Source of the DNA: Candidatus Latescibacterota bacterium
GTDB taxonomy: Bacteria; Latescibacterota; UBA2968; GCA-2709665
Reading direction: 5' to 3'
Assembly: GCA_965226795.1 (NCBI GenBank)
Contig: CBDDDZ010000005.1
Coordinates: 928,001 to 992,000 of the forward strand
Length of the DNA stretch: 64,000 bases
The notes beneath the pieces were generated by a model. It was not told the origin of the DNA. It searched no databases and saw only the letters and a list, made by a program, of their open reading frames with translations. Position numbers and translations under genes: made by a program. This document shows positions 1-64,000 of this stretch, piece by piece (position 1 is the stretch's first letter; each line of letters begins with the position of its first letter).

Positions 1-38
1 GCAGTAATCGGAACCGGGTTTCGTAAGGATCTAACTCC

Positions 39-458
39 ATGTTAATGCCGAAAAGGGTCAAGTGGCGAAAACAGCAGCGTGGACGCATGCGCGGCATGGC
101 GTACCGGGGAAGCAAGATCGCTTTTGGGGAATTCGCACTCCAGGCGCTGGAGCCCGCATGGATCACCAGCCGGCAAATCGAGGCGGCGCGGGTGGCCATA
201 ACACGCGCACTTGGGCGAGGCGGCAAAGTGTGGATCCGTCTGTTCCCCGACAAACCGGTCACCATCAAACCCGCGGAGACCCGGATGGGCAAGGGCAAAG
301 GGAATCCGGAATACTGGGTGGCTGTCGTCAAACCGGGCCGCATTATGTTCGAAATCGATGGGGTCGAGCGTGAGAGCGCCCGGGAGGCCATGCGAAAGGC
401 CGGCCACAAAATGCCCATCAAAACCCGGTTTATCGAACGTGGAGACAGTGAGGAATGA
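39..458 (+). CDS. rplP: 50S ribosomal protein L16
   Basis: [22 protein letters not shown] and GRIMFEI motifs; position in the S10 operon. Confidence 0.98.
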
Positions 459-700
459 AAGCCAGCGAGATTCGTAAGATGACAACGGGCGAGGTGGATG
501 AGTTGCTCGTCGACAGGCTCGAGGAGTTGTCCAATTTGAGAATTCAGCATGTCGCGCAACAACTCGACAATCCGCTTCGTGTGCAGTCGGTCCGACGGGA
601 CATCGCCCGAATCAAGACGGTACTGAGCGAGCATGCACGGGATCTGAGCGCCTCAACCAGCGCCCCCGGTGGTGAATCCAATGAACCGGAAGGAAATTAG
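455..700 (+). CDS. rpmC: 50S ribosomal protein L29 with short C-terminal extension
   Basis: MKASEIR...[20 protein letters not shown]; follows rplP with ATGA overlap. Confidence 0.96.
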
Positions 701-703
701 ACT

Positions 704-970
704 ATGTCACAAACCGACGCCCGCGGCCGTCGTAAGACCCTTGTGGGGCGGGTGCTGAGCAATCAGGCCAATAAGACGATTGTCGTGGAAGTCACCTGGC
801 GAACGCCTCATCCGCTTTATGGCAAGGTTATACGGCGTCGTTCCAAGTTTTCGGCACACGACGAAAACAACTCGGCAAATACCGGGGACACCGTACTGAT
901 TATGGAAACGCGCCCAATCAGCAAGACGAAGAATTGGCGTCTCACCGAGATTCTGGAAAAGGTTCAATAG
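704..970 (+). CDS. rpsQ: 30S ribosomal protein S17
   Basis: [25 protein letters not shown] motifs. Confidence 0.98.
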
Positions 971-983
971 GGAGTACTGCAGA

Positions 984-1352
984 ATGGTTACGGAGCAGAC
1001 GGTTTTGAACTGCGCTGACAATAGCGGCGCCCGAAAGGTAATGTGTTTCCGGGTGCTGGGCGGATCGCGGAGAAGATATGCCGGTCTGGGCGATACAATC
1101 GTGGTCGCTGTAAAAGACGCCCAGCCCAACAGTGCGGTGAAAAAAGGAGAAGTCGCGCGGGCGGTCATTGTTCGGACCAAGAAGGAAGCTCGACGCTCCG
1201 ACGGTTCCTACATTCGTTTCGACGACAATGCGGCGGTGCTGATAGACGCCGAGGGAGAACCGAGGGCAACGCGCATTTTCGGACCGGTTGCAAGGGAACT
1301 GCGCGACAGGCGGTTCATGCGGATTGTGTCTCTCGCGGCTGAAGTGGTTTGA
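984..1352 (+). CDS. rplN: 50S ribosomal protein L14
   Basis: [28 protein letters not shown] motifs. Confidence 0.98.
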
Positions 1353-1379
1353 CTTTTCGACAGTGAGGGGAGTCGATCG

Positions 1380-1709
1380 GTGAAAGTGCATATTCGCAAG
1401 GGAGATCAGGTCGAGGTTATCGGAGGCGTGGATGCGCGGAGGAGGGGACGCGTCCTGAAGGTATTCCCTAAAAAGGCGCGGGCGCTGGTGGAGGGCATAA
1501 ACTTCATTAAACGCCATACCCGGCCCGGACCAAAAAACCAGCAGGGCGGTATTATCGAAAAAGAGGCACCCGTACATATTTCCAAGCTTATGTTGATCGA
1601 TCCGCAGTCCGACGAGCCCACGCGGATACGCCGGACAAGACTGGAGAACGGCGTTCGCATTCGGCTTGCGGTCAAGAGTGGCGAACAGATTGCCGAAGCG
1701 AGCCGATAG
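1380..1709 (+). CDS. rplX: 50S ribosomal protein L24 (GTG start)
   Basis: KOW motif [25 protein letters not shown]. Confidence 0.97.
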
Positions 1710-1719
1710 AGAGGGTTTG

Positions 1720-2274
1720 ATGAAGGCGCGACTCCGAGAAGTTTACAACAACGAGATCGTCCCGGCGATGGTTTCACATTTTGCCTACAAGAACAGGATG
1801 CAGGCCCCCAGGCTCGAGAAGATCGTCCTTAACATGGGCCTGGGAGAAGCTGTCCAGAATCCGAAGGCGATCGACAGCGCCATCGCGGATCTGTCAACCA
1901 TAACGGGGCAGCGTCCTTCGGTACGACGGGCGAAGAAGTCGGTCTCGAATTTCAAACTGCGTGAGGGCATGCCAGTCGGGTGCGCGGTTACACTCCGCCG
2001 TGATCGGATGTACGAGTTCCTCGACCGTTTTTTCACGTTTGCCATGCCCCGTACACGCGACTTCCGGGGCTTGTCTCCCAATGCCTTCGACGGCCGGGGG
2101 AATTATACGGTAGGCGTTCGGGAACAGATCATTTTTCCAGAGATCAACTACGATCAGATCGATCAGATTCGGGGGCTGGACCTGACAATCGTTACCACGG
2201 CCCGGACCGACGAAGAGGCATTTGAATTGCTCAGGCGCTTTGGCATGCCGTTCCAGACTGCCGAAGCGGCCTGA
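1720..2274 (+). CDS. rplE: 50S ribosomal protein L5
   Basis: ATG at 1720 after [32 protein letters not shown] motifs. Confidence 0.98.
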
Positions 2275-2296
2275 TTGCAAGAAAGCGAGCGTTGTT

Positions 2297-2482
2297 GTGG
2301 CAAAAAAGACGTTGATTGTCAAGGCAAACAGAAAACCGAAGTTTGCCGTTCGCCGGTATAATCGTTGCCATCGTTGCGGGCGACCCAGAGGCTACATGAG
2401 GCAGTTCGGAATCTGTCGAATCTGCTTCAGACAACTGGCATTGATGGGTGAGATTCCCGGGGTTGCGAAGGCGAGTTGGTAG
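2297..2482 (+). CDS. rpsN: 30S ribosomal protein S14, short zinc-binding (type Z) form
   Basis: GTG at 2297 gives 61 aa (M)AKKTLIVKA...RCHRCGRPR...CRICFR...PGVAKASW with two CxxC motifs. Confidence 0.96.
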
Positions 2483-2513
2483 CAGTTGTGACAGACAGGA
2501 GGTGGTTGGCCCT

Positions 2514-2912
2514 ATGAGTATGAGCGATCCGATTGCGGATATGCTGACCCGTATTAGGAATGCAGCCGGTGCAGGGCACCGGAAAGTAGACATTCCGGGC
2601 TCGAGGCTAAAGACTGAAATTGCCCGGATTATGAAAACAAAAGGGTTCATCCACAACTACGCCTGCGTGGAGGACAACCGGCAGGGTTACATCCGGCTGT
2701 ATCTCAAGTACAGTTCGGACGACGAGAGCGCCGTACAGGGGTTGGAACGCATCAGCCGACCTGGGGTCCGTCGTTACGTCGGTGTCGGTGAGATCCCCAG
2801 GGTGCTAAGTGGTCTCGGCGTGGCCGTACTTTCCACGTCGCGGGGTATACTTACCGATAGCGAGGCTCGCATGGCCGGGGTTGGCGGCGAGGTTCTCTGC
2901 CACCTCTGGTAA
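2514..2912 (+). CDS. rpsH: 30S ribosomal protein S8
   Basis: MSMSDPIADMLTRIRNA, ISRPGVRRY, GGEVLC motifs; RBS AGGAGG upstream. Confidence 0.98.
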   Translation: MSMSDPIADMLTRIRNAAGAGHRKVDIPGSRLKTEIARIMKTKGFIHNYACVEDNRQGYIRLYLKYSSDDESAVQGLERISRPGVRRYVGVGEIPRVLSGLGVAVLSTSRGILTDSEARMAGVGGEVLCHLW

Positions 2913-2928
2913 ATGGGGAGGAGTTCAG

Positions 2929-3495
2929 GTGTCACGCATTGGAAAACAGCCGATTTCCGTTCCGGATGGCGTTCAGATACAGGTTCAGTCTGGCGGCGTG
3001 CTGGTGAAAGGGAGCAAGGGCGAATTGACGGTACGGGTTCATCCGTTAACACAGGTCCTGCAGGAGGACGGGATGCTCCGTGTCACGGTTGAGGATATAG
3101 AAGACCGGGAGTCAAGCGCGGTGTGGGGCCTGACCCGGGCGTTGTTGGCCAATGCGGTTGAAGGCGTGGGCAATGGATTTGAAAAGCGGCTGGTCGTCGT
3201 GGGTGTGGGGTATCGTGCTGAAATGAAGGGCAGGAATCTCGATCTACAGGTCGGTTTCAGCCATCCCGTGATTTTGGAGCCTCTTGAGGGCGTCGAAATG
3301 AGTGTTGAAGCGGCCCCCGCCGCAATTGAAATGGCCCAGGCGTCCATTGTCGTTCGGGGTGCCGATAAAGAACGAGTGGGGCGGATGGCCTCCGATATTC
3401 GAAAAGTCCGTCCTCCCGAGCCTTACAAGGGTAAGGGAATACGGTACGATAATGAATACGTCCGTCGCAAGGCTGGCAAGGGCGCTGCAACGTAA
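2929..3495 (+). CDS. rplF: 50S ribosomal protein L6 (GTG start)
   Basis: (M)SRIGKQPI, GVGYRA, RPPEPYKGKGIRY motifs. Confidence 0.97.
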   Translation: MSRIGKQPISVPDGVQIQVQSGGVLVKGSKGELTVRVHPLTQVLQEDGMLRVTVEDIEDRESSAVWGLTRALLANAVEGVGNGFEKRLVVVGVGYRAEMKGRNLDLQVGFSHPVILEPLEGVEMSVEAAPAAIEMAQASIVVRGADKERVGRMASDIRKVRPPEPYKGKGIRYDNEYVRRKAGKGAAT

Positions 3496-3522
3496 ATTTC
3501 AGGAAGCACGGAGCGGATTTTC

Positions 3523-3891
3523 ATGGCAAACCCACAGATCCAGAAGGCGAACCTGCGCCGCCGCCGCCGATTGCGAATTCGAAAAAAGATCCGCGGTACG
3601 CCCGGGCGGCCCCGATTGGCGGTAAGCAGAAGCCTGAACCACATTGAGGTGCAGCTGATCGACGACACAACGGGGCGGTCCTTGCTCGGTCTTTCCAGCA
3701 ATTCCCGGGAGATCCGCGACACGCTCTCGGGCAACAAGAGCCAAAAGGGCCGCGAGGTGGGGCGGGCCGTCGCAGTTAAGGCACTGGAAGTCGGCATCAA
3801 AACGGTTGTTTTCGATCGGGGCGGCCACCTGTATCATGGACGGATTAAAGCATTGGCCGACGGCGCGCGCGAAGGCGGATTGTTGTTTTAG
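3523..3891 (+). CDS. rplR: 50S ribosomal protein L18
   Basis: [38 protein letters not shown] motifs. Confidence 0.98.
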
Positions 3892-3922
3892 GGGTTGTTT
3901 CCAGATTCAAAGGAGTGCCCAT

Positions 3923-4438
3923 TTGAAACGAATAGATCCTTCGGGATTGGACCTGACCGAAATCGTCATCAATAACAGCCTCAAGCGTGTATCCCACGTG
4001 CGAAAGGGCGGCCGTCGCTTTGCATTCAACGTGATGGTTGTTGTCGGCGACCGTCAGGGTCACGTAGGAGCCGGATTGGGCAAGGCGGGAGAGGTGGCCG
4101 AAGCAATCCGCAAAGCCACCGAAAACGCAAGAAAGGAAGTGGTACGTATACCGGTTATCAACGGAACGCTGCCACATGAGATCATCGGAGTCTTTGGCGC
4201 TTCCCGGGTGCTGCTGAAGCCTGCTGCGCCAGGAACTGGCGTGATCGCCGGGGGCGGTATTCGAGCGGTTCTGGAATTGGCAGGCGTGCAGAACGTGCTG
4301 ACCAAATCACTGGGGTCCCAGAATACCCACAATACCGTGAAGGCCACGCTTCAGGGCCTGTCCGGCCTCCGGGACGCGCGGGCGTTTGCACGGTTACGGA
4401 ATGTCGATGAAGCGGAATTGAGCGGTGCTCGGGAGTGA
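3923..4438 (+). CDS. rpsE: 30S ribosomal protein S5 (probable TTG start)
   Basis: AAGGAG RBS then TTG at 3923; [23 protein letters not shown] motifs. Confidence 0.96.
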
Positions 4439-4444
4439 TGCGGC

Positions 4445-4642
4445 ATGGCACACGACGGAAGAAAGCTTAAAATCACCCAGGTTCGCAGTTTGATTTCTCG
4501 CAATGAAAAGCAGCGGCGTACACTCACTGCGCTCGGAATTCGCCGGATTCACCACAGTGTGGTTCATGACGATACGGCGCAGATTCGCGGTATGGTCAAC
4601 ACGGTTGCACACCTTGTGAAGGTGAAACACACAGACGGCTGA
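4445..4642 (+). CDS. rpmD: 50S ribosomal protein L30
   Basis: LKITQVRSLI...TLTALGIRR...IRGMVNTVAHLV. Confidence 0.96.
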   Translation: MAHDGRKLKITQVRSLISRNEKQRRTLTALGIRRIHHSVVHDDTAQIRGMVNTVAHLVKVKHTDG

Positions 4643-4717
4643 TTCCGGGTAACGACGTCTGCACGGCCAGTCTGGAAGAATCGGGATTGTTTACTCGTAC
4701 GTATAAGGGTCAGCAAG

Positions 4718-5179
4718 ATGAAACCAGGGAAACTCAAGCCCCCGGCAGGTGCTGTCAAGAGCCGGAAACGACTGGGCTGCGGCGTTGGTTCCGGCTGCGG
4801 GAAAACCAGCGGCAAGGGGCACAAGGGTCAGAAGTCGCGTTCGGGCGCGAAGAAAAGGCCGTGGTTTGAAGGCGGGCAGATGCCGTTGCAACGCAGGCTG
4901 CCCAAAGTAGGATTCAACAACCCCCTGAAGGTGGTCTATCAGGTCGTTAATCTGGACGATATCGTCAAACGGGGATTGTCCGGTCAGGTGACTCCCGAAC
5001 ATCTGAAACAGTCGGGTCTGATACGGTCGATTCGGCGGCCTGTGAAGATTCTGGGGCGGGGTGAGGTTTCCGATGTCATACAGGTTCAGGCGCACGCAGT
5101 ATCCAGTTCGGCTTCCGGGAAAATCGAAGCGGCCGGAGGAAGTGTCAGCCTGATGGACTCCGGTTCCCAGGCGGGTTAA
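4718..5179 (+). CDS. rplO: 50S ribosomal protein L15
   Basis: GSGCGKTSGKGHKGQKSRSG, FEGGQMPLQRRLPKVGF motifs. Confidence 0.97.
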   Translation: MKPGKLKPPAGAVKSRKRLGCGVGSGCGKTSGKGHKGQKSRSGAKKRPWFEGGQMPLQRRLPKVGFNNPLKVVYQVVNLDDIVKRGLSGQVTPEHLKQSGLIRSIRRPVKILGRGEVSDVIQVQAHAVSSSASGKIEAAGGSVSLMDSGSQAG

Positions 5180-5194
5180 TTTGGAGAGGAGGCG

Positions 5195-6535
5195 GTGGTG
5201 CTCCAGAGTTTCCAGAGTGCCTTTCGAATCCCCGAGTTACGCAATCGCATCCTGTTTACGCTGGGTATTCTGATCGTCTTCCGGGTTGGCACGTACGTGA
5301 CCATTCCCGGCATCGATCCGAGGGCCCTGGACGAATACTTCAGCACCGCCGCTACGGGCGTCCTGGGATTTTATGACATGTTTGCCGGTGGCGCATTCGG
5401 CCGTGCAACCGTATTCGCACTGGGTATTATGCCGTATATCAGCGCCTCAATCATCCTTCAGTTGATGGGCGCTGTCATTCCCTTTTTGCAAAAACTCCAG
5501 AAGGAAGGCGAAGAGGGGCGCAAGAAGATCACCCAATATACCCGCTACGGAACCGTTGCGCTGGCTGCCGCTCAGTCCTTTGGCGTCAGTCTGTTTATGG
5601 AAAGCCTCCGGTCGCCCATCACGGGAATGCTGGTTGTGCCGGATCCGGGTTTGGGCTTTCGATTGCTGACGATTCTGACCATAACCTCCGGAACCGTGTT
5701 TGTGATGTGGTTGGGGGAACAGATCGACGACCGAGGTATCGGTAACGGCATGTCGATGTTGATTTTCGTTGGGATAATTGCTCGTGCGCCCGCGGCCGTC
5801 ATTCAGGAATATCAGGATTTCTTGGCCAACAACAAGCCCATTCTGCTGGAGTTGTTCGTGGTCGTCATCATTGTCGCGGTTACCGCGCTGGTGGTGCTCA
5901 TTACGCAGGGCACTCGAAAAATCCCGGTACAATATGCCAAGCGTGTCGTGGGCAGGCGGGTTTATGGCGGCCAGAGTACACATATTCCATTGAAGGTGAA
6001 TACCTCCGGGGTGATGCCGATAATTTTCGCGCAGGCCATCATGTTTTTGCCGTCCACTCTGGCCAATTTTTTTCCGATGAACGAGTGGGTGCAGGATATG
6101 GCGTCCCGGTTTTCGCCCGCCACCACATTACACGCGATGCCGTATTGGATTTTTTATTCAGCGATGATCATCTTTTTCGCGTATTTTTACACGGCAATCG
6201 TATTCAATCCTGTAGACCTGGCCGACAATATGAAGCGGCAGGGCGGGTTCATTCCCGGAATCCGGCCCGGAAAACGCACTTCCGATTTTATCGATCGGAT
6301 TCTGACCCGAATTACGCTTCCGGGAGCGATTTTTCTGGCGGCAATCGCGGTCTTCCCGTTTTTCATTATCAGTTGGGCCGATGTGAATCCCGGTCTGATC
6401 GACTTCTTCGGGGGTACCGGGCTACTGATTATCGTAGGCGTGGCGCTGGACACGTTGCAGCGGGTGGAGTCACATCTCCTGATGCGGCACTACGATGGCT
6501 TTATGAAAAAGGGACGGCTGAGGGGCCGAAGATGA
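5195..6535 (+). CDS. secY: Preprotein translocase subunit SecY
   Basis: About 10 hydrophobic segments; [32 protein letters not shown] motifs; start GTG at 5195 or 5198. Confidence 0.98.
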
Positions 6536-6551
6536 CCGAAAGGATAGAAGG

Positions 6552-6668
6552 ATGAAGGTTCGTGCGTCTGTCAAGAAACGCTGCAATCACTGCAAGATTA
6601 TTCGTAGAAAAGGTGTGGTTCGGGTGATTTGTAAACACGATCCAAGTCATAAACAGAGACAGGGATAG
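6552..6668 (+). CDS. rpmJ: 50S ribosomal protein L36 (zinc-ribbon form); not in the ORF track
   Basis: Manual translation [38 protein letters not shown]. Confidence 0.97.
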
Positions 6669-6700
6669 GCCTTCGGAAACCGAACGGAGGAGGAGAAACG

Positions 6701-7081
6701 ATGGCTCGTATCGCAGGGGTCGATGTTCCGCGCGAAAAGCGGGTTGAAATCGCGCTAACCTATATTTACGGTATTGGCAGAAGCGCCTCAAAACGGATCC
6801 TGGAGAAGACGCAGATTTCCCCGGACACCCGTGTTGACGCGTTGAGCGAGGAAGACGTCACCAAACTCCGGAGCGTGATCGAGGGGGAATACCGGGTGGA
6901 GGGCAACCTGAGGAGCGAGGTGGCCATGAATATCAAGCGGCTGATGGACATCGGTTGCTATCGCGGGCTTCGGTGGCGGAGGGGGCTCCCGGTGCGCGGT
7001 CAGCGGACCCGGACCAACGCCCGGACACGGAAGGGGCCTAAAAAACGTCAGATTGCCAAAAGGAAGAAAGCGCAAATTTAA
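6701..7081 (+). CDS. rpsM: 30S ribosomal protein S13
   Basis: [34 protein letters not shown] motifs. Confidence 0.98.
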
Positions 7082-7104
7082 TCTCCACCCAAGGAGGCGA
7101 TCAC

Positions 7105-7494
7105 TTGCCGCCGGAACAAAGCAAAGGCAGACGAAGGAACAAGCGGGTCGACGGGCAGGGTGTTGCCCACATTAAAGCAACGTTCAACAATACCATTGTT
7201 ACCCTGACCGACAAAGACGGACACGTGGTTTCGTGGTCCACAACTGGCAAGGTGGGTTTTAAGGGTTCGCGGAAGAGTACGCCCTTTGCCGCCCAGATGG
7301 CTGCGGAAGCCGCGGCAAAAGAAGCGATGTCTATGGGGCTGCGACGTGTCGAGGTATGGGTCAAGGGCCCGGGTGTCGGCCGCGAGGCCGCCGTTCGTGC
7401 GCTGCAGGGCGCCGGGCTGGAAATCGCGGCCATTCGCGACGTCACTCCCATTCCTCATAACGGCTGTCGGCCGCCGAAGCGGCGTCGGGTGTAA
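7105..7494 (+). CDS. rpsK: 30S ribosomal protein S11 (TTG start)
   Basis: [46 protein letters not shown]. Confidence 0.98.
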
Positions 7495-7521
7495 CGGCAT
7501 CCGACCGAGGAGGTCTATTGC

Positions 7522-8151
7522 ATGGCAAGGTATACGGATTCGAACTGCAAATTGTGTCGCCGCGAAGGGGTAAAGTTATTCCTTAAAGGTGAACGCTGCC
7601 ACCTGGACAAATGCGCTTTCGAAAAGCGTAGCTATGCGCCGGGCATGCACGGACAGAGGCAGGGTCGCAAGCCTTCGGAATATGCCCTGCAACTCAGGGA
7701 AAAGCAAAAGGCCAAGCGCCAGTACGGTGTGCTGGAGAAGCAGTTCCGAGGCTACTATCACAAGGCCGCCAGCCGGAAGGGTGTAACGGGAGAGCTTCTC
7801 CTGCAGACGCTCGAGATCCGCCTGGACAACGTCACCCACCGGCTGGGCTTCGCGCCTTCTCACAAGTCGGCGCGTCAGTTGGTGCGCCATCGGCACATTA
7901 TGGTAAATAGTCGTATCGTAGACGTGCCTTCTTTTCAGGTCACGCCAGGCGATACAATTCAGGTACGGGAAAAGAGCCGCCAACTGGCGCTGATTCACGA
8001 CTCCATCAAGCGGATCGGCGAGGGGCGCCAGGCGCCGTGGTTGTCTCTGGACAAAGTCAATCTCATGGGCACCGTTCTTGAGTATCCCGACAGGGAAGGT
8101 ATTCCGACGCCGATCGAAGAGCATCTCATTGTGGAGTTGTATTCGAAATAA
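7522..8151 (+). CDS. rpsD: 30S ribosomal protein S4 (Cys-containing N-terminus)
   Basis: [37 protein letters not shown] motifs. Confidence 0.98.
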
Positions 8152-8241
8152 TCGCTACGTTTTGATGAGGAGTAGTCCCGTTTTCCAAGCAAGGCACGGG
8201 CTGCCTTATTGCCTTTCAGAGGATCTAAGGAGAATTCTTGT

Positions 8242-9258
8242 ATGAAGCCTAAAAACCTCCAGATGCCCAGGTCCGTCCAGATCGATGAGGAAAGCCTCAC
8301 CAGTTCCTACGGGATGTTTACGGTGCAACCTCTGGAACGCGGGTTTGGAACCACAATTGGCAATGCGTTGCGCCGGTTATTGCTCTCATCCATAGAAGGC
8401 GCGGCCGTAAAGGCCATTCGGGTGGAAGGGGTGCAACACGAGTTCTCCGTTGTCCAGGGCGTTGTCGAAGACATGACTGAAATCGTTCTGAACCTAAAAG
8501 AGGTAAACCTGCGGATGCATTCAGACGAAGACAAACTGATTCGCATCGACAACGTGGGGCCGGGCGCGTTGACGGCGAAGGAATTGGAGGTGGATGCGGA
8601 CATCGAAATCATGAACCCCGATCAGCACATCGCATCGCTGGATAAAGACGGTCATTTGGAAATGGAAATTACAGTAGGCAACGGGCGGGGTTATGTTCTG
8701 GCGGAAGAGAACAAAGTCGCCGACCCCGCTACGGACACGATCTTGCTCGACTCTGCGTTTTCTCCTATCCGAAAAGTGCATTACGAGGTGGGTAACGCCC
8801 GCGTGGGTCAACAGACTGACTACGACAAGCTGACATTGACAGTCTGGACCAACGGAGCCGTTCGGCCTGACGACGCCGTGTCTTGTGCGGCAAAGATACT
8901 GAAGGACCATTTGGAACTCTTTATTCACTTTGAGGAAGAGCCGGAGGAGGAGGACGAGGAAATAATCGACGAAGACACACAACGCGTGGCTACACTTCTG
9001 CAGATGCCGGTGGAAGAACTGGAACTGTCGGTCCGTTCCGCCAACTGTTTGAAGGCTGCCAATATTCTGACCCTCGAAGACCTCGTGCAGAAGACCGAGA
9101 CGGAGATGCTGAAGTTTCGGAATTTTGGCCGCAAATCGCTGAACGAGTTGACGGCCATCCTGGAAGGGGTGGACCTGCAGTTCGGCATGGATTTAGCCAA
9201 ATACAGTGGGATTGCCGCCAAGAGTGAAGAGGTGGCGGTGCTGGAAGATGAATTCTAA
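8242..9258 (+). CDS. rpoA: RNA polymerase alpha subunit
   Basis: PLERGFGTTIGNALRRLLLSS, TDYDKL, LELSVRSANCL, NFGRKSL; ATG at 8242 after AAGGAG. Confidence 0.98.
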   Translation: MKPKNLQMPRSVQIDEESLTSSYGMFTVQPLERGFGTTIGNALRRLLLSSIEGAAVKAIRVEGVQHEFSVVQGVVEDMTEIVLNLKEVNLRMHSDEDKLIRIDNVGPGALTAKELEVDADIEIMNPDQHIASLDKDGHLEMEITVGNGRGYVLAEENKVADPATDTILLDSAFSPIRKVHYEVGNARVGQQTDYDKLTLTVWTNGAVRPDDAVSCAAKILKDHLELFIHFEEEPEEEDEEIIDEDTQRVATLLQMPVEELELSVRSANCLKAANILTLEDLVQKTETEMLKFRNFGRKSLNELTAILEGVDLQFGMDLAKYSGIAAKSEEVAVLEDEF

Positions 9259-9273
9259 CCGGAAAGACGGGCG

Positions 9274-9825
9274 ATGAGACACGGAAAGAGAGGGCGCAAG
9301 CTCGGACGTACAGCCAGCCACAAGAGAGCGATGTTAAACAACATGGCCGCGTCTCTGTTTACGTACGGTTCAATACGCACGACCCACTCAAAGGCCAAGG
9401 AGTTGCGCGGAATGGCCGAACGCCTGATTACGTTCGCCAAGAGGGGCGATTTACACGCCAGACGGATGGTTCTGCGGCGGATTCGAGACCAGCGTGTGGT
9501 TGCCAAACTCTTCGACGAAATCGCAACTTCGTTTTCCGAACGTAATGGTGGGTATCTGCGGTTGCTCAAACTTGGTCCCCGACGCGGCGACCGTGTTGAA
9601 ATGTGTCTTGTGGAGATGGTAGGGGAGGAAATGAGGGCCGATTTCGCCGGGCGTTCAGAATCTCTCGACGAAGCCGGTCCCGAGAATAAAGACGGGAATT
9701 CAGAAGAAGCTTCCGCTGAGGAGACCGCGGACGAATCGGGCGAACCATCTTCGGTTCCTCCCGATAAGGCCAACTCCGAGGGGGCCGGCGAATCCGAAGA
9801 GGAACAAGAGCGTACGAAAAAATGA
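9274..9825 (+). CDS. rplQ: 50S ribosomal protein L17 with long acidic C-terminal tail
   Basis: MRHGKRGRKLGRTASHKRAM, RNGGYLRLLK, RRGD motifs; Glu/Ser-rich tail. Confidence 0.97.
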   Translation: MRHGKRGRKLGRTASHKRAMLNNMAASLFTYGSIRTTHSKAKELRGMAERLITFAKRGDLHARRMVLRRIRDQRVVAKLFDEIATSFSERNGGYLRLLKLGPRRGDRVEMCLVEMVGEEMRADFAGRSESLDEAGPENKDGNSEEASAEETADESGEPSSVPPDKANSEGAGESEEEQERTKK

Positions 9826-11129
9826 GTCCGTTACGTCGTGACAATATCGGGACAAGAGGGCAAATCGACAAATCGGTCGATTTGCCCTCTGTTTTCAGAG
9901 CAGTTCCCGCGGGAAAACTCGCCTGTCTTTGCATTGTGCTCTGCCTCTGTTCGGGTGCAGTTGACGGATCCGGCAGGCCGAATGACGAGTTCAGGGGATT
10001 GTGGGTGGCTCGCCATTGGCTGATGAATCGGGAAAAGGTGATGCTTGCGGTGCGCACCGCCGTAGACGGGCGGATGAACGCGCTCCTGGCCCAGGTTCGG
10101 GGCCGAGGCGATGCCTTCTACCTAAGCCGTGTGGTACCAAGGGCGGATTCTCTCTCCGGAACGGAGTTCGATCCACTTGCGCTTCTCGTGGAGGAGGGGC
10201 ACCGGGCCGGGCTGGAAGTGCACGCTTGGGTAAATATGTACCTCACGTGGCATCCGACAGAGCGGCGGCCTGAGTCGACCCGGCATATATTTCTGCGCCA
10301 TCCCGAGTGGTTCATGCGTTCCGCCGACGGGATCGACATGGGGCGCGTTGAGCTCGATGGCGTAGATCTTGTCAAGCGCGGGGTGGAAGGGCGATATCTT
10401 TCACCTGGCAATTCCGGAGTCCGGACCCATCTGCTCAAGGTCATTGAAGAGATCGTCGAGAAATACGATATTGACGGCATTCACATGGATTATGTCCGGT
10501 ATCCAAATATTCACTATGACTACCATCCCGCAGTGAGGGCGGAATTTACCAGACGCATCGGCCTCGACCCAACTGAATCGAAGGACAGCAAGCGGGAGCC
10601 CGGCGGCGAGACGGACGTGACCGATGTCAGGCAGGTATGGGAAAAATGGCGGAGTGAACAGGTCAGCGTGCTGGTTGGTCAGGTGCATGAGCTGATTGCA
10701 CGGCTCAAGCCCGCTGTCAAGTTATCCGCGGCCGTCAAGCCGGACATCGGATCCGCATACTCACAATACGGCCAGGATTGGATCGGGTGGACCAACGGAG
10801 GATTCGTGGACTTTGTGGTACCAATGTTCTATGTCGGGTCCACGGCGGAGATCGAACTTCAGATGACCGTAGCCAGGAAGCGCGTGAAAAAGGGGAGTCT
10901 GTATGCCGGAATCGGACTCTGGAATCAAGAAGCCGGCGACACGGCCGCTCAGATTGACATCGCGCGACGTGTAGGATTCCAGGGTGTCGTGTTGTATTCC
11001 GTCGATGGATTCGTACAGCAGCACGGTCTGATGGGCGAGTTGCGCAAGGGCCCATTTCGAGAGCCGTCGGCCCGGCCGAAGCCGAAATCGAAGGAGGAGG
11101 GCACCTGTGCTGAAACCCAGGCGCGGTGA
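9822..11129 (+). CDS. Glycoside hydrolase-like family 10 (GHL10/UPF0748, YddW/DigH-like) exported protein; true start may be downstream
   Basis: EFRGLWV, QVRGRGDAFY, FDPLA, GLEVHAW, YDIDGIHMDYVRYP, QDW motifs; hydrophobic Cys-rich N-terminal segment. Confidence 0.85.
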   Translation: MSPLRRDNIGTRGQIDKSVDLPSVFRAVPAGKLACLCIVLCLCSGAVDGSGRPNDEFRGLWVARHWLMNREKVMLAVRTAVDGRMNALLAQVRGRGDAFYLSRVVPRADSLSGTEFDPLALLVEEGHRAGLEVHAWVNMYLTWHPTERRPESTRHIFLRHPEWFMRSADGIDMGRVELDGVDLVKRGVEGRYLSPGNSGVRTHLLKVIEEIVEKYDIDGIHMDYVRYPNIHYDYHPAVRAEFTRRIGLDPTESKDSKREPGGETDVTDVRQVWEKWRSEQVSVLVGQVHELIARLKPAVKLSAAVKPDIGSAYSQYGQDWIGWTNGGFVDFVVPMFYVGSTAEIELQMTVARKRVKKGSLYAGIGLWNQEAGDTAAQIDIARRVGFQGVVLYSVDGFVQQHGLMGELRKGPFREPSARPKPKSKEEGTCAETQAR

Positions 11130-12471
11130 TCAGATAGAAATCGACATCGAGCGGCTGGACCGACGGGGAAACGGGTTGGGTCGGATGGGCGCCTACACCT
11201 TGCTGGTGAGAGGCGCAGTGCCTGGAGACCGGGTCCGGGCGCGGGTGCGCAAGGTCAGAAACCGATTGTGGCGGGCTGAAGCTAGGCTGGAGGAGCTTCT
11301 CTCCACCGATATTCAGCGGACCAGTGCGAAATGTTCTCACTTTGGGCTATGCGGCGGGTGTTTGTGGCAGGATATACCCTATAAGGACCAGGTTCGATTG
11401 AAGCAGGACATGTTGCGGACCTGCTTGGTGGAGGCCGGAATTGATGCGGAACCCGACGCGCCGATACCTTCCGGGGAACCCTTTTTCTACCGGAACAAGA
11501 TGGAATTCTCCTTTGGCTCGTCGCCGGACGGGCGGACCGAGGTGGGGTTGCACGTTTGGGGGCGTTTCGACCGTGTATTCGACCTGGATGCCTGTTATCT
11601 GCAGTCGGACACGTCCAACCGGATCGTTGAACGCGTGCGGAGCCTTACCAGGTCGCTCTCCGTTTACCATTTAAAACGGCACGAAGGCCTGCTCAGATTC
11701 CTGACCATACGTGAGGGTAAACTGACGGGTGAGACCATGGTTGTGCTGACCACGTCTGGAGAGGCGTTTCCCGAGGCCGAGACGTTGGGAAAGATGCTGG
11801 AGGAGACGTTTCCTGAGGTGAAGAGTGTGATCCGAAGCGTCAATCTGCGACGAGCTCAGGTGGCCACAGGCGACCGTGAAGAGGTGCTTGCGGGGATGGG
11901 TGCCGTCAAAGAAAAATTGGGGGATTTCACGTTCGAGATATCGCCGGGTTCATTTTTTCAGACCAACACCCGCCAGGCCCAGCATCTTTACAGACGGGTG
12001 GTTGAGTTGGCTGAACCGGGTCCGGATGACCGGATTCTGGATGTGTATTGTGGAACAGGCGCGATTTCGTTGTATTTGTCGCAGAACGCAGGCCACGTTC
12101 TGGGCATTGAACTCGTCGAAGGGGCGGTTCGTGATGCGGTTCGCAACAGCGCGATAAACGGCGTGTCCAACTGCCGGTTCATCGCGGGTGCGGCGGAAGA
12201 TATCCTGTGGCAGATCCGGGAGCAGGGCGAACGATTTGAAACCGTGGTCACCGATCCCCCGCGGCCGGGTATGCATTTGAAGGCGATAACCGCGATCTGT
12301 GATCTGCGTCCGGAGCGCATCGTGTATGTCTCGTGCAATCCGGAGGCGTTGGGTACGGACCTGAAGCGCCTGGAGGCCGCAGGTTACAAGACGGATTACG
12401 TACAGCTCGTGGATATGTTTCCCCATACACCGCACTGCGAGGTCGTGGCACGGTTGAGGAACCAGGCCTGA
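11107..12471 (+). CDS. rlmD: 23S rRNA m5U methyltransferase RlmD/RumA family (TRAM domain plus 4Fe-4S Cys motif)
   Basis: CSHFGLCGGCLWQ, YRNKMEFSF, SFFQTN, DVYCGTG, DPPRPG, YVSCNP, DMFPHTPHCE. Confidence 0.92.
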   Translation: MLKPRRGDQIEIDIERLDRRGNGLGRMGAYTLLVRGAVPGDRVRARVRKVRNRLWRAEARLEELLSTDIQRTSAKCSHFGLCGGCLWQDIPYKDQVRLKQDMLRTCLVEAGIDAEPDAPIPSGEPFFYRNKMEFSFGSSPDGRTEVGLHVWGRFDRVFDLDACYLQSDTSNRIVERVRSLTRSLSVYHLKRHEGLLRFLTIREGKLTGETMVVLTTSGEAFPEAETLGKMLEETFPEVKSVIRSVNLRRAQVATGDREEVLAGMGAVKEKLGDFTFEISPGSFFQTNTRQAQHLYRRVVELAEPGPDDRILDVYCGTGAISLYLSQNAGHVLGIELVEGAVRDAVRNSAINGVSNCRFIAGAAEDILWQIREQGERFETVVTDPPRPGMHLKAITAICDLRPERIVYVSCNPEALGTDLKRLEAAGYKTDYVQLVDMFPHTPHCEVVARLRNQA

Positions 12472-12555
12472 CGATCCGGTTTGTCGCAGGATATGGACAA
12501 AACAAAGCAGAGGACTTATACATCCTCTGCTTTTTCGGTTTTTCGAACCGGCAGT

Positions 12556-13029
12556 TCAATCCCTGCTGATATCCAGAATCTCATATGCGAGCGTACCCAC
12601 CGGAACCTTCGCTTCCACCTGTTCTCCAACGCTTTTACCCAGAAGAGCGCGGCCAACGGGGGATTGTGTCGAGATCTTGTTCTGTTCGAAATCGGCCTCG
12701 TCGGTCGATACCAGCGTATACCGGATCTGTTCTCCGGTTCTGCGGTCCTTTATCGTGACCGTGGCGCCGAGATAGGCCTTATCCTTGGCAATAAGGCTCT
12801 CGTCGATGATTTCAGACCGAACCAGTTTATCGTGGAGTTCGGCGATCTTTTTCTCGACGAACATCTGTCGCTCTTTTGCGCTATGGTATTCCGCGTTCTC
12901 GCTCAGGTCTCCATGTTCCCGGGCTCTGGAGATGGCCTCGATAACCGTCGGCCGTTCCCGGGTTCTGAGACGCTCCAGTTCAGTCCGGATCTTCCTGTAA
13001 CCGTCTCGTGTGAGGTAAATCCGATCCAT
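12556..13029 (-). CDS. greA: Transcription elongation factor GreA
   Basis: AREHGDLSENAEYHSAKE, ISTQSPVGRALLGK motifs. Confidence 0.96.
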   Translation of the reverse strand: MDRIYLTRDGYRKIRTELERLRTRERPTVIEAISRAREHGDLSENAEYHSAKERQMFVEKKIAELHDKLVRSEIIDESLIAKDKAYLGATVTIKDRRTGEQIRYTLVSTDEADFEQNKISTQSPVGRALLGKSVGEQVEAKVPVGTLAYEILDISRD

Positions 13030-13086
13030 TGTCGTGTCTCACTCCCTCGATTGCGGATTTCAGGGACTCGCGGGCCCTGTAATTTT

Positions 13087-13126
13087 AAGAAAAAATACCG
13101 GGGATCCGAATCTGAGGACGGCCCCG
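13087..13126 (-). terminator. Terminator-like hairpin plus U-tract within the greA 5' leader (possible attenuator)
   Basis: Minus strand CGGGG-CC-GTCC-TCAGATTC-GGAT-CCCCG followed by GTATTTTTTCTT, between the putative promoter and the greA start. Confidence 0.55.
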
Positions 13127-13181
13127 CCGTGTACGTCGAAAACGATGGTGGTGAATCCGAAAATGGACTCTAAGATGCTTA

Positions 13182-13210
13182 AAAATAAGATCTTTTTTGA
13201 ACAAAGTCAA
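13182..13210 (-). promoter_or_regulatory. Putative sigma70 promoter for greA
   Basis: Minus strand TTGACT-N17-TATTTT. Confidence 0.55.
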
Positions 13211-13237
13211 GATCAAAAGGACCCGGGGAGGTTCGGT

Positions 13238-13266
13238 TTGACATCTTCGACAAAGGTTGGTATACT
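13238..13266 (+). promoter_or_regulatory. Near-consensus sigma70 promoter for the DapA-family/adenylate kinase genes
   Basis: TTGACA-N17-TATACT about 60 nt upstream of ATG 13326. Confidence 0.75.
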
Positions 13267-13325
13267 ATACGTTTGGTGAAACCTTCCCCAAGAAAAAATG
13301 CTGCGGGAACCTTGTGAGGGTGGGA

Positions 13326-14234
13326 ATGGATACCACGTTTGTGCGCGGGCTTATTCCGGCACTCATTACCCCGATGACCTGCGACGAGGCGCTGGATGAA
13401 GCTGGCCTTGAGCGGCTGCTGAATTACGTGATAGCCGCGGGCGCGCACGGCGTATTTGTGGGAGGTACCGCCGGGGAGTCCTGGGCGTTGAGCGTGGAGG
13501 AGAAGATACGGCTTTACCAGTGGACCGTCGGCTATACAGCCGGACGAGTCCCGGTTTATGTGGGAACGGCGGCGAATTGCACAGGCGAGGCCGTGCGGCT
13601 GGCGGAAGCGGCACAGATGGCTGGGGCCGATTGTCTTTCCGTGCTCACGCCTTTCTTTGTCACGCCCGATCCGGGGGAGATGTTCAACCATTTTTCGGCT
13701 ATCGCCCGCGCAGTAGACCTGCCGGTGCTTTTATACGATCTGCCGGCGAGAACGGGTAACAGCCTCTCGGTCGATCTGGTGATGCGCCTGGCGGGGTCAT
13801 TCGGAAATATCGTCGGTATTAAAGACAGTTCGGGTGATTTTGCCCGGACACTCGACTACCTGCGGTACGCTCCCGAGGGATTTCGTGTTATCATGGGGCG
13901 CGACACGCTGATTTACGCCGCTTTGGTCCACGGCGCGGCAGGGGCAATTGCCGCAAGCGCCAATGTGGCGCCCGAACTGGGGGTTGGCGTTTACGAGCGG
14001 TACACGGCCGGGGACGCGGAAGGCGCCCTGGGTTTCCAGAAGCGCCTTGCTCCGTTGCGATCCGCGTTTTCGTTGGGAACCCATCCGGCAATGCTCAAGG
14101 CCGGGGCAGAACTCGTGGGCGCCGCCGGAGGACCACCCCGTCGACCCGTGAGCAGATTGTCGGGTAGCAATCTGCAAGCGTTGAAAGTCCTGCTTTCAAA
14201 GATGGGAAAGCTGCAATCCTTCGAAGCCGATTGA
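13326..14234 (+). CDS. Dihydrodipicolinate synthase (DapA/NanA) family class I aldolase/lyase
   Basis: ALITP, GGTAGES, LLYDLPARTG, GIKDSSG (Schiff-base Lys). GTAGE rather than GTTGE, so the substrate is uncertain. Confidence 0.85.
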   Translation: MDTTFVRGLIPALITPMTCDEALDEAGLERLLNYVIAAGAHGVFVGGTAGESWALSVEEKIRLYQWTVGYTAGRVPVYVGTAANCTGEAVRLAEAAQMAGADCLSVLTPFFVTPDPGEMFNHFSAIARAVDLPVLLYDLPARTGNSLSVDLVMRLAGSFGNIVGIKDSSGDFARTLDYLRYAPEGFRVIMGRDTLIYAALVHGAAGAIAASANVAPELGVGVYERYTAGDAEGALGFQKRLAPLRSAFSLGTHPAMLKAGAELVGAAGGPPRRPVSRLSGSNLQALKVLLSKMGKLQSFEAD

Positions 14235-14279
14235 ATGACTTCAATGGCCAGAGGCCTGAACGTATTGAGGAGCGGCGGA

Positions 14280-14894
14280 ATGATCGATCAACGGGAAAAA
14301 CATCGTGCAATTCTGGTCGTTGGAGCGCCCGGATCGGGCAAGGGCACGCAGGGAAAAATACTCGGGAAGATTCCGGGATTCCATCATCTGGCCTGTGGGG
14401 ACGTGTTCAGGTCGCTGGATCCGAGCAGCGAGCTGGGCAAGATCTTTCTGGCCTACTCGGGCAAAGGCCGGCTGGTCCCGGACCAGTTCACCGTTCAACT
14501 GTGCCTGGACCATATTCGAGGCGCCATAAATAACGGCAGTTTTCGCCCGGATGAGGAAGTTCTTGTCCTCGACGGCATTCCACGCAATTTGCGCCAGGCC
14601 GAAATGATGGCGGATTATATCGACCTCAACCTGCTCATCTATCTGGATATAGCCGATGACAACGTTCTGGTCACACGTGCGCTGCGTCGGGCGCTCCGAG
14701 AAAACCGGCTCGATGATGCAAACGAAGCGGTAATAAGGCGCCGCCTGCGTGAATTCGAGCGGGAAACCGCGCCTCTACTGGACTATTATCCGGCCGAGGT
14801 GATACGCAGGCTTGACGGGGAACAGAAACCGGTAGACGTCTTGCACGAAGTAATCGGAATCATCCAGGAAGTTTATACGGTCACCGGTATCTGA
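14280..14894 (+). CDS. adk: Adenylate kinase family nucleoside monophosphate kinase (short LID)
   Basis: P-loop GAPGSGKGTQ, GDVFR, GRLVPD, LDGIPR, RLDD motifs; RBS GAGGAG. Confidence 0.8.
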   Translation: MIDQREKHRAILVVGAPGSGKGTQGKILGKIPGFHHLACGDVFRSLDPSSELGKIFLAYSGKGRLVPDQFTVQLCLDHIRGAINNGSFRPDEEVLVLDGIPRNLRQAEMMADYIDLNLLIYLDIADDNVLVTRALRRALRENRLDDANEAVIRRRLREFERETAPLLDYYPAEVIRRLDGEQKPVDVLHEVIGIIQEVYTVTGI

Positions 14895-15084
14895 AGCCCG
14901 CAGCCTGTTCGGGTGGATTAACGCCGTCTGTTTTTTCAGGCGGCCGTCGTATTTTCAGAGGTGGCGGAAGTTGGCGTCGCGGGATTGAGGTCGATTGGGT
15001 TCCGCGCAACCTTACCACATGTCGGAAACACGACGCTGTTCATTTGCGGTTCAATCCGCACCATATGGGGGACCATCTGAAGGC

Positions 15085-18000
15085 ATGTTTAGAGTGTGTA
15101 TCGGCTTGATTCTCCTGTTTGTGGTCCCGCCGCGCACGGAAGCGCGCTCGATGAAGGATTGGACGGTGTACCGGCAGGAAGACGGACTTGCCCACAACAT
15201 GGTGACGGCAGTCGTAGAGGCGCGAGACGGCGCACTCTGGTTCGCCACACGGGAGGGTATATCCCGCTATGACGGTCGTACATGGCGCACCTATGGCGAA
15301 GAAGAGGGATTGCCCGGCAGCGGTTTCAGCGAGCTCTTCGAAGCGGAGAACGGCATACTATGGGCCACCGGGGGACTCGGATTTCGTGGGCAGGCAGAAA
15401 ACCACATCGCCCGTCTGACGGGCGACCGGTGGGAACCGGTCAAACTGCCCGGAAACCTTGCGGACGTCGGCGTGGGACCGATCGTCGGCGTCGACGAGGG
15501 CGGCCTCTGTTTTGCAACGGCGGGTCTGGGGATACTCCATTATGCCGGTGACGAATGGAAGACCATCGACCAAGAGGATGGACTGGCGTCCAACCATGTG
15601 CAATGTCTCTTTCGTTCGAAAGACGGGGCCGTGTGGGCGGCGTACGCGGGGCGGCGCCCGGGCGCGCCGTTTTCACCCCCGTCCAGACACGGGCCCGGTC
15701 GGGGGGTCAGCCGGTACGACCCGGAAACGAAAGGATGGAAGCAGGTGGCCGCGCCCAGCGAACTGGCGATGGGCGCCGTGACCGCGATGGCACAGGCGAC
15801 CGACGGCGCCGTCTGGCTGGGGACCGAAAACCGGGGGGTATTGCGTTACGACGGTATAAATTGGCAAGCGTTTGCGGCGGCAGACGGATTGCCCTCTGAT
15901 CGGGTGCTGGCCGTTGCCGCGGCGCCTGATGGGTCAGTATGGGTGGGAACCGTCGGTGGTGTCGTTCGATTCACGACATCTGAAGGGGAATCGCCGGCCG
16001 GGGGTCGCTGGCGAATTCTTCAGGTCTTTACGGAAGAGAACGGCCTCCCCAGCAATCTGGTCACATCCGTCCGTGCTGGCAGGGACGGAACCGTCTGGGT
16101 GGGAACGGCGTGGGGTGTCGCGCGGTACGGCGCAACGGGATGGGATCACCACGATCGGTGGGCGGGCGCGGACGACAGGGGCGGCGTCGCCCTTGAGCGT
16201 ACGGACGATGGACGCCTATGGGCGGCCACCGGAGAAGGGATTTACGGTTTCGAGCGTGGCATCTGGGAGAAGGTGTACCGAATGCGAACCGGACGCCGCC
16301 GTCCCGGGTTCGGGCGTGTTGTAGATCTGAGGAGAGCAAAGGGCGGCAAAATGTGGGCGGCAATCGATCGGCGGGTGGTGAGTTTTGATGGGACAGACTG
16401 GAAGGTGTTCGAACTGCCCGTAACCGGCCCGAGGTCTCGCATTCTGTCGATATTTCCGGCGCATGCGGGTGGCGTTTGGGTGGGCACGCGACGTGGATTG
16501 TTTCGATTCGATGGAAAGGATTGGTCGGCGCATACGCCGGAAATCGAAGGAGGGGTGAGCGCGATTTACGAGTCAGACGACGGTACTCTCTGGCTTGGCG
16601 CCGATGGCGGTGTGGTTCTTGAGAGGGACGGTGAACGTCGGGTTTTTACGTCAGTCGACGGGTTGCCTGGCGAGCCGGTCATCGCCCTGGCGGAGACGCA
16701 CGGTGCGGTCTGGGCCGCAACGCGATTCAAGGGGATGTTTCGGTACAATCAGGGCGGGTGGGAGGCTGTGCCTAAGGGAGATCAAACGGTTTTCGGGGGG
16801 GCACACCGGCTTTTCGTGGATGACGATGGCATACTCTGGTTGGCATCACTTGCGATCGGGGCGGTTCATACCGACGGTAAGACTTGGACGCGTTATACGA
16901 CGCGCAGCGGCCTTCCCGGTGCCCGGGTGTGGGACATCGCGCAGGACAGGTACGGACGGTTATGGTTTGCCACGGAGAAGGGACTGGGATGCTATTCGCG
17001 GGACACCGATGCGCCTGAAACCACGCTGTCGATGCCTTCCGACGAGGTAGCGCCCTACCAGAGTATCCTGTTCAAGTTCTCCGGTCAGGACGCGTGGAAA
17101 CAGACACCGACACGCGAGTTGAAATACGCCTGGAGGCTCAATGGAGAGGTCTGGATGCCGTTTATTCGGGTCAGAACGCCTGGAATCTGGACGGCGTTTA
17201 CAGCTGAAGATTATACGTTTTTGAGTGGGCTCGTTCCCGGCCGTCATACATTTGAAGTTCGTGCGATGGATCGGGAATTCAATATCGATCCGACACCGGC
17301 GCAACATCATTTTGTGGTTCTGGCGCCCGTGTGGCGGCGTCCGTGGTTCGTCGCCCTGAGTGTATTCTCAATCGTGGCCCTCGGCGTATCGTCCGGATAC
17401 GCGCTTCACCGACATCGGCGGTGGCAGGAGGCTCAGGCCCGCCAGATTCACGAATTGGAATCCGAGTTACAGAAAGCGCACCGGATGCAGATGGGCCTGC
17501 TGCCTACGACCCCGATACGAGACGATTCTTTTGAAATCGCGGGGGTCTGCGCGCCCGCGAACCACGTTGGTGGCGATTATTTCAATTATTTCTGGCTGGA
17601 CGAGTCTCGCCGGACACTGGGCTTTGGCGCGGCAGACGTGTCGGGAAAGGCGATGGAGGCGGCCGTCCACGCGATGCAGTTAAGCGGCATTTTCCGATAC
17701 GAATTTCGAGGCAAAAAACCGCTTGCCGAGGTTGCGAGGAGGCTGGACGAGGATTTAAGGGAGCAGATGGATGAGGCCAGCTTTGTCACCTGCTGCCTTG
17801 GCACGCTGGATCTTGAGACACGGTGCGTGCAACTGATCAATGCCGCTCATCCCTTCCCGTACCATTATTGCGCCAGCGCACATGAATTGCGCACGATTCA
17901 CCTGCCGTCCATTCCGCTGGGCATGGTGTTGCCTCCGGGAAGTCCCGGCGGGCACGCCGAGGCCACCATCCGGGTCGCACCGGATGATTTGCTTGTGTTC

Positions 18001-18267
18001 TACAGCGATGGCGTGACCGATATGAGAAACGTGGCCGGTGAATTCTACGAGACAGATCGGCTGGAACGAACGATCAAGGCGCATATTCGGGAAAGCGCCG
18101 GGGACCTGGTCTCGGTAATCCTCGAAGACGTTTACCGTTTCAAGGGTGATGCGCCTCAGCCGGACGATATGACGCTTCTGGTGATTCGAATGCTGGAATG
18201 GGGCGTGCGGACACCGGTGGGTGAGGCTGTCGAGCGCAGTGGGGTGCGCGCGGCGGGCGACGTGTGA
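15085..18267 (+). CDS. Membrane sensor: signal peptide, two-component-regulator beta-propeller repeats, Y_Y_Y-like domain, TM helix and SpoIIE/PP2C phosphatase
   Basis: Repeated DGLxxNxV...DGxxWxGT units; GRHTFEVRAMD; PVWRRPWF plus TM segment; AHRMQMGLLP, VGGDYF, ADVSGK, YSDGVTD, DDMTLL. Confidence 0.88.
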   Translation: MFRVCIGLILLFVVPPRTEARSMKDWTVYRQEDGLAHNMVTAVVEARDGALWFATREGISRYDGRTWRTYGEEEGLPGSGFSELFEAENGILWATGGLGFRGQAENHIARLTGDRWEPVKLPGNLADVGVGPIVGVDEGGLCFATAGLGILHYAGDEWKTIDQEDGLASNHVQCLFRSKDGAVWAAYAGRRPGAPFSPPSRHGPGRGVSRYDPETKGWKQVAAPSELAMGAVTAMAQATDGAVWLGTENRGVLRYDGINWQAFAAADGLPSDRVLAVAAAPDGSVWVGTVGGVVRFTTSEGESPAGGRWRILQVFTEENGLPSNLVTSVRAGRDGTVWVGTAWGVARYGATGWDHHDRWAGADDRGGVALERTDDGRLWAATGEGIYGFERGIWEKVYRMRTGRRRPGFGRVVDLRRAKGGKMWAAIDRRVVSFDGTDWKVFELPVTGPRSRILSIFPAHAGGVWVGTRRGLFRFDGKDWSAHTPEIEGGVSAIYESDDGTLWLGADGGVVLERDGERRVFTSVDGLPGEPVIALAETHGAVWAATRFKGMFRYNQGGWEAVPKGDQTVFGGAHRLFVDDDGILWLASLAIGAVHTDGKTWTRYTTRSGLPGARVWDIAQDRYGRLWFATEKGLGCYSRDTDAPETTLSMPSDEVAPYQSILFKFSGQDAWKQTPTRELKYAWRLNGEVWMPFIRVRTPGIWTAFTAEDYTFLSGLVPGRHTFEVRAMDREFNIDPTPAQHHFVVLAPVWRRPWFVALSVFSIVALGVSSGYALHRHRRWQEAQARQIHELESELQKAHRMQMGLLPTTPIRDDSFEIAGVCAPANHVGGDYFNYFWLDESRRTLGFGAADVSGKAMEAAVHAMQLSGIFRYEFRGKKPLAEVARRLDEDLREQMDEASFVTCCLGTLDLETRCVQLINAAHPFPYHYCASAHELRTIHLPSIPLGMVLPPGSPGGHAEATIRVAPDDLLVFYSDGVTDMRNVAGEFYETDRLERTIKAHIRESAGDLVSVILEDVYRFKGDAPQPDDMTLLVIRMLEWGVRTPVGEAVERSGVRAAGDV

Positions 18268-18308
18268 AAAGGGCCTCGTCGGCGTTCGTTTGCGTCCGTG
18301 GGGTCGGA

Positions 18309-19154
18309 TCAGGCGATTCTTTTCTCCGCGGATTCCACGGTCTGGGTGATTAGCGTGGCAATGGTCATCGGCCCGACGCCACCGGGCACCGGGGTGTACG
18401 CCGCGCATCTGTGGACGACGACCGAGAGTTCCACGTCTCCGACTGGGCCCGGATGGTAACCGGCGTCGATGACAACGGCGTTGTCTGCGATCCAGTCGGC
18501 CTTGATGAACTCCGGTTGCCCTACTGCGCCAACAACAATGTCGGCCGTGCGGACAATTCGGGGCAGATTTCGGGTTCTGGAATGACAGATGGTCACGGTG
18601 GCGTTTGCATTCAGCAGCATCATGGCCATCGGTTTGCCCAGAATTGGGCTTCGACCGATGACGACGGCGTTTCTGCCTTCCAGCGGAATATCGTATTGAA
18701 AAAGAAGCTTCATGATGCCTTCGGGTGTTGCCGCGCCGTAGGCTGACGCCCCCATAGCCATGAGGCCGAAGCCCTGCGCGGTGACGCCATCCACGTCCTT
18801 TTCGGTCGAGATCCGGTCGAAGCACGTCCGCTCGTGGATGTGGGAGGGAACCGGGTGCTGGAGAAGAATTCCGTGCACGTCGGGATTGGCGTTGAGTTTG
18901 TCGATCTCGGCCAGGAGTTCGCGTGTGGTGGTTTCTTCCGATAACAGGACTTTCAATGAGTCCATGCCCACCCGATTGCAAGCGTTGCCCTTCATTCTCA
19001 CGTAGGTGGCCGAGGCGGGGTCGTCTCCAACCAGGATGGTGGCCAGGACGGGGACCTGACCGCCCGCCCTTCCCTTGATACGTGCAACGCGGCTCTTTAG
19101 TTCAGTTTCAATTTGCCTGGCAAGCGATTTGCCGTCCAGAACTGTTGCAACCAT
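18309..19154 (-). CDS. folD: Bifunctional methylenetetrahydrofolate dehydrogenase/cyclohydrolase FolD
   Basis: [48 protein letters not shown] at 19154 after GGAGG. Confidence 0.96.
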
Positions 19155-19274
19155 CGCGCCTCCCTGTGCTACCATACACCCGGGAATGGATACGGCGGCC
19201 TCACCGCTGCGGAGTCTATCCGTCTGATAACTGGCGGCGAACCTCACGCTCCGAAATCCGACCTCAGCGAATGC

Positions 19275-22200
19275 TCAAATTTCCTCGCACCATTCTCGGG
19301 CGTTCTGGAAGATCTGCAGCCAGGGCGAAGCACTCAGGCAATGCTTCCAGGATTCCGGCATCCAGCCCCATTGCCATTTCAAAAATGCTCGCTCGGGATG
19401 TGGCATCATCGCCAGATGGCGTCCGTCAGGGGAACATAGGGCGGCGATGCCGTGTGGAGATCCATTGGGATTGTACGGATAGGTTTCGGTTGTGCGATTT
19501 CCGTCGTTTACGTATCTGACGGGAGCCAGGTTGTCCCTGATGACGCGTTCCATCGTTTCCGGGTTGGGAAAATGGATCCGGCCCTCTCCGTGTGCAACCC
19601 AGATGCCCAGGGAAGCGCCGGCCATGTTCCTGAGCATCACCGCCGGACTTTCCTGGATCCACGCCGTGACGAAGCGTGACTCAAAACGCCCCGATGTATT
19701 CTGTATAAAGCGCGGTTGAACCCTTGTCTCGATTCCCGGCCAGGGCACCCATCCGAGCAGGGCCATCAACTGGCAGCCGTTACATACTCCCAGACTGAAT
19801 GTGTCAGGCCGTTCGTAGAACGATTGAAACTGATCCCGTAGACGCGGACTGAACCGGATAACCCCGGCCCAGCCCTTGGCGGAGTCCAGGACGTCGGCAT
19901 AGCTGAATCCACCTACAAAGGCGACGCCGCGAAAGACGTCCAGCCGGATCCGATCGGCCTGAAGATCGGACATCGTCACGTCCCACGGTTCCAGGCCCGC
20001 GGCATGGAACGCGGAGGCCATTTCACGGTCACCGTTGCTGCCTTCCTCGCGGACGATGGCAACGGGAATCTTGATTTCAGATTCCATTATTTCGGGCGCT
20101 GTCGGCGCAGGCGTGAACGGAAGGTTGTATCGGGGTCCGGTGCGCTGTCTCAGCGAAAGGCGTTCCTGTTCTACACACTGCGGGTTTGCCTGAAGTTGCT
20201 CGAGACGGTAGCTCGTTTCCTCCCAGAGGTCACGCAGGTTCTCCATGTGGTCTTCGAGTACCGTTATGCCGTTCAGGGCGATACGTACCGAAGTGTTCGC
20301 CGTGGTATTACCGATCGGAACACAGGGCACTTCAGCGGCTCTGAGGGTATCGAGAACGTGTTGTACTCTCTTGGCGCTCACTTCGAAAACCAGGCCCAAC
20401 TCCTCGGAGAAGAGAGACGCGATCGGATCTGAGGATGTCGGAAGATCGACGCGGATGCCGCAGTTTCCGGCGAAGGCCATTTCGAGCAGGCTGGTGAGGA
20501 TGCCGCCGTCGCTCCGGTCGTGGCCTGCGGACACGACCTTTTCGTCAATGAGCTGCTGCATGGCGTTGAACGCACGTTTAAGCAGACCGGGGTCGTCCAA
20601 GTCTGGCGGTGTATTGCCGATCTGGCTATACACCTGGGCGAGGGCCGAGCCCCCCAGGCGGGTCTTGCCGCGGGCGAGGTCGATGAAGAGCAGTTGACCT
20701 TCGTCGGGGAGTTTCAGGTCCGGTGTGACGGTTTTGGTGACATCCGGACAAGTTACATAGGCCGAAATGACCAGTGCACCGGGCGCGGTCACGGTCTCGT
20801 CGTTCCCCTCCGATCCGGGCGCCAGCGCGGCCATGGAAAGACTGTCTTTCCCGCCGTCTATAGCGATACCCAGTTCAAGCATAATATCCACCAGGGACTT
20901 GGCTGCATCGTATAGCGCGGCGCCTTCGCCCGGTAGTTTTGCGGCCCACATCCAGTTTCCAGAGCATTTGACGTCTTCCAATGCGCTGATCTGGGCCCAC
21001 ACCAGATTGGTTAGCGCTTCTCCGACACTCATCCGAGCCATCGCCTCGGGGTTCAGCAGGCCGATTACAGGTTGTTCCCCAATGGCCGTTGCGGCGCCTG
21101 TTGTGCCGAAGTGGCTCTGCGCGATCACGGCCACGTCCGAAACCGTGAGTTGGAGAGGCCCGGCGCATTGCTGCCGGGCAACCAGGCCGGTTACGCTCCG
21201 GTCGACCTTGTTGGTCAGAAAACGTTTGGAGCCAACCGACACGAGGCGCAGTACTCTCTCCAATGCGGACGCTACGGTGATGTTTTCGGGCAGATGGAGA
21301 GGCGTCAGTTCGGCCGGTTTACGGAACAATTCAAAGTTCTTGCGCGGCATGTCGCCCAGCACTTTGTCCAGTTCCAGGTCGACGGGGGTCGTGTTGTCGG
21401 CTTCGTCATAGAGGACGATTCTTCCGTTTCCCGTTACGTGCCCCACAAAGGCCGCCTGTATCTTCTCCCGCCTGCACAGGGCCTTGAACGCGTCCTCGTG
21501 CCGGGGATGCAAAAGCAGGGCATCGTTTTCCTGGTATTCTGCGCCCCAGATTTCCAGCACGGAAAGCGACCGGTCGCCAACAGGCAGCGCGCGAACGCGG
21601 ATTCGGGCGCCTTCCGGCGCTACGATTTCCTTGAGTACGTTGCAGTTTCCGCCGGCCCCCTGGTCGTGGATGCTGACGATGGGGTTCTCCTCGCCCAGTT
21701 CAACGCAGGCGCGGATGACCCGGTTTACTTTCTGCTCCATTTCAGCATCGCCCCGCTGAACGGCGTTGAAGTCCAGTTCCGCCGTGTTCTCACCCTGTAC
21801 CATCGACGAAGCCGCCCCGCCCCCCATCCCGATTCGGTATGCCGGGCCACCGAGTTTGACCACCCACATCTTTTTTTTAGGGCTTCCTTTTTCTGTGTGC
21901 CGGGCATCGATCTGGCCGATGCCGCCGGTGAACATAATGGGTTTGATCCACTCGCGGCGCTGCCCGTTCGGCAATCGAAGACCGAAAGCACGGGTATAGC
22001 CCTGAATGAGCGGTTCGCCGAATTTGTTGCCGTAGTCCGACGCGCCGTTGCTGGCTTCAATCTCGATCCGGAGCGGAGAGGCCATATTGTCGGGATATTC
22101 AAACGCGACGTCCTCCCAGGGCATTTCATAATCGGGAATACGCAAATTGCCCACGCAGTAGGCTGCGGTACCGGCAACGACAAGGGAGCCGCGACCGGCG

Positions 22201-23186
22201 GCATGTACGTCCCGGATGCGACCGCCCGTACCGGTTTCTGCACCGGCAAACGGCGCGACTCCGGTGGGAAAGTTGTGCGTTTCAGCGGTAAAAATGATGT
22301 CATAGTCCCGTTCGGAAGCGGCGAATGGACTCGGTCCACCGGGCCTGGCGGGCAGGATCGTTCTGGTGGAATATCCTCTGATACCGCTGGCATTATCCCT
22401 GAATGCGATGGTGCTGTTGCCGGGATTGGCCCTCAGGGGCTGTTGAATCATGCCCAGAAGATGCTGCGGCATCTTTTCGCCGTCGATTGTCAGTCGACCT
22501 TGGAAGAACCAGTGACGGGAGTGTTCGCTGTTGGACTGGGCGATGTCGAAACATTCCACATTCGTGGGATTCCGTCGAAAGTGGTCCAGAAAGAGGTCCG
22601 TATAATATTCGAGATCCCATTCGTCAAAGGCCAGTCCCAACGCTTTGTTGATACGTTCCAGTGCCGGTTTGCCCTCCTGAATGAGCGGAACTTCGGAGAC
22701 GGGCTCGGGTTGCGCGCCGGTTTCGAAAGTGGCCATTGGCGTGCCGTATTCGCATTCGGTCATGCGGTCATGGATCATATCCAGAAATGCGGATTGTTGA
22801 TCGCGCGTCAGGCCGGGTATCAGCAGATAACGCCTGGACCTCTCGATGCGCCTGATTTTCGCCAGGTCGCAGGCGTTGCACACGGAAACCGCGTTCGTGG
22901 ACCAGGCCGTGCTGAAGTTCAAACGTGGCCCGACTTCGATAACCGTGCCACCGGCGCCCGGTAACGGCGTTGTGTCGAGTTTTTCCGGTTCAAAGGTCTC
23001 GCTCAGGAGCCAGACGAGTCGCGCCCGTTCTTCGGAGGTTAACGTACCGTCCAGTTCGACATTGAAGCAGGCTTCGGTTTCGAGCCGTACAACACGGCGA
23101 CAGATGGTCTGTCTGACCCGGCTGAGCAGGGTGTCCCTTTGTGTCGGGGAGAGGTACGGCGCGCGGTAAAGATGAAGAAGGCCCAC
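19275..23186 (-). CDS. purL: Phosphoribosylformylglycinamidine synthase, large single-chain PurL
   Basis: AQSNSEHSRHWFF, ETHNFPT, GAETGTGGRIRD, IHDQGAGG, DGGKDSLSM, GGFSYAD, GVCNGCQ, MMPHPER. Confidence 0.97.
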   Translation of the reverse strand: MGLLHLYRAPYLSPTQRDTLLSRVRQTICRRVVRLETEACFNVELDGTLTSEERARLVWLLSETFEPEKLDTTPLPGAGGTVIEVGPRLNFSTAWSTNAVSVCNACDLAKIRRIERSRRYLLIPGLTRDQQSAFLDMIHDRMTECEYGTPMATFETGAQPEPVSEVPLIQEGKPALERINKALGLAFDEWDLEYYTDLFLDHFRRNPTNVECFDIAQSNSEHSRHWFFQGRLTIDGEKMPQHLLGMIQQPLRANPGNSTIAFRDNASGIRGYSTRTILPARPGGPSPFAASERDYDIIFTAETHNFPTGVAPFAGAETGTGGRIRDVHAAGRGSLVVAGTAAYCVGNLRIPDYEMPWEDVAFEYPDNMASPLRIEIEASNGASDYGNKFGEPLIQGYTRAFGLRLPNGQRREWIKPIMFTGGIGQIDARHTEKGSPKKKMWVVKLGGPAYRIGMGGGAASSMVQGENTAELDFNAVQRGDAEMEQKVNRVIRACVELGEENPIVSIHDQGAGGNCNVLKEIVAPEGARIRVRALPVGDRSLSVLEIWGAEYQENDALLLHPRHEDAFKALCRREKIQAAFVGHVTGNGRIVLYDEADNTTPVDLELDKVLGDMPRKNFELFRKPAELTPLHLPENITVASALERVLRLVSVGSKRFLTNKVDRSVTGLVARQQCAGPLQLTVSDVAVIAQSHFGTTGAATAIGEQPVIGLLNPEAMARMSVGEALTNLVWAQISALEDVKCSGNWMWAAKLPGEGAALYDAAKSLVDIMLELGIAIDGGKDSLSMAALAPGSEGNDETVTAPGALVISAYVTCPDVTKTVTPDLKLPDEGQLLFIDLARGKTRLGGSALAQVYSQIGNTPPDLDDPGLLKRAFNAMQQLIDEKVVSAGHDRSDGGILTSLLEMAFAGNCGIRVDLPTSSDPIASLFSEELGLVFEVSAKRVQHVLDTLRAAEVPCVPIGNTTANTSVRIALNGITVLEDHMENLRDLWEETSYRLEQLQANPQCVEQERLSLRQRTGPRYNLPFTPAPTAPEIMESEIKIPVAIVREEGSNGDREMASAFHAAGLEPWDVTMSDLQADRIRLDVFRGVAFVGGFSYADVLDSAKGWAGVIRFSPRLRDQFQSFYERPDTFSLGVCNGCQLMALLGWVPWPGIETRVQPRFIQNTSGRFESRFVTAWIQESPAVMLRNMAGASLGIWVAHGEGRIHFPNPETMERVIRDNLAPVRYVNDGNRTTETYPYNPNGSPHGIAALCSPDGRHLAMMPHPERAFLKWQWGWMPESWKHCLSASPWLQIFQNAREWCEEI

Positions 23187-23188
23187 GG

Positions 23189-24037
23189 TCAGCCTCGATT
23201 CCTGTCCGAAGTTGACAATTCGGAAGTCTCCAGAAGCTCGGGTAAGTATCTGATGATTCGATCCGGACGAATATCACTGTCTTCCGGCAGACCCATGCCC
23301 CGGGAGTCGTTCCAGACGCAGTAGATGCCCAGTTTCTGCGGAACCGCGACTTCCCACTCCAGGTTGTCGCCGATCATCCACGCATCTTTCGGGGTGGCGT
23401 TCAGCAGGCGCAACGCATCCGTATAGATTCGAATATCCGGTTTCCCGTAGCCACATTCTCCTTCGATGAGGATGGCGTCAAAGAACGGCGCCAGGTTGAA
23501 TCTGCGTATCTTTTCCCGCTGGGGCTCGGCACCTCCGTTGGTCACCAGGGCCGTCCGCACGCTGTTGGCACGAAGAAGACGAAGGGTCTCGAGTGCGCCT
23601 GGGAATGGCTTTATCGTCTTCTTGCGTTCCCGGTGGTAAGATTGGGCGATTGTACCCGCCAGTTCCCAGTCATTGATGCCAAGACGTCGCAAGCCATGGT
23701 GGACCATGCGCTGATATGCAAGGGGCATGTTCTGGCGGTTCGCCCGGTGCCGTTCTGGATCGGCCCAAAACCACGTTCGGATCTCGGTAAGCGTCCTGTA
23801 CAGCTCCTCCGCATTCGCCCTGTCAATTCTGCCGGCCGCCTGGTGGCAGACCCGTTTCCAGCAGGGCTCAGCATACGTGGAATAGGAGATGATGGTATCA
23901 TCCAGATCGATAAGCATCGCGACGGGCAGGCGCAAAACAGATTCCCCTGAACTGGCCGAGTTCAACGTTGATTCTTTCGTGATTCCCACTCCAGAGTCCG
24001 TGGAAAGGGGCAGTACCGGCGTTGTGGCAACCGACAT
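23189..24037 (-). CDS. HAD-superfamily hydrolase (subfamily IA, YigB/YjjG-like); start uncertain, probably nearer 23930
   Basis: IDLDDTI, LVTNG, GKPDIRIY, MIGDNLEWEV motifs; stop lies 2 nt from the purL start. Confidence 0.85.
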   Translation of the reverse strand: MSVATTPVLPLSTDSGVGITKESTLNSASSGESVLRLPVAMLIDLDDTIISYSTYAEPCWKRVCHQAAGRIDRANAEELYRTLTEIRTWFWADPERHRANRQNMPLAYQRMVHHGLRRLGINDWELAGTIAQSYHRERKKTIKPFPGALETLRLLRANSVRTALVTNGGAEPQREKIRRFNLAPFFDAILIEGECGYGKPDIRIYTDALRLLNATPKDAWMIGDNLEWEVAVPQKLGIYCVWNDSRGMGLPEDSDIRPDRIIRYLPELLETSELSTSDRNRG

Positions 24038-24277
24038 AATAATAAGATACCACGAAATATATAACTAATTTATAAATTTGATAAAATCAATAAACGAATT
24101 TTATCGTATCCTCGTGAAAGGAATCTCTGCAGTCATCAAACGGCATGATTGAGACAACGCTTCGACAGGAACGAGGTGCGTAATGGGGGTTCTATGTGTC
24201 CAGAACGGGCTTACGGGACCATTCCCATCGGCGCCAATTCTCCGTCGTTGCCACTGACGCACCGAACCCGATTTCGG

Positions 24278-24306
24278 TTGACAACCAGATCTGATGGTTC
24301 TATTTT
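24278..24306 (+). promoter_or_regulatory. Putative sigma70 promoter for the aldo/keto reductase
   Basis: TTGACA-N17-TATTTT. Confidence 0.55.
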
Positions 24307-24414
24307 TATTCCGGTATCCGAACGATACCGTATTCGGCCTTCGAGGGAATCGCCGGGAGGGAGCCTTCGAGGGCCGTTTTGGTTTGGCGGTCGTTTGACC
24401 TGTCGGGGGTGACC

Positions 24415-25368
24415 ATGAATCGCCGGGCGCTCTGTAAGGGCGGTCCCCGGATTTCGGAAGTGGGGTTCGGTGCTGGGCCGCTGAGGGGCTTGGACTGGGG
24501 GCCCGTGAACGACGAGACGTCGGTTCGCGCCGTGCAAAGGGCGCTCGACGTCGGTGTGACGTTTTTTGACACGGCGGACGCTTACGGAAACGGTCGGAGC
24601 GAACGTGTTCTTGGCCAGGCGCTGGCGGGTAGGCGGGAACACGTCGTGCTGGCAACCAAGGGCGGCTGGTGGTACGTGGATGGCGCGCCTTATTGCGATT
24701 TTTCGCTGATCTACCTCTGCCGGGCGGTCGAGGCCAGTCTGCGGTGTCTGCAAACGGATTATGTCGATCTTTATCACATCCACGATCCGGATATTGAGAC
24801 CATTCGGCAGGGCGGCATTTTCGAATTCCTGGCCCGGATGAAGCAGGCCGGCAAGATCCGTTTCGCCGGGGTATCGATCGATACGGTCGAACAGGGGCGG
24901 GTATGCATCGAATCCGGCTGTGTGGATGTGATTCAGATCTATTACAATATCCTGGACCAGCGTGCGGATCCGGAGTTGTTTGAAGCGGCTCGGAAGGCCG
25001 GGGTCGGTACGGTCATCAAGGCGCCCCTCGAAAGGGGCTTGCTGAGCGGGAAATACAGGAAGGATTCGCAATTTCCGGAGGCGGACTTCCGTGCAGATTG
25101 GCAGAAGGACGGGCGATTGCGGCGAGCCCTTGCGCAGGTGGCCATGGTGAAGGCGCTGGTGGACGACAGGAGCCCTACATTGGCGCAGACAGCGCTACGG
25201 TTCGTATTGGGCCATCCGGCCGTGTCGTGCGTGATTCCGGGCGCCAAGACGCCGGAGCAGGCCGAGGCCAACGCGGCGGTATCGGAAATGGGTTCGCTGG
25301 ACGGAGCGGACGTAGCCGCTTTGAAGACGCTCTACGGAAAGATGGCTGGGCCGGTTGACGCACGGTAG
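24415..25368 (+). CDS. Aldo/keto reductase
   Basis: FFDTADAYGNGRSE, LATKGG, SLRCLQTDYVDLYHIH, PLERGLLSGK, VIPGAK. Confidence 0.93.
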   Translation: MNRRALCKGGPRISEVGFGAGPLRGLDWGPVNDETSVRAVQRALDVGVTFFDTADAYGNGRSERVLGQALAGRREHVVLATKGGWWYVDGAPYCDFSLIYLCRAVEASLRCLQTDYVDLYHIHDPDIETIRQGGIFEFLARMKQAGKIRFAGVSIDTVEQGRVCIESGCVDVIQIYYNILDQRADPELFEAARKAGVGTVIKAPLERGLLSGKYRKDSQFPEADFRADWQKDGRLRRALAQVAMVKALVDDRSPTLAQTALRFVLGHPAVSCVIPGAKTPEQAEANAAVSEMGSLDGADVAALKTLYGKMAGPVDAR

Positions 25369-25458
25369 GGGCGGGGAACTTCGTTGATTGAACGGTTATG
25401 CGCCCCACACCGCCCGTTGCCAGACGACGATTGAAAACGTCGATTTACGGCTTCTGAA

Positions 25459-25497
25459 AAGAACACAGGCGGGGTGTAAGACCCCGCCTGTGTTCTT
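25459..25497. terminator. Perfect 17-bp inverted repeat, probable bidirectional terminator between convergent genes
   Basis: AAGAACACAGGCGGGGT-GTAAG-ACCCCGCCTGTGTTCTT. Confidence 0.8.
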
Positions 25498-25524
25498 CTA
25501 TTGATGCCATTTGCAGATGCGAAT

Positions 25525-25710
25525 TCAGTCGGCAGCGATGCCCATGGGCTCCACATCCGAACTCGTCTCGGCCGCTAGCGTCTGCCTGGCATTCTCCATA
25601 AACTGCGCGATACGCACCTGAAGGTCTTTGGCTTCCGATTCAAACCGATCCAACTCGTCCACAAGATCCTCATAGTCGAGGCGTGGCTCGACACTTGTGC
25701 GGTTCGCCAT
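25525..25710 (-). CDS. Small acidic helical hypothetical protein (61 aa)
   Basis: AAGGGAG RBS before ATG, amphipathic heptad pattern, strong hairpin just downstream. Confidence 0.6.
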   Translation of the reverse strand: MANRTSVEPRLDYEDLVDELDRFESEAKDLQVRIAQFMENARQTLAAETSSDVEPMGIAAD

Positions 25711-25860
25711 AAAACACGCTCCCTTCGTGCAAGGGGAATCAGGGAGATGGGGGAGGTTGAATACCGTTCAAGCTCGCGTCATATGTGTGAGGGATCAAAA
25801 TATAGGTCAGGCCGAAAGATGGGTCAAGAGAAAAGGCGAAAAATGAGGGGAATACCGTCG

Positions 25861-26808
25861 TCAGGGTGGCGATTGGCTCTGCGGCCGAGCGTCCAGCAGA
25901 GCCCGGATCTGCGGTTCTCGCGGCAGTGCAGCCCGTGCGCCGATTTCTGTTACCGCAAGGGCGCCCGCGCAGTTGGCAAAGGCGACCGCGTCCGCAAGGG
26001 ACCGCGTTGCGCCGAGTGCGGCCGCGAGAGCGCCGTTGAAGGCGTCTCCAGCGCCCGTCGTGTCGCGCGCGTCGACCTTGGGCGCGGGAAGCAGAACGGT
26101 CTCGCGATCCGTCGCCAGAAGCGCTCCACGCGCGCCAAGTGTAATAATGACGTTGTTTACCCCGCGGCCCATCAGGATGTCCGTAGCCAGGCGTGCCGCT
26201 CTTTCGGTATCTGGCCGGATGCCGGTTAAAACTTCGGTTTCCGATTCATTCGGCGTCAGGAGAAAAAGATCGGAAAGGAGCTGTGCGGGCAGGTCCCGCG
26301 CGGGGGCGGGGTTGAGAATAACCGGAACTCTGTGTTCCCTGGCCAGACCCGCGGCGTGGAGAACCGTAGGCAACGGCGTTTCAAGCTGAAGCAGGCAAGT
26401 TGAAACGCGTTCGAAAAGGGAACCGGCGAGGTCGACCTGAACGGGTGAAAGGGCGGCATTGGCGCCTGGAACCACGGCAATGGCGTTCTCACCCTTGCAA
26501 TCCACCAGGATCGAGGCGATCCCCGAAGGCAGATCCGGATCTTTCAGCACATAGGTGGTGTCGATTCCCTCCGCCTCGAGGCAGCACAGGGCCTGCTCAC
26601 CGAATGCGTCGCTGCCGACTCTTGCAACGAAGGACACACTTGCCCCGGAACGTGCCGCCGCTACCGCCTGATTGGCGCCCTTGCCGCCCGGCAATGTGAC
26701 AAATGTATCTGCCATCACGGTTTGGCCGGGTTTCGGCAGGCTCGACGATTGAACGATCAGATCCGTGTTGGAACTGCCAATGACCAGAACGTGCGTGCGT
26801 GACGCCAT
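25861..26808 (-). CDS. rbsK: Ribokinase (PfkB family)
   Basis: GSSNTDL, GGKGANQAVAAAR, LNPAP, TPNESE, DTTGAGDAFNG. Confidence 0.93.
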   Translation of the reverse strand: MASRTHVLVIGSSNTDLIVQSSSLPKPGQTVMADTFVTLPGGKGANQAVAAARSGASVSFVARVGSDAFGEQALCCLEAEGIDTTYVLKDPDLPSGIASILVDCKGENAIAVVPGANAALSPVQVDLAGSLFERVSTCLLQLETPLPTVLHAAGLAREHRVPVILNPAPARDLPAQLLSDLFLLTPNESETEVLTGIRPDTERAARLATDILMGRGVNNVIITLGARGALLATDRETVLLPAPKVDARDTTGAGDAFNGALAAALGATRSLADAVAFANCAGALAVTEIGARAALPREPQIRALLDARPQSQSPP

Positions 26809-27190
26809 GGCGATCTCCGGAAAAGTCGGGGAGCCGCGAAACGTACAGTGTCAACGGTCGGGCAGGGGACCGAAGTGCCGCGGATGTCGATCGGTCCCCT
26901 CCTGAACGGCTCTGAAGCAATTCCAATCCGGAATGCAAGTTAACAAGAATCGGGTTCACCCGTCAAGATGAACCGGTGCGAATCCCTGCGGAAGAATCCG
27001 AAGCATACGGACCTTATTGTATTTCCTTGACTTGCCTGTGGGGTTTCCTTAAGTTTTTCCGATCTACGGACGAAAGCGGAAAGGAAACCGGGAGATTCCA
27101 AGTACACGAACTGGCATGATGGCAGGGTTCCCGACTGGTTTTGTTCGGAACAAACCGTGCGTGTCCAGAGTCACAAGGTAAAGGCGTTGT

Positions 27191-27217
27191 CTGGTTGTAC
27201 TGGTTGTACTGGTTGTT
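27191..27217. repeat. Tandem 9-bp repeat x3 (CTGGTTGTA/T) in the rbsK-bamD intergenic region
   Basis: CTGGTTGTA CTGGTTGTA CTGGTTGTT read directly. Confidence 0.85.
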
Positions 27218-27264
27218 CACGGGAAACGCACCACTCACAGATATCCGGGTCTTAGTGTGGTCGA

Positions 27265-27293
27265 TTGCACCGACCGTTCGGGGTTGGTATAAA
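27265..27293 (+). promoter_or_regulatory. Putative sigma70 promoter for bamD-nadD
   Basis: TTGCAC-N17-TATAAA about 40 nt before ATG 27333; a second candidate TTGACT-N17-TAAGTT lies at 27027-27055. Confidence 0.45.
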
Positions 27294-27332
27294 CAGGGCC
27301 CCGATTTTCTGTTTTTGCGGGGTAAGAAGGGT

Positions 27333-28154
27333 ATGTTGAAGCGGAGTGTTTTTGTTCTGTGTTCATTGGGTCTGGTGGCATTCGGGGGATGTGCGCAAAA
27401 CAGGTATCGCCACCCCAGCGCGGACCTTTACCTGGAAAAAGCGAATGAGGAGCTGGAAAAGAAGAACTGCTGGGAGGCTCAGAAGCTGCTCCGAAATTTA
27501 CTTTCGGATTTTCCGGGGTCCCATCTGGTAGATCGGGTCCAATATAAACTCGGCTTCGCGTATTTGTGCGATAAGGACTACGTGACGGCCGTATTTGAAT
27601 TCGAGCGCCTGCTGAATGAATTTCCGACCAGTCCATTTGTTGACCAGGCGCGGTATCAGATCGGTGTGTGCTATTATCGGCAGTCCCGGGGAATCCACCA
27701 CGACCAGGACGAAACCCACAAGGCCATCAGGGAGTTTGAACGGTTTATCGAGGATTTCCCCGATAGCGATCTCGTCCCGAGCACGCGTGACAGAATCCTG
27801 GAGCTTCGGACCAAATTGGCGCGCAAAAAACTCATGGTCGCGGAGAACTACATTCAGTGGGATATGTACGAATCCGCCGGACGTTATTGCGAGATTGTCC
27901 TGAAGGAATTCGACGATACCGCGCTCGCGTCAAGAGCCCGGTTTCTACTCGCCCGGGCTAAACATCGCCTGGGTGCATTGGACGAAGCACTCGAGATATT
28001 GAGGTTCCTGGCCGCGGATGGCGTTCAGGATGAACTTAAACAGGACATTGCGGAAGAGATACGCCAGATCGAGAAAACACGGTCCGCGCAGAAGACCGAA
28101 CACCGGAAACCGGCGGAAAAGACAGACGGCTCCAGCGCTGCAAATACCAGGTGA
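27333..28154 (+). CDS. bamD: Outer membrane protein assembly lipoprotein BamD (TPR)
   Basis: Lipobox-like FGGC; FPGS/FPTS TPR repeats; DQDETHKAIREFERFIEDFPDS. Confidence 0.88.
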   Translation: MLKRSVFVLCSLGLVAFGGCAQNRYRHPSADLYLEKANEELEKKNCWEAQKLLRNLLSDFPGSHLVDRVQYKLGFAYLCDKDYVTAVFEFERLLNEFPTSPFVDQARYQIGVCYYRQSRGIHHDQDETHKAIREFERFIEDFPDSDLVPSTRDRILELRTKLARKKLMVAENYIQWDMYESAGRYCEIVLKEFDDTALASRARFLLARAKHRLGALDEALEILRFLAADGVQDELKQDIAEEIRQIEKTRSAQKTEHRKPAEKTDGSSAANTR

Positions 28155-28160
28155 GGCGGC

Positions 28161-28748
28161 ATGGGCGGCAGGATCGGCATTCTCGGCGGGACGTTCGATC
28201 CGATTCATCTTGGCCATCTGATAATCGCACAGGAGGCGCTGGCGCAATGTTGTCTGGATCGGGTCCTGTTCGTTCCCTCGGCGGACCCTCCCCATAAAAG
28301 GGTTGCCGACGTGGCGCCGGCCGAAGCGCGCGCCAGAATGGTTGCGCTCGCCCTTGACAGACAGCCCCGGTTTGAACTGTGCCGGATCGAATTGGAGCGA
28401 ACCGGCAAGTCCTATACCGTCGAGACCCTGAGACAGCTCCGGAGAAAACTGGGATCCGGGATTGAATTCTACCTGATCATCGGTGCGGACAACGCGTTGG
28501 AGATGTCAACATGGTGCGATCCCCACGGCGTTCTTGATCTTGCCCACGTTATGGTGATGGGTCGGTCCGGGTTTCTTCCAGATGATATAGATAACCGAAT
28601 AGCCGCACGGATGCGTTTCCTGGATACACCCCTTCTTGAGATTTCTTCCACACAGATCCGTTCGCGAATTCGTACGGGTCGGCCCATTCGATATTGGGTG
28701 CCGGACACCGTCGCGCAATTTATCGAAACGCACCGCCTCTACCGATAG
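28161..28748 (+). CDS. nadD: Nicotinate-nucleotide adenylyltransferase
   Basis: GGTFDPIHLGH, PPHK, SYTVETL, IIGAD, ISSTQIR. Confidence 0.96.
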   Translation: MGGRIGILGGTFDPIHLGHLIIAQEALAQCCLDRVLFVPSADPPHKRVADVAPAEARARMVALALDRQPRFELCRIELERTGKSYTVETLRQLRRKLGSGIEFYLIIGADNALEMSTWCDPHGVLDLAHVMVMGRSGFLPDDIDNRIAARMRFLDTPLLEISSTQIRSRIRTGRPIRYWVPDTVAQFIETHRLYR

Positions 28749-28763
28749 GAAAGCGGGTGAAAG

Positions 28764-29030
28764 ATGGTGGAATCATCGGACAGCCGTAAACAGAGCAGAG
28801 CGCAACTGGGCGGAAAACCCGAGGGGCGAATCCAGCAGTATTTCTGTGTGGACGATGAAAAATACCACGCATTCGCGAGGGTTTCCAAAGACGCGACTGT
28901 ATTGCGCCGAATGCCCAAGCGAATTCGTGTTATGGGCAAGGACGTGGACGGATGGGTCGTGGAGGTGACGGTACCGGCGACGGACGGCGTGGTGCGTGTG
29001 GATCCGCTTGACGCCGCGAAAAAGATTTGA
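28764..29030 (+). CDS. Hypothetical protein (88 aa)
   Basis: ORF starting 15 nt after nadD in the same orientation; no family recognised. Confidence 0.55.
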   Translation: MVESSDSRKQSRAQLGGKPEGRIQQYFCVDDEKYHAFARVSKDATVLRRMPKRIRVMGKDVDGWVVEVTVPATDGVVRVDPLDAAKKI

Positions 29031-29214
29031 GTCCGACACCATCGGTGCAGGTGGAGTCGGTTGGTCTTCGCGCGCCGTGGATTCCGCTCCTGGCAACATT
29101 CCGAATACATCGGAATTCGCGGATTTGTTGACGTCTCGATTGGCGAAACAAGCGGATGCTGTCGTCGTTAAGACTGGCGGCAGCGATGCTCCGTGGACAC
29201 CTCAGGGGGGAAGA

Positions 29215-29535
29215 ATGATACTGCCGGACGGCCTCGACAGGGGTGAGACTACCGACGTTACGATCTTTGGACGCCAGTATCCCGTCCAAAGTCGGGAGTC
29301 ATCCGAGTATACCTATCGAGTTGCCGATCTCGTCGATCGCCGAATGTCGGAGATCGCGTCACAGCAGAAACTGGCTGAACCGACGAAAATAGCTATTATC
29401 GCGGCATTGGATATCGCCGACAGGCTGTTAAAGTACCGATCGGGACGTGAAGCGGCGGGCCGGCAGGCCGAGCGGGTGGCTGCTCGTCTGACGATGTTGC
29501 TTGACGACGAAGACGGGGGGTCCAAATCGGCCTGA
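29215..29535 (+). CDS. zapA: Cell division protein ZapA
   Basis: VTIFGRQYPV, VADLVDRRMSEI, KIAIIAALDIAD followed by a coiled coil; RBS AGGGGGG. Confidence 0.88.
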   Translation: MILPDGLDRGETTDVTIFGRQYPVQSRESSEYTYRVADLVDRRMSEIASQQKLAEPTKIAIIAALDIADRLLKYRSGREAAGRQAERVAARLTMLLDDEDGGSKSA

Positions 29536-29581
29536 CCACAATAGTCGTCAATGGAATCGACATGGACGGGGCGAGGGGATT

Positions 29582-30304
29582 TCAACCCGGGGTGAGAGGT
29601 GTGGATCGAGGCGTTTCCGTGAATCTGTATCTGAAGATGGTATAAAGGATTTTCCAGCCCGCCTTGATCGTACCGCTTACGGTTCCGGTGATCTTGGAAA
29701 CGCCGATTCGACGACGATAGCTGACCGGAACTTCCAGGAATCGGAAATCCATCCGGGCAGCTTTTACCTGCATTTCCACGGTCCAACCAAAGGTTTTGTC
29801 CTGCATATCGAGCTTTACGAGTGCCGGATACGCAAGGGCGCGGAATGGCCCGAGATCGGTGAAGTTGGCGCCAAACAGACGGCGGATGAGCCACGTGGCC
29901 AGCCAGTTGCCGAAACGGGCCTGCGGAAGTAGCGCGCCGGCCTCCCGTGTACCCAGTATGCGGGAGCCAATCACCATATCCGCGCGACCCTCAGCGATGG
30001 GCTCCACCAGAAGCGTCATTTCATCGGGATAGTCACTGTAGTCGCCGTCAAGGAAAACGACAATATCAGGTTTCTCCAGGGCGTCGATGCCCGCCAGGCA
30101 AGCCCAGCCGTATCCCCTGCGATGTTCGTGAACAATTCGGGCCCCCATTTGCCTGGCCAGGTCGACCGTTCGGTCGGTGGAGCCGTTGTCCACCACAACC
30201 ACGTCGGCGTCGAGATGGCTCGGAATATCGGACAGTACGTTCCGAATGGCTTCCTGCTCGTTGAAAACCGGAATGACCACGGCGATTTTGGGAGAGGCAT
30301 GCAT
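29582..30304 (-). CDS. Glycosyltransferase family 2 (DPM1-like)
   Basis: VVIPVFNEQ, VVVDNGSTD, FLDGDYSD, TDLGPFRA, GWTVEMQ. Confidence 0.92.
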   Translation of the reverse strand: MHASPKIAVVIPVFNEQEAIRNVLSDIPSHLDADVVVVDNGSTDRTVDLARQMGARIVHEHRRGYGWACLAGIDALEKPDIVVFLDGDYSDYPDEMTLLVEPIAEGRADMVIGSRILGTREAGALLPQARFGNWLATWLIRRLFGANFTDLGPFRALAYPALVKLDMQDKTFGWTVEMQVKAARMDFRFLEVPVSYRRRIGVSKITGTVSGTIKAGWKILYTIFRYRFTETPRSTPLTPG

Positions 30305-30331
30305 GGCAGGCGGGAGAGGACTGAAAGGCGT

Positions 30332-30532
30332 TTATCTTCGTTCCGGCGGTTTTCGTATTAACCGGGTCGTTCTTGAGTTGCTACGGGCCTTCAGGCGAGC
30401 GACCAGAATGAAGACGCAGAAAACAACACACAGGATAATGCTGCCCGCAACCTTGTTCGGATGATCCACAAGCCACATCAGGCCCATGGTGATCAGCAGG
30501 CAGATGCCCGCAATGATACTTTCTCTGGTCAT
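30332..30532 (-). CDS. Small two-TM membrane protein (66 aa)
   Basis: MTRESIIAGICLLITMGLMWL...AGSIILCVVFCVFILVA with basic tail; GAGAGG RBS; promoter upstream. Confidence 0.65.
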   Translation of the reverse strand: MTRESIIAGICLLITMGLMWLVDHPNKVAGSIILCVVFCVFILVARLKARSNSRTTRLIRKPPERR

Positions 30533-30581
30533 CGGATCCGCCTCTCTTTCGTGTAGAGGATCGCGGGAGTCTGTCTCCGGG

Positions 30582-30610
30582 AATCTAACGGGCGACGCGC
30601 GGCTTGTCAA
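30582..30610 (-). promoter_or_regulatory. Putative sigma70 promoter for the small membrane protein and GT2 genes
   Basis: Minus strand TTGACA-N17-TAGATT. Confidence 0.6.
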
Positions 30611-30754
30611 TTGATTCAGCCCGCACGCGGTTGCTCTCAGGCAGGTCGGGAGATTCGGTTCGCGGCTCCGAGATTGCAGACAATGTTGGGCGCTGTACGA
30701 AACCGCCTTGCGAACCTGCGCCCTGAATCGCGCGGGGTTTTTTTGCACGACCTG

Positions 30755-31978
30755 TCATTTTTGCGGGCCTTGACGCGGGGAACTGTCGGAAGTCGGTCGT
30801 CCCGTGAGGGTTTCAGGCACCAGGAACGCAAAGGTGCCGGCAGCGAGCAGGCCGAATCCTGCGATCGCAAAGGTGGCGGGGGAAAGGCCGAGCAGATCGG
30901 CGATGCCCCCAACCACGAGAGGCGCGCCCATATGGCCTGTATCGCCAACCAGGCGCCAGGCTCCCAGGAACTCGCCGATCGAATCCCTGGGCGCAAGGTC
31001 CGCGCCGAGCGTCATCATGGAACCGGAGCCAATGCCGTTGCCCAGGCCCAGGAGCGCGGTGGCCAGAAGCAGCCCCGCAAAGCTGTGGGTAAAGGGAATG
31101 GCCGCCATTGCGACTGCCTGGGTCAGGAAGCATGGTACCATCGCGAATTTTCTTCCGTACCGATCCATAATATGGCCGGCGGGATAGAAGAGAGACATGT
31201 CCACCAGCGCAGAAATGGTGATGATCCACCCGATGGCCTGAACGTCCAGACCGATCACGTCGGCGGCATATAGGGGCACGACGACGGGGCGTCCGGCTCG
31301 AATGGTCTGGGCAAAGAGTTGCCCCGATCCGGCGGTGGCAAGTTCCCGAAAATGCGATTTGAAAATTGTCAGCAGTCGTTTGATATGGCCGGCCCCGACG
31401 GCTGGCGCCACGCGCGCCGTTTCCGTTCCCAATGTCATCATGGTAATAAAAACGACTAGTGTGGCCAGGGCGGCAAACACAAGGAATGGGGTTTTAAGAC
31501 TGTAGAAGGCGCCGAACGCGCCGCCCGCAGCGGGACCCGCAAAGCTTCCGATCCGGTGAACGCCGCCGAAGATCGCAAGCGCCCTTCCTCGACGAAAAAG
31601 GGCGGTTGCGTCCGCCAGATAGGCGTGACAGGCGATGCTCCAGAGTGAACCACCAACGCCGGCGGCGAGACGGTAGAACATGACCTCGTAGATATCGTTT
31701 GCCCAGAACAGCATGAGATTGGAGACGGCAACGCAGCTCACGCCAAGAATCATGGCGGGTTTCCGCCCGACCCTGCCGAGCAGGATGGCAGCCGGTAAAG
31801 CGCCGATCAGCCTGCCGACGCCTTCGGCGGCAAGCACGACGCCCACAAGTCCGTACGACGCGCTGAAGGTTTTTGCGTAGAGCGGAAGGATGGGGATAAG
31901 CATTCCGCTGCCAAACATCAGCATCAGCGACGGAACGTAAACGGGCAGGACGAGTGAATTGCGTGTGGATCCGGTCAT
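30755..31978 (-). CDS. MFS transporter
   Basis: About 12 TM segments; motif-A-like LGRVGRK and MDRYGRK. Confidence 0.92.
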   Translation of the reverse strand: MTGSTRNSLVLPVYVPSLMLMFGSGMLIPILPLYAKTFSASYGLVGVVLAAEGVGRLIGALPAAILLGRVGRKPAMILGVSCVAVSNLMLFWANDIYEVMFYRLAAGVGGSLWSIACHAYLADATALFRRGRALAIFGGVHRIGSFAGPAAGGAFGAFYSLKTPFLVFAALATLVVFITMMTLGTETARVAPAVGAGHIKRLLTIFKSHFRELATAGSGQLFAQTIRAGRPVVVPLYAADVIGLDVQAIGWIITISALVDMSLFYPAGHIMDRYGRKFAMVPCFLTQAVAMAAIPFTHSFAGLLLATALLGLGNGIGSGSMMTLGADLAPRDSIGEFLGAWRLVGDTGHMGAPLVVGGIADLLGLSPATFAIAGFGLLAAGTFAFLVPETLTGRPTSDSSPRQGPQK

Positions 31979-32313
31979 GGGGTATGCCAGCGGTTGTTCG
32001 GGTGCCGAAGAAGGGAATGGTAAGCAGCGGATACGGTTTTGTCAAGCAATGCGGATCTGACCGAAGCGCGGGGACAATCAGAACTGGCTTGGCGCCGTGC
32101 GCAGGGACACGTCGTCAATGGACAGTTTTTCAGACCGTGAATTTGCCCCGGTGAGGTGAAGGTCGATCTGATCGGGTCGCGAAGAGTGCCGGAGTTCAAG
32201 CCGACTCCGGAAGACCCTGGCACCGGTGGACGGCAGGCGATTTTACCTGGCGGGGTGTTTGCCGCTGCATGCGGTTTCAGGGATGCGTTCATATCAGAAA
32301 GGTAGGATTCCCC

Positions 32314-33276
32314 ATGAAGATTGTTCTGTGCCCGCCGGTGAGCGAGGCGTTGTGCGAACAGGTGCGTCGAACCGCGCCCGGGGCGGAAGTGGTGATGTCG
32401 GCAATGGACGAAGCGCACGCGGTGGTTGTAGATGCAGACGTGATATTCGGTATGTATAACGAGGAAATCATCGGCGCAGCCAGGCGGGTGAAGTGGATTC
32501 AGACCACCAGCGCGGGAATGGATATGTTGCTGGATATTCCCGGCGTTCGGAAGGGCCGGTTCAGACTGAGCAACGCCAGCGGACTGCATGCGCTACAGGT
32601 GGCGGAACACGCGTGGGCGCTGACGTCGGCGCTGTTCCGTGGCCTGCAAGTGTCCATAAGGAATCAGCTTGCGCACAAATGGAAAGGTACGCCGATCCTG
32701 GATCTTTACGGGGCCACGGCGGGGATTGTCGGGTTCGGAGGAATCGGACGGCGGTATGCCCGGCTGGCGCGCGGATTCGATATGCGAATCGTCGCCGTGG
32801 ACGTCCAGCAATCCGACAGGCCGGATCACGTCGAGTCGCTCTGGGGAACCGATCGGCTGGACGATTTGCTGACGGCATCCGACGTGGTGTTTGTTGCCTG
32901 TCCCTACACGCCGCAGACAGACAGGCTGATCGATGCAGGTGCGTTCCGCTTGATGAAGAATTCCGCTTTCCTGGTCAATACCGCGCGGGGTCCGATTGTG
33001 GACGAGGCGGCGCTGGTGGACGCGCTCAGGTCCGGTGAAATTGCCGGAGCCGGATTGGATGTCTTCGAGACGGAGCCCTTGCCGGAGACCAGCCCGCTCT
33101 GGGAAATGGAGAACGTGATTATCACCACTCATGCGGCGGGCGCATCGAACTACCGCCCTCAACGCACGGTTGACTTTTTCTGCGAGAATCTGAAACGATT
33201 TTTGGCGGGGGCGCCGCTGTTGAACGAGACGGACCGGAATCTGGGATACCCCACGCTGGATAGACGTGTTGAGTGA
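32314..33276 (+). CDS. D-isomer-specific 2-hydroxyacid dehydrogenase
   Basis: GIVGFGGIG, LVNTARG, AGLDVFETEPLP, ITTHAAG. Confidence 0.93.
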   Translation: MKIVLCPPVSEALCEQVRRTAPGAEVVMSAMDEAHAVVVDADVIFGMYNEEIIGAARRVKWIQTTSAGMDMLLDIPGVRKGRFRLSNASGLHALQVAEHAWALTSALFRGLQVSIRNQLAHKWKGTPILDLYGATAGIVGFGGIGRRYARLARGFDMRIVAVDVQQSDRPDHVESLWGTDRLDDLLTASDVVFVACPYTPQTDRLIDAGAFRLMKNSAFLVNTARGPIVDEAALVDALRSGEIAGAGLDVFETEPLPETSPLWEMENVIITTHAAGASNYRPQRTVDFFCENLKRFLAGAPLLNETDRNLGYPTLDRRVE

Positions 33277-33439
33277 CGTTCGCCGGCCAATCGCGGAAAT
33301 TTCCGTACGTTCCGCGTCGTGGATGCGCGACAAGGTGGCAGGGCCAGACGGTCATCCGTGCCGTGATGTCGTGAGAGTGGCCGCTGCGGCGATGGGGACG
33401 GAATCCGGCGGCTGCAGGCAAATTTCGGAGAGATAGCTG

Positions 33440-34771
33440 ATGGCGGAAATCAGGGCGTTTCGTGGAATTCGGTACGCGACCGACAGGATAGGCAACGTTG
33501 AGGAGGTGGTCGCGCCCCCCTACGACGTGATTGACGGGTCGATGCAGCGGACGCTGTACGACTCGCACCCCAACAACATCGTGCGAATTATTCAGGGTGT
33601 GGAGAATGCAGGGGATTCGGCTGACGAGAATCGTTACACCCGCGCCGCGGAGACATATCGAAGCTGGCTTGAAAAAGGTGTCTTCGTCCGGGACCGGGAA
33701 GAGGGGATTTATCTCTACGCACAGGATTTCGATGTAAGTACCTCCGACGGGCCGAAGAATAAGACGAGGCTGGGGATTGTGGCGCTGGTGCGAGCAGATG
33801 CATTGGGAGAAGGCCCCATTTTGCCGCATGAGAATACCATGCCGGGTCCGAAGGCGGACCGGCTGGCGCTCATGCGGCACACCCGGGCGGCCTTTGGCCA
33901 GATTTTCTCGTTGTACTCCGACCCCAGGGGCCGCGTGCGAAATATCGTGTCGCCTGTCCTGGAGGACGCCCCGCTATTCGCGTTCACGGGAGGGGACGGT
34001 GTTGGACACAGGTTCTGGCGGGTAACGGATAAAGCCATGGTAGACAGCGTGGCCTGTACGCTTAAAGACAAGCCGTTCTTCATCGCGGACGGGCATCACC
34101 GATACGAAACCGCGGTGGTCTACCGGGATGAACGCGCGGCGGCCAATGGCGAGGATTGGCAAGGCAAGCCCTACGGGTACCGGATGCAGACCCTAGTGAA
34201 CATGGACGATACGGAGGGGATGGCCATCAACGCGATTCACCGGGTGGTTCTGGATCTGGGAGCCGGCGGAGTCGCAAGACTCATTGAGGGATTGGCGGAA
34301 CTGTTTGACGTGGAACGGGCGCCCCTCGGGGATACCGGATCGGTATTGCGGGAGTTGAAACGGCGCGGCGGCGGCCGGGCCGTTTTCGGATTCTGCCACG
34401 GAGCGTGTTCCGAAGTGCACTATTTGACGATGAAGAGAAGTGTGGATCCTTCGGACCTTGACGGCGGCGAACATTCGGAGGCGTGGCGTGCGCTGGACAC
34501 GGGGTTGCTGCAACTGGTTCTGGGAAAGGTGCTGGATCTCAATACGGAGACGCTGACCAGAGGCGAGAAGGTGAAGTTTGTTAAGGTCGAGCGCGAGGTG
34601 CTGGATCTGGTGAAGGCTGCGCCCGATCGGGCTGGTTTCTTTCTGATTCCCGTGGGCATGAACCGGTTGCGCAACGTTGTGCTGGCCGGGGAGCGAATGC
34701 CTCCCAAGTCCACGTTTTTTTATCCGAAAGTATATTCAGGAATGGTAATTCAGGATCTGGAGTCGTTTTAG
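33440..34771 (+). CDS. DUF1015 family protein
   Basis: IRAFRGIRY, APPYDVI, ILPHENT, IADGHHRYETA, MPPKSTFFYPK. Confidence 0.92.
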   Translation: MAEIRAFRGIRYATDRIGNVEEVVAPPYDVIDGSMQRTLYDSHPNNIVRIIQGVENAGDSADENRYTRAAETYRSWLEKGVFVRDREEGIYLYAQDFDVSTSDGPKNKTRLGIVALVRADALGEGPILPHENTMPGPKADRLALMRHTRAAFGQIFSLYSDPRGRVRNIVSPVLEDAPLFAFTGGDGVGHRFWRVTDKAMVDSVACTLKDKPFFIADGHHRYETAVVYRDERAAANGEDWQGKPYGYRMQTLVNMDDTEGMAINAIHRVVLDLGAGGVARLIEGLAELFDVERAPLGDTGSVLRELKRRGGGRAVFGFCHGACSEVHYLTMKRSVDPSDLDGGEHSEAWRALDTGLLQLVLGKVLDLNTETLTRGEKVKFVKVEREVLDLVKAAPDRAGFFLIPVGMNRLRNVVLAGERMPPKSTFFYPKVYSGMVIQDLESF

Positions 34772-34817
34772 CAGAAACAAACGGCACGCGAACACACGGA
34801 AATTCACACGAAAGACC

Positions 34818-34840
34818 GGGGCGCTATGCGCCCCTTTTTC
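34818..34840 (+). terminator. Intrinsic terminator after the DUF1015 gene
   Basis: GGGGCGC-TAT-GCGCCCC followed by TTTTT. Confidence 0.75.
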
Positions 34841-34900
34841 GAATCGGTCCCGGCGTGGATGTCAATGCGGCTCAGCGTGTCGGTGGCATCCGGCAGGCGA

Positions 34901-36084
34901 CTACAGGACCGGCAATTCCCCGGGAGCGGGCTCCGAGAGGATTTCGCAGCCGGTATCGGTCACGACGACGTCTTCTTCGAGCATGAAGTACGCGCCGCCC
35001 GTGTACAGAGAAGGTTCGACCGTGAGAACCATGCCTTCCTCCAGCAGGGCGTCGTCTTCGAGCTCGATGAAGGGGGGTTCGATAATGTCGAGGCCGATGG
35101 CATGCCCGATTCCGGTGACGCGCTGCGCCTGCTCCACGTAACCCGCCCTTTTCAGCGTTTCGATCGAAACACGAACCAGGGTCGAGATCGGAACGCCGGG
35201 TCGGATCGCGTCGTTTGCGGCTTGCAGACACTCGTAGACGGTCCTGTAGGCGTCTTTGTGTTTTTGTTCGGCCCGACCCAGCGCGAACATGCGGGTGTAG
35301 TCCGACCAATATCCGCGGTACACGCCGCCGGCGTCGTGGGCGATGAGTTCGCCTTCGGTCAGCGTACGGTCGGTGTGTCGGCGCAGGCTGCGGTTGCTGC
35401 TACGCGCGTCGCCGGGGATACAGGTGGCCAGCGTGATCGAACCGGGCGCGTCCATCCCTCGTTTCAGGTGCTCTACACAGAGCAGGCTGTATAGATCCCT
35501 TTCGGTCATACCGGGTTTGACGGTGTCGAAGAGGGTGCGATAGGCCTGGTTGGTGATTTGGACGGCTTTGCGAATATAGGCGATCTCGGCGCGGGACTTG
35601 GAGAACCGGGTCTTCCAGAGTAGCTGCGCGGCATCGGTGAATTGTACGCCGGGAAGATTGGCCTTTAGACGGCCGAAGTTGTCGTATGGCATGCGCGACC
35701 AGAGGACGCCGCCCAGCTCGGCGCCGATGCGGGCACCGCCGAGGCCAAGTTCGCGGATGACTTCGGTCAGAAGGGAGACCCCTGCCCTCACGCGGATGGG
35801 CGGTTGATACGTGCGCACGTGTTCGATCCAGGCGTCCTCCTCACACATTCCTGTTTCCAGTGGCGGACGATGAGGACCGGATCGCGTTCGAGTGGAAGCA
35901 GGGCGAATAGAGAGGTGAACTTGTGTCCCCAGCGATGGGTCCAGTGCCCGCTGAAGTAGCGATGGTTCGTGTCGGTGGTAATCAGGACGGCGTCCATACG
36001 GTTGCGTGACATGAGATCCCGAAGTTTGGCCAGGCGTCGTTCATATTCGTGGGCGTCGAAATCGGCGAACTCTCCGGTCAGCAT
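34901..36084 (-). pseudogene. Xaa-Pro peptidase/creatinase (M24) family gene split by a 1-nt frameshift near 35866 (pseudogene or sequencing error)
   Basis: The N-terminal creatinase-like domain (36084-35870) and the catalytic domain (HDAGG, SDYTR, GHAIGL, VEP, EED) are in different frames; one extra C restores IVPPLETGMCEE. Confidence 0.8.
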
Positions 36085-36222
36085 GACAGGAACCCTTTAC
36101 GGTAGGTTTTGAGACGAGACCGTTGGTAACAGGAAACGGGTGGCGTGCACGGGTACGCTGGCCGGGATGTGACTGCGATCCTGTTTTTTTTATGTCGGTA
36201 CTTGACGAACTGAGGTGACGCG

Positions 36223-37071
36223 ATGCCGTTGCAGGCCTTTATTCTGGTCATGATTTCCACCGTCATGCACGCCGCCTGGAATTTCGCGGTGCGAAAGGTA
36301 TCCGGAAACCTGGCGGTGCTCTGGGTGGGGATGTGGTTCGCGGTTGTTGCAAGCCTTCCAGCGGTTTGTTTTCTTTCCCTTCGGCTGGACGCGCTTGCGG
36401 CGGCCTGGCCCTTTATCGTGGCTACAGGATTGGCCCATTCCTTGTATTTCCTGATGCTGGCCAAAGCATACGAAGACGGCGAGATTTCGGTGGTATATCC
36501 GCTTGCGCGCGGCACCGGAGTGGGAGGAACGGCCCTAGCCGCGTGGATTATGATCGACGAGCGGCTTACGATCCCGGGAGTCATGGGCATCATAACCGTC
36601 TTGCTGGGCATTATTCTGCTCGGCGCCGGGGATGTGCGTTCTCGGAAGAATCGCCGGGCCATACCGTACGCGCTCATCGTAGGCGCAACGATCGCAGTCT
36701 ATTCCGTTGTGGACAAGCAGGGCGTATCGCTTATCCATCCCGTGCACTACGTCTTTTCACTGTTTATGATTCCGGGTGTGCTCCTGTCCCCGTACGTGCT
36801 CCTGCGGCACCGACCGGCGGTTGTCCAAACGTGGCGCGAACTGAAAGGATATGCGCTTTGGGCAGGGCCCGGTTCGATGGCGACGTATCTGATTGTCCTG
36901 TTCGCCATGCGCCTTGGCAAGGTCAGCTATATTCTTGCCGTCAGGGAGTTTTCGGTGGTCATCGGCGCCTTCCTGGGTATTCTCTTGCTGGGCGAACGAT
37001 TTCGATGGTATAAAGGCGTGGGAATTGGCGCTATTGTGCTGGGTCAGATGCTGGTCAAGTTTGGGGGATAG
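36223..37071 (+). CDS. EamA/DMT family transporter
   Basis: About 10 TM segments; HAAWNF, SVVYPLARG, YSVVDK, REFSVV. Confidence 0.9.
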   Translation: MPLQAFILVMISTVMHAAWNFAVRKVSGNLAVLWVGMWFAVVASLPAVCFLSLRLDALAAAWPFIVATGLAHSLYFLMLAKAYEDGEISVVYPLARGTGVGGTALAAWIMIDERLTIPGVMGIITVLLGIILLGAGDVRSRKNRRAIPYALIVGATIAVYSVVDKQGVSLIHPVHYVFSLFMIPGVLLSPYVLLRHRPAVVQTWRELKGYALWAGPGSMATYLIVLFAMRLGKVSYILAVREFSVVIGAFLGILLLGERFRWYKGVGIGAIVLGQMLVKFGG

Positions 37072-37328
37072 GTGACTGACGCGCAGCAAAGGACAGCCGG
37101 CAGCGGCCGATGTGATGTCAGATGGACGTTGTATCCGGAAGCCGGTTTCGTGTTTCAGGAGAAATCGACGCTCCAAGATAGACGCGTGCAAGGAGGGCGT
37201 CAAGCGTTTAATCCCGCTGCATGGATGCCGTGAGATCGGGAGATTTCTCTTTACAGGCCATCGGCCGTTCCGTATCATGTTGCGGCTGATTATGGCGATC
37301 AAACAACGCACGACGGCCGATCTGACCG

Positions 37329-39875
37329 ATGGTCGAATCCACTATGTCGAAAGAGGCAATATACGTCATTCCGTATTCACGGTTGACACTCTTCGGGTTG
37401 GGTGATAAAGAGGCGTGTCTGTCTCGCGGTGCGGAGATCATCGCGCAAGTCCTGCGCCTGTTGGCGGCCCGGGACGACTTCAGGTTCCTGATCGAGGATC
37501 TGGTCTGTCTTTACGCTTATCTCGAGGCGCATCCCGAGGCGGCGGAGCGGATCCGGGCCGCGGTTTCCGCGGGGCGCCTGGAGTTGGGGGCTGGCTGGAC
37601 CCAGATGGATCACCGGCTGTCCGCGGGCGAAGACCTGGTACGAAATCTTCTCTATGGAAAAGCCTTCGCCCGCGACGTGTTGGGCGCTGAACCGACGGTT
37701 GTAAATCTGGGTGACGGGACAGGTACGACTTCGCAATACGTTCAGGTTGCTCGCAAGTGCGGAATCGAGCAAGTCGTGCTGACGGGAATCGGGTGGAATC
37801 AAGACGTGTTATTCCGCTGGTTGGGGCCCGACGGTTCACAGGTGGTCTGTTGGAACGCAACCGGCGGCAGCCAGTTGCTCTGGGAAGCCGTTCGTGGAAC
37901 GCCGCAGTCCAGGCGGGCTCGAAACGCGGTGATTGACGGACAGCGTGAGAGGCACGAGGGGAGGCTGCCGCTTCACTGGGGCGCACTGATGGTTCAGCCG
38001 CGCGAAGCGGCTCTGGTGGAATTGGCGGAGTGGGCAGAGGCCGAAGCGGTCGATCTCGAACTGGGGACACCTTCGGATATTCTCCCGCGATCTCAGGCAA
38101 TTGAACAGCTGCAGTTGGTTTGCGAGCAGAATTCGCCGGCCGGATCGCATCTGGAGCCGGTATTTCCGGGAACCGCGTCTCTGAACGACCCTGCCGTCTG
38201 CGGGCTCATGCGGGCCGAGCAGATGTCGGCAATGGCGGAAACACTCTTCCCGTTTGCGTATCCCGGGACAGACCTGAAGGCGGCGTGGCTGCGGCAACTC
38301 GAGGCAACGTCGTACCGCTACGACGGCGCGGCGGCAAAGGAGGGGCTGGAGCGGAGGCGGAGCGATCAGCAGGCCGTCATCGCCACGGCGGTACGGATTG
38401 CACGCGAAGCTGAAAGGATGATTGCGGAACGCGTGATGCCCCGCGATGGACCGGTCGGCAGGTTGCCCATCGTCGTGTTCAATCCGCTTTCCTGGCCGCG
38501 CACCGACCTGGTCGAAGTACATATCACGTTTTACGGGGACGTGGAGGCGACCGATTTTTCCCGGTACGAAATATACAAACTGGTGGAAGCGTCCGGTCGC
38601 ACAGTGCCGTTCCAGGAACTGGCGGGCAGGCAGACGGAGACCGCCGAAGTACGTCTGATCTTCGCGGCGCGCGAGGTTCCGGCCAACGGATACGCCACCT
38701 ACTATCTTGTTCCCGGCGTTACGGAAACGCAGTCACTGGTGGGCATCCAGTCATCTGAAATGATGGCTCCGGGGCAGATGACGCCGGAATTTCCAGAGCC
38801 CTCGTTCGTTCTGGAAGATGTCGAAGACCACGTGTCCGAAGCATTCGGGAATGTGCGAATCGGCCGCCGCTTCAGGGCGGCTTTTGTCGGCCTCGAAGTA
38901 AACGAAATCACGGGATGGGTGCGCGTGTCGGACAGAAGCGCGGGCGTCTTGCTGGTTGACGGTATTCATCTCATCGGAAGAGAGGACGCGCTGACCGACG
39001 GATCCGCCGCCACCGGCAGGCGGTTCGAGATGGCGGTCGAACGCGTTGATCTTGAAGAAAGCGGCGAGGTGCGGGCAACGTTGCTGGTGGCCGGGAAACT
39101 GTTGTCGTCGCCCTGTGAGATCAGGTACCGGCTCTACGGAGAGATGGACCGGGTGGATGTGGACCTCCGGCTTCAATGGCGCGACCCGAAGCCGGTTCTG
39201 GTGCAAATGGTCTTCCCGGTCGCGGACGGCACAGTCCGGTATGGAATTCCACATGGACATCAGAGACTCGAGGCAGACGGTACTGAGGGAGATTCGCATG
39301 AAGTCCAGCGGGTCTGCCAGGGATGGGTGGCCGTGGATGGATCGCATGGCGGCTTTGTGCTCGCTTCGGACCGGAAGGCGTTCCAGTTCGGCGCCGGCGA
39401 AGTGCGCGGCGACGTTTTGCATTCCGGCCTCGATCCGGCATCGTATTCGTACAACGTCATCTGGCGCTCGTTTCCGGACGAGGTGAGGTGCAGGTACTCC
39501 CTCCGGGGATATCGGGGCGATTTCGCGCGGGGAAACGCGTTCCAGGACGGTTGGAACCTGCGCCAGCGGCTGCACGCCCGCGTCGTATATGACTCGGTTT
39601 CGGAGAAGTCATTGCCGGACCGATTGCAATTCCTTTTCCTCGACGGCCCTGGAATCGTATGCACAGCGATCAAGCGGGCCGAAGACGGCGAAGGACTGAT
39701 TTTGCGCGCGTACGAAACCGTGGGTAGATCCTGTGAAGCCAGGCTGGTTTCCTGCCGCGACGTCGTCTCGGTTCACGAAGCGGATCTGATGGAGCGCCGA
39801 GTGCGCGATCTGGATGGGGATACCATCGGGTTCGCCCCCTTTGAAATCAAGACCCTCCGGGTTTTACTGGGCTAA
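37329..39875 (+). CDS. GH38 (alpha-mannosidase)-like protein with degenerate metal-binding motifs; start at 37329 or 37344
   Basis: LELGAGW..D....GEDLVRN, FRWLGPDGS, VFNPLSWPR, VPANGY, KRAEDG..ILRAYE, FEIKTL; the N-terminal HxD motif is replaced by SRLT. Confidence 0.8.
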   Translation: MVESTMSKEAIYVIPYSRLTLFGLGDKEACLSRGAEIIAQVLRLLAARDDFRFLIEDLVCLYAYLEAHPEAAERIRAAVSAGRLELGAGWTQMDHRLSAGEDLVRNLLYGKAFARDVLGAEPTVVNLGDGTGTTSQYVQVARKCGIEQVVLTGIGWNQDVLFRWLGPDGSQVVCWNATGGSQLLWEAVRGTPQSRRARNAVIDGQRERHEGRLPLHWGALMVQPREAALVELAEWAEAEAVDLELGTPSDILPRSQAIEQLQLVCEQNSPAGSHLEPVFPGTASLNDPAVCGLMRAEQMSAMAETLFPFAYPGTDLKAAWLRQLEATSYRYDGAAAKEGLERRRSDQQAVIATAVRIAREAERMIAERVMPRDGPVGRLPIVVFNPLSWPRTDLVEVHITFYGDVEATDFSRYEIYKLVEASGRTVPFQELAGRQTETAEVRLIFAAREVPANGYATYYLVPGVTETQSLVGIQSSEMMAPGQMTPEFPEPSFVLEDVEDHVSEAFGNVRIGRRFRAAFVGLEVNEITGWVRVSDRSAGVLLVDGIHLIGREDALTDGSAATGRRFEMAVERVDLEESGEVRATLLVAGKLLSSPCEIRYRLYGEMDRVDVDLRLQWRDPKPVLVQMVFPVADGTVRYGIPHGHQRLEADGTEGDSHEVQRVCQGWVAVDGSHGGFVLASDRKAFQFGAGEVRGDVLHSGLDPASYSYNVIWRSFPDEVRCRYSLRGYRGDFARGNAFQDGWNLRQRLHARVVYDSVSEKSLPDRLQFLFLDGPGIVCTAIKRAEDGEGLILRAYETVGRSCEARLVSCRDVVSVHEADLMERRVRDLDGDTIGFAPFEIKTLRVLLG

Positions 39876-39999
39876 CGGCAGCCGCACCGGGGTCCGCCGG
39901 CTGCCCGATTCTCACCCGGCTGGGTGCAAGGCATTTTTCCTCGCGTGCTCCCTCTCCGGAACCAACGGGGCGCGCGATAACCGGGAGGAGGTGTCCCTT

Positions 40000-40728
40000 A
40001 TGGCGAGCATCGAGATACCAGTACGTTTTTATAAGGATTACCCCGGCGGTTACGATTACGGGTTTGAGGATCTGAGGTTGCCTTTTGAGCGCTGTTGTTT
40101 CCTGCTTGTGGATGTGGATGGCGGCTATTCATTCAAGGGTGAAAGCACGCCGCATCCGACAACGCGGGATTACATCGCGCCGGCCCTGGAGGCGGCACGG
40201 ACCGTGAAAATGAAAGTGGCTTATGTCCACAACGACCTGAGGCTGGTGGCCGATCCCGGTTGTGTGGCGGGTCAATTCTGGAGCAGGACCAAGGTACCCA
40301 ACGGTGACCTGATGGAAAGTTGGACCAAGAAACCGGACTATAAGCCGGTCTACGTGGATTGCGTGGCGCCCCGCCCCGGCGAGCCGAATTTCCCCAAGTG
40401 GATGTGGAGCGGATTTCGCGATACGTTTCTCAACCAGAGGCTGCGCTCCTGGGGCATAGAGAATCTGTTTGTGGTGGGCTACAGCCGGCGGGCATGTCTG
40501 CACTACACATGCGCGGAGGCGATGGGCCACAACTATAGGGTAATCCTCTTGCGTGACTGTTCCAATCCGCCGGGTGAGATTGAATTTCCCGATACGCTGG
40601 ACGCCAGCCTGCCCGAAGGCGGATGGGTGAATCGGATGATGCTTCGCCAGTTTGAGCACCTGATCGGGTTTACCACGACGTCTGCCGAATTCGTGGCCTC
40701 CTGTAAACAACTGGAGGGATCGACATGA
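40000..40728 (+). CDS. Isochorismatase-family cysteine hydrolase
   Basis: Catalytic triad D (LLVDVD), K (FPKWMWSGF), C (GYSRRAC); RBS GGAGGAGG. Confidence 0.85.
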   Translation: MASIEIPVRFYKDYPGGYDYGFEDLRLPFERCCFLLVDVDGGYSFKGESTPHPTTRDYIAPALEAARTVKMKVAYVHNDLRLVADPGCVAGQFWSRTKVPNGDLMESWTKKPDYKPVYVDCVAPRPGEPNFPKWMWSGFRDTFLNQRLRSWGIENLFVVGYSRRACLHYTCAEAMGHNYRVILLRDCSNPPGEIEFPDTLDASLPEGGWVNRMMLRQFEHLIGFTTTSAEFVASCKQLEGST

Positions 40729-41846
40729 AGATCCGTGACATCGATTCGATATTGATCAACTCACCAGGGCGGAAGTGGACTATCGTACGAGTACATACGG
40801 ACGAGGGACCGGTGGGGCTGGGTGAGGCCACCTACTCGCAAAAAGAGCCCGTGGTGGTTTCGGCGCTTGAACATATGAAGCAGGAACTGGTCGGTGAGGA
40901 TGTATCCCGGATCGAGTATCTATGGCACAAGATTTACCGGATTTCGTCACTCAGCGGCATCTGGCGGATGGTGGGGCCCGTCTGGATGAGCGCCCTGAGC
41001 GGAATCGATCAGGCGTTATGGGACCTGAAAGGCAAGGCGGCGAACCTCCCCCTCGTGGAGTTGCTCGGAGGAAGATTTCGAGACAGGGTCCGTGTTTATA
41101 CCCACTTCAGCGGCGCGACGCCCGAAGAATCGGCAAAACGCGCCAGGTATTGGGCCGACCGCGGATACAAGGCCCTGAAGACCGGCGCTCGCTCGAATAC
41201 AGGGCGCCCATTCGAATTCTACCTGGACGACGGGGCGCCGGCTGAAACGGCGGCCCATTTTGCGGCCGCCCGGGAAGCGGTAGGCCCGGAGATCGACCTT
41301 CTGGTGGACTGCCATGGGCGATTTACCGTTGGCGGGGCGGTACGGCTGGCGCGTGCGCTGGAACCCTATGATCTGTACTGTTTTGAAGACCCGGTACCAC
41401 CCGAGGATCTGTCCGCCTATCCGAAGGTAAGAAGCCAGACGTCCATTCCGATAATGGGCAGCGAACGGCTGAACACAAAGACGCAGTACCGACAACTGTT
41501 GGAGCTGGATGGGATCGATATCGCACAGCCTGATCTCATTTACGCGGGCGGGATAACGGAGGTGAAGAAGATCGCGGCGATAGCCGATACCTATCATGTC
41601 CCCATTTCCTTTCACAATACGAAGGGACCCGTGGGCATTCTGGCGGCGGCGCATCTGCTGGCTTCCATCCCGAACGAAGCGCCGATGGAGTTTGTCACCG
41701 GTATCGAATGGCGTGATGACATTCTGGTCGAACCGCTGAAGATCGAAGGTGGCTGCCTGGTGGTGCCGGAAGGGCCGGGCCTCGGGGTGGAGTTGAACAT
41801 GGAGGGCGTGGAGAAATATCGGTGGCGCGTGGGAGATCCCTATTGA
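40725..41846 (+). CDS. Mandelate racemase/muconate lactonizing enzyme family (DgoD-like acid-sugar dehydratase)
   Basis: GLGEA, SGIDQALWDLKGK, VDCHGR, FEDP, GSER, QPD, PGLGVE. Confidence 0.9.
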   Translation: MKIRDIDSILINSPGRKWTIVRVHTDEGPVGLGEATYSQKEPVVVSALEHMKQELVGEDVSRIEYLWHKIYRISSLSGIWRMVGPVWMSALSGIDQALWDLKGKAANLPLVELLGGRFRDRVRVYTHFSGATPEESAKRARYWADRGYKALKTGARSNTGRPFEFYLDDGAPAETAAHFAAAREAVGPEIDLLVDCHGRFTVGGAVRLARALEPYDLYCFEDPVPPEDLSAYPKVRSQTSIPIMGSERLNTKTQYRQLLELDGIDIAQPDLIYAGGITEVKKIAAIADTYHVPISFHNTKGPVGILAAAHLLASIPNEAPMEFVTGIEWRDDILVEPLKIEGGCLVVPEGPGLGVELNMEGVEKYRWRVGDPY

Positions 41847-41939
41847 CGGTGCGGCGAGCCACGGGTGTCCCGGTGTCTGTCTCGACAATGGGCGGCCCTC
41901 GGTCCTGTCGTTCGTTCGCGTTCCGGAATCGTTCCGACA

Positions 41940-43571
41940 ATGATTGACTTTGTGATCCGAAATGCCAGTATCGTCGATGGAACGGGAGCGGCCGCCTTTA
42001 CGGGCGACGTGGGTATAGAAGGGGACAGGGTCGCCGCCGTGGGCCGTGTGTCCGGCCCGGCCAGGGTGGAGATCGACGCGGCCGGGTTGACGGCGTCGCC
42101 TGGATTCATCGACATCCATACCCATTCGGACTACAGCCTGCTGATCGACGGGCGGGGCGAGAGCGCGCTCTACCAGGGTGTGACGACCCACGTATGTGGA
42201 AACTGCGGGATATCGGCATTTCCGGTGGCGGGGAACGGATTCTATTTCGGCCCGTTCGAGTCCGCTCGACTGCGATCTGAAGTCGCGGCGGATTGGGCTT
42301 CCGCAGCCGGGTATTTCGACGCGTTGGAGCGGCACGGCGTCGCCATCAATGCCGCGTTTTTTGTGGGTCATGGCGCTGTGCGGCACACGGTGATGGGACA
42401 ATCGGCGCAGCCGCCCGGCCGGGATGAGATGGAGGAAATGAAGCGGCTGGTCGACGCCCAGATGGCCGAGGGCGCGCTAGGCCTGTCCACCGGGCTGACC
42501 TATATGCCGGGCAGCAGTGCGAGGACAGACGAAATCATAGAACTGGCGGCCGTGACTGCACCATACGGCGGGATATACGCGACGCATATGCGCAACTATA
42601 CGGCGTCCATTATGGAAGCGCTGGAGGAGGCGATTGCGATCGGGAGGGAGGCGGGCGTTCCCGTTCATGCCTCTCACATAACGCCCTGTCCTCCGGCGAC
42701 GGGAAGTGCGCCGCGTCTGCTCGATCGGATTGAACGCGCGCGGGCGGAGGGGCAGGATGTAACGGCGGAAACGGAGTTCTATGCAACCGGGTCCACGTCT
42801 CTGAAGTCCCTCCTGCCGCCGTGGGCGCTGGAGGGCGGTAACGGGATGATGGTCGAACGATTGAAAGCGCCTCTATATCGACGGCGTATGTGGCGGGATA
42901 TACAGGAAGGCGGATCGGAACTGGGTGGGAGCACAAAGACGGTATTGATGCAGCGCGGTCTCTGGAGCAAACTCTGGCTGGGTAATTGCGACGTTAACGC
43001 GTCGCTGACGGGTAAGACCTTCGCTGAAATCGGTCGGATACGAAATACGCACCCGTTTGAGGCGATCTGCGACGTTCTGATCGATGAAGATGGCGCTGCC
43101 AGCTTTTATGGAGAGGACAAGACCGACCAGGACATCGACAGTCTCGCGAGGGGGGCGTATTGCGGTGTGGGTTCCGATGGCCTGGCAATGGCCAATACGG
43201 GTCCGCTGGCGGGCGAAAGGGAGCACCCCAGATGCTACGGAGGCATGGCGTATCTGATTCGAACGCTTGTACGTGAACGGCGTGTCCTGTCCCTTGAATC
43301 CCTCGTTCGAAAGCTGACCAGATTTCCGGCCGAGCGGATGGGATTTACGGATCGGGGTCTTCTTCAGGAAGGAAAACAGGCGGACCTGGTCCTGTTCGAT
43401 CCCGACGGGATGCTGGACCGGGCGACAATTCAGAATCCCTGTGTGTATTCTGAAGGGGTCCGTTGGCTTTTCGTCAACGGCGTAACCGCAATCAAGGACG
43501 GCAAAACTACGGGAAAGAGAGCCGGCATGGTGTTGCGGCGCGGGCTGCCCCCGAATGGCGGCCGTGATTAG
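41940..43571 (+). CDS. N-acyl-D-amino acid deacylase (D-aminoacylase) family amidohydrolase
   Basis: PGFIDIHTHSD, GVTTHVCGNCG, GLSTGLTY, THMRN, HPRCYG, ADLVLFD. Confidence 0.9.
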   Translation: MIDFVIRNASIVDGTGAAAFTGDVGIEGDRVAAVGRVSGPARVEIDAAGLTASPGFIDIHTHSDYSLLIDGRGESALYQGVTTHVCGNCGISAFPVAGNGFYFGPFESARLRSEVAADWASAAGYFDALERHGVAINAAFFVGHGAVRHTVMGQSAQPPGRDEMEEMKRLVDAQMAEGALGLSTGLTYMPGSSARTDEIIELAAVTAPYGGIYATHMRNYTASIMEALEEAIAIGREAGVPVHASHITPCPPATGSAPRLLDRIERARAEGQDVTAETEFYATGSTSLKSLLPPWALEGGNGMMVERLKAPLYRRRMWRDIQEGGSELGGSTKTVLMQRGLWSKLWLGNCDVNASLTGKTFAEIGRIRNTHPFEAICDVLIDEDGAASFYGEDKTDQDIDSLARGAYCGVGSDGLAMANTGPLAGEREHPRCYGGMAYLIRTLVRERRVLSLESLVRKLTRFPAERMGFTDRGLLQEGKQADLVLFDPDGMLDRATIQNPCVYSEGVRWLFVNGVTAIKDGKTTGKRAGMVLRRGLPPNGGRD

Positions 43572-43688
43572 GCTGCGCCGAGCGGCCGAGTCGAAACCCG
43601 GGAACCGCGGGTTGCCGCCCTTCCACGAGACGCAGATCGCGGATGGCGGGCTTGTGGCGGCAGCGGTTCGCTTCTGCCACCGGGCCAT

Positions 43689-46109
43689 TTGTCTCAGGAG
43701 TCAATCTTGATAACGGGTTGTCCAGGTATACGATCAGGAACGCTCACGACACCGGAACGAAAGCAGTCTTCGCCATCCGGTGCGTGCCGTGCCGACTCGA
43801 AACGGGATTGTGGGGATTTCATTCGAGGACAGGGCACGGCTCGGGTCTTTGTACTCGTGTGGGTCTTGCTTGTCTGCGCCGCATGCGCCGGCGTCGCGGA
43901 ACCGGCGCCTCTGTCCACTTTCCAGGATAGCGTGAATATCCTGCTCGCCGAGGTCCCGCTGGATTCGCTCCTGGTCCAGTATGGGGATTTGCTGTTCATT
44001 CCACCTGAAGGCACGGCTCGGATCCTGCGGGATCGTTTTGGCGTGCCTCACATTTACGGTTCGCGGGACGTCGATGTCGCATTCGGATTCGGTTACGCAC
44101 AGGCCCAGGATCATCTGGTGCCAATGTTGCTGAACTACCGGGCGGCGGCGGGAACGGCCTCGGAGGTGCTTGGCGCCGGCCACCTGGAGGGCGATGAGCG
44201 GGCATTGCTCTGGCGAATTCGGAGCGTCGCCGTCGAACGATACGGCGCGCTGCCTCCCGAAACGCGGGATCTTATTGGCGCATTCGTGGACGGTGTAAAC
44301 CACTTTATCGATGTCTACAGGGACGGGTTGCCGGATTGGGTGACGCACGTGGGCGGCACGGACGTCGTGGCACTGTCCCGGTGGCTGGTTATGTTGTTTG
44401 CGGAGCAGACGGGGCGATCCGAGCTGGCGCAGAAGGGGTTGACGCCGTTCCTGCGTACCCGGGCGACCTCAAATATGTGGGTCGTCGGAGGTTCTCGGAC
44501 CGCCGCCGGAAACCCTGTATTCGTGATGGATCTGCACCTGCCGTGGGAGGCGCCCTTTCAGACGTACGAGGCCCACCTTGTGAGCCGTGAGGGGCTGAAC
44601 GTCGGTGGTGTCACCCTATTTGGCATTCCGGTTATTCTGGCCGGCCACAACCGACACATCGCCTGGTCGCTGGCGGCGAACGAGGCGGATGTATTCGATC
44701 TTTACGAGTTGAAGCTGGATCCGGCCAATCGGAAACGGTATGTGTTCGAGAAGGGAAAAAGACGCATGTCATCGCAGCGCGTGCGGATCAGGGTCAAGGA
44801 GCCCCAGGGAGTCCGGGAGGTCGAGCGTGAATTAACCTATTCGCACCAGGGGCCGATCTACAAGGCCGTAGACGGTTGGGCGTATGCGGGGCGATGCAGC
44901 GCCGAGGAGATTGTCAATACAATAGGTCAGTTTTATATGATCAATCGGGCCGGGGATCCGGATGAGTTCGAAGGCGCGCTACGGATGCTCCAGCTTCCCA
45001 TGTTCCATGTCATGTACGGCGACCTGGAAGGACGTCTGTTATATGTATACAATGCTCGCAGTCCGATCCGGTCGGAGGAGTTCGACTGGCAAAGTCCGGT
45101 CCCCGGCTGGGTACCGGAGACGGGATGGCGGGGAATTATGGGGTACGAGTGGCTCCCACGGATTTTGAATCCGCTGGCGGATTTTCTGCAGAACTGCAAT
45201 GTTGCACCCGAGTTCGTAACTCGAAACAGCGGGCTCTCGCCCAGGGACTTTCCTCCTTACATGGGCTGGGGCGGGTTGGACGACCGGGGCCAGCGTCTGT
45301 TGTCATGGCTGTCGGCCAACCGGAAAGCGACGTTGTGCCAACTGAAGGAACTGGCCAGAGATCCGTATCTGATCGCGGCGGAGGAACTGAAGGGCTTCAT
45401 ATTGCGTGCCTACAATCGAACCTGGTGGGAAATCTACGACCCGGACGGGCAACTGGCCCACGCCGTAGAGCTTCTGCGCGGTTGGGACAGCCGGGCGTCG
45501 GTCGACAGCCGTGCAACACTGTTGTTCTCGGTCTGGAAATCGAGATTTAATGTACTTTTATCCGGAGTCTTGCCAGAGCAACTGGATCGTTTACGGGTCC
45601 TGGAGAAACTGGCGCTCGAGGCATTGAGGATGGCCGTCGAGCATATAATGACGACCTATGGGCGGCTGGACGTATCCTGGGGTGAGGTACACGTGATTGA
45701 ACGGGGTGACCGTCTATTCCCGGTGGGCGGCTCGCCGCCTGGCACGCAGGCGCTGCATACCACCTGGTCGATGCCGGATGAGGACGGCCGGTTTCGCGTC
45801 AACGGCGGATCAGCCTATACAATGGTGGTGGAACTGGCGGACCCCGTTCGATCCTGGAGCCTTCAGGCTCTCGGCAACAGTGAGGATCCGGAGTCGGACA
45901 ACTATCACGATCAGGCGGCGATGCAGGCAACCGGGGAGCTGAAGCGGTTCCGACTTGACGATGACGAAATCAGTGCGGACCTGCGGTCCGTGCTAACCGT
46001 GCCGCTGGAGCAGGCGGAGTTCGAGCGTGAGCAGTTTCGTGTCCAGTGGAAGCTTAGGTCGGCGTCGGACGAGACGGCGGAACCAGAGCCGGTAGGCGGA
46101 GGCGGTTGA
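43689..46109 (+). CDS. Penicillin acylase family (Ntn hydrolase, S45); start uncertain, probably exported
   Basis: RDRFGVPHIYG, FGYAQAQD, beta-chain start SNMWVV, DLHLPW, QNCN. Confidence 0.9.
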   Translation: MSQESILITGCPGIRSGTLTTPERKQSSPSGACRADSKRDCGDFIRGQGTARVFVLVWVLLVCAACAGVAEPAPLSTFQDSVNILLAEVPLDSLLVQYGDLLFIPPEGTARILRDRFGVPHIYGSRDVDVAFGFGYAQAQDHLVPMLLNYRAAAGTASEVLGAGHLEGDERALLWRIRSVAVERYGALPPETRDLIGAFVDGVNHFIDVYRDGLPDWVTHVGGTDVVALSRWLVMLFAEQTGRSELAQKGLTPFLRTRATSNMWVVGGSRTAAGNPVFVMDLHLPWEAPFQTYEAHLVSREGLNVGGVTLFGIPVILAGHNRHIAWSLAANEADVFDLYELKLDPANRKRYVFEKGKRRMSSQRVRIRVKEPQGVREVERELTYSHQGPIYKAVDGWAYAGRCSAEEIVNTIGQFYMINRAGDPDEFEGALRMLQLPMFHVMYGDLEGRLLYVYNARSPIRSEEFDWQSPVPGWVPETGWRGIMGYEWLPRILNPLADFLQNCNVAPEFVTRNSGLSPRDFPPYMGWGGLDDRGQRLLSWLSANRKATLCQLKELARDPYLIAAEELKGFILRAYNRTWWEIYDPDGQLAHAVELLRGWDSRASVDSRATLLFSVWKSRFNVLLSGVLPEQLDRLRVLEKLALEALRMAVEHIMTTYGRLDVSWGEVHVIERGDRLFPVGGSPPGTQALHTTWSMPDEDGRFRVNGGSAYTMVVELADPVRSWSLQALGNSEDPESDNYHDQAAMQATGELKRFRLDDDEISADLRSVLTVPLEQAEFEREQFRVQWKLRSASDETAEPEPVGGGG

Positions 46110-46124
46110 ATCGTGTTGCCCCGC

Positions 46125-46570
46125 ATGCGTTTGGAGGACAGAGTCGTGATGGTGACCGGTGCGGGCTCCGGCATCGGCATGGCCGCCGGATGGTGAACGC
46201 CGGAGGCGGAAAGATCGTCAATATCGCTTCACAGAATGGAGTGATTGGTTACTATCGCCGTGCGGCCTACTGTTCGAGCAAAGCCGGCGTGGTGAATCTG
46301 ACCCGAGTGCTGGCGCTCGAGTGGGCGCCACACGGCATCACCGTGAGCGCGGTGGGTCCCACGTTCATCCTGACGCCGCTGACGCAGTCCACGTTTGACG
46401 ATCCAGGGCTAAGAGAGGATCTAAGAGAGGATCTGTTAAAACGGATTCCGCTCGGGCGGGTGGGGCGTCCTGAGGACGTTGTCGGGGCCGTCGTTTTCCT
46501 CGCGAGCCCGGCCGCGGATCTGATAACGGGACATACATTGCTGGTAGACGGAGGCTGGACGGCCGTATAG
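46125..46570 (+). pseudogene. Internally deleted short-chain dehydrogenase (SDR) remnant
   Basis: MRLEDRVVMVTGAGSGIG (Rossmann motif) is joined out of frame to KIVNIAS...YCSSK...DGGWTA; about 100 aa of the middle are missing. Confidence 0.8.
46409..46432 (+). repeat. 12-bp tandem duplication CTAAGAGAGGAT x2 inside the SDR remnant
   Basis: Read directly; translates as LREDLRED. Confidence 0.9.
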
Positions 46571-46643
46571 GACGCGATAATCGGCGCATTGAATCCGGAT
46601 GTGCGCCTGCGACACCTGGATCCCGCTGGAGTGGGATGGACAA

Positions 46644-47609
46644 ATGGATTCGCACGAGATATCTGCAGTCGCCGTAATCGGGGCGGGAACCATGGGCCCC
46701 GGTATCGCCGACATGTTCGCCCGGGCGGGATGTCACGTCCATCTGGTAGACGTGAGCAATGTGCTGCTGGATCGGGCAATGGCGCGCCTGCGGCTGGGTC
46801 AGCAGGCGCTGATTGAAGCGGGCCTGCTGTTTTCCGATGACGCCGATGCGGCCGTATCGCGGGTGACGGTGACAACGGATCTGGCCGAAGCGTGTGACGG
46901 GTGTGAGTTTCTGTTGGAGGCCGTGACCGAAGACCTGGCGCTGAAGCAGGAGATGTTTACAACATTTGGCAGGCTTTGTCCGCCAGAAACCGTTCTGGCC
47001 ACCAATACGTCCGGTCTTTCCGTGTCCGCCATTGCCGGCGCGACCGTTCGTTCGGACAGGGTGGGTGGGATGCACTTCTGGAACCCGCCCCACTTGATTC
47101 CCCTGGTGGAAGTTATTCGCACCGATACGACCTCCGAAGACACGGCCGAACTCTTGAAATCGGTCGCACTCAGGCTGAACAAGAAGCCGATTGTGGTGCG
47201 GCGGGATATACCCGGGTTCGTGGGCAACCGCCTGCAGTTTGCCGTAGTGCGGGAGGCGTTGCACCTGCTGGAGGAAGGCGTGGCTTCGGCGGAGGATATC
47301 GACACCGCGATGACCGCGGGCCCCGGGCTCCGGTACAGCTTTCTGGGCCCTCTCCGGACGGCCGATCTGGGCGGATTGGACGTATTTCGAGCCATAAGCA
47401 GCTATCTGTTCGCCCAGCTTGGTGCGGATCGGGAGGCACCCGAAGCGTTGAATGCGCTTGTTGGGCAGGGAAAACTCGGTGCGAAAACCGGCTCGGGGTT
47501 TTATAATTATTCCGATGCCGATCTGGGGCGGTTTATACGGTATCGGGACCGGACCCTGTTGAGGTTGATGGAGGTCCTGAAAGCGGAAGAGGACGAAAAT
47601 CATGGCTGA
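46644..47609 (+). CDS. 3-hydroxyacyl-CoA dehydrogenase family
   Basis: VIGAGTMG, EAVTEDL, ATNTSG, GMHFWNP, PGFVGNRLQ, LGAKTGSGFY. Confidence 0.93.
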   Translation: MDSHEISAVAVIGAGTMGPGIADMFARAGCHVHLVDVSNVLLDRAMARLRLGQQALIEAGLLFSDDADAAVSRVTVTTDLAEACDGCEFLLEAVTEDLALKQEMFTTFGRLCPPETVLATNTSGLSVSAIAGATVRSDRVGGMHFWNPPHLIPLVEVIRTDTTSEDTAELLKSVALRLNKKPIVVRRDIPGFVGNRLQFAVVREALHLLEEGVASAEDIDTAMTAGPGLRYSFLGPLRTADLGGLDVFRAISSYLFAQLGADREAPEALNALVGQGKLGAKTGSGFYNYSDADLGRFIRYRDRTLLRLMEVLKAEEDENHG

Positions 47610-48600
47610 GTTGGCATCCGGCGCAGGGCCGTTGTTTACAGACCCCGACCCCGAGGCGGCGCGAAGGGTCTTCCGCAAGAAACGCGCGGCGTTCGAAGAC
47701 AAAGTGACGTCCGTCCGCGATGCGGTGCGCCGATTCGTAAAGGACGGGGACTATGTCGCTTCCGGCGGGTTCGGCGCGAACCGGATTTCAACGGCGTGCA
47801 TGCACGAGATCCTGCGGCAGGGCAAGCTGGATCTGGGTTTTGCGGGGCATACGACCACACACGACTTCGAGATCCTGGCTGCCGGCAATCGGAATGGCCG
47901 AAAGCTGCTATCGCGGGTGGATGCGGCTTACATAGTGGGGCTGGAAGCAAGGGGGTTGTCGCCACAGGCCAGGCGGATGATGGAAAGCGGCGAAGTCACC
48001 GTGTGTGAGTGGTCGAACTTTGCCCTGGCGGCGCGTTTCAGGGCCGCGGCTGCGGGGGTGCCGTTTATGCCGATGCGGAGCCTTCTGGGTACGGACACCT
48101 TCTGGCGCAGCGCAGCAAAGGAAATCATCTGTCCGTTCACGGGCCATAAACTCCTGGCGGTGCCGGCACTGTATCCCGACGTTTCGTTTATCCACGTGCA
48201 CGAAAGCGATCCCTGCGGGAACTGCCGGATTCGCGGGATCACGGTTGCGGATTTCGACCTCGCGCGAGCGTCGAAACGACTTGTCATTACAACGGAGCGA
48301 CTCGTCAGCACAGATAAGATACGTCGGACACCGGAGGCCACTGTGATTCCCGCATTCTGCGTGGATGCGGTCTGTGAGGTCCCGTTTGGTTCTTACCCGG
48401 GAAACATGGCGGGCGAGTATTTTTCGGATGAGGACCATCTGAAGGAATGGTTGGATGTCGAACGGGATGCGGAGAGATTCGAAGCCTTTCTTCAGAAGTA
48501 CATCTTTGGGGTTGAGCACTTTGAGGAGTACGTGCACCTGTGCGGCGGCACGGAACGGCTTAAGGAACTGCGGGAAATGGAGTTGCATCCGGGTTCGTAG
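47602..48600 (+). CDS. CoA-transferase subunit A (glutaconate CoA-transferase GctA-like)
   Basis: FVKDGD, EWSNFALAARFRAAA.GVPF, PDVSFIHV...D..GN, VDAVCEVPFGSYP. Confidence 0.88.
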   Translation: MAELASGAGPLFTDPDPEAARRVFRKKRAAFEDKVTSVRDAVRRFVKDGDYVASGGFGANRISTACMHEILRQGKLDLGFAGHTTTHDFEILAAGNRNGRKLLSRVDAAYIVGLEARGLSPQARRMMESGEVTVCEWSNFALAARFRAAAAGVPFMPMRSLLGTDTFWRSAAKEIICPFTGHKLLAVPALYPDVSFIHVHESDPCGNCRIRGITVADFDLARASKRLVITTERLVSTDKIRRTPEATVIPAFCVDAVCEVPFGSYPGNMAGEYFSDEDHLKEWLDVERDAERFEAFLQKYIFGVEHFEEYVHLCGGTERLKELREMELHPGS

Positions 48601-48674
48601 CCGGTCCCAAGACAAAGCGCTCCGGTTGTTTCCGGAGCATTCGCGGGCGACGAAGCGGCAGGAAGGAGAAGCGC

Positions 48675-49442
48675 ATGCCTGAATACAGCGCCACTGAACT
48701 GGCGATCTGCACGGCATCCAGAATGCTGGAGGACGGTGCGACGGTGGGTGTGGGAACCGGAGCGCCGTGCGCCACGGCGATGTTGGCACAGAAACGCCAT
48801 GCCCCGCATCTGCTTGTGGCGTTCGAAGCAGGAGGGCTCGCGCCCCTTTTGCCGTCTATGCCAATATCGGTTGGTGATTCGAGGACGTTCTTTCGAGCGC
48901 AGATGGCTACCAGTATGGGCGATGTTATGGAGGCGTGCCAGCGGGGGATGATGGACTATGCTTTTCTGGGCGGGGCGCAGATCGATCCGTTCGGCAATTT
49001 GAACTCAACGGTGATTGGGAGTCACAGACATCCCAGGGTACGGTTTCCCGGCAGTGGCGGCGGCAATGACTTCGCCAGTCTGTGCTGGCGCACAATGGTG
49101 ATGACGCAGCACGATCGAAGGAGGTTCGTGGAACGGCTGGATTTTTTGACCACACCCGGCTTCCTGTCGGGCCCGGGCGCCCGCGAAGCCGCAGGGTTGC
49201 CGCGTGGCGGGGGACCCCACAAGGTGATTACGGATCTGGCGGTGATGGGGTATGATCCCGATACCTGTCGGATGCAGGTGGAGAGTCTGCATCCGGGAGT
49301 CACGTTCGAAAGGGTCCAGGCGAACACCGGATTCGAGTTGTCGCTGGCGCACGAGGCGAGCGAGACGGTGCCGCCCGACGTGGAAGAATTGCGCATCCTG
49401 AGGGAAGAGGTGGATCCATTCCGGTACATTCTAGGCAGATGA
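48675..49442 (+). CDS. CoA-transferase subunit B (GctB-like)
   Basis: VGTGAP, FEAG (catalytic Glu), FLGGAQIDPFGNLN, PGSGG, SLHPGV, NTGF. Confidence 0.9.
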   Translation: MPEYSATELAICTASRMLEDGATVGVGTGAPCATAMLAQKRHAPHLLVAFEAGGLAPLLPSMPISVGDSRTFFRAQMATSMGDVMEACQRGMMDYAFLGGAQIDPFGNLNSTVIGSHRHPRVRFPGSGGGNDFASLCWRTMVMTQHDRRRFVERLDFLTTPGFLSGPGAREAAGLPRGGGPHKVITDLAVMGYDPDTCRMQVESLHPGVTFERVQANTGFELSLAHEASETVPPDVEELRILREEVDPFRYILGR

Positions 49443-49458
49443 AAGGCGGAGGTGACCG

Positions 49459-50322
49459 ATGGCATCTGTAAAAGAAACATATCGGTTCGACGAACTGACC
49501 TGGCCGGAGGTAAACGAAGCCGTGCGGTTGGGCAAGATTCCCATTATTCCGACGGGATCCGTGGAACAGCACGGGCACCATCTGCCGCTGAAGGTGGATC
49601 ATCTCTGCGCCAATGCGGTGGCAACCGAGGCTGCGAGGCTGAAGCCGGAGTTAAGCCTGGTATTACCGCCGGTCAGCTATGGCTACGTCCACCACGTCAT
49701 GGACTTTCCGGGTTCATTGAACATTCATTTTGAGCATTTTATACAATATGTGTTGGATATCTGCAAGAGTCTGGCCTATCATGGGTTCAAGAAGATGATT
49801 CTGGTGAACGGCCACGGATCCAACCACAATCTGGTGGATATGGTGGCCAGGCGCACGATTGTGGAGACGGACGCAAGCTGCGTGTTCTGTTCCTGGTGGC
49901 AGTTGTTGAAGGTGAATCCGGATTTCGACAGGAAGTGGCGGGAGAGCGTTTTTCCCGGCGGCTGCGCCCATGCGGGCGAACTGGAGACATCCATGATGCT
50001 GTACCTGGCGCCCGAAAGCGTGCGTACTGATCGGATCAGGAGTGAAATCGCAAAGACGAATAAACTCGGATCGAAATTCGTCTGGACGGATCTGTTTGCA
50101 AAGGGAGCGATGGGGTTGATCGAGTGGACCAGTCAGTATACGGACAGCGGTGTGATGGGCGAGGCGGAAAAGGCGACGGCGGAGAAGGGGAGGATCGTAT
50201 TCGAGGAAGCCAGCCGGAATCTGGCGGAGTTCATCGAGGAATACCACGCGATGAAAATCTCAGAACGCACACCGCGCCAGACGGATGCGCCCACGTTTCC
50301 TTTGTCGTTTCCCACGGATTAG
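49459..50322 (+). CDS. Creatininase-family amidohydrolase
   Basis: GSVEQHGHHLP..VD, HVMDFPGS, NGHGSN, HAGELETS, ATAEKG. Confidence 0.92.
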   Translation: MASVKETYRFDELTWPEVNEAVRLGKIPIIPTGSVEQHGHHLPLKVDHLCANAVATEAARLKPELSLVLPPVSYGYVHHVMDFPGSLNIHFEHFIQYVLDICKSLAYHGFKKMILVNGHGSNHNLVDMVARRTIVETDASCVFCSWWQLLKVNPDFDRKWRESVFPGGCAHAGELETSMMLYLAPESVRTDRIRSEIAKTNKLGSKFVWTDLFAKGAMGLIEWTSQYTDSGVMGEAEKATAEKGRIVFEEASRNLAEFIEEYHAMKISERTPRQTDAPTFPLSFPTD

Positions 50323-50440
50323 TTTCTTATCTCCGAAGCCGTGCGAGCACGGGGGTCGATGACGACTTCTCTGCGTTCGAGCCGTGGAAGCACCCGGTCG
50401 GCGGTGGTTGTGGATAGCAGGTTCCAAAAGGGGGTGTAGA

Positions 50441-51409
50441 ATGAAGCTTGTTACATATGGGATTGGAAGAGACCGGTATGTGGGGTCCGTGGTGGCCGAT
50501 GGCAGAATCGTCGTGGATCTCGCGGCCGCGGAAAGGGAACTGGCCAGCGGCCAGGGTCGGGAGGCGCGTGGCTTTTTTGGCAATATGCTCGCGTTGCTCG
50601 ATGCGGGAGGGGCCGGTCTGCGCGCGGCGAAACAGGCAACGAAAATGGCTGAGGACCGGCTGGGAGGCAAAGCGGACGGCCGGCTTGGCCGACCGATCGG
50701 AATGGTGAAGATCAAGGCGCCTGTGCCGAACCCCCGCAAGGTGTTCTGCCTCGCGGGCAACTACCAGGACCATATCGAAGAAGGCGGCGGTAAAATAGCC
50801 ATTCAGGACAGGGAGACGCCGCGGGTTTTCATGAAGCCGCCGTCAACGACCGTGATCGGCCCCGGAGACCGCATTCTGATTCCACCCGTAGCCAGGTCGA
50901 TCGACTGGGAGGGGGAGTTGGCCGTGGTGATGGGGCGACGGGCGAAAGCGGTGAAGGCGCACGATGCACTGAAATACGTGGCCGGATATACCATTATGAA
51001 CGACGTGTCCGAACGGGATCTGCTGATCAAGGAACGCACCGAGAGCCGTGACCGCGACAAGTGGTTTGATTGGCTTAATGGCAAGTGGCTGGATACGTTC
51101 GGGCCCCAGGGCCCGTGGATTGTTACGTCCGACGAGATACAGGATCCACAGGCGCTGGAGATCAGCACGTACGTGAACGGCGAAAAAAAGCAGAACAACA
51201 ATACGGGGCAGATGTTGTACCCCGTCAATATGATCATAGAGTATATTTCAGCGATAATCACCCTCGAGCCGGGTGATCTGATCAGTACCGGAACAATATC
51301 AGGAGTAGGCGCGACCACCGGAACCTTCATGAAGCCGGGTGACCGCGTGGAGATTGAAATCTCCGGAATCGGAGTGTTGCGGAATGGAGTGGCGGCAAGC
51401 GAACGATGA
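50441..51409 (+). CDS. Fumarylacetoacetate (FAA) hydrolase family
   Basis: CLAGNYQDH, FMKP, DWEGELAVV, GYTIMNDVSER, GKWLDTFGP, LEPGDLISTGT. Confidence 0.93.
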   Translation: MKLVTYGIGRDRYVGSVVADGRIVVDLAAAERELASGQGREARGFFGNMLALLDAGGAGLRAAKQATKMAEDRLGGKADGRLGRPIGMVKIKAPVPNPRKVFCLAGNYQDHIEEGGGKIAIQDRETPRVFMKPPSTTVIGPGDRILIPPVARSIDWEGELAVVMGRRAKAVKAHDALKYVAGYTIMNDVSERDLLIKERTESRDRDKWFDWLNGKWLDTFGPQGPWIVTSDEIQDPQALEISTYVNGEKKQNNNTGQMLYPVNMIIEYISAIITLEPGDLISTGTISGVGATTGTFMKPGDRVEIEISGIGVLRNGVAASER

Positions 51410-51484
51410 CATGCTGACGTGCCCGACGGAAGTCGTACCCGTCGGCGGAGCGCCGGCATGTTTTGCAACAAAACGGACGGTGAT

Positions 51485-52516
51485 ATGGACGCACGGAGCA
51501 AACGCAAAATCAACTGGTACAGGTGTCCGCTGGACAGGGAAACCCTTAATGCGCTGAATCGACGCAGCGACTTTAAGGGGTTTTTGCAGACCCTCGGTCA
51601 CCTCGGCGTACTCACCGTCTCCGGCGCCTTCGCCTGGTACTCAGCTGAACACCTTGGGCCGCCTTTCCTGATTTTGGCCCTGTTCCTGCACGGAACCGCC
51701 TACGCGTTCCTGTTGAATGGATTTCACGAGTTCTGTCACAGTACGGTGTTCAGATCCAAATGGTTGAACGTAGTATTCCTCAAAGTCTTCAGTTTTATGG
51801 GCTGGTACAATCCTGTTTTCTTCTGGACCAGCCACTCGAAGCACCATCGGTATACCCTCCATCCTCCCGACGATATGGAAGTCGTGCTTCCGGTGGAGAT
51901 TACGCTCGGGAGTTTTCTCAAGGCCGCGGTCGTCAATCCCTGGGGGTTGTACAACAGATTGAAGGGGGTCGTTCGCCTGAGTTTCGGTAATCTGGAGGGT
52001 CCATGGGAACACGCGCTGTTCCCCGAGTCGGAGCCAGCGCTGCTGCGGCGCCTGTTCAACTGGGCCCGTATCCTGCTGGCGGGGCACGCGGCGCTTGTGG
52101 GCGTGTCGCTCTATCTCGGTCTGTGGATGCTTCCGGTGCTGGTCACGCTGGCCCCTTTCTACGGCGGGTGGCTGTTGTTCCTCTGCAATAACACACAGCA
52201 TGTGGGACTTCAGGACAACGTGCCCGATTTCCGGTTGAATAGCCGGACGGTGATACTGAACCCCCTATTTCAGTTTCTCTATTGGCACATGAATTACCAC
52301 GTCGAACATCACATGTATGCCGCTGTTCCCTGTTATCATCTGGGAAAACTGCACAAGTTGATAAAACCCGACCTGTCCCGGTGTCCAGTTGGTCTCATCG
52401 CCTGCTGGAAGGAGATTGTCGGCATCTTGAGAAAGCAGAAGACGGACTCCGAATACCAATTCGTGCCGGAACTGCCCGCGCGGGTTGAAGGTTTCGAGTC
52501 AAAGCCCGCGGATTGA
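51485..52516 (+). CDS. Membrane fatty-acid-desaturase-family diiron oxygenase (MocD-like)
   Basis: Three His boxes HEFCH, HSKHH and HVEHH plus TM segments. Confidence 0.88.
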   Translation: MDARSKRKINWYRCPLDRETLNALNRRSDFKGFLQTLGHLGVLTVSGAFAWYSAEHLGPPFLILALFLHGTAYAFLLNGFHEFCHSTVFRSKWLNVVFLKVFSFMGWYNPVFFWTSHSKHHRYTLHPPDDMEVVLPVEITLGSFLKAAVVNPWGLYNRLKGVVRLSFGNLEGPWEHALFPESEPALLRRLFNWARILLAGHAALVGVSLYLGLWMLPVLVTLAPFYGGWLLFLCNNTQHVGLQDNVPDFRLNSRTVILNPLFQFLYWHMNYHVEHHMYAAVPCYHLGKLHKLIKPDLSRCPVGLIACWKEIVGILRKQKTDSEYQFVPELPARVEGFESKPAD

Positions 52517-53754
52517 CCTCTTCTTTCAAAACCCCTCTCCCCGAAGGACATATAGCCACTGTGGTCGACCGCCCGAAGATCGCCGCCGTCGTTACCGAGT
52601 ATCGAAAGTACTCCCACGCCCAGCACATCTGCGACCGTTTTCTCGAAGGTTACGGGTGGAACGGCAGGCATCACCGCCCGCCGATGGACCTGGTTTCGCT
52701 GTACGTGGACCAGCGCCCCGAAGGCGACCTCAGCGGAGAACGGGCTGCCCGATTTCCCGGCATGGTCATCTATCCCACCGTGGGCGATGCCCTGACCCTG
52801 GGCGGCAGTGAACTGGCCGTGGACGGGGTCCTGCTCGTGGGCGAACACGGTCAGTACGGCACTAACGAAAAGGGACAGCATCTCTATCCGCGCTATGAAT
52901 TGTTCAAGCAGATCGCGTCGGTGTACCGTACCTCGGGCAGGTGCGCGCCGGTTTTCAACGACAAGCATCTGTCGTGGCGCTGGGAATGGGCGAAGGAGAT
53001 GTACGACATCTCCCGGAATATGGGCTTCGCCTTTATGGCGGGCTCGTCGCTCCCCGTGACCTGGCGCACGCCCTCCATCGACATGCCCCTGGACGCCCGG
53101 GTGACCGAAGCCATGTGTATCGGCTACGGCGGGGTGGACAGCTACGATTTCCACGCTCTGGAGACGCTGCAGTGTATGGTCGAGCGACGCATGGGCGGCG
53201 AAAGCGGCGTGCGCTGGATCGACACCTACCGCGGTGAGCGATTCTGGGCGGCTCACCATGACTGCGTCTGGTCCCGGGAGTTGTTCGAGGCCTGCCTGGC
53301 GCGCAGTCATACGCTCACGCCGGCCCGCGCCGGGTTCAACCACGTGTTTCCGACCCTGAACGAGATGAAATTGCTCGTGGAGGATCCCATCGCCTACCGG
53401 TACGAGCACCACGACGGTCTGATATCAACCATGATTCTGTTCAACGGCCTGGTGCGGGACTTCAATTTCGCGGTGAACCTGCCGGGGCGCGGCGAACCCC
53501 TGTCCACGCAGATGTACCTGCCCATGCCGCCCGCGCATACGACGCTGGCGAATTTCTTCTCGCCTCAGGTCAACAACGTGGAGAAGATGTTCCTCACGGG
53601 AAAGGCCACGTACCCCGTCGAGCGGACCCTGCTTACAACGGGACTCGTGGCCGCCGCTGTGGACAGTCTGAACCGGGACCAGATCCGTATTCCCACACCA
53701 CATCTGCGTGTGCCGTACAGACCCAACCCCGAATCGACCTTCTGGAGAACATAA
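52513..53754 (+). CDS. Uncharacterised protein, divergent Gfo/Idh/MocA-like oxidoreductase, paralogue 1; start uncertain
   Basis: VDGVLLVGEHG, PVFNDKHLS, AGSSLP, FHALE, MVERR.GGE.GV; colinear with the next gene. Confidence 0.75.
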   Translation: MTSSFKTPLPEGHIATVVDRPKIAAVVTEYRKYSHAQHICDRFLEGYGWNGRHHRPPMDLVSLYVDQRPEGDLSGERAARFPGMVIYPTVGDALTLGGSELAVDGVLLVGEHGQYGTNEKGQHLYPRYELFKQIASVYRTSGRCAPVFNDKHLSWRWEWAKEMYDISRNMGFAFMAGSSLPVTWRTPSIDMPLDARVTEAMCIGYGGVDSYDFHALETLQCMVERRMGGESGVRWIDTYRGERFWAAHHDCVWSRELFEACLARSHTLTPARAGFNHVFPTLNEMKLLVEDPIAYRYEHHDGLISTMILFNGLVRDFNFAVNLPGRGEPLSTQMYLPMPPAHTTLANFFSPQVNNVEKMFLTGKATYPVERTLLTTGLVAAAVDSLNRDQIRIPTPHLRVPYRPNPESTFWRT

Positions 53755-54969
53755 GTGGATCGTCCCGTAGAACAGGCCGCGCCGGGCGCCGCACCCGCGC
53801 GTCTTGCCGTGGTCGCCACGATCTATCGATACCTCTCTCACGCACAGCATATCGCGGACCGGTTCGTGGCAGGGTACCCGTACGAAGGAAAATGGCGGCG
53901 GCCGAACACGTGCATCGCGTCGCTCTACGTCGACCAGAAGCCCGGGGGAGACCAGAGCGGAGACCGCGCAAAGGAGTTCGGGTTCGACGTTTACGACACC
54001 ATCGCCGGGGCGTTGCGCTGCGGCACCGACCGGCTGGCCGTGGATGCTGTACTGATTATCGGAGAGCACGGCGAGTATCCGAAGAATGACAAAGGACAGA
54101 TCCTCTACCCAAGGTATGAATTTTTCAAAGAATGCGTGGAAGTCTTTGAACAGGATGGCGTTGCCGTGCCGGTGTTCAACGACAAGCACCTGTCCTACAG
54201 CTTTGGGAAAGCCCGCGAAATGGTGGCGGACTCCCGCCGGCTCCGCTTTCCGCTGCTTGCCGGCTCCTCGTTGCCGGTGAGCTATCGGCTTCCCGACGTG
54301 GAGTTGCCGCTGGATTGCCGCGTAGGAGAGGCCCTGATGGTGGGGGTGGGTGGCTCGGACGCCATGGATTATCACGCGCTCGAGGCCATGCAGTGCATGG
54401 TCGAACGCAGGCGCGGAGGGGAAACCGGCGTCAGGGCCGTGCAAATGATCGAAGGCGATGCCGTCTGGCGGGCCGGTGAGGAGGGCCGCTGGTCACGTGA
54501 ACTGCTGGAGGCGGCCCTTTCGCGAAGCGATACGCCCTGCGGCCTGCCCGAAGATGACGGCCGCACCAGGGACCTGCTGGGAGCCGGCGAGTTACCGGGC
54601 CTCGCAAAGAATCCCGCAGCCTATTTCATCGAGTACCGCGATGGTTTGCGTGCGACGCTACTCATGCTTAACGGTGCACTGCGCGACTATTGTTTCGCGG
54701 CGCAGTTGGAAGGGTATGACGCACCGGTGTCCACACAGTTTTTCATGACACCCACGCCCAACGTGACTTATTCGGCCTGCCTGGTTGCCAAGATCGTGGA
54801 GATGATCAAAAGTGGGCGGGCCCCCTACCCGCCCGAACGCACCCTGATCGTGTGCGGCATTCTCGAGAGTTGTCTTGCTTCCAGGTTGCAGGGCGAACGG
54901 CGCCTGGAGACACCCGGCATCGACGTGGTATATCGAGCGCCCACGGAATCGCAGCACGCGCGGGCCTGA
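53755..54969 (+). CDS. Uncharacterised protein, divergent Gfo/Idh/MocA-like oxidoreductase, paralogue 2
   Basis: VDAVLIIGEHG, PVFNDKHLS, AGSSLP, YHALE, MVERRRGGETGV; GTG directly after the previous TAA. Confidence 0.75.
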   Translation: MDRPVEQAAPGAAPARLAVVATIYRYLSHAQHIADRFVAGYPYEGKWRRPNTCIASLYVDQKPGGDQSGDRAKEFGFDVYDTIAGALRCGTDRLAVDAVLIIGEHGEYPKNDKGQILYPRYEFFKECVEVFEQDGVAVPVFNDKHLSYSFGKAREMVADSRRLRFPLLAGSSLPVSYRLPDVELPLDCRVGEALMVGVGGSDAMDYHALEAMQCMVERRRGGETGVRAVQMIEGDAVWRAGEEGRWSRELLEAALSRSDTPCGLPEDDGRTRDLLGAGELPGLAKNPAAYFIEYRDGLRATLLMLNGALRDYCFAAQLEGYDAPVSTQFFMTPTPNVTYSACLVAKIVEMIKSGRAPYPPERTLIVCGILESCLASRLQGERRLETPGIDVVYRAPTESQHARA

Positions 54970-55124
54970 TCCCGTCGGGCACTTCGTACCCACATGGTTT
55001 TCTGAGGGCGGGACGTAATGCGCAGGAAGCAGAGTGCCGACAGCGCGAGGCGGTAAGATCGCGACCCACGCGACGGTCCTTCCCGGTCTAACTCCCGCCC
55101 TCAGTCCCGGGCCCTTCGCCGCAC

Positions 55125-55202
55125 TTCGACAGGCTCAGGGTTCAGGTGGGGGATCCCGTTCGCTGCTGAACGACGCTCGTTGTGGTCGTTGAGCCTGTTG
55201 AA
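55125..55202. repeat. REP-like inverted repeat TTCGACAGGCTCA ... TGAGCCTGTTGAA
   Basis: 13-bp arms with one G-T mismatch and a 52-nt spacer, in intergenic DNA. Confidence 0.6.
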
Positions 55203-55420
55203 ACGGGCCTGCTTGTGACGAAGTTCTCTACTGGGAACGAGGGCATCCTGCCCTCGAGATCCGCTTGACCACAGGGGCGCCTGTCTCCAAGGCGAAAAGC
55301 AGTGAGAAGGGAGGAGTGGAAAAGGCGCAATACAACAGCCTGCGGGGTGGTTTTCTCACTTCTTCCCTCTTGTTTCTAACCGAATAGTCGATTTTTCCCC
55401 TACCACAAAGGAGGTGTGTC

Positions 55421-56518
55421 ATGAAAATGAAGGCGTCGGTACTGCTGGAGCCGCTCAAGCCTCTGGTCGTTGAGGATTTGGATCTGGACGGGCCAAAGCA
55501 GGACGAGGTGATGGTGCGGATGGCGGCCAGCGGGGTGTGCCACAGTTGTTTGCACGTTGTGGACGGAGGCTGGAAGGGGTTCCCGATGCCCATGGTACTG
55601 GGCGATGAAGGCGCCGGTGTGGTGGAGGAGGTGGGGCCTGGGGTGACGCACGTGAAGCCGGGCGATCATGTAATCCTTTCTTGGTCGCCGACCTGCGGAC
55701 GCTGTCACTACTGTGTCACCGGGCTTTCGCACCTGTGCGAGCGCGGCGTACCGTCCAACGGTATGCTGATGGACGGTACTTCAAGAATGAAATTGAGGGG
55801 CGAGACAGTCTACCACTACGGACCGGCGTGCAGCTTTGCCTCCCATTCGGTGATGCCGGCCTCGTGCGCGGTGCCCATTCGCGAGGATATGCCGCTCGAC
55901 GTGGCCGCCCTGATCGGGTGTTCGGTGATGACAGGCGTGGGTTCGGTCATCAATACTGCTGCGGTGACACCGGGGGCGAGCATGGCGGTTTTCGGCGCTG
56001 GCGGAATCGGGCTGAACGTGGTCCAGGGCGGAACGCTGGTGCACGCACACCCCATTATCGCCGTGGATATCAATCCGGCGAAGCTCGAATATGCGAAGTC
56101 GTTCGGCGCCACGCACACGATCAATGCGGCCGAGGACAATCCAGTGGAGGCGATCCGGGACCTGACGGGGCGGGGTTCCGATTTCTCGTTTGTAGCCGTG
56201 GGCGAGCCGAGGGTGATCAACCAAGCGTGGGACTGCCTGGCGCCCAGGGGCCAGTGCGTGCTGATCGGTCTGCCCCCGACCGGTTCCACGGTGACCTTTG
56301 ATACGGGGAATCTCCAGGCGAATGAGCGAATCATGCGGGGGTCGAGATACGGAAGTGCGAGGACGTGGGACGATTTTCCGCGGATGGTGGAGCTCTATCT
56401 GGCCGGAAAACTCAAAATCGACGAACTGGTAACCCGAAAATACGGTGTGGATGAGGCGAACGAGGCCTTTGATGCCCTCACTGCGGGGGAGGTGGCGCGG
56501 GGCCTTATCGTCTTCTGA
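55421..56518 (+). CDS. Zn-dependent alcohol dehydrogenase (class III-like MDR family)
   Basis: GVCHSC, GDEGAGVV, structural Zn motif CGRCHYC...C, LIGCSVMTG, FGAGGIG; RBS AGGAGG. Confidence 0.93.
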   Translation: MKMKASVLLEPLKPLVVEDLDLDGPKQDEVMVRMAASGVCHSCLHVVDGGWKGFPMPMVLGDEGAGVVEEVGPGVTHVKPGDHVILSWSPTCGRCHYCVTGLSHLCERGVPSNGMLMDGTSRMKLRGETVYHYGPACSFASHSVMPASCAVPIREDMPLDVAALIGCSVMTGVGSVINTAAVTPGASMAVFGAGGIGLNVVQGGTLVHAHPIIAVDINPAKLEYAKSFGATHTINAAEDNPVEAIRDLTGRGSDFSFVAVGEPRVINQAWDCLAPRGQCVLIGLPPTGSTVTFDTGNLQANERIMRGSRYGSARTWDDFPRMVELYLAGKLKIDELVTRKYGVDEANEAFDALTAGEVARGLIVF

Positions 56519-56606
56519 TCAAGGCCGAATGCGCGACCGTACGGCAGGAGACGGCCTGGCCCTGTCCACCGTCTTCCGTTCGACTTCAGACCCCGTTTCG
56601 ACCTGT

Positions 56607-57524
56607 CTATTCATTCGACCTGTCGTCCCGCCACGACGGCGTCGTCCAGGTGTTAAACCAGTTCCATTTCCAGAGGACACGTTTTGATGGCAGTTCGACT
56701 TCGTATTCTACTCCCGCCGTGAAGGGCAACACGCGGGTTCTGGATCCAACGGCTTCTCGAATCCACTCGCTGAAGGCACCGGCATCCGTGACGTTGGGCG
56801 GCCAGGTGCCGTGCGGTATCGGGTCCGAAGCTCGGTCGGTGCGGTAGTGGATGGGAATAAGGAATTCCGGCTGGATGGCGTCAACGCATTGAAGGAGTTT
56901 CTCGGTTCGGTCCTCGCCGCCCCATTCCGTGAGGCCCATCTTCATGTGGATAAGGTATGTGACCCGTCCTCGCAGTTTCTCGAGCGCGCGGTAGGGTTCG
57001 GTGAGATCGCCGGTATGTAGAAACGAAATGCCGAATTCACGGACGGTAACGAGGTATCCGCAGTTGGGCAGGTCCGGTCTCTGATTCTCTCCGCTTTCGA
57101 TGACGTCCACCTGGATGGGGCCGAGGTCCAGTTCACAGGGGCCGGGAAAGGTGCGGGATTCCCCGCCGATGTGGCTCAGGTGCCCGGGAAAGACAACCTG
57201 AACAATTTTGGGATCCAGGTATTTCGTGACGGGCAGGTCCCGGTCGAAAGCGGCGTCGCCGTATTTTTCGTCCACGGGCTTGTCGGGATCGCAGCAACCC
57301 GGGCTCACGTAGAGCTTCTTGAACCGTTCACCACGGCAGAGCCTGCGCAGGGTGGCGGGGTGGCAGTGGTCGAAGTGTTCGTGGCTGATGAAGATGTAGT
57401 CGAGGTCCGGCGAAGCACCGGTCAGATGTTCTCCGAACAGGTATGGGTCAAAGGCAAAGTTGATCGCGTCGGTACGGACCTCGAAACCGCCGCAACCGGT
57501 CCATTTCAGAAAGATCGGGTTCAT
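56607..57524 (-). CDS. Metallo-beta-lactamase-fold hydrolase (UlaG-like)
   Basis: FDPYL, SHEHFDHC, HTGDL, IPIHY. Confidence 0.85.
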   Translation of the reverse strand: MNPIFLKWTGCGGFEVRTDAINFAFDPYLFGEHLTGASPDLDYIFISHEHFDHCHPATLRRLCRGERFKKLYVSPGCCDPDKPVDEKYGDAAFDRDLPVTKYLDPKIVQVVFPGHLSHIGGESRTFPGPCELDLGPIQVDVIESGENQRPDLPNCGYLVTVREFGISFLHTGDLTEPYRALEKLRGRVTYLIHMKMGLTEWGGEDRTEKLLQCVDAIQPEFLIPIHYRTDRASDPIPHGTWPPNVTDAGAFSEWIREAVGSRTRVLPFTAGVEYEVELPSKRVLWKWNWFNTWTTPSWRDDRSNE

Positions 57525-57685
57525 GGTGGACTCGTGACGGAGAAAGGGTGAAGAAGTACCCGGGCGCGCTTCCCGTTAACGATCACATACGGCCGCACGC
57601 CGGCGTTGGCAGAGACAGAAGGGCCCCTGTCCAGACAACATATCGATAGCGAATTGTAAAGCAAAGCGGATAATAGGGTGCATAC

Positions 57686-58321
57686 GTGGCACAAAGCGCA
57701 GACACTCGCGCTGAACCGATGCGCGGGCCCATCCATCCGTCCTGTTCGGACCACGAAAGAAGGCATAACTCTTCGATCCGTGCGACGAGGTGTTCGGCGC
57801 GCTCGAATGAGACCCATGCCGGTACGTCGATCAGCCTCTTCGTCTACGGCACGCTCAAACGCGGGTACTCGAACCACGACAGTTATTGTCGGGGCGTGCG
57901 GGCGATTGAAAAGGCGCTGGTCCGCGGACACCTCTACATCAGGCCCGATCGCATCCCTTTTCTCGAGGTGCCGGAGCAGGATATCCTTGCGGAAGGAACC
58001 GCAGACCCCATCGCCGACGCGGCCGCGCAGGAACGCCTTTCCAGTCACATCGGACCTCCACAATTGGCCGAAAGCCCGCCCGGAAAGCCCGCGAGCGGCC
58101 GGGGCGTCGTGCACGGGGAATTGCTCGTATTCGACGATCCCGAAACCCGCCTGCCCGCCATCGACCGCCTGGAAGGCTTCCGGCCAGGCGGTCGAAGTCT
58201 TTACCGCCGGGTACTGGCGCCGGTTCTTGTAAAGGAAACCTGGCGGGCGGCGTGGGTCTACGCGGTCGATACAAAGCCCCTCGAATGGCCCAGGCAGAAC
58301 TCCGGGCGCTGGATGGGGTGA
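57686..58321 (+). CDS. Gamma-glutamylcyclotransferase (AIG2-like); start uncertain, conserved domain begins near 57835
   Basis: LFVYGTLKRG..NH, VHGEL, IDRLEGF, YRRV, AWVY. Confidence 0.85.
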   Translation: MAQSADTRAEPMRGPIHPSCSDHERRHNSSIRATRCSARSNETHAGTSISLFVYGTLKRGYSNHDSYCRGVRAIEKALVRGHLYIRPDRIPFLEVPEQDILAEGTADPIADAAAQERLSSHIGPPQLAESPPGKPASGRGVVHGELLVFDDPETRLPAIDRLEGFRPGGRSLYRRVLAPVLVKETWRAAWVYAVDTKPLEWPRQNSGRWMG

Positions 58322-58412
58322 TAGACGCACTGGGGAAACACGGATTGCGACGGCATAAGACCGGGACGCAGTTCCCGGACTTGCGGAAATCGACCAATAG
58401 AAAATTTGTGAA

Positions 58413-58432
58413 ATCACAAGATTTCTTGTGAT
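58413..58432. promoter_or_regulatory. Perfect 9-bp inverted repeat upstream of the HTH-helicase gene (candidate operator)
   Basis: ATCACAAGA-TT-TCTTGTGAT; a second palindrome GTGAC-A-GTCAC lies at 58551-58561. Confidence 0.4.
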
Positions 58433-58614
58433 ATCCCATCGCTTACCGGACGTACTTCCCCCTTATATTTCTGAATTCAGCCCCCAGAGCCCCGAATTCG
58501 TCCTCGTGGCCCACTTAATCGCCCAAATATAGCATCTGCGATAAATATTCGTGACAGTCACCCGATCATCATTTATATTTCGTGTGTCCTATATAGGAAC
58601 GACTGAGAGGCCGT

Positions 58615-61600
58615 ATGTCAACCGTTATGTCAAACGTGGTGCCAGAAGATTGTGCTTCGCGGATCAAGAGCGGGAGGGGCGTCAGGGGGCTGACCCAAAC
58701 GCAATTCGCCAATCTGATCGGTGTCTCCTTTGCGTCCGTGAATCGTTGGGAAAATGGGCAGTCTCGGCCGAATAATCTGGCCTGGAAGCGGATTGCCGAA
58801 CTCGAGCGGCAGTGGACAAGTTCCCGGGATGACGGTCAGTACGATTCATCGACGATGCCGACCACGGCGCCGATCCTTGATTTCGCTGGTGACCCGAACG
58901 CCGTTTCCGTCCTTGCAGAGGCGCATCGTCTGGCGTCAGGTCATCTCTTCAACCCCACGTTCGCCACCGAAACCTCGTCAATAGATCCACTTCCGCATCA
59001 ACGCATCGCCGTCTATGAGACGATGATGCAACAGGCCCCTCTGCGATTCCTGCTGGCCGACGATGCGGGTGCCGGAAAGACAATCATGACTGGTCTGTAC
59101 GTGCGCGAAATGTTGTCGCGGGGATTGATACGTCGCGTCTTGATTGTGCCTCCCGCCGGTCTGGTGGGCAATTGGGAGCGGGAGATGCGGACGCTGTTTC
59201 GCCTCCAGTTCCGAATCGTCCACGGCGCGGACGCCCGATCAGGCAATCCTTTCGCTGGACCGGATAGCGACCTCGTCATCGTCAGTGTCGATACGCTGGC
59301 AGGAAAAGGGATGTTTGCACATCTCCGAAACCAGGATACGGACGGTTATGACCTGGTTGTTTTCGACGAAGCTCACAAGCTGTCAGCCCACAGGGAACCG
59401 GGTTACCGGGTGCGGAGGACGGACCGGTACAGACTCGCCGAAGCAATTGCTGCCGCTGAATCCGATAATTCCGCCTGGACGCTTCCCTGGTCTGCCCAGC
59501 ATCTGCTGCTTCTGACGGCAACGCCGCATATGGGGAAGGACTATCCGTACTTCGCTCTCTGGCGCCTGCTGCTTCCGGAAACACTCACGACCCAGGACGC
59601 CTTCGACGAGTTTTCGCCTGATTCCCGATCCAAACACTTTCTCCGTCGGACGAAAGAGGAGATGGTCCATTTTGACGGATCCGCGTTGTATCCACAGAGG
59701 AACTGCGATACCCTGAGCTACGTTCTTTCGCAGGGTCCGGGGAGCGAGCAGGAACTGTACGACGAGACCACTGATTACATCAGGTATTTCTACAACCGAG
59801 CCAGACAGCTGAACCGTTCCGCCGCACGGCTGGCGATGAGCGTGTTCCAGCGGCGACTGGCGAGTTCCACGTACGCGTTAATGCGTTCCTTCGAGCGCCG
59901 CGAAGAGAAACTGGCCGCTTTGATCGACGCAATACGCGATGGAAGCGTAACCGAGAAACAGCTTACTCGTGAACAGCGGAAGCTGGATGTTCTCGACGAT
60001 GCATTTGAAACGCGGACCTTTGACGAGGACACGGATGATGCACAAGAGGGAGACGAGGCGTTCGAAAGCCAGGCGTTGGGTGGCACCGTGGCTGTCAGCC
60101 TTAGCGAACTCGAGGATGAACGTCAAAGGGTCGAGGGGCTACTGAGCAAGGCACGCCAGAGACTCGAAGCGGGCGAGGAATCGAAATTCGAAAAGCTCCG
60201 CGAGGTGCTCCGGGATCCCAGTTACGCAAATGAGAAATTCATTATCTTCACGGAGCACCGGGACACCGCCGTCTTTCTGGTACGTCGACTTGAGGGTCTC
60301 GGATTTACGGGGCGTGTCGCGATGATTCATGGTGGCCTGCCGTACCCGGAGCGCGAGAGACAGGTGGAGTTCTTCCGCCGCTCCGCTAACGAAGGCGGTG
60401 CCAGCTACCTGGTAGCGACTGACGCGGCTGGCGAGGGCATCAATCTCCAATTCTGCTGGCTGATGGTGAATTACGACATACCCTGGAATCCGGCCCGGCT
60501 TGAACAGCGGATGGGGCGGATTCACCGCTACGGCCAAAAGCACGATCCGGTGATCATTGTCAATCTCCTCGCCGGCGGGACCCGCGAGGGGCGGGTTTTG
60601 AAAACCCTGCTCGACAAGCTGGAGGTGATGCGTCGCCAGCTTCAATCTGACAAGGTTTTCGACGTGGTCGGACGGCTCTTTTCGGAAGTATCCATACGGG
60701 AATATCTTGAGCAGGCGGTCACTGAAGATCCCGGAACCGCCGCCGCGCGACTGGTGGGCGATCTTACTGCGGAGCAGGTCCAGGCGCTCGAACAAAAGGA
60801 ACGCTCGCTCTTTGGCGATGGGGGCGACGTGCGCCGCCAGCTTGCCCGTCTCAATGAAGAGGCAGAGAAGGAAACCTTTCGCAGGCTCCTGCCCGGATAT
60901 GTTCGCCGTTTCGTGGCTAAGGCCGCGACCCTGCTCGACCTGCGGGTGGATGGCGACCTGGAAGAAACCTTCGCCTTGGTTCCCGATCGCGTGCGGGCTG
61001 CCGATCCCCTGTTATCTGCACTTGACGTGTATCCCGAGACAGCGCAGGGCCGGCTCACGGTCTACAAGCCCACCAGCCGGGAGGAAGTCGTGTGGTTGCA
61101 TCCGGGAGAACCGGTCTTCGACGCTATCTCCGCATCGATTATAGGTCGGTACGGACGCGAGGGTCTCCGGGGGTCGGTGTTTATCGACCCAGAAGCGTCC
61201 GTACCCTATCTGTTTCACATCGCGAGAATATCCGTCGAAGAGTACAGCCAGGTCGCCACCGTGGGTGCGGGCGAAACGACCGATGGGGATGGGCGCCAGG
61301 TAAAGGCCTCAAGACTCATCGATTCCAGACTGGTCGGGCTACGGCAATCGGCCGAGGGTACGGTGGAGGAGTCACCGGTGGAACGTCTCCTTCTTTTGCG
61401 AGAAGCGAAAGACTTTCCGCCGGGCCGCGTACCACTCGCGGCGGCGGCTCGGGGTCTCCTTTCCGATGCCGAACGGTCTGCGCGTGAGGACATACTGGAG
61501 TCCCTATTGCAACATTATCAACAGAGTCGTATCGCCGATCTGCCGGCTCACATCGACTTCGTCAGCCGCGGATTCGACTATGAGGCCGCCGAACTCGCCG

Positions 61601-62220
61601 CCGCTCGGTCGCGCCTTACCCACGTGGCTCGGGCCGGCGACAAAAAGGCGAATGCGAGACTGAGCGACGTCAAGGCGCGACAGCGGCGCCAGGCGGCAAC
61701 CCGTGCTCGCCGGCTGGCCCAACTGTCGGCCGAGTCAGACCTTGTTCGGGCCGGCGAGGTCGAATTCCTGGTTCATGCGCTCGTCGTTCCAGTAAGGGAT
61801 AGCGAAGACGCAAAACGCTACGATGCCGACGTCGAAGCGATCGCCGTGGCGGTCGCTGTCGATTTCGAAGAGAACTCCGACGCTGTGGTTAAGGATGTAT
61901 CCAAGCCCGAACTCGCCCGGCGCGCCGGACTGCCCGACTGGCCGGGATTTGATCTTCTCTCCGTCGGAGCCGACGGAGAACGCCGCCGGATAGAAGTCAA
62001 GGGTCGCGCCGGAACCGGAAGTGTAGAGATGAGAGAGAACGAGTGGGCTAACGCCTGCATCCACAGGGAAGAATACTGGCTATACGTCGTTTTCGACTGC
62101 GCGTCGTCGAGACCACGCCTGGTCAGGGTGCGGGATCCCTTTTCCAAACTGCTTGTCCGGGGACGCGAGTCTATGGCCCATACCATCACGGCTGGCGAAG
62201 TATTAAAGGCGGCTGTGTAG
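58615..62220 (+). CDS. XRE-HTH / SNF2-family helicase / DUF3883 (PD-(D/E)xK-type) nuclease fusion; probable defence protein
   Basis: N-terminal LTQTQFANLIGVSFASVNRWENG; ADDAGAGKT, DEAH, TATPH, TDAAGEGINLQ, WNPARLEQRMGRIHRYGQ; C-terminal GFDLLS..IEVKG..NEW..YWLYVV. Confidence 0.9.
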   Translation: MSTVMSNVVPEDCASRIKSGRGVRGLTQTQFANLIGVSFASVNRWENGQSRPNNLAWKRIAELERQWTSSRDDGQYDSSTMPTTAPILDFAGDPNAVSVLAEAHRLASGHLFNPTFATETSSIDPLPHQRIAVYETMMQQAPLRFLLADDAGAGKTIMTGLYVREMLSRGLIRRVLIVPPAGLVGNWEREMRTLFRLQFRIVHGADARSGNPFAGPDSDLVIVSVDTLAGKGMFAHLRNQDTDGYDLVVFDEAHKLSAHREPGYRVRRTDRYRLAEAIAAAESDNSAWTLPWSAQHLLLLTATPHMGKDYPYFALWRLLLPETLTTQDAFDEFSPDSRSKHFLRRTKEEMVHFDGSALYPQRNCDTLSYVLSQGPGSEQELYDETTDYIRYFYNRARQLNRSAARLAMSVFQRRLASSTYALMRSFERREEKLAALIDAIRDGSVTEKQLTREQRKLDVLDDAFETRTFDEDTDDAQEGDEAFESQALGGTVAVSLSELEDERQRVEGLLSKARQRLEAGEESKFEKLREVLRDPSYANEKFIIFTEHRDTAVFLVRRLEGLGFTGRVAMIHGGLPYPERERQVEFFRRSANEGGASYLVATDAAGEGINLQFCWLMVNYDIPWNPARLEQRMGRIHRYGQKHDPVIIVNLLAGGTREGRVLKTLLDKLEVMRRQLQSDKVFDVVGRLFSEVSIREYLEQAVTEDPGTAAARLVGDLTAEQVQALEQKERSLFGDGGDVRRQLARLNEEAEKETFRRLLPGYVRRFVAKAATLLDLRVDGDLEETFALVPDRVRAADPLLSALDVYPETAQGRLTVYKPTSREEVVWLHPGEPVFDAISASIIGRYGREGLRGSVFIDPEASVPYLFHIARISVEEYSQVATVGAGETTDGDGRQVKASRLIDSRLVGLRQSAEGTVEESPVERLLLLREAKDFPPGRVPLAAAARGLLSDAERSAREDILESLLQHYQQSRIADLPAHIDFVSRGFDYEAAELAAARSRLTHVARAGDKKANARLSDVKARQRRQAATRARRLAQLSAESDLVRAGEVEFLVHALVVPVRDSEDAKRYDADVEAIAVAVAVDFEENSDAVVKDVSKPELARRAGLPDWPGFDLLSVGADGERRRIEVKGRAGTGSVEMRENEWANACIHREEYWLYVVFDCASSRPRLVRVRDPFSKLLVRGRESMAHTITAGEVLKAAV

Positions 62221-62230
62221 TTTTCCGGAG

Positions 62231-63034
62231 ATGGATGTAGGAACAAATTCTGACCACTCAAAGTCGGGAAATCCTGATATGAAACCCGGTGAGAAAGATT
62301 ATCAGGCGTTAAATCAATATTCTGAAACTCGTTACAAAGAGTTATCGGGATTGCTCAAACCATACGTCGCAATAACCGACGCATTTGGAAAGCTGGTATG
62401 CCGCATCAGCATCTGCCTCGGCATCACGCCACCTACGGATACTCAGGATTCTGTGGTCAGAGATCTTATGGCTGATGTTTTCGATTTTCTCTTCGAATCC
62501 AGAGCCATGATTCTGCAGGGTAAAATCCAAATTGCCTATGTGCTGGCACGCAGAGCCTATGAATCGCTTTCGCTGTTGTCACTTTGTGCCCAAGACTCAG
62601 AATATGCAGATAAGTGGGAATCAGGTAAGAAGATTTTTAATAAAGAGGTGAGGAAGCAACTCGAAAAGCAACCATTCAGCGAATCAGCGGACCGAACACA
62701 AGAGCTATATAGTTTCTTTAGCAAGGTGGCGCACCCCAATAGAGACTTAGTTGCCCATCGCTACCTTGGGCAGGGCAACCGTTTCGTCTTCGGTTCAATA
62801 GGAAAGCCGGATCTTGTTTTTATCGCTGATTTCTGCTATAGGCACCTACAGCTTTGGTTTTGGTTTGGTGCCCTAGCGGGTTATAGACATCACGTGCTTC
62901 TGGATAAGCACGATCCAGATTTCATAAAGGAATATTTCCTCGCCACAGATCAAGCAGAAGAGATAGCCGAGTGGTTGGCAAAACAGTTCAATCGTCTGCT
63001 CAAAGAAGCCCAGGAAAACCTGGCAACGACATGA
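62231..63034 (+). CDS. DUF5677-like (HEPN-related) helical protein with lower GC than the surrounding genes
   Basis: AYVLARRAYE and YSFFSKVAHP motifs; AT-rich codon usage; start at 62231 or 62279. Confidence 0.6.
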   Translation: MDVGTNSDHSKSGNPDMKPGEKDYQALNQYSETRYKELSGLLKPYVAITDAFGKLVCRISICLGITPPTDTQDSVVRDLMADVFDFLFESRAMILQGKIQIAYVLARRAYESLSLLSLCAQDSEYADKWESGKKIFNKEVRKQLEKQPFSESADRTQELYSFFSKVAHPNRDLVAHRYLGQGNRFVFGSIGKPDLVFIADFCYRHLQLWFWFGALAGYRHHVLLDKHDPDFIKEYFLATDQAEEIAEWLAKQFNRLLKEAQENLATT

Positions 63035-63315
63035 AGAGTGCCGCATAAACCATTCGCGAACTAGGTATGACACCAGTCAGCTATCAGGGTGGCAAGTTAC
63101 GGTCCCCCAAAAGCTGTGACGAATGACGAAGTGCTTTGGACGCATAAGTGAAAGCAATTCTCGGGCATCAAACGTCTGTAAGATCGCGGCATTAGTGGTT
63201 AGTTGATTCCGGCAATTTGGATATCCAAGTACAGGTACTTCAACGGCTGCGCCGGATGTTACCGGCAGAGCCATGATGCGTTGACTCGAATGTGTAAATG
63301 TCATACTTGACCGAA

Positions 63316-64000
63316 ATGAAAGTTGTGCGCGATCACATCTTTATCAGTTACGCGACTGAACAGTCCGCGCTTTGCGACTGGCTTGCCCGTCGACTTGCTG
63401 CCGAAGGGTACGCTATATGGTGCGACCGCCAGAAGCTGCTTGGCGGTGAGAACTGGCCCAACGACATCGATGCGGCGATTAATGAGCGAACTTTCCGTAT
63501 GCTTGCGCTGCTATCCCGGGCATCTATGAACAAGCAGAATCCGCAAGGAGAGTGGCTGAAAGGTAATGCAATCGGAAAAAAGCTGGGCATTGTCGACTTC
63601 GTTATACCGTTGAATACGGAAGGGCTCCGACCGGACGAAATCACCTGGAATCTGCAACCCATCAACTACATTCCGTTTACGCCGAGTTGGGCCGAAGGAT
63701 TAGCGGCGCTGCTGAAGAAACTCACTTCCTTGGACGCACCCCGGTCATTAAGGGACGGTCCGCGGATTGCCGTGGGGTCAATGGTCGCAAACAGCACGAT
63801 TCGAGATGAATCCGAAATTCTGGTAAGTAACTGCTTCGAGATTGTGCAGACACCACGATACATTCGGAAGTATACATCTGAGACAAATCTCTCCCCGGCC
63901 GAGCGCCGTGTATTACGGAAAGAATGGGCATGTCGCGATTTGTCGCCGACTCTCGTGATTGCCTTTGACGATCCGACCTCGACGGTGAAAGAGAGATATA
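63316..64000 (+). CDS. TIR-domain protein resembling the TIR-APAZ subunit of SPARTA; 3' truncated by the window end; not in the ORF track
   Basis: Manual translation MKVVRDHIFISYATEQSALCDWLARRLAAEGYAIWCDRQKLLGGENW...NPQGEW...FVIPL...NYIPFTPSWAEGL...EILVSNCFEIVQTP; open to 64000. Confidence 0.85.
   Translation, partial: MKVVRDHIFISYATEQSALCDWLARRLAAEGYAIWCDRQKLLGGENWPNDIDAAINERTFRMLALLSRASMNKQNPQGEWLKGNAIGKKLGIVDFVIPLNTEGLRPDEITWNLQPINYIPFTPSWAEGLAALLKKLTSLDAPRSLRDGPRIAVGSMVANSTIRDESEILVSNCFEIVQTPRYIRKYTSETNLSPAERRVLRKEWACRDLSPTLVIAFDDPTSTVKERY

Follow-up and report, generated by a model that had tools for sequence, protein, structure and literature searches.

Does the reading frame that runs off the end of this stretch encode one half of a SPARTA immune system, and what would such a system be doing inside another defence operon? 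By definition, SPARTA is an operon of a TIR-APAZ protein with a short prokaryotic Argonaute (pAgo) (PMC9097488). For the 64,000 nucleotides of Latescibacterota DNA analysed here (the window), the original prediction proposed a TIR-APAZ gene opening at ATG 63316 and a short pAgo gene just past position 64000. Both genes are present, and the pair is embedded in an Hma operon, with hmaA before it and hmaB after it.

Gene pair and its surroundings

The first ORF lies on the forward strand and has no stop before the window end, with 228 of its 450 codons inside the window, enough for the TIR domain and the first part of APAZ. Once the contig is read past the window, the stop is found at 64668, and the ATG of the short pAgo gene is 7 nt past it (Table 1). 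An earlier in-frame ATG is located at 63298, six codons before 63316; the start at 63316 is favoured, since the equivalent position is where most of the 12 close relatives shown begin. The ORF is not a chance one, because it matches Pfam TIR_2, PADLOC and PDB SPARTA entries. The junctions between the upstream gene and TIR-APAZ, TIR-APAZ and pAgo, and pAgo and hmaB are bridged by contigs from a run of another study with 0 differing letters, so the gene arrangement is not an assembly artefact. Identical sequence pieces are present in a run labelled as sponge metagenome. Both SPARTA reading frames are intact at this locus, with a GC content of 0.50 and 0.53 versus 0.58-0.60 for the hma genes.

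Table 1. Genes of the Hma operon and its cargo. Numbering past 64000 is the window numbering carried on (contig position minus 928000).
Feature	Coordinates	Strand	Description
hmaA	58615..62220	+	HTH, SNF2 helicase, C-terminal NOV_C; 1201 aa; PADLOC HmaA E 1.9e-159; first gene of the Hma operon
267-aa variable cargo gene	62231..63034	+	low GC (0.456)
TIR-APAZ	63316..64668	+	TIR about residues 5-140, then APAZ; 450 aa
short pAgo	64676-66181	+	501 aa; MID-PIWI (by sequence)
hmaB	66200-69445	+	PADLOC E 6.4e-113
699-aa cargo gene	69614-71713	+	between hmaB and HEC-01
HEC-01A/B	72132-74106	+	PADLOC E 5e-192, 8e-94
hmaC	74179-77505	+	PADLOC E 3.4e-76

The 267-aa cargo gene has no Pfam or PADLOC match and is absent from all other loci searched (L003-L074). 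Its Atlas feature scores are 0.94-0.97 to an unnamed cluster and to clusters named DUF5677 (10% of members) and DUF6988; we take it to be a possible HEPN-like stand-alone defence gene. The 699-aa cargo product shows weak ATPase matches at its N end and a weak PDC-M36A match at residues 558-629, and has a 76% relative in locus L065. A GGACT-family gene (57686-58321) is located just 5' of hmaA, and the opposite end of the defence cluster has a partial second copy (contig positions 1011192-1011383; 59% over 64 aa). The two copies may mark insertion boundaries.

The TIR-APAZ protein

All motifs quoted in the original prediction are found in the translation: HIFISYA (residues 7-13), WLARRLAAEGYAIWCD (22-37), NPQGEW (75-80, including E79), FVIPL (95-99) and SWAEGL (124-129), with ESEILVSNCFEIVQTP at residues 165-180. 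Pfam TIR_2 matches with E 1.5e-18, the TIR domain starting at residue 8, and the PADLOC model Aga_TIR-PNTD1-PNTD2 with E 1.6e-74. Eight PDB sequences match at E up to 0.001, every one of them a TIR-APAZ chain, and the SPARTA match begins at residue 5 and ends at 412 or 438 (E 7e-23 to 3e-19). The solved SPARTA structures matched represent three close systems.

The likeness was expected to extend past the TIR domain into APAZ, and it does: residues 152-450 searched alone match SPARTA TIR-APAZ chains only (best E 9e-6). The AlphaFold2 model built from a 91-row alignment has a mean pLDDT of 86.1; in a fold search SPARTA entries account for all matches listed, to rank 33, and APAZ-only chains match the model as well (8jr8_B, TMt 0.72, rmsd 3.9). 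This is a single TIR-APAZ protein without an extra Mrr nuclease domain, and no in-frame domain is found upstream. Its C-terminal tail is acidic (net charge -9 over the last 35 residues), the tail being net negative in 91/91 homologues. The pAgo gene directly follows TIR-APAZ in 63/63 metagenome relatives with room for it, i.e., those with at least 600 bp downstream out of 80 loci kept.

The short Argonaute

Over its full length the downstream product can be aligned with the short Argonautes of Crt, Bab and Map (E 2e-100 to 5e-98), against E 5e-43 or worse for the remaining short pAgos among the matches listed, and it is matched by the PADLOC model pAgo_I (E 1.5e-170). Judging by its sequence, it consists of MID and PIWI only and is closest to clade S2A.

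A MID-PIWI protein without the catalytic tetrad had been anticipated here. With the DEDX positions placed by the PIWI motif, two of the Asp positions are presumably occupied by A277 and R355, and D478 is present at the last one, so that the PIWI domain appears to lack an intact catalytic tetrad. The Crt Argonaute has V and R at the same two positions, and the relatives have A in 47/54 and R in 53/54 cases.

The residue equivalences given below were read by hand off PDB alignments of both proteins. Six of the seven residues of the guide 5'-phosphate pocket (H207, K211, Q222, K263, R225, T228, N468) are identical; the exception is H207, replaced by R204, and this arginine is shared by 53/54 Argonautes. 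K208, Q219, K256, N460 and N462 of MID/PIWI are found in 54/54 Argonautes, and the terminal Ile is kept as well. Among the residues of the Ago-Ago dimer, D132, E134, R135 and Y262 are kept and K504/Y505 correspond to R/F, while G43 stands at the position of Y37, next to an insertion of five residues, and S145 at that of D137.

With an APAZ C-terminal part and a PIWI gene downstream, the two points at which it could have failed, the SPARTA interpretation of the original prediction is supported. The embedding in Hma and the differing residues are additions beyond it.

Comparison with characterised SPARTAs and proposed mechanism

Characterised SPARTAs take 5'-phosphate RNA guides from the transcriptome and are held off by the acidic tail. 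Complementary ssDNA brings about a 4:4 complex, in which the TIR tetramer turns NAD(P)+ into ADPR and nicotinamide. They remove cells with high-copy plasmids, and phage protection was weak in tests (PMC9097488, PMC10355822 and preprints, for all of these properties).

The pair described here resembles MapSPARTA, CrtSPARTA and BabSPARTA (clade S2A; PMC9097488; PDB 8fex, 8ifk, 8qlo) in gene order, domains, fold and size (450 + 501 aa versus about 450 + 507). Common to all of them are the catalytic Glu, the BB-loop Gly, N174, the acidic tail, most of the 5'-phosphate pocket and the non-catalytic PIWI. We consider it probable that this intact SPARTA works as the characterised systems do, hydrolysing NAD+ on RNA-guided detection of foreign DNA, and does so independently of Hma. 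By analogy with Map, Crt and Bab, TIR-APAZ and the Argonaute would form a heterodimer kept off by the acidic tail, with the MID pocket binding a 5'-phosphate RNA guide. Target ssDNA would expel the tail, the Argonautes would dimerise, and four TIR domains could then build composite active sites. The ensuing loss of NAD(P)+ would kill or arrest the cell, providing abortive immunity. The NADase activity of the TIR domain is what we infer from the same analogy.

Several alignment-based differences speak against a plain copy. Identity in the structural alignment of TIR-APAZ is about 20%, and residues W46, R54, Y105 and R114 of the TIR domain as well as H207, Y37 and D137 of the Argonaute are replaced. 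A conserved Trp (W111) specific to the lineage and the location of the operon inside Hma are further differences from the Map, Crt and Bab systems.

Overall, the pair is a divergent new copy of a system already known; it belongs to a branch for which we found no characterised member and is located in a known Hma hotspot. As neither the system nor the hotspot is new, the discovery itself is an ordinary one. Searches of literature open without subscription (SPARTA with Hma, sponge symbionts, Planctomycetes) gave, among the matches listed, no paper on this branch or on the SPARTA-in-Hma arrangement. Since the branch lacks several residues treated as essential, it is well suited to testing whether the published activation mechanism holds generally.

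TIR residues and a predicted tetramer

The Glu of NPQGEW was predicted to be catalytic, and E79 indeed aligns with the catalytic E77 of characterised SPARTAs; Glu occupies this position in 91/91 homologues. As a control, it is present in 36/36 single TIR-APAZ proteins and in 0/12 nuclease-fused forms (two of the 12 were scanned, and both match the REase-TIR model). These Mrr/REase-TIR-APAZ short pAgo systems (S2A subclade) share R204 in the Argonaute and are nearby in the tree, but they are about 600 aa long with an N-terminal nuclease, whereas the protein studied here has no nuclease and keeps the Glu.

T11, G42, F45 (as W47), R71 (as K73), N116 and N174 are also kept. N174, needed for SPARTA activation according to the literature consulted, corresponds to N172 here and is found in 91/91 homologues. 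Four other positions differ: W46 corresponds to P48 (W in 0/91 homologues), R54 to N56 (R in 2/91), Y105 to P106 (aromatic in 0/91) and R114 to P115 (R in 0/91). Mutants of these four residues impair or abolish activity in characterised SPARTAs (10.1101/2023.09.23.559129, PMC10474274, 10.1101/2023.09.17.558117). H9 of those systems corresponds to Y12, and no substitute for the adenine-stacking Y105 was found. Conserved in the branch instead are W111 (90/91), K73, P76, E45 and R38.

When TIR residues 1-142 were modelled in four copies together with NAD, the score was 0.69 versus 0.02 for the best control; since SPARTA TIR tetramers are already solved, the modelling program may simply have memorised them, and this pass shows likeness, not binding. 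The mark used for such oligomer models is reached by 20/30 proteins solved as pairs and by 1/23 solved alone. At least 62% of contacts are common to the model runs, with pLDDT of at least 83. The BB-loop touches the beta-D/beta-E face, and W111, in the place of I110 and D111 of Map, packs against helices B and C, including E79. The lineage is predicted by the model to form the same tetramer of TIR domains by way of other residues, Trp111 being set on helices B/C of the neighbouring TIR.

The TIR domain is the more conserved part of the protein (mean column conservation 0.78 versus 0.58 for APAZ). In pairwise comparisons with seven relatives its dN/dS is 0.04-0.10 in 6/7 pairs, one pair being saturated, versus 0.15-0.29 for APAZ (6/7 pairs) and 0.05-0.11 for pAgo (5/7); most pairs have a dS close to 1 or higher, which makes all these values rough. 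The TIR domain is under purifying selection.

This bears on two other views of the replaced residues. It is extremely unlikely, in our opinion, that the TIR domain is catalytically dead, or the operon decaying, with defence exerted by Argonaute binding alone. Such a state could be read from the loss of four tested TIR residues, from the broken copies in loci L010, L015 and L062 and from the loss of the Glu in nuclease-fused relatives, but here both frames are unbroken, the Glu at E79 never varies, the TIR domain and the Argonaute have equally low dN/dS, and a second effector domain is absent. We also regard as very unlikely an active TIR domain with other chemistry, i.e., a different substrate preference or a cyclic ADPR-type product signalling to a neighbouring gene. 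The active-site neighbours H9, W46 and Y105 have become Y12, P48 and P106 despite the strong conservation of the TIR domain, as this view would have it. However, none of the neighbouring genes is retained as a receiver, with cargo varying by locus, and the AbTir residue tied to cyclic products in the sources consulted corresponds to W46, which is absent here.

Position inside the Hma operon

The helicase gene hmaA, the methylase gene hmaB and the ATPase gene hmaC are the top PADLOC matches, lie on one strand in this order and have cargo in both junctions. This agrees with Hma, as defined in PMC8565338, and with its published forms with embedded cassettes (10.1101/2024.01.29.577857; PMC11232893), in which the gene order is the same and both junctions hold cargo, including HEC-01. 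Embedded genes are reported in 931 of 1,485 Hma systems (62.7%), with Septu, PARIS, Ppl and HEC systems named; Figure 1D or the supplements of that study may list SPARTA (10.1101/2024.01.29.577857). Insertions between hmaA and hmaB have already been described as well (PMC11232893), and a search of the supplement to that paper gave 32 TIR matches and no Piwi/Argonaute rows. Unlike in the published examples named above, the hmaA-hmaB cargo here is SPARTA.

In species genomes, 60 Argonaute loci were found by scanning. Thirteen of them (L003-L015) are 73-85% identical to the present one, and the 12 full-length members form one clade with it (support 1.0). hmaA is located upstream in 12/13 of these loci, the exception (L008) being a 6-kb contig, and hmaB downstream in 11/13, the other two (L004, L008) ending within 2 kb. 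A further lineage member, L172, also has hmaA upstream, so that the lineage total including this locus is 14/15. None of the other 47 Argonaute loci, 22 of them with full flanks, has hmaA. The lineage is spread over Latescibacterota, Chloroflexota, Poribacteria and one genome labelled Gemmatimonadetes, i.e., at least three phyla; the wide branch includes Verrucomicrobia, Planctomycetes, Latescibacterota, Chloroflexota and others. Among Latescibacterota, TIR-APAZ is matched in 17 of 168 genomes, eight of these belonging to this lineage. The steady position inside Hma makes the source of the single-stranded DNA targets of SPARTA testable.

Small genes for retropepsin-like aspartyl proteases of two subtypes occur repeatedly between hmaA and hmaB, whether or not SPARTA is there (L003, L004, L006, L007, L009, L010, L013, L014, L065, L067, L069 and L070; Pfam below cut-off). 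No such gene is present at this locus.

Cargo or partner of Hma

The association with Hma could mean that SPARTA is functionally coupled to it, either because the HmaA helicase-nickase supplies ssDNA targets or because SPARTA is a suicide backup for when Hma is overcome. We consider such coupling unlikely. It would explain the presence of hmaA upstream in nearly all lineage loci, with one well-supported clade across phyla, and the fact that pAgo adjoins hmaB here and in 9 of the 11 relatives showing hmaB; HmaA also has reported nickase activity (PMC11232893). HmaA distances track those of the SPARTA proteins too (Mantel rho 0.74 with pAgo over 12 loci and 0.80 with TIR-APAZ over 11 loci), though the related loci are not independent and the Mantel p values overstate the case. 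HmaB distances, however, show no clear tracking (rho 0.37 and 0.25 with pAgo and TIR-APAZ; p 0.08 and 0.19), and in the HmaA tree loci with and without SPARTA are interleaved.

Hma operons close to this one often hold different cargo. An hmaB of at least 76% identity is present in 11 of 61 related genomes, and this SPARTA in only three of the 11; the eight close Hma operons lacking it include the one with the closest HmaA (L063, 87%). This Argonaute was found in 0/14 genomes of the same genus. An internal deletion in L015 and a stop in L010 break SPARTA in place; both loci have whole hmaA and hmaB genes. Other cargo separates hmaA from TIR-APAZ at all loci except one, and the replaced residues are common to relatives outside Hma. 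Elsewhere the hmaA-hmaB slot holds CBASS, OLD-like, PARIS-like and Menshen genes (39 proteins scanned from 63 cargo ORFs of at least 150 aa). Finally, a distant SPARTA (28% and 39% identity; L178:8978-11925) is located between hmaB and hmaC of a canonical Hma and is an independent insertion into it; Arg likewise takes the place of H207 in its Argonaute.

Most likely, then, the link with Hma is that of a hotspot cargo, co-inherited for a long time without being required by Hma. One old insertion into the hmaA-hmaB slot, followed by joint transfer of SPARTA and operon and by recurrent loss or replacement, is the simplest reading. The 14/15 count and the distances tracking HmaA run counter to a pure cargo status. 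The boldest version of the partnership, in which SPARTA is a resident Hma partner that travels with hmaA across marine-sponge symbiont phyla, has a rebuilt TIR interface, is triggered by HmaA-processed DNA and adds suicide to restriction as a second layer, seems unlikely to us.

Three further loci may be mentioned. A lineage remnant at L062:6285-6711 (48 aa of APAZ beside 90 aa of pAgo) lies among housekeeping genes, with no Hma found there. The genome studied here has a second, distant Hma-like locus (G000:C2:155070-183967) with two hmaB-like genes and a HEC-01A-like gene. In L020:870-7041, a SPARTA from outside the lineage is located directly 5' of BREX pglX and a GajA-like gene.
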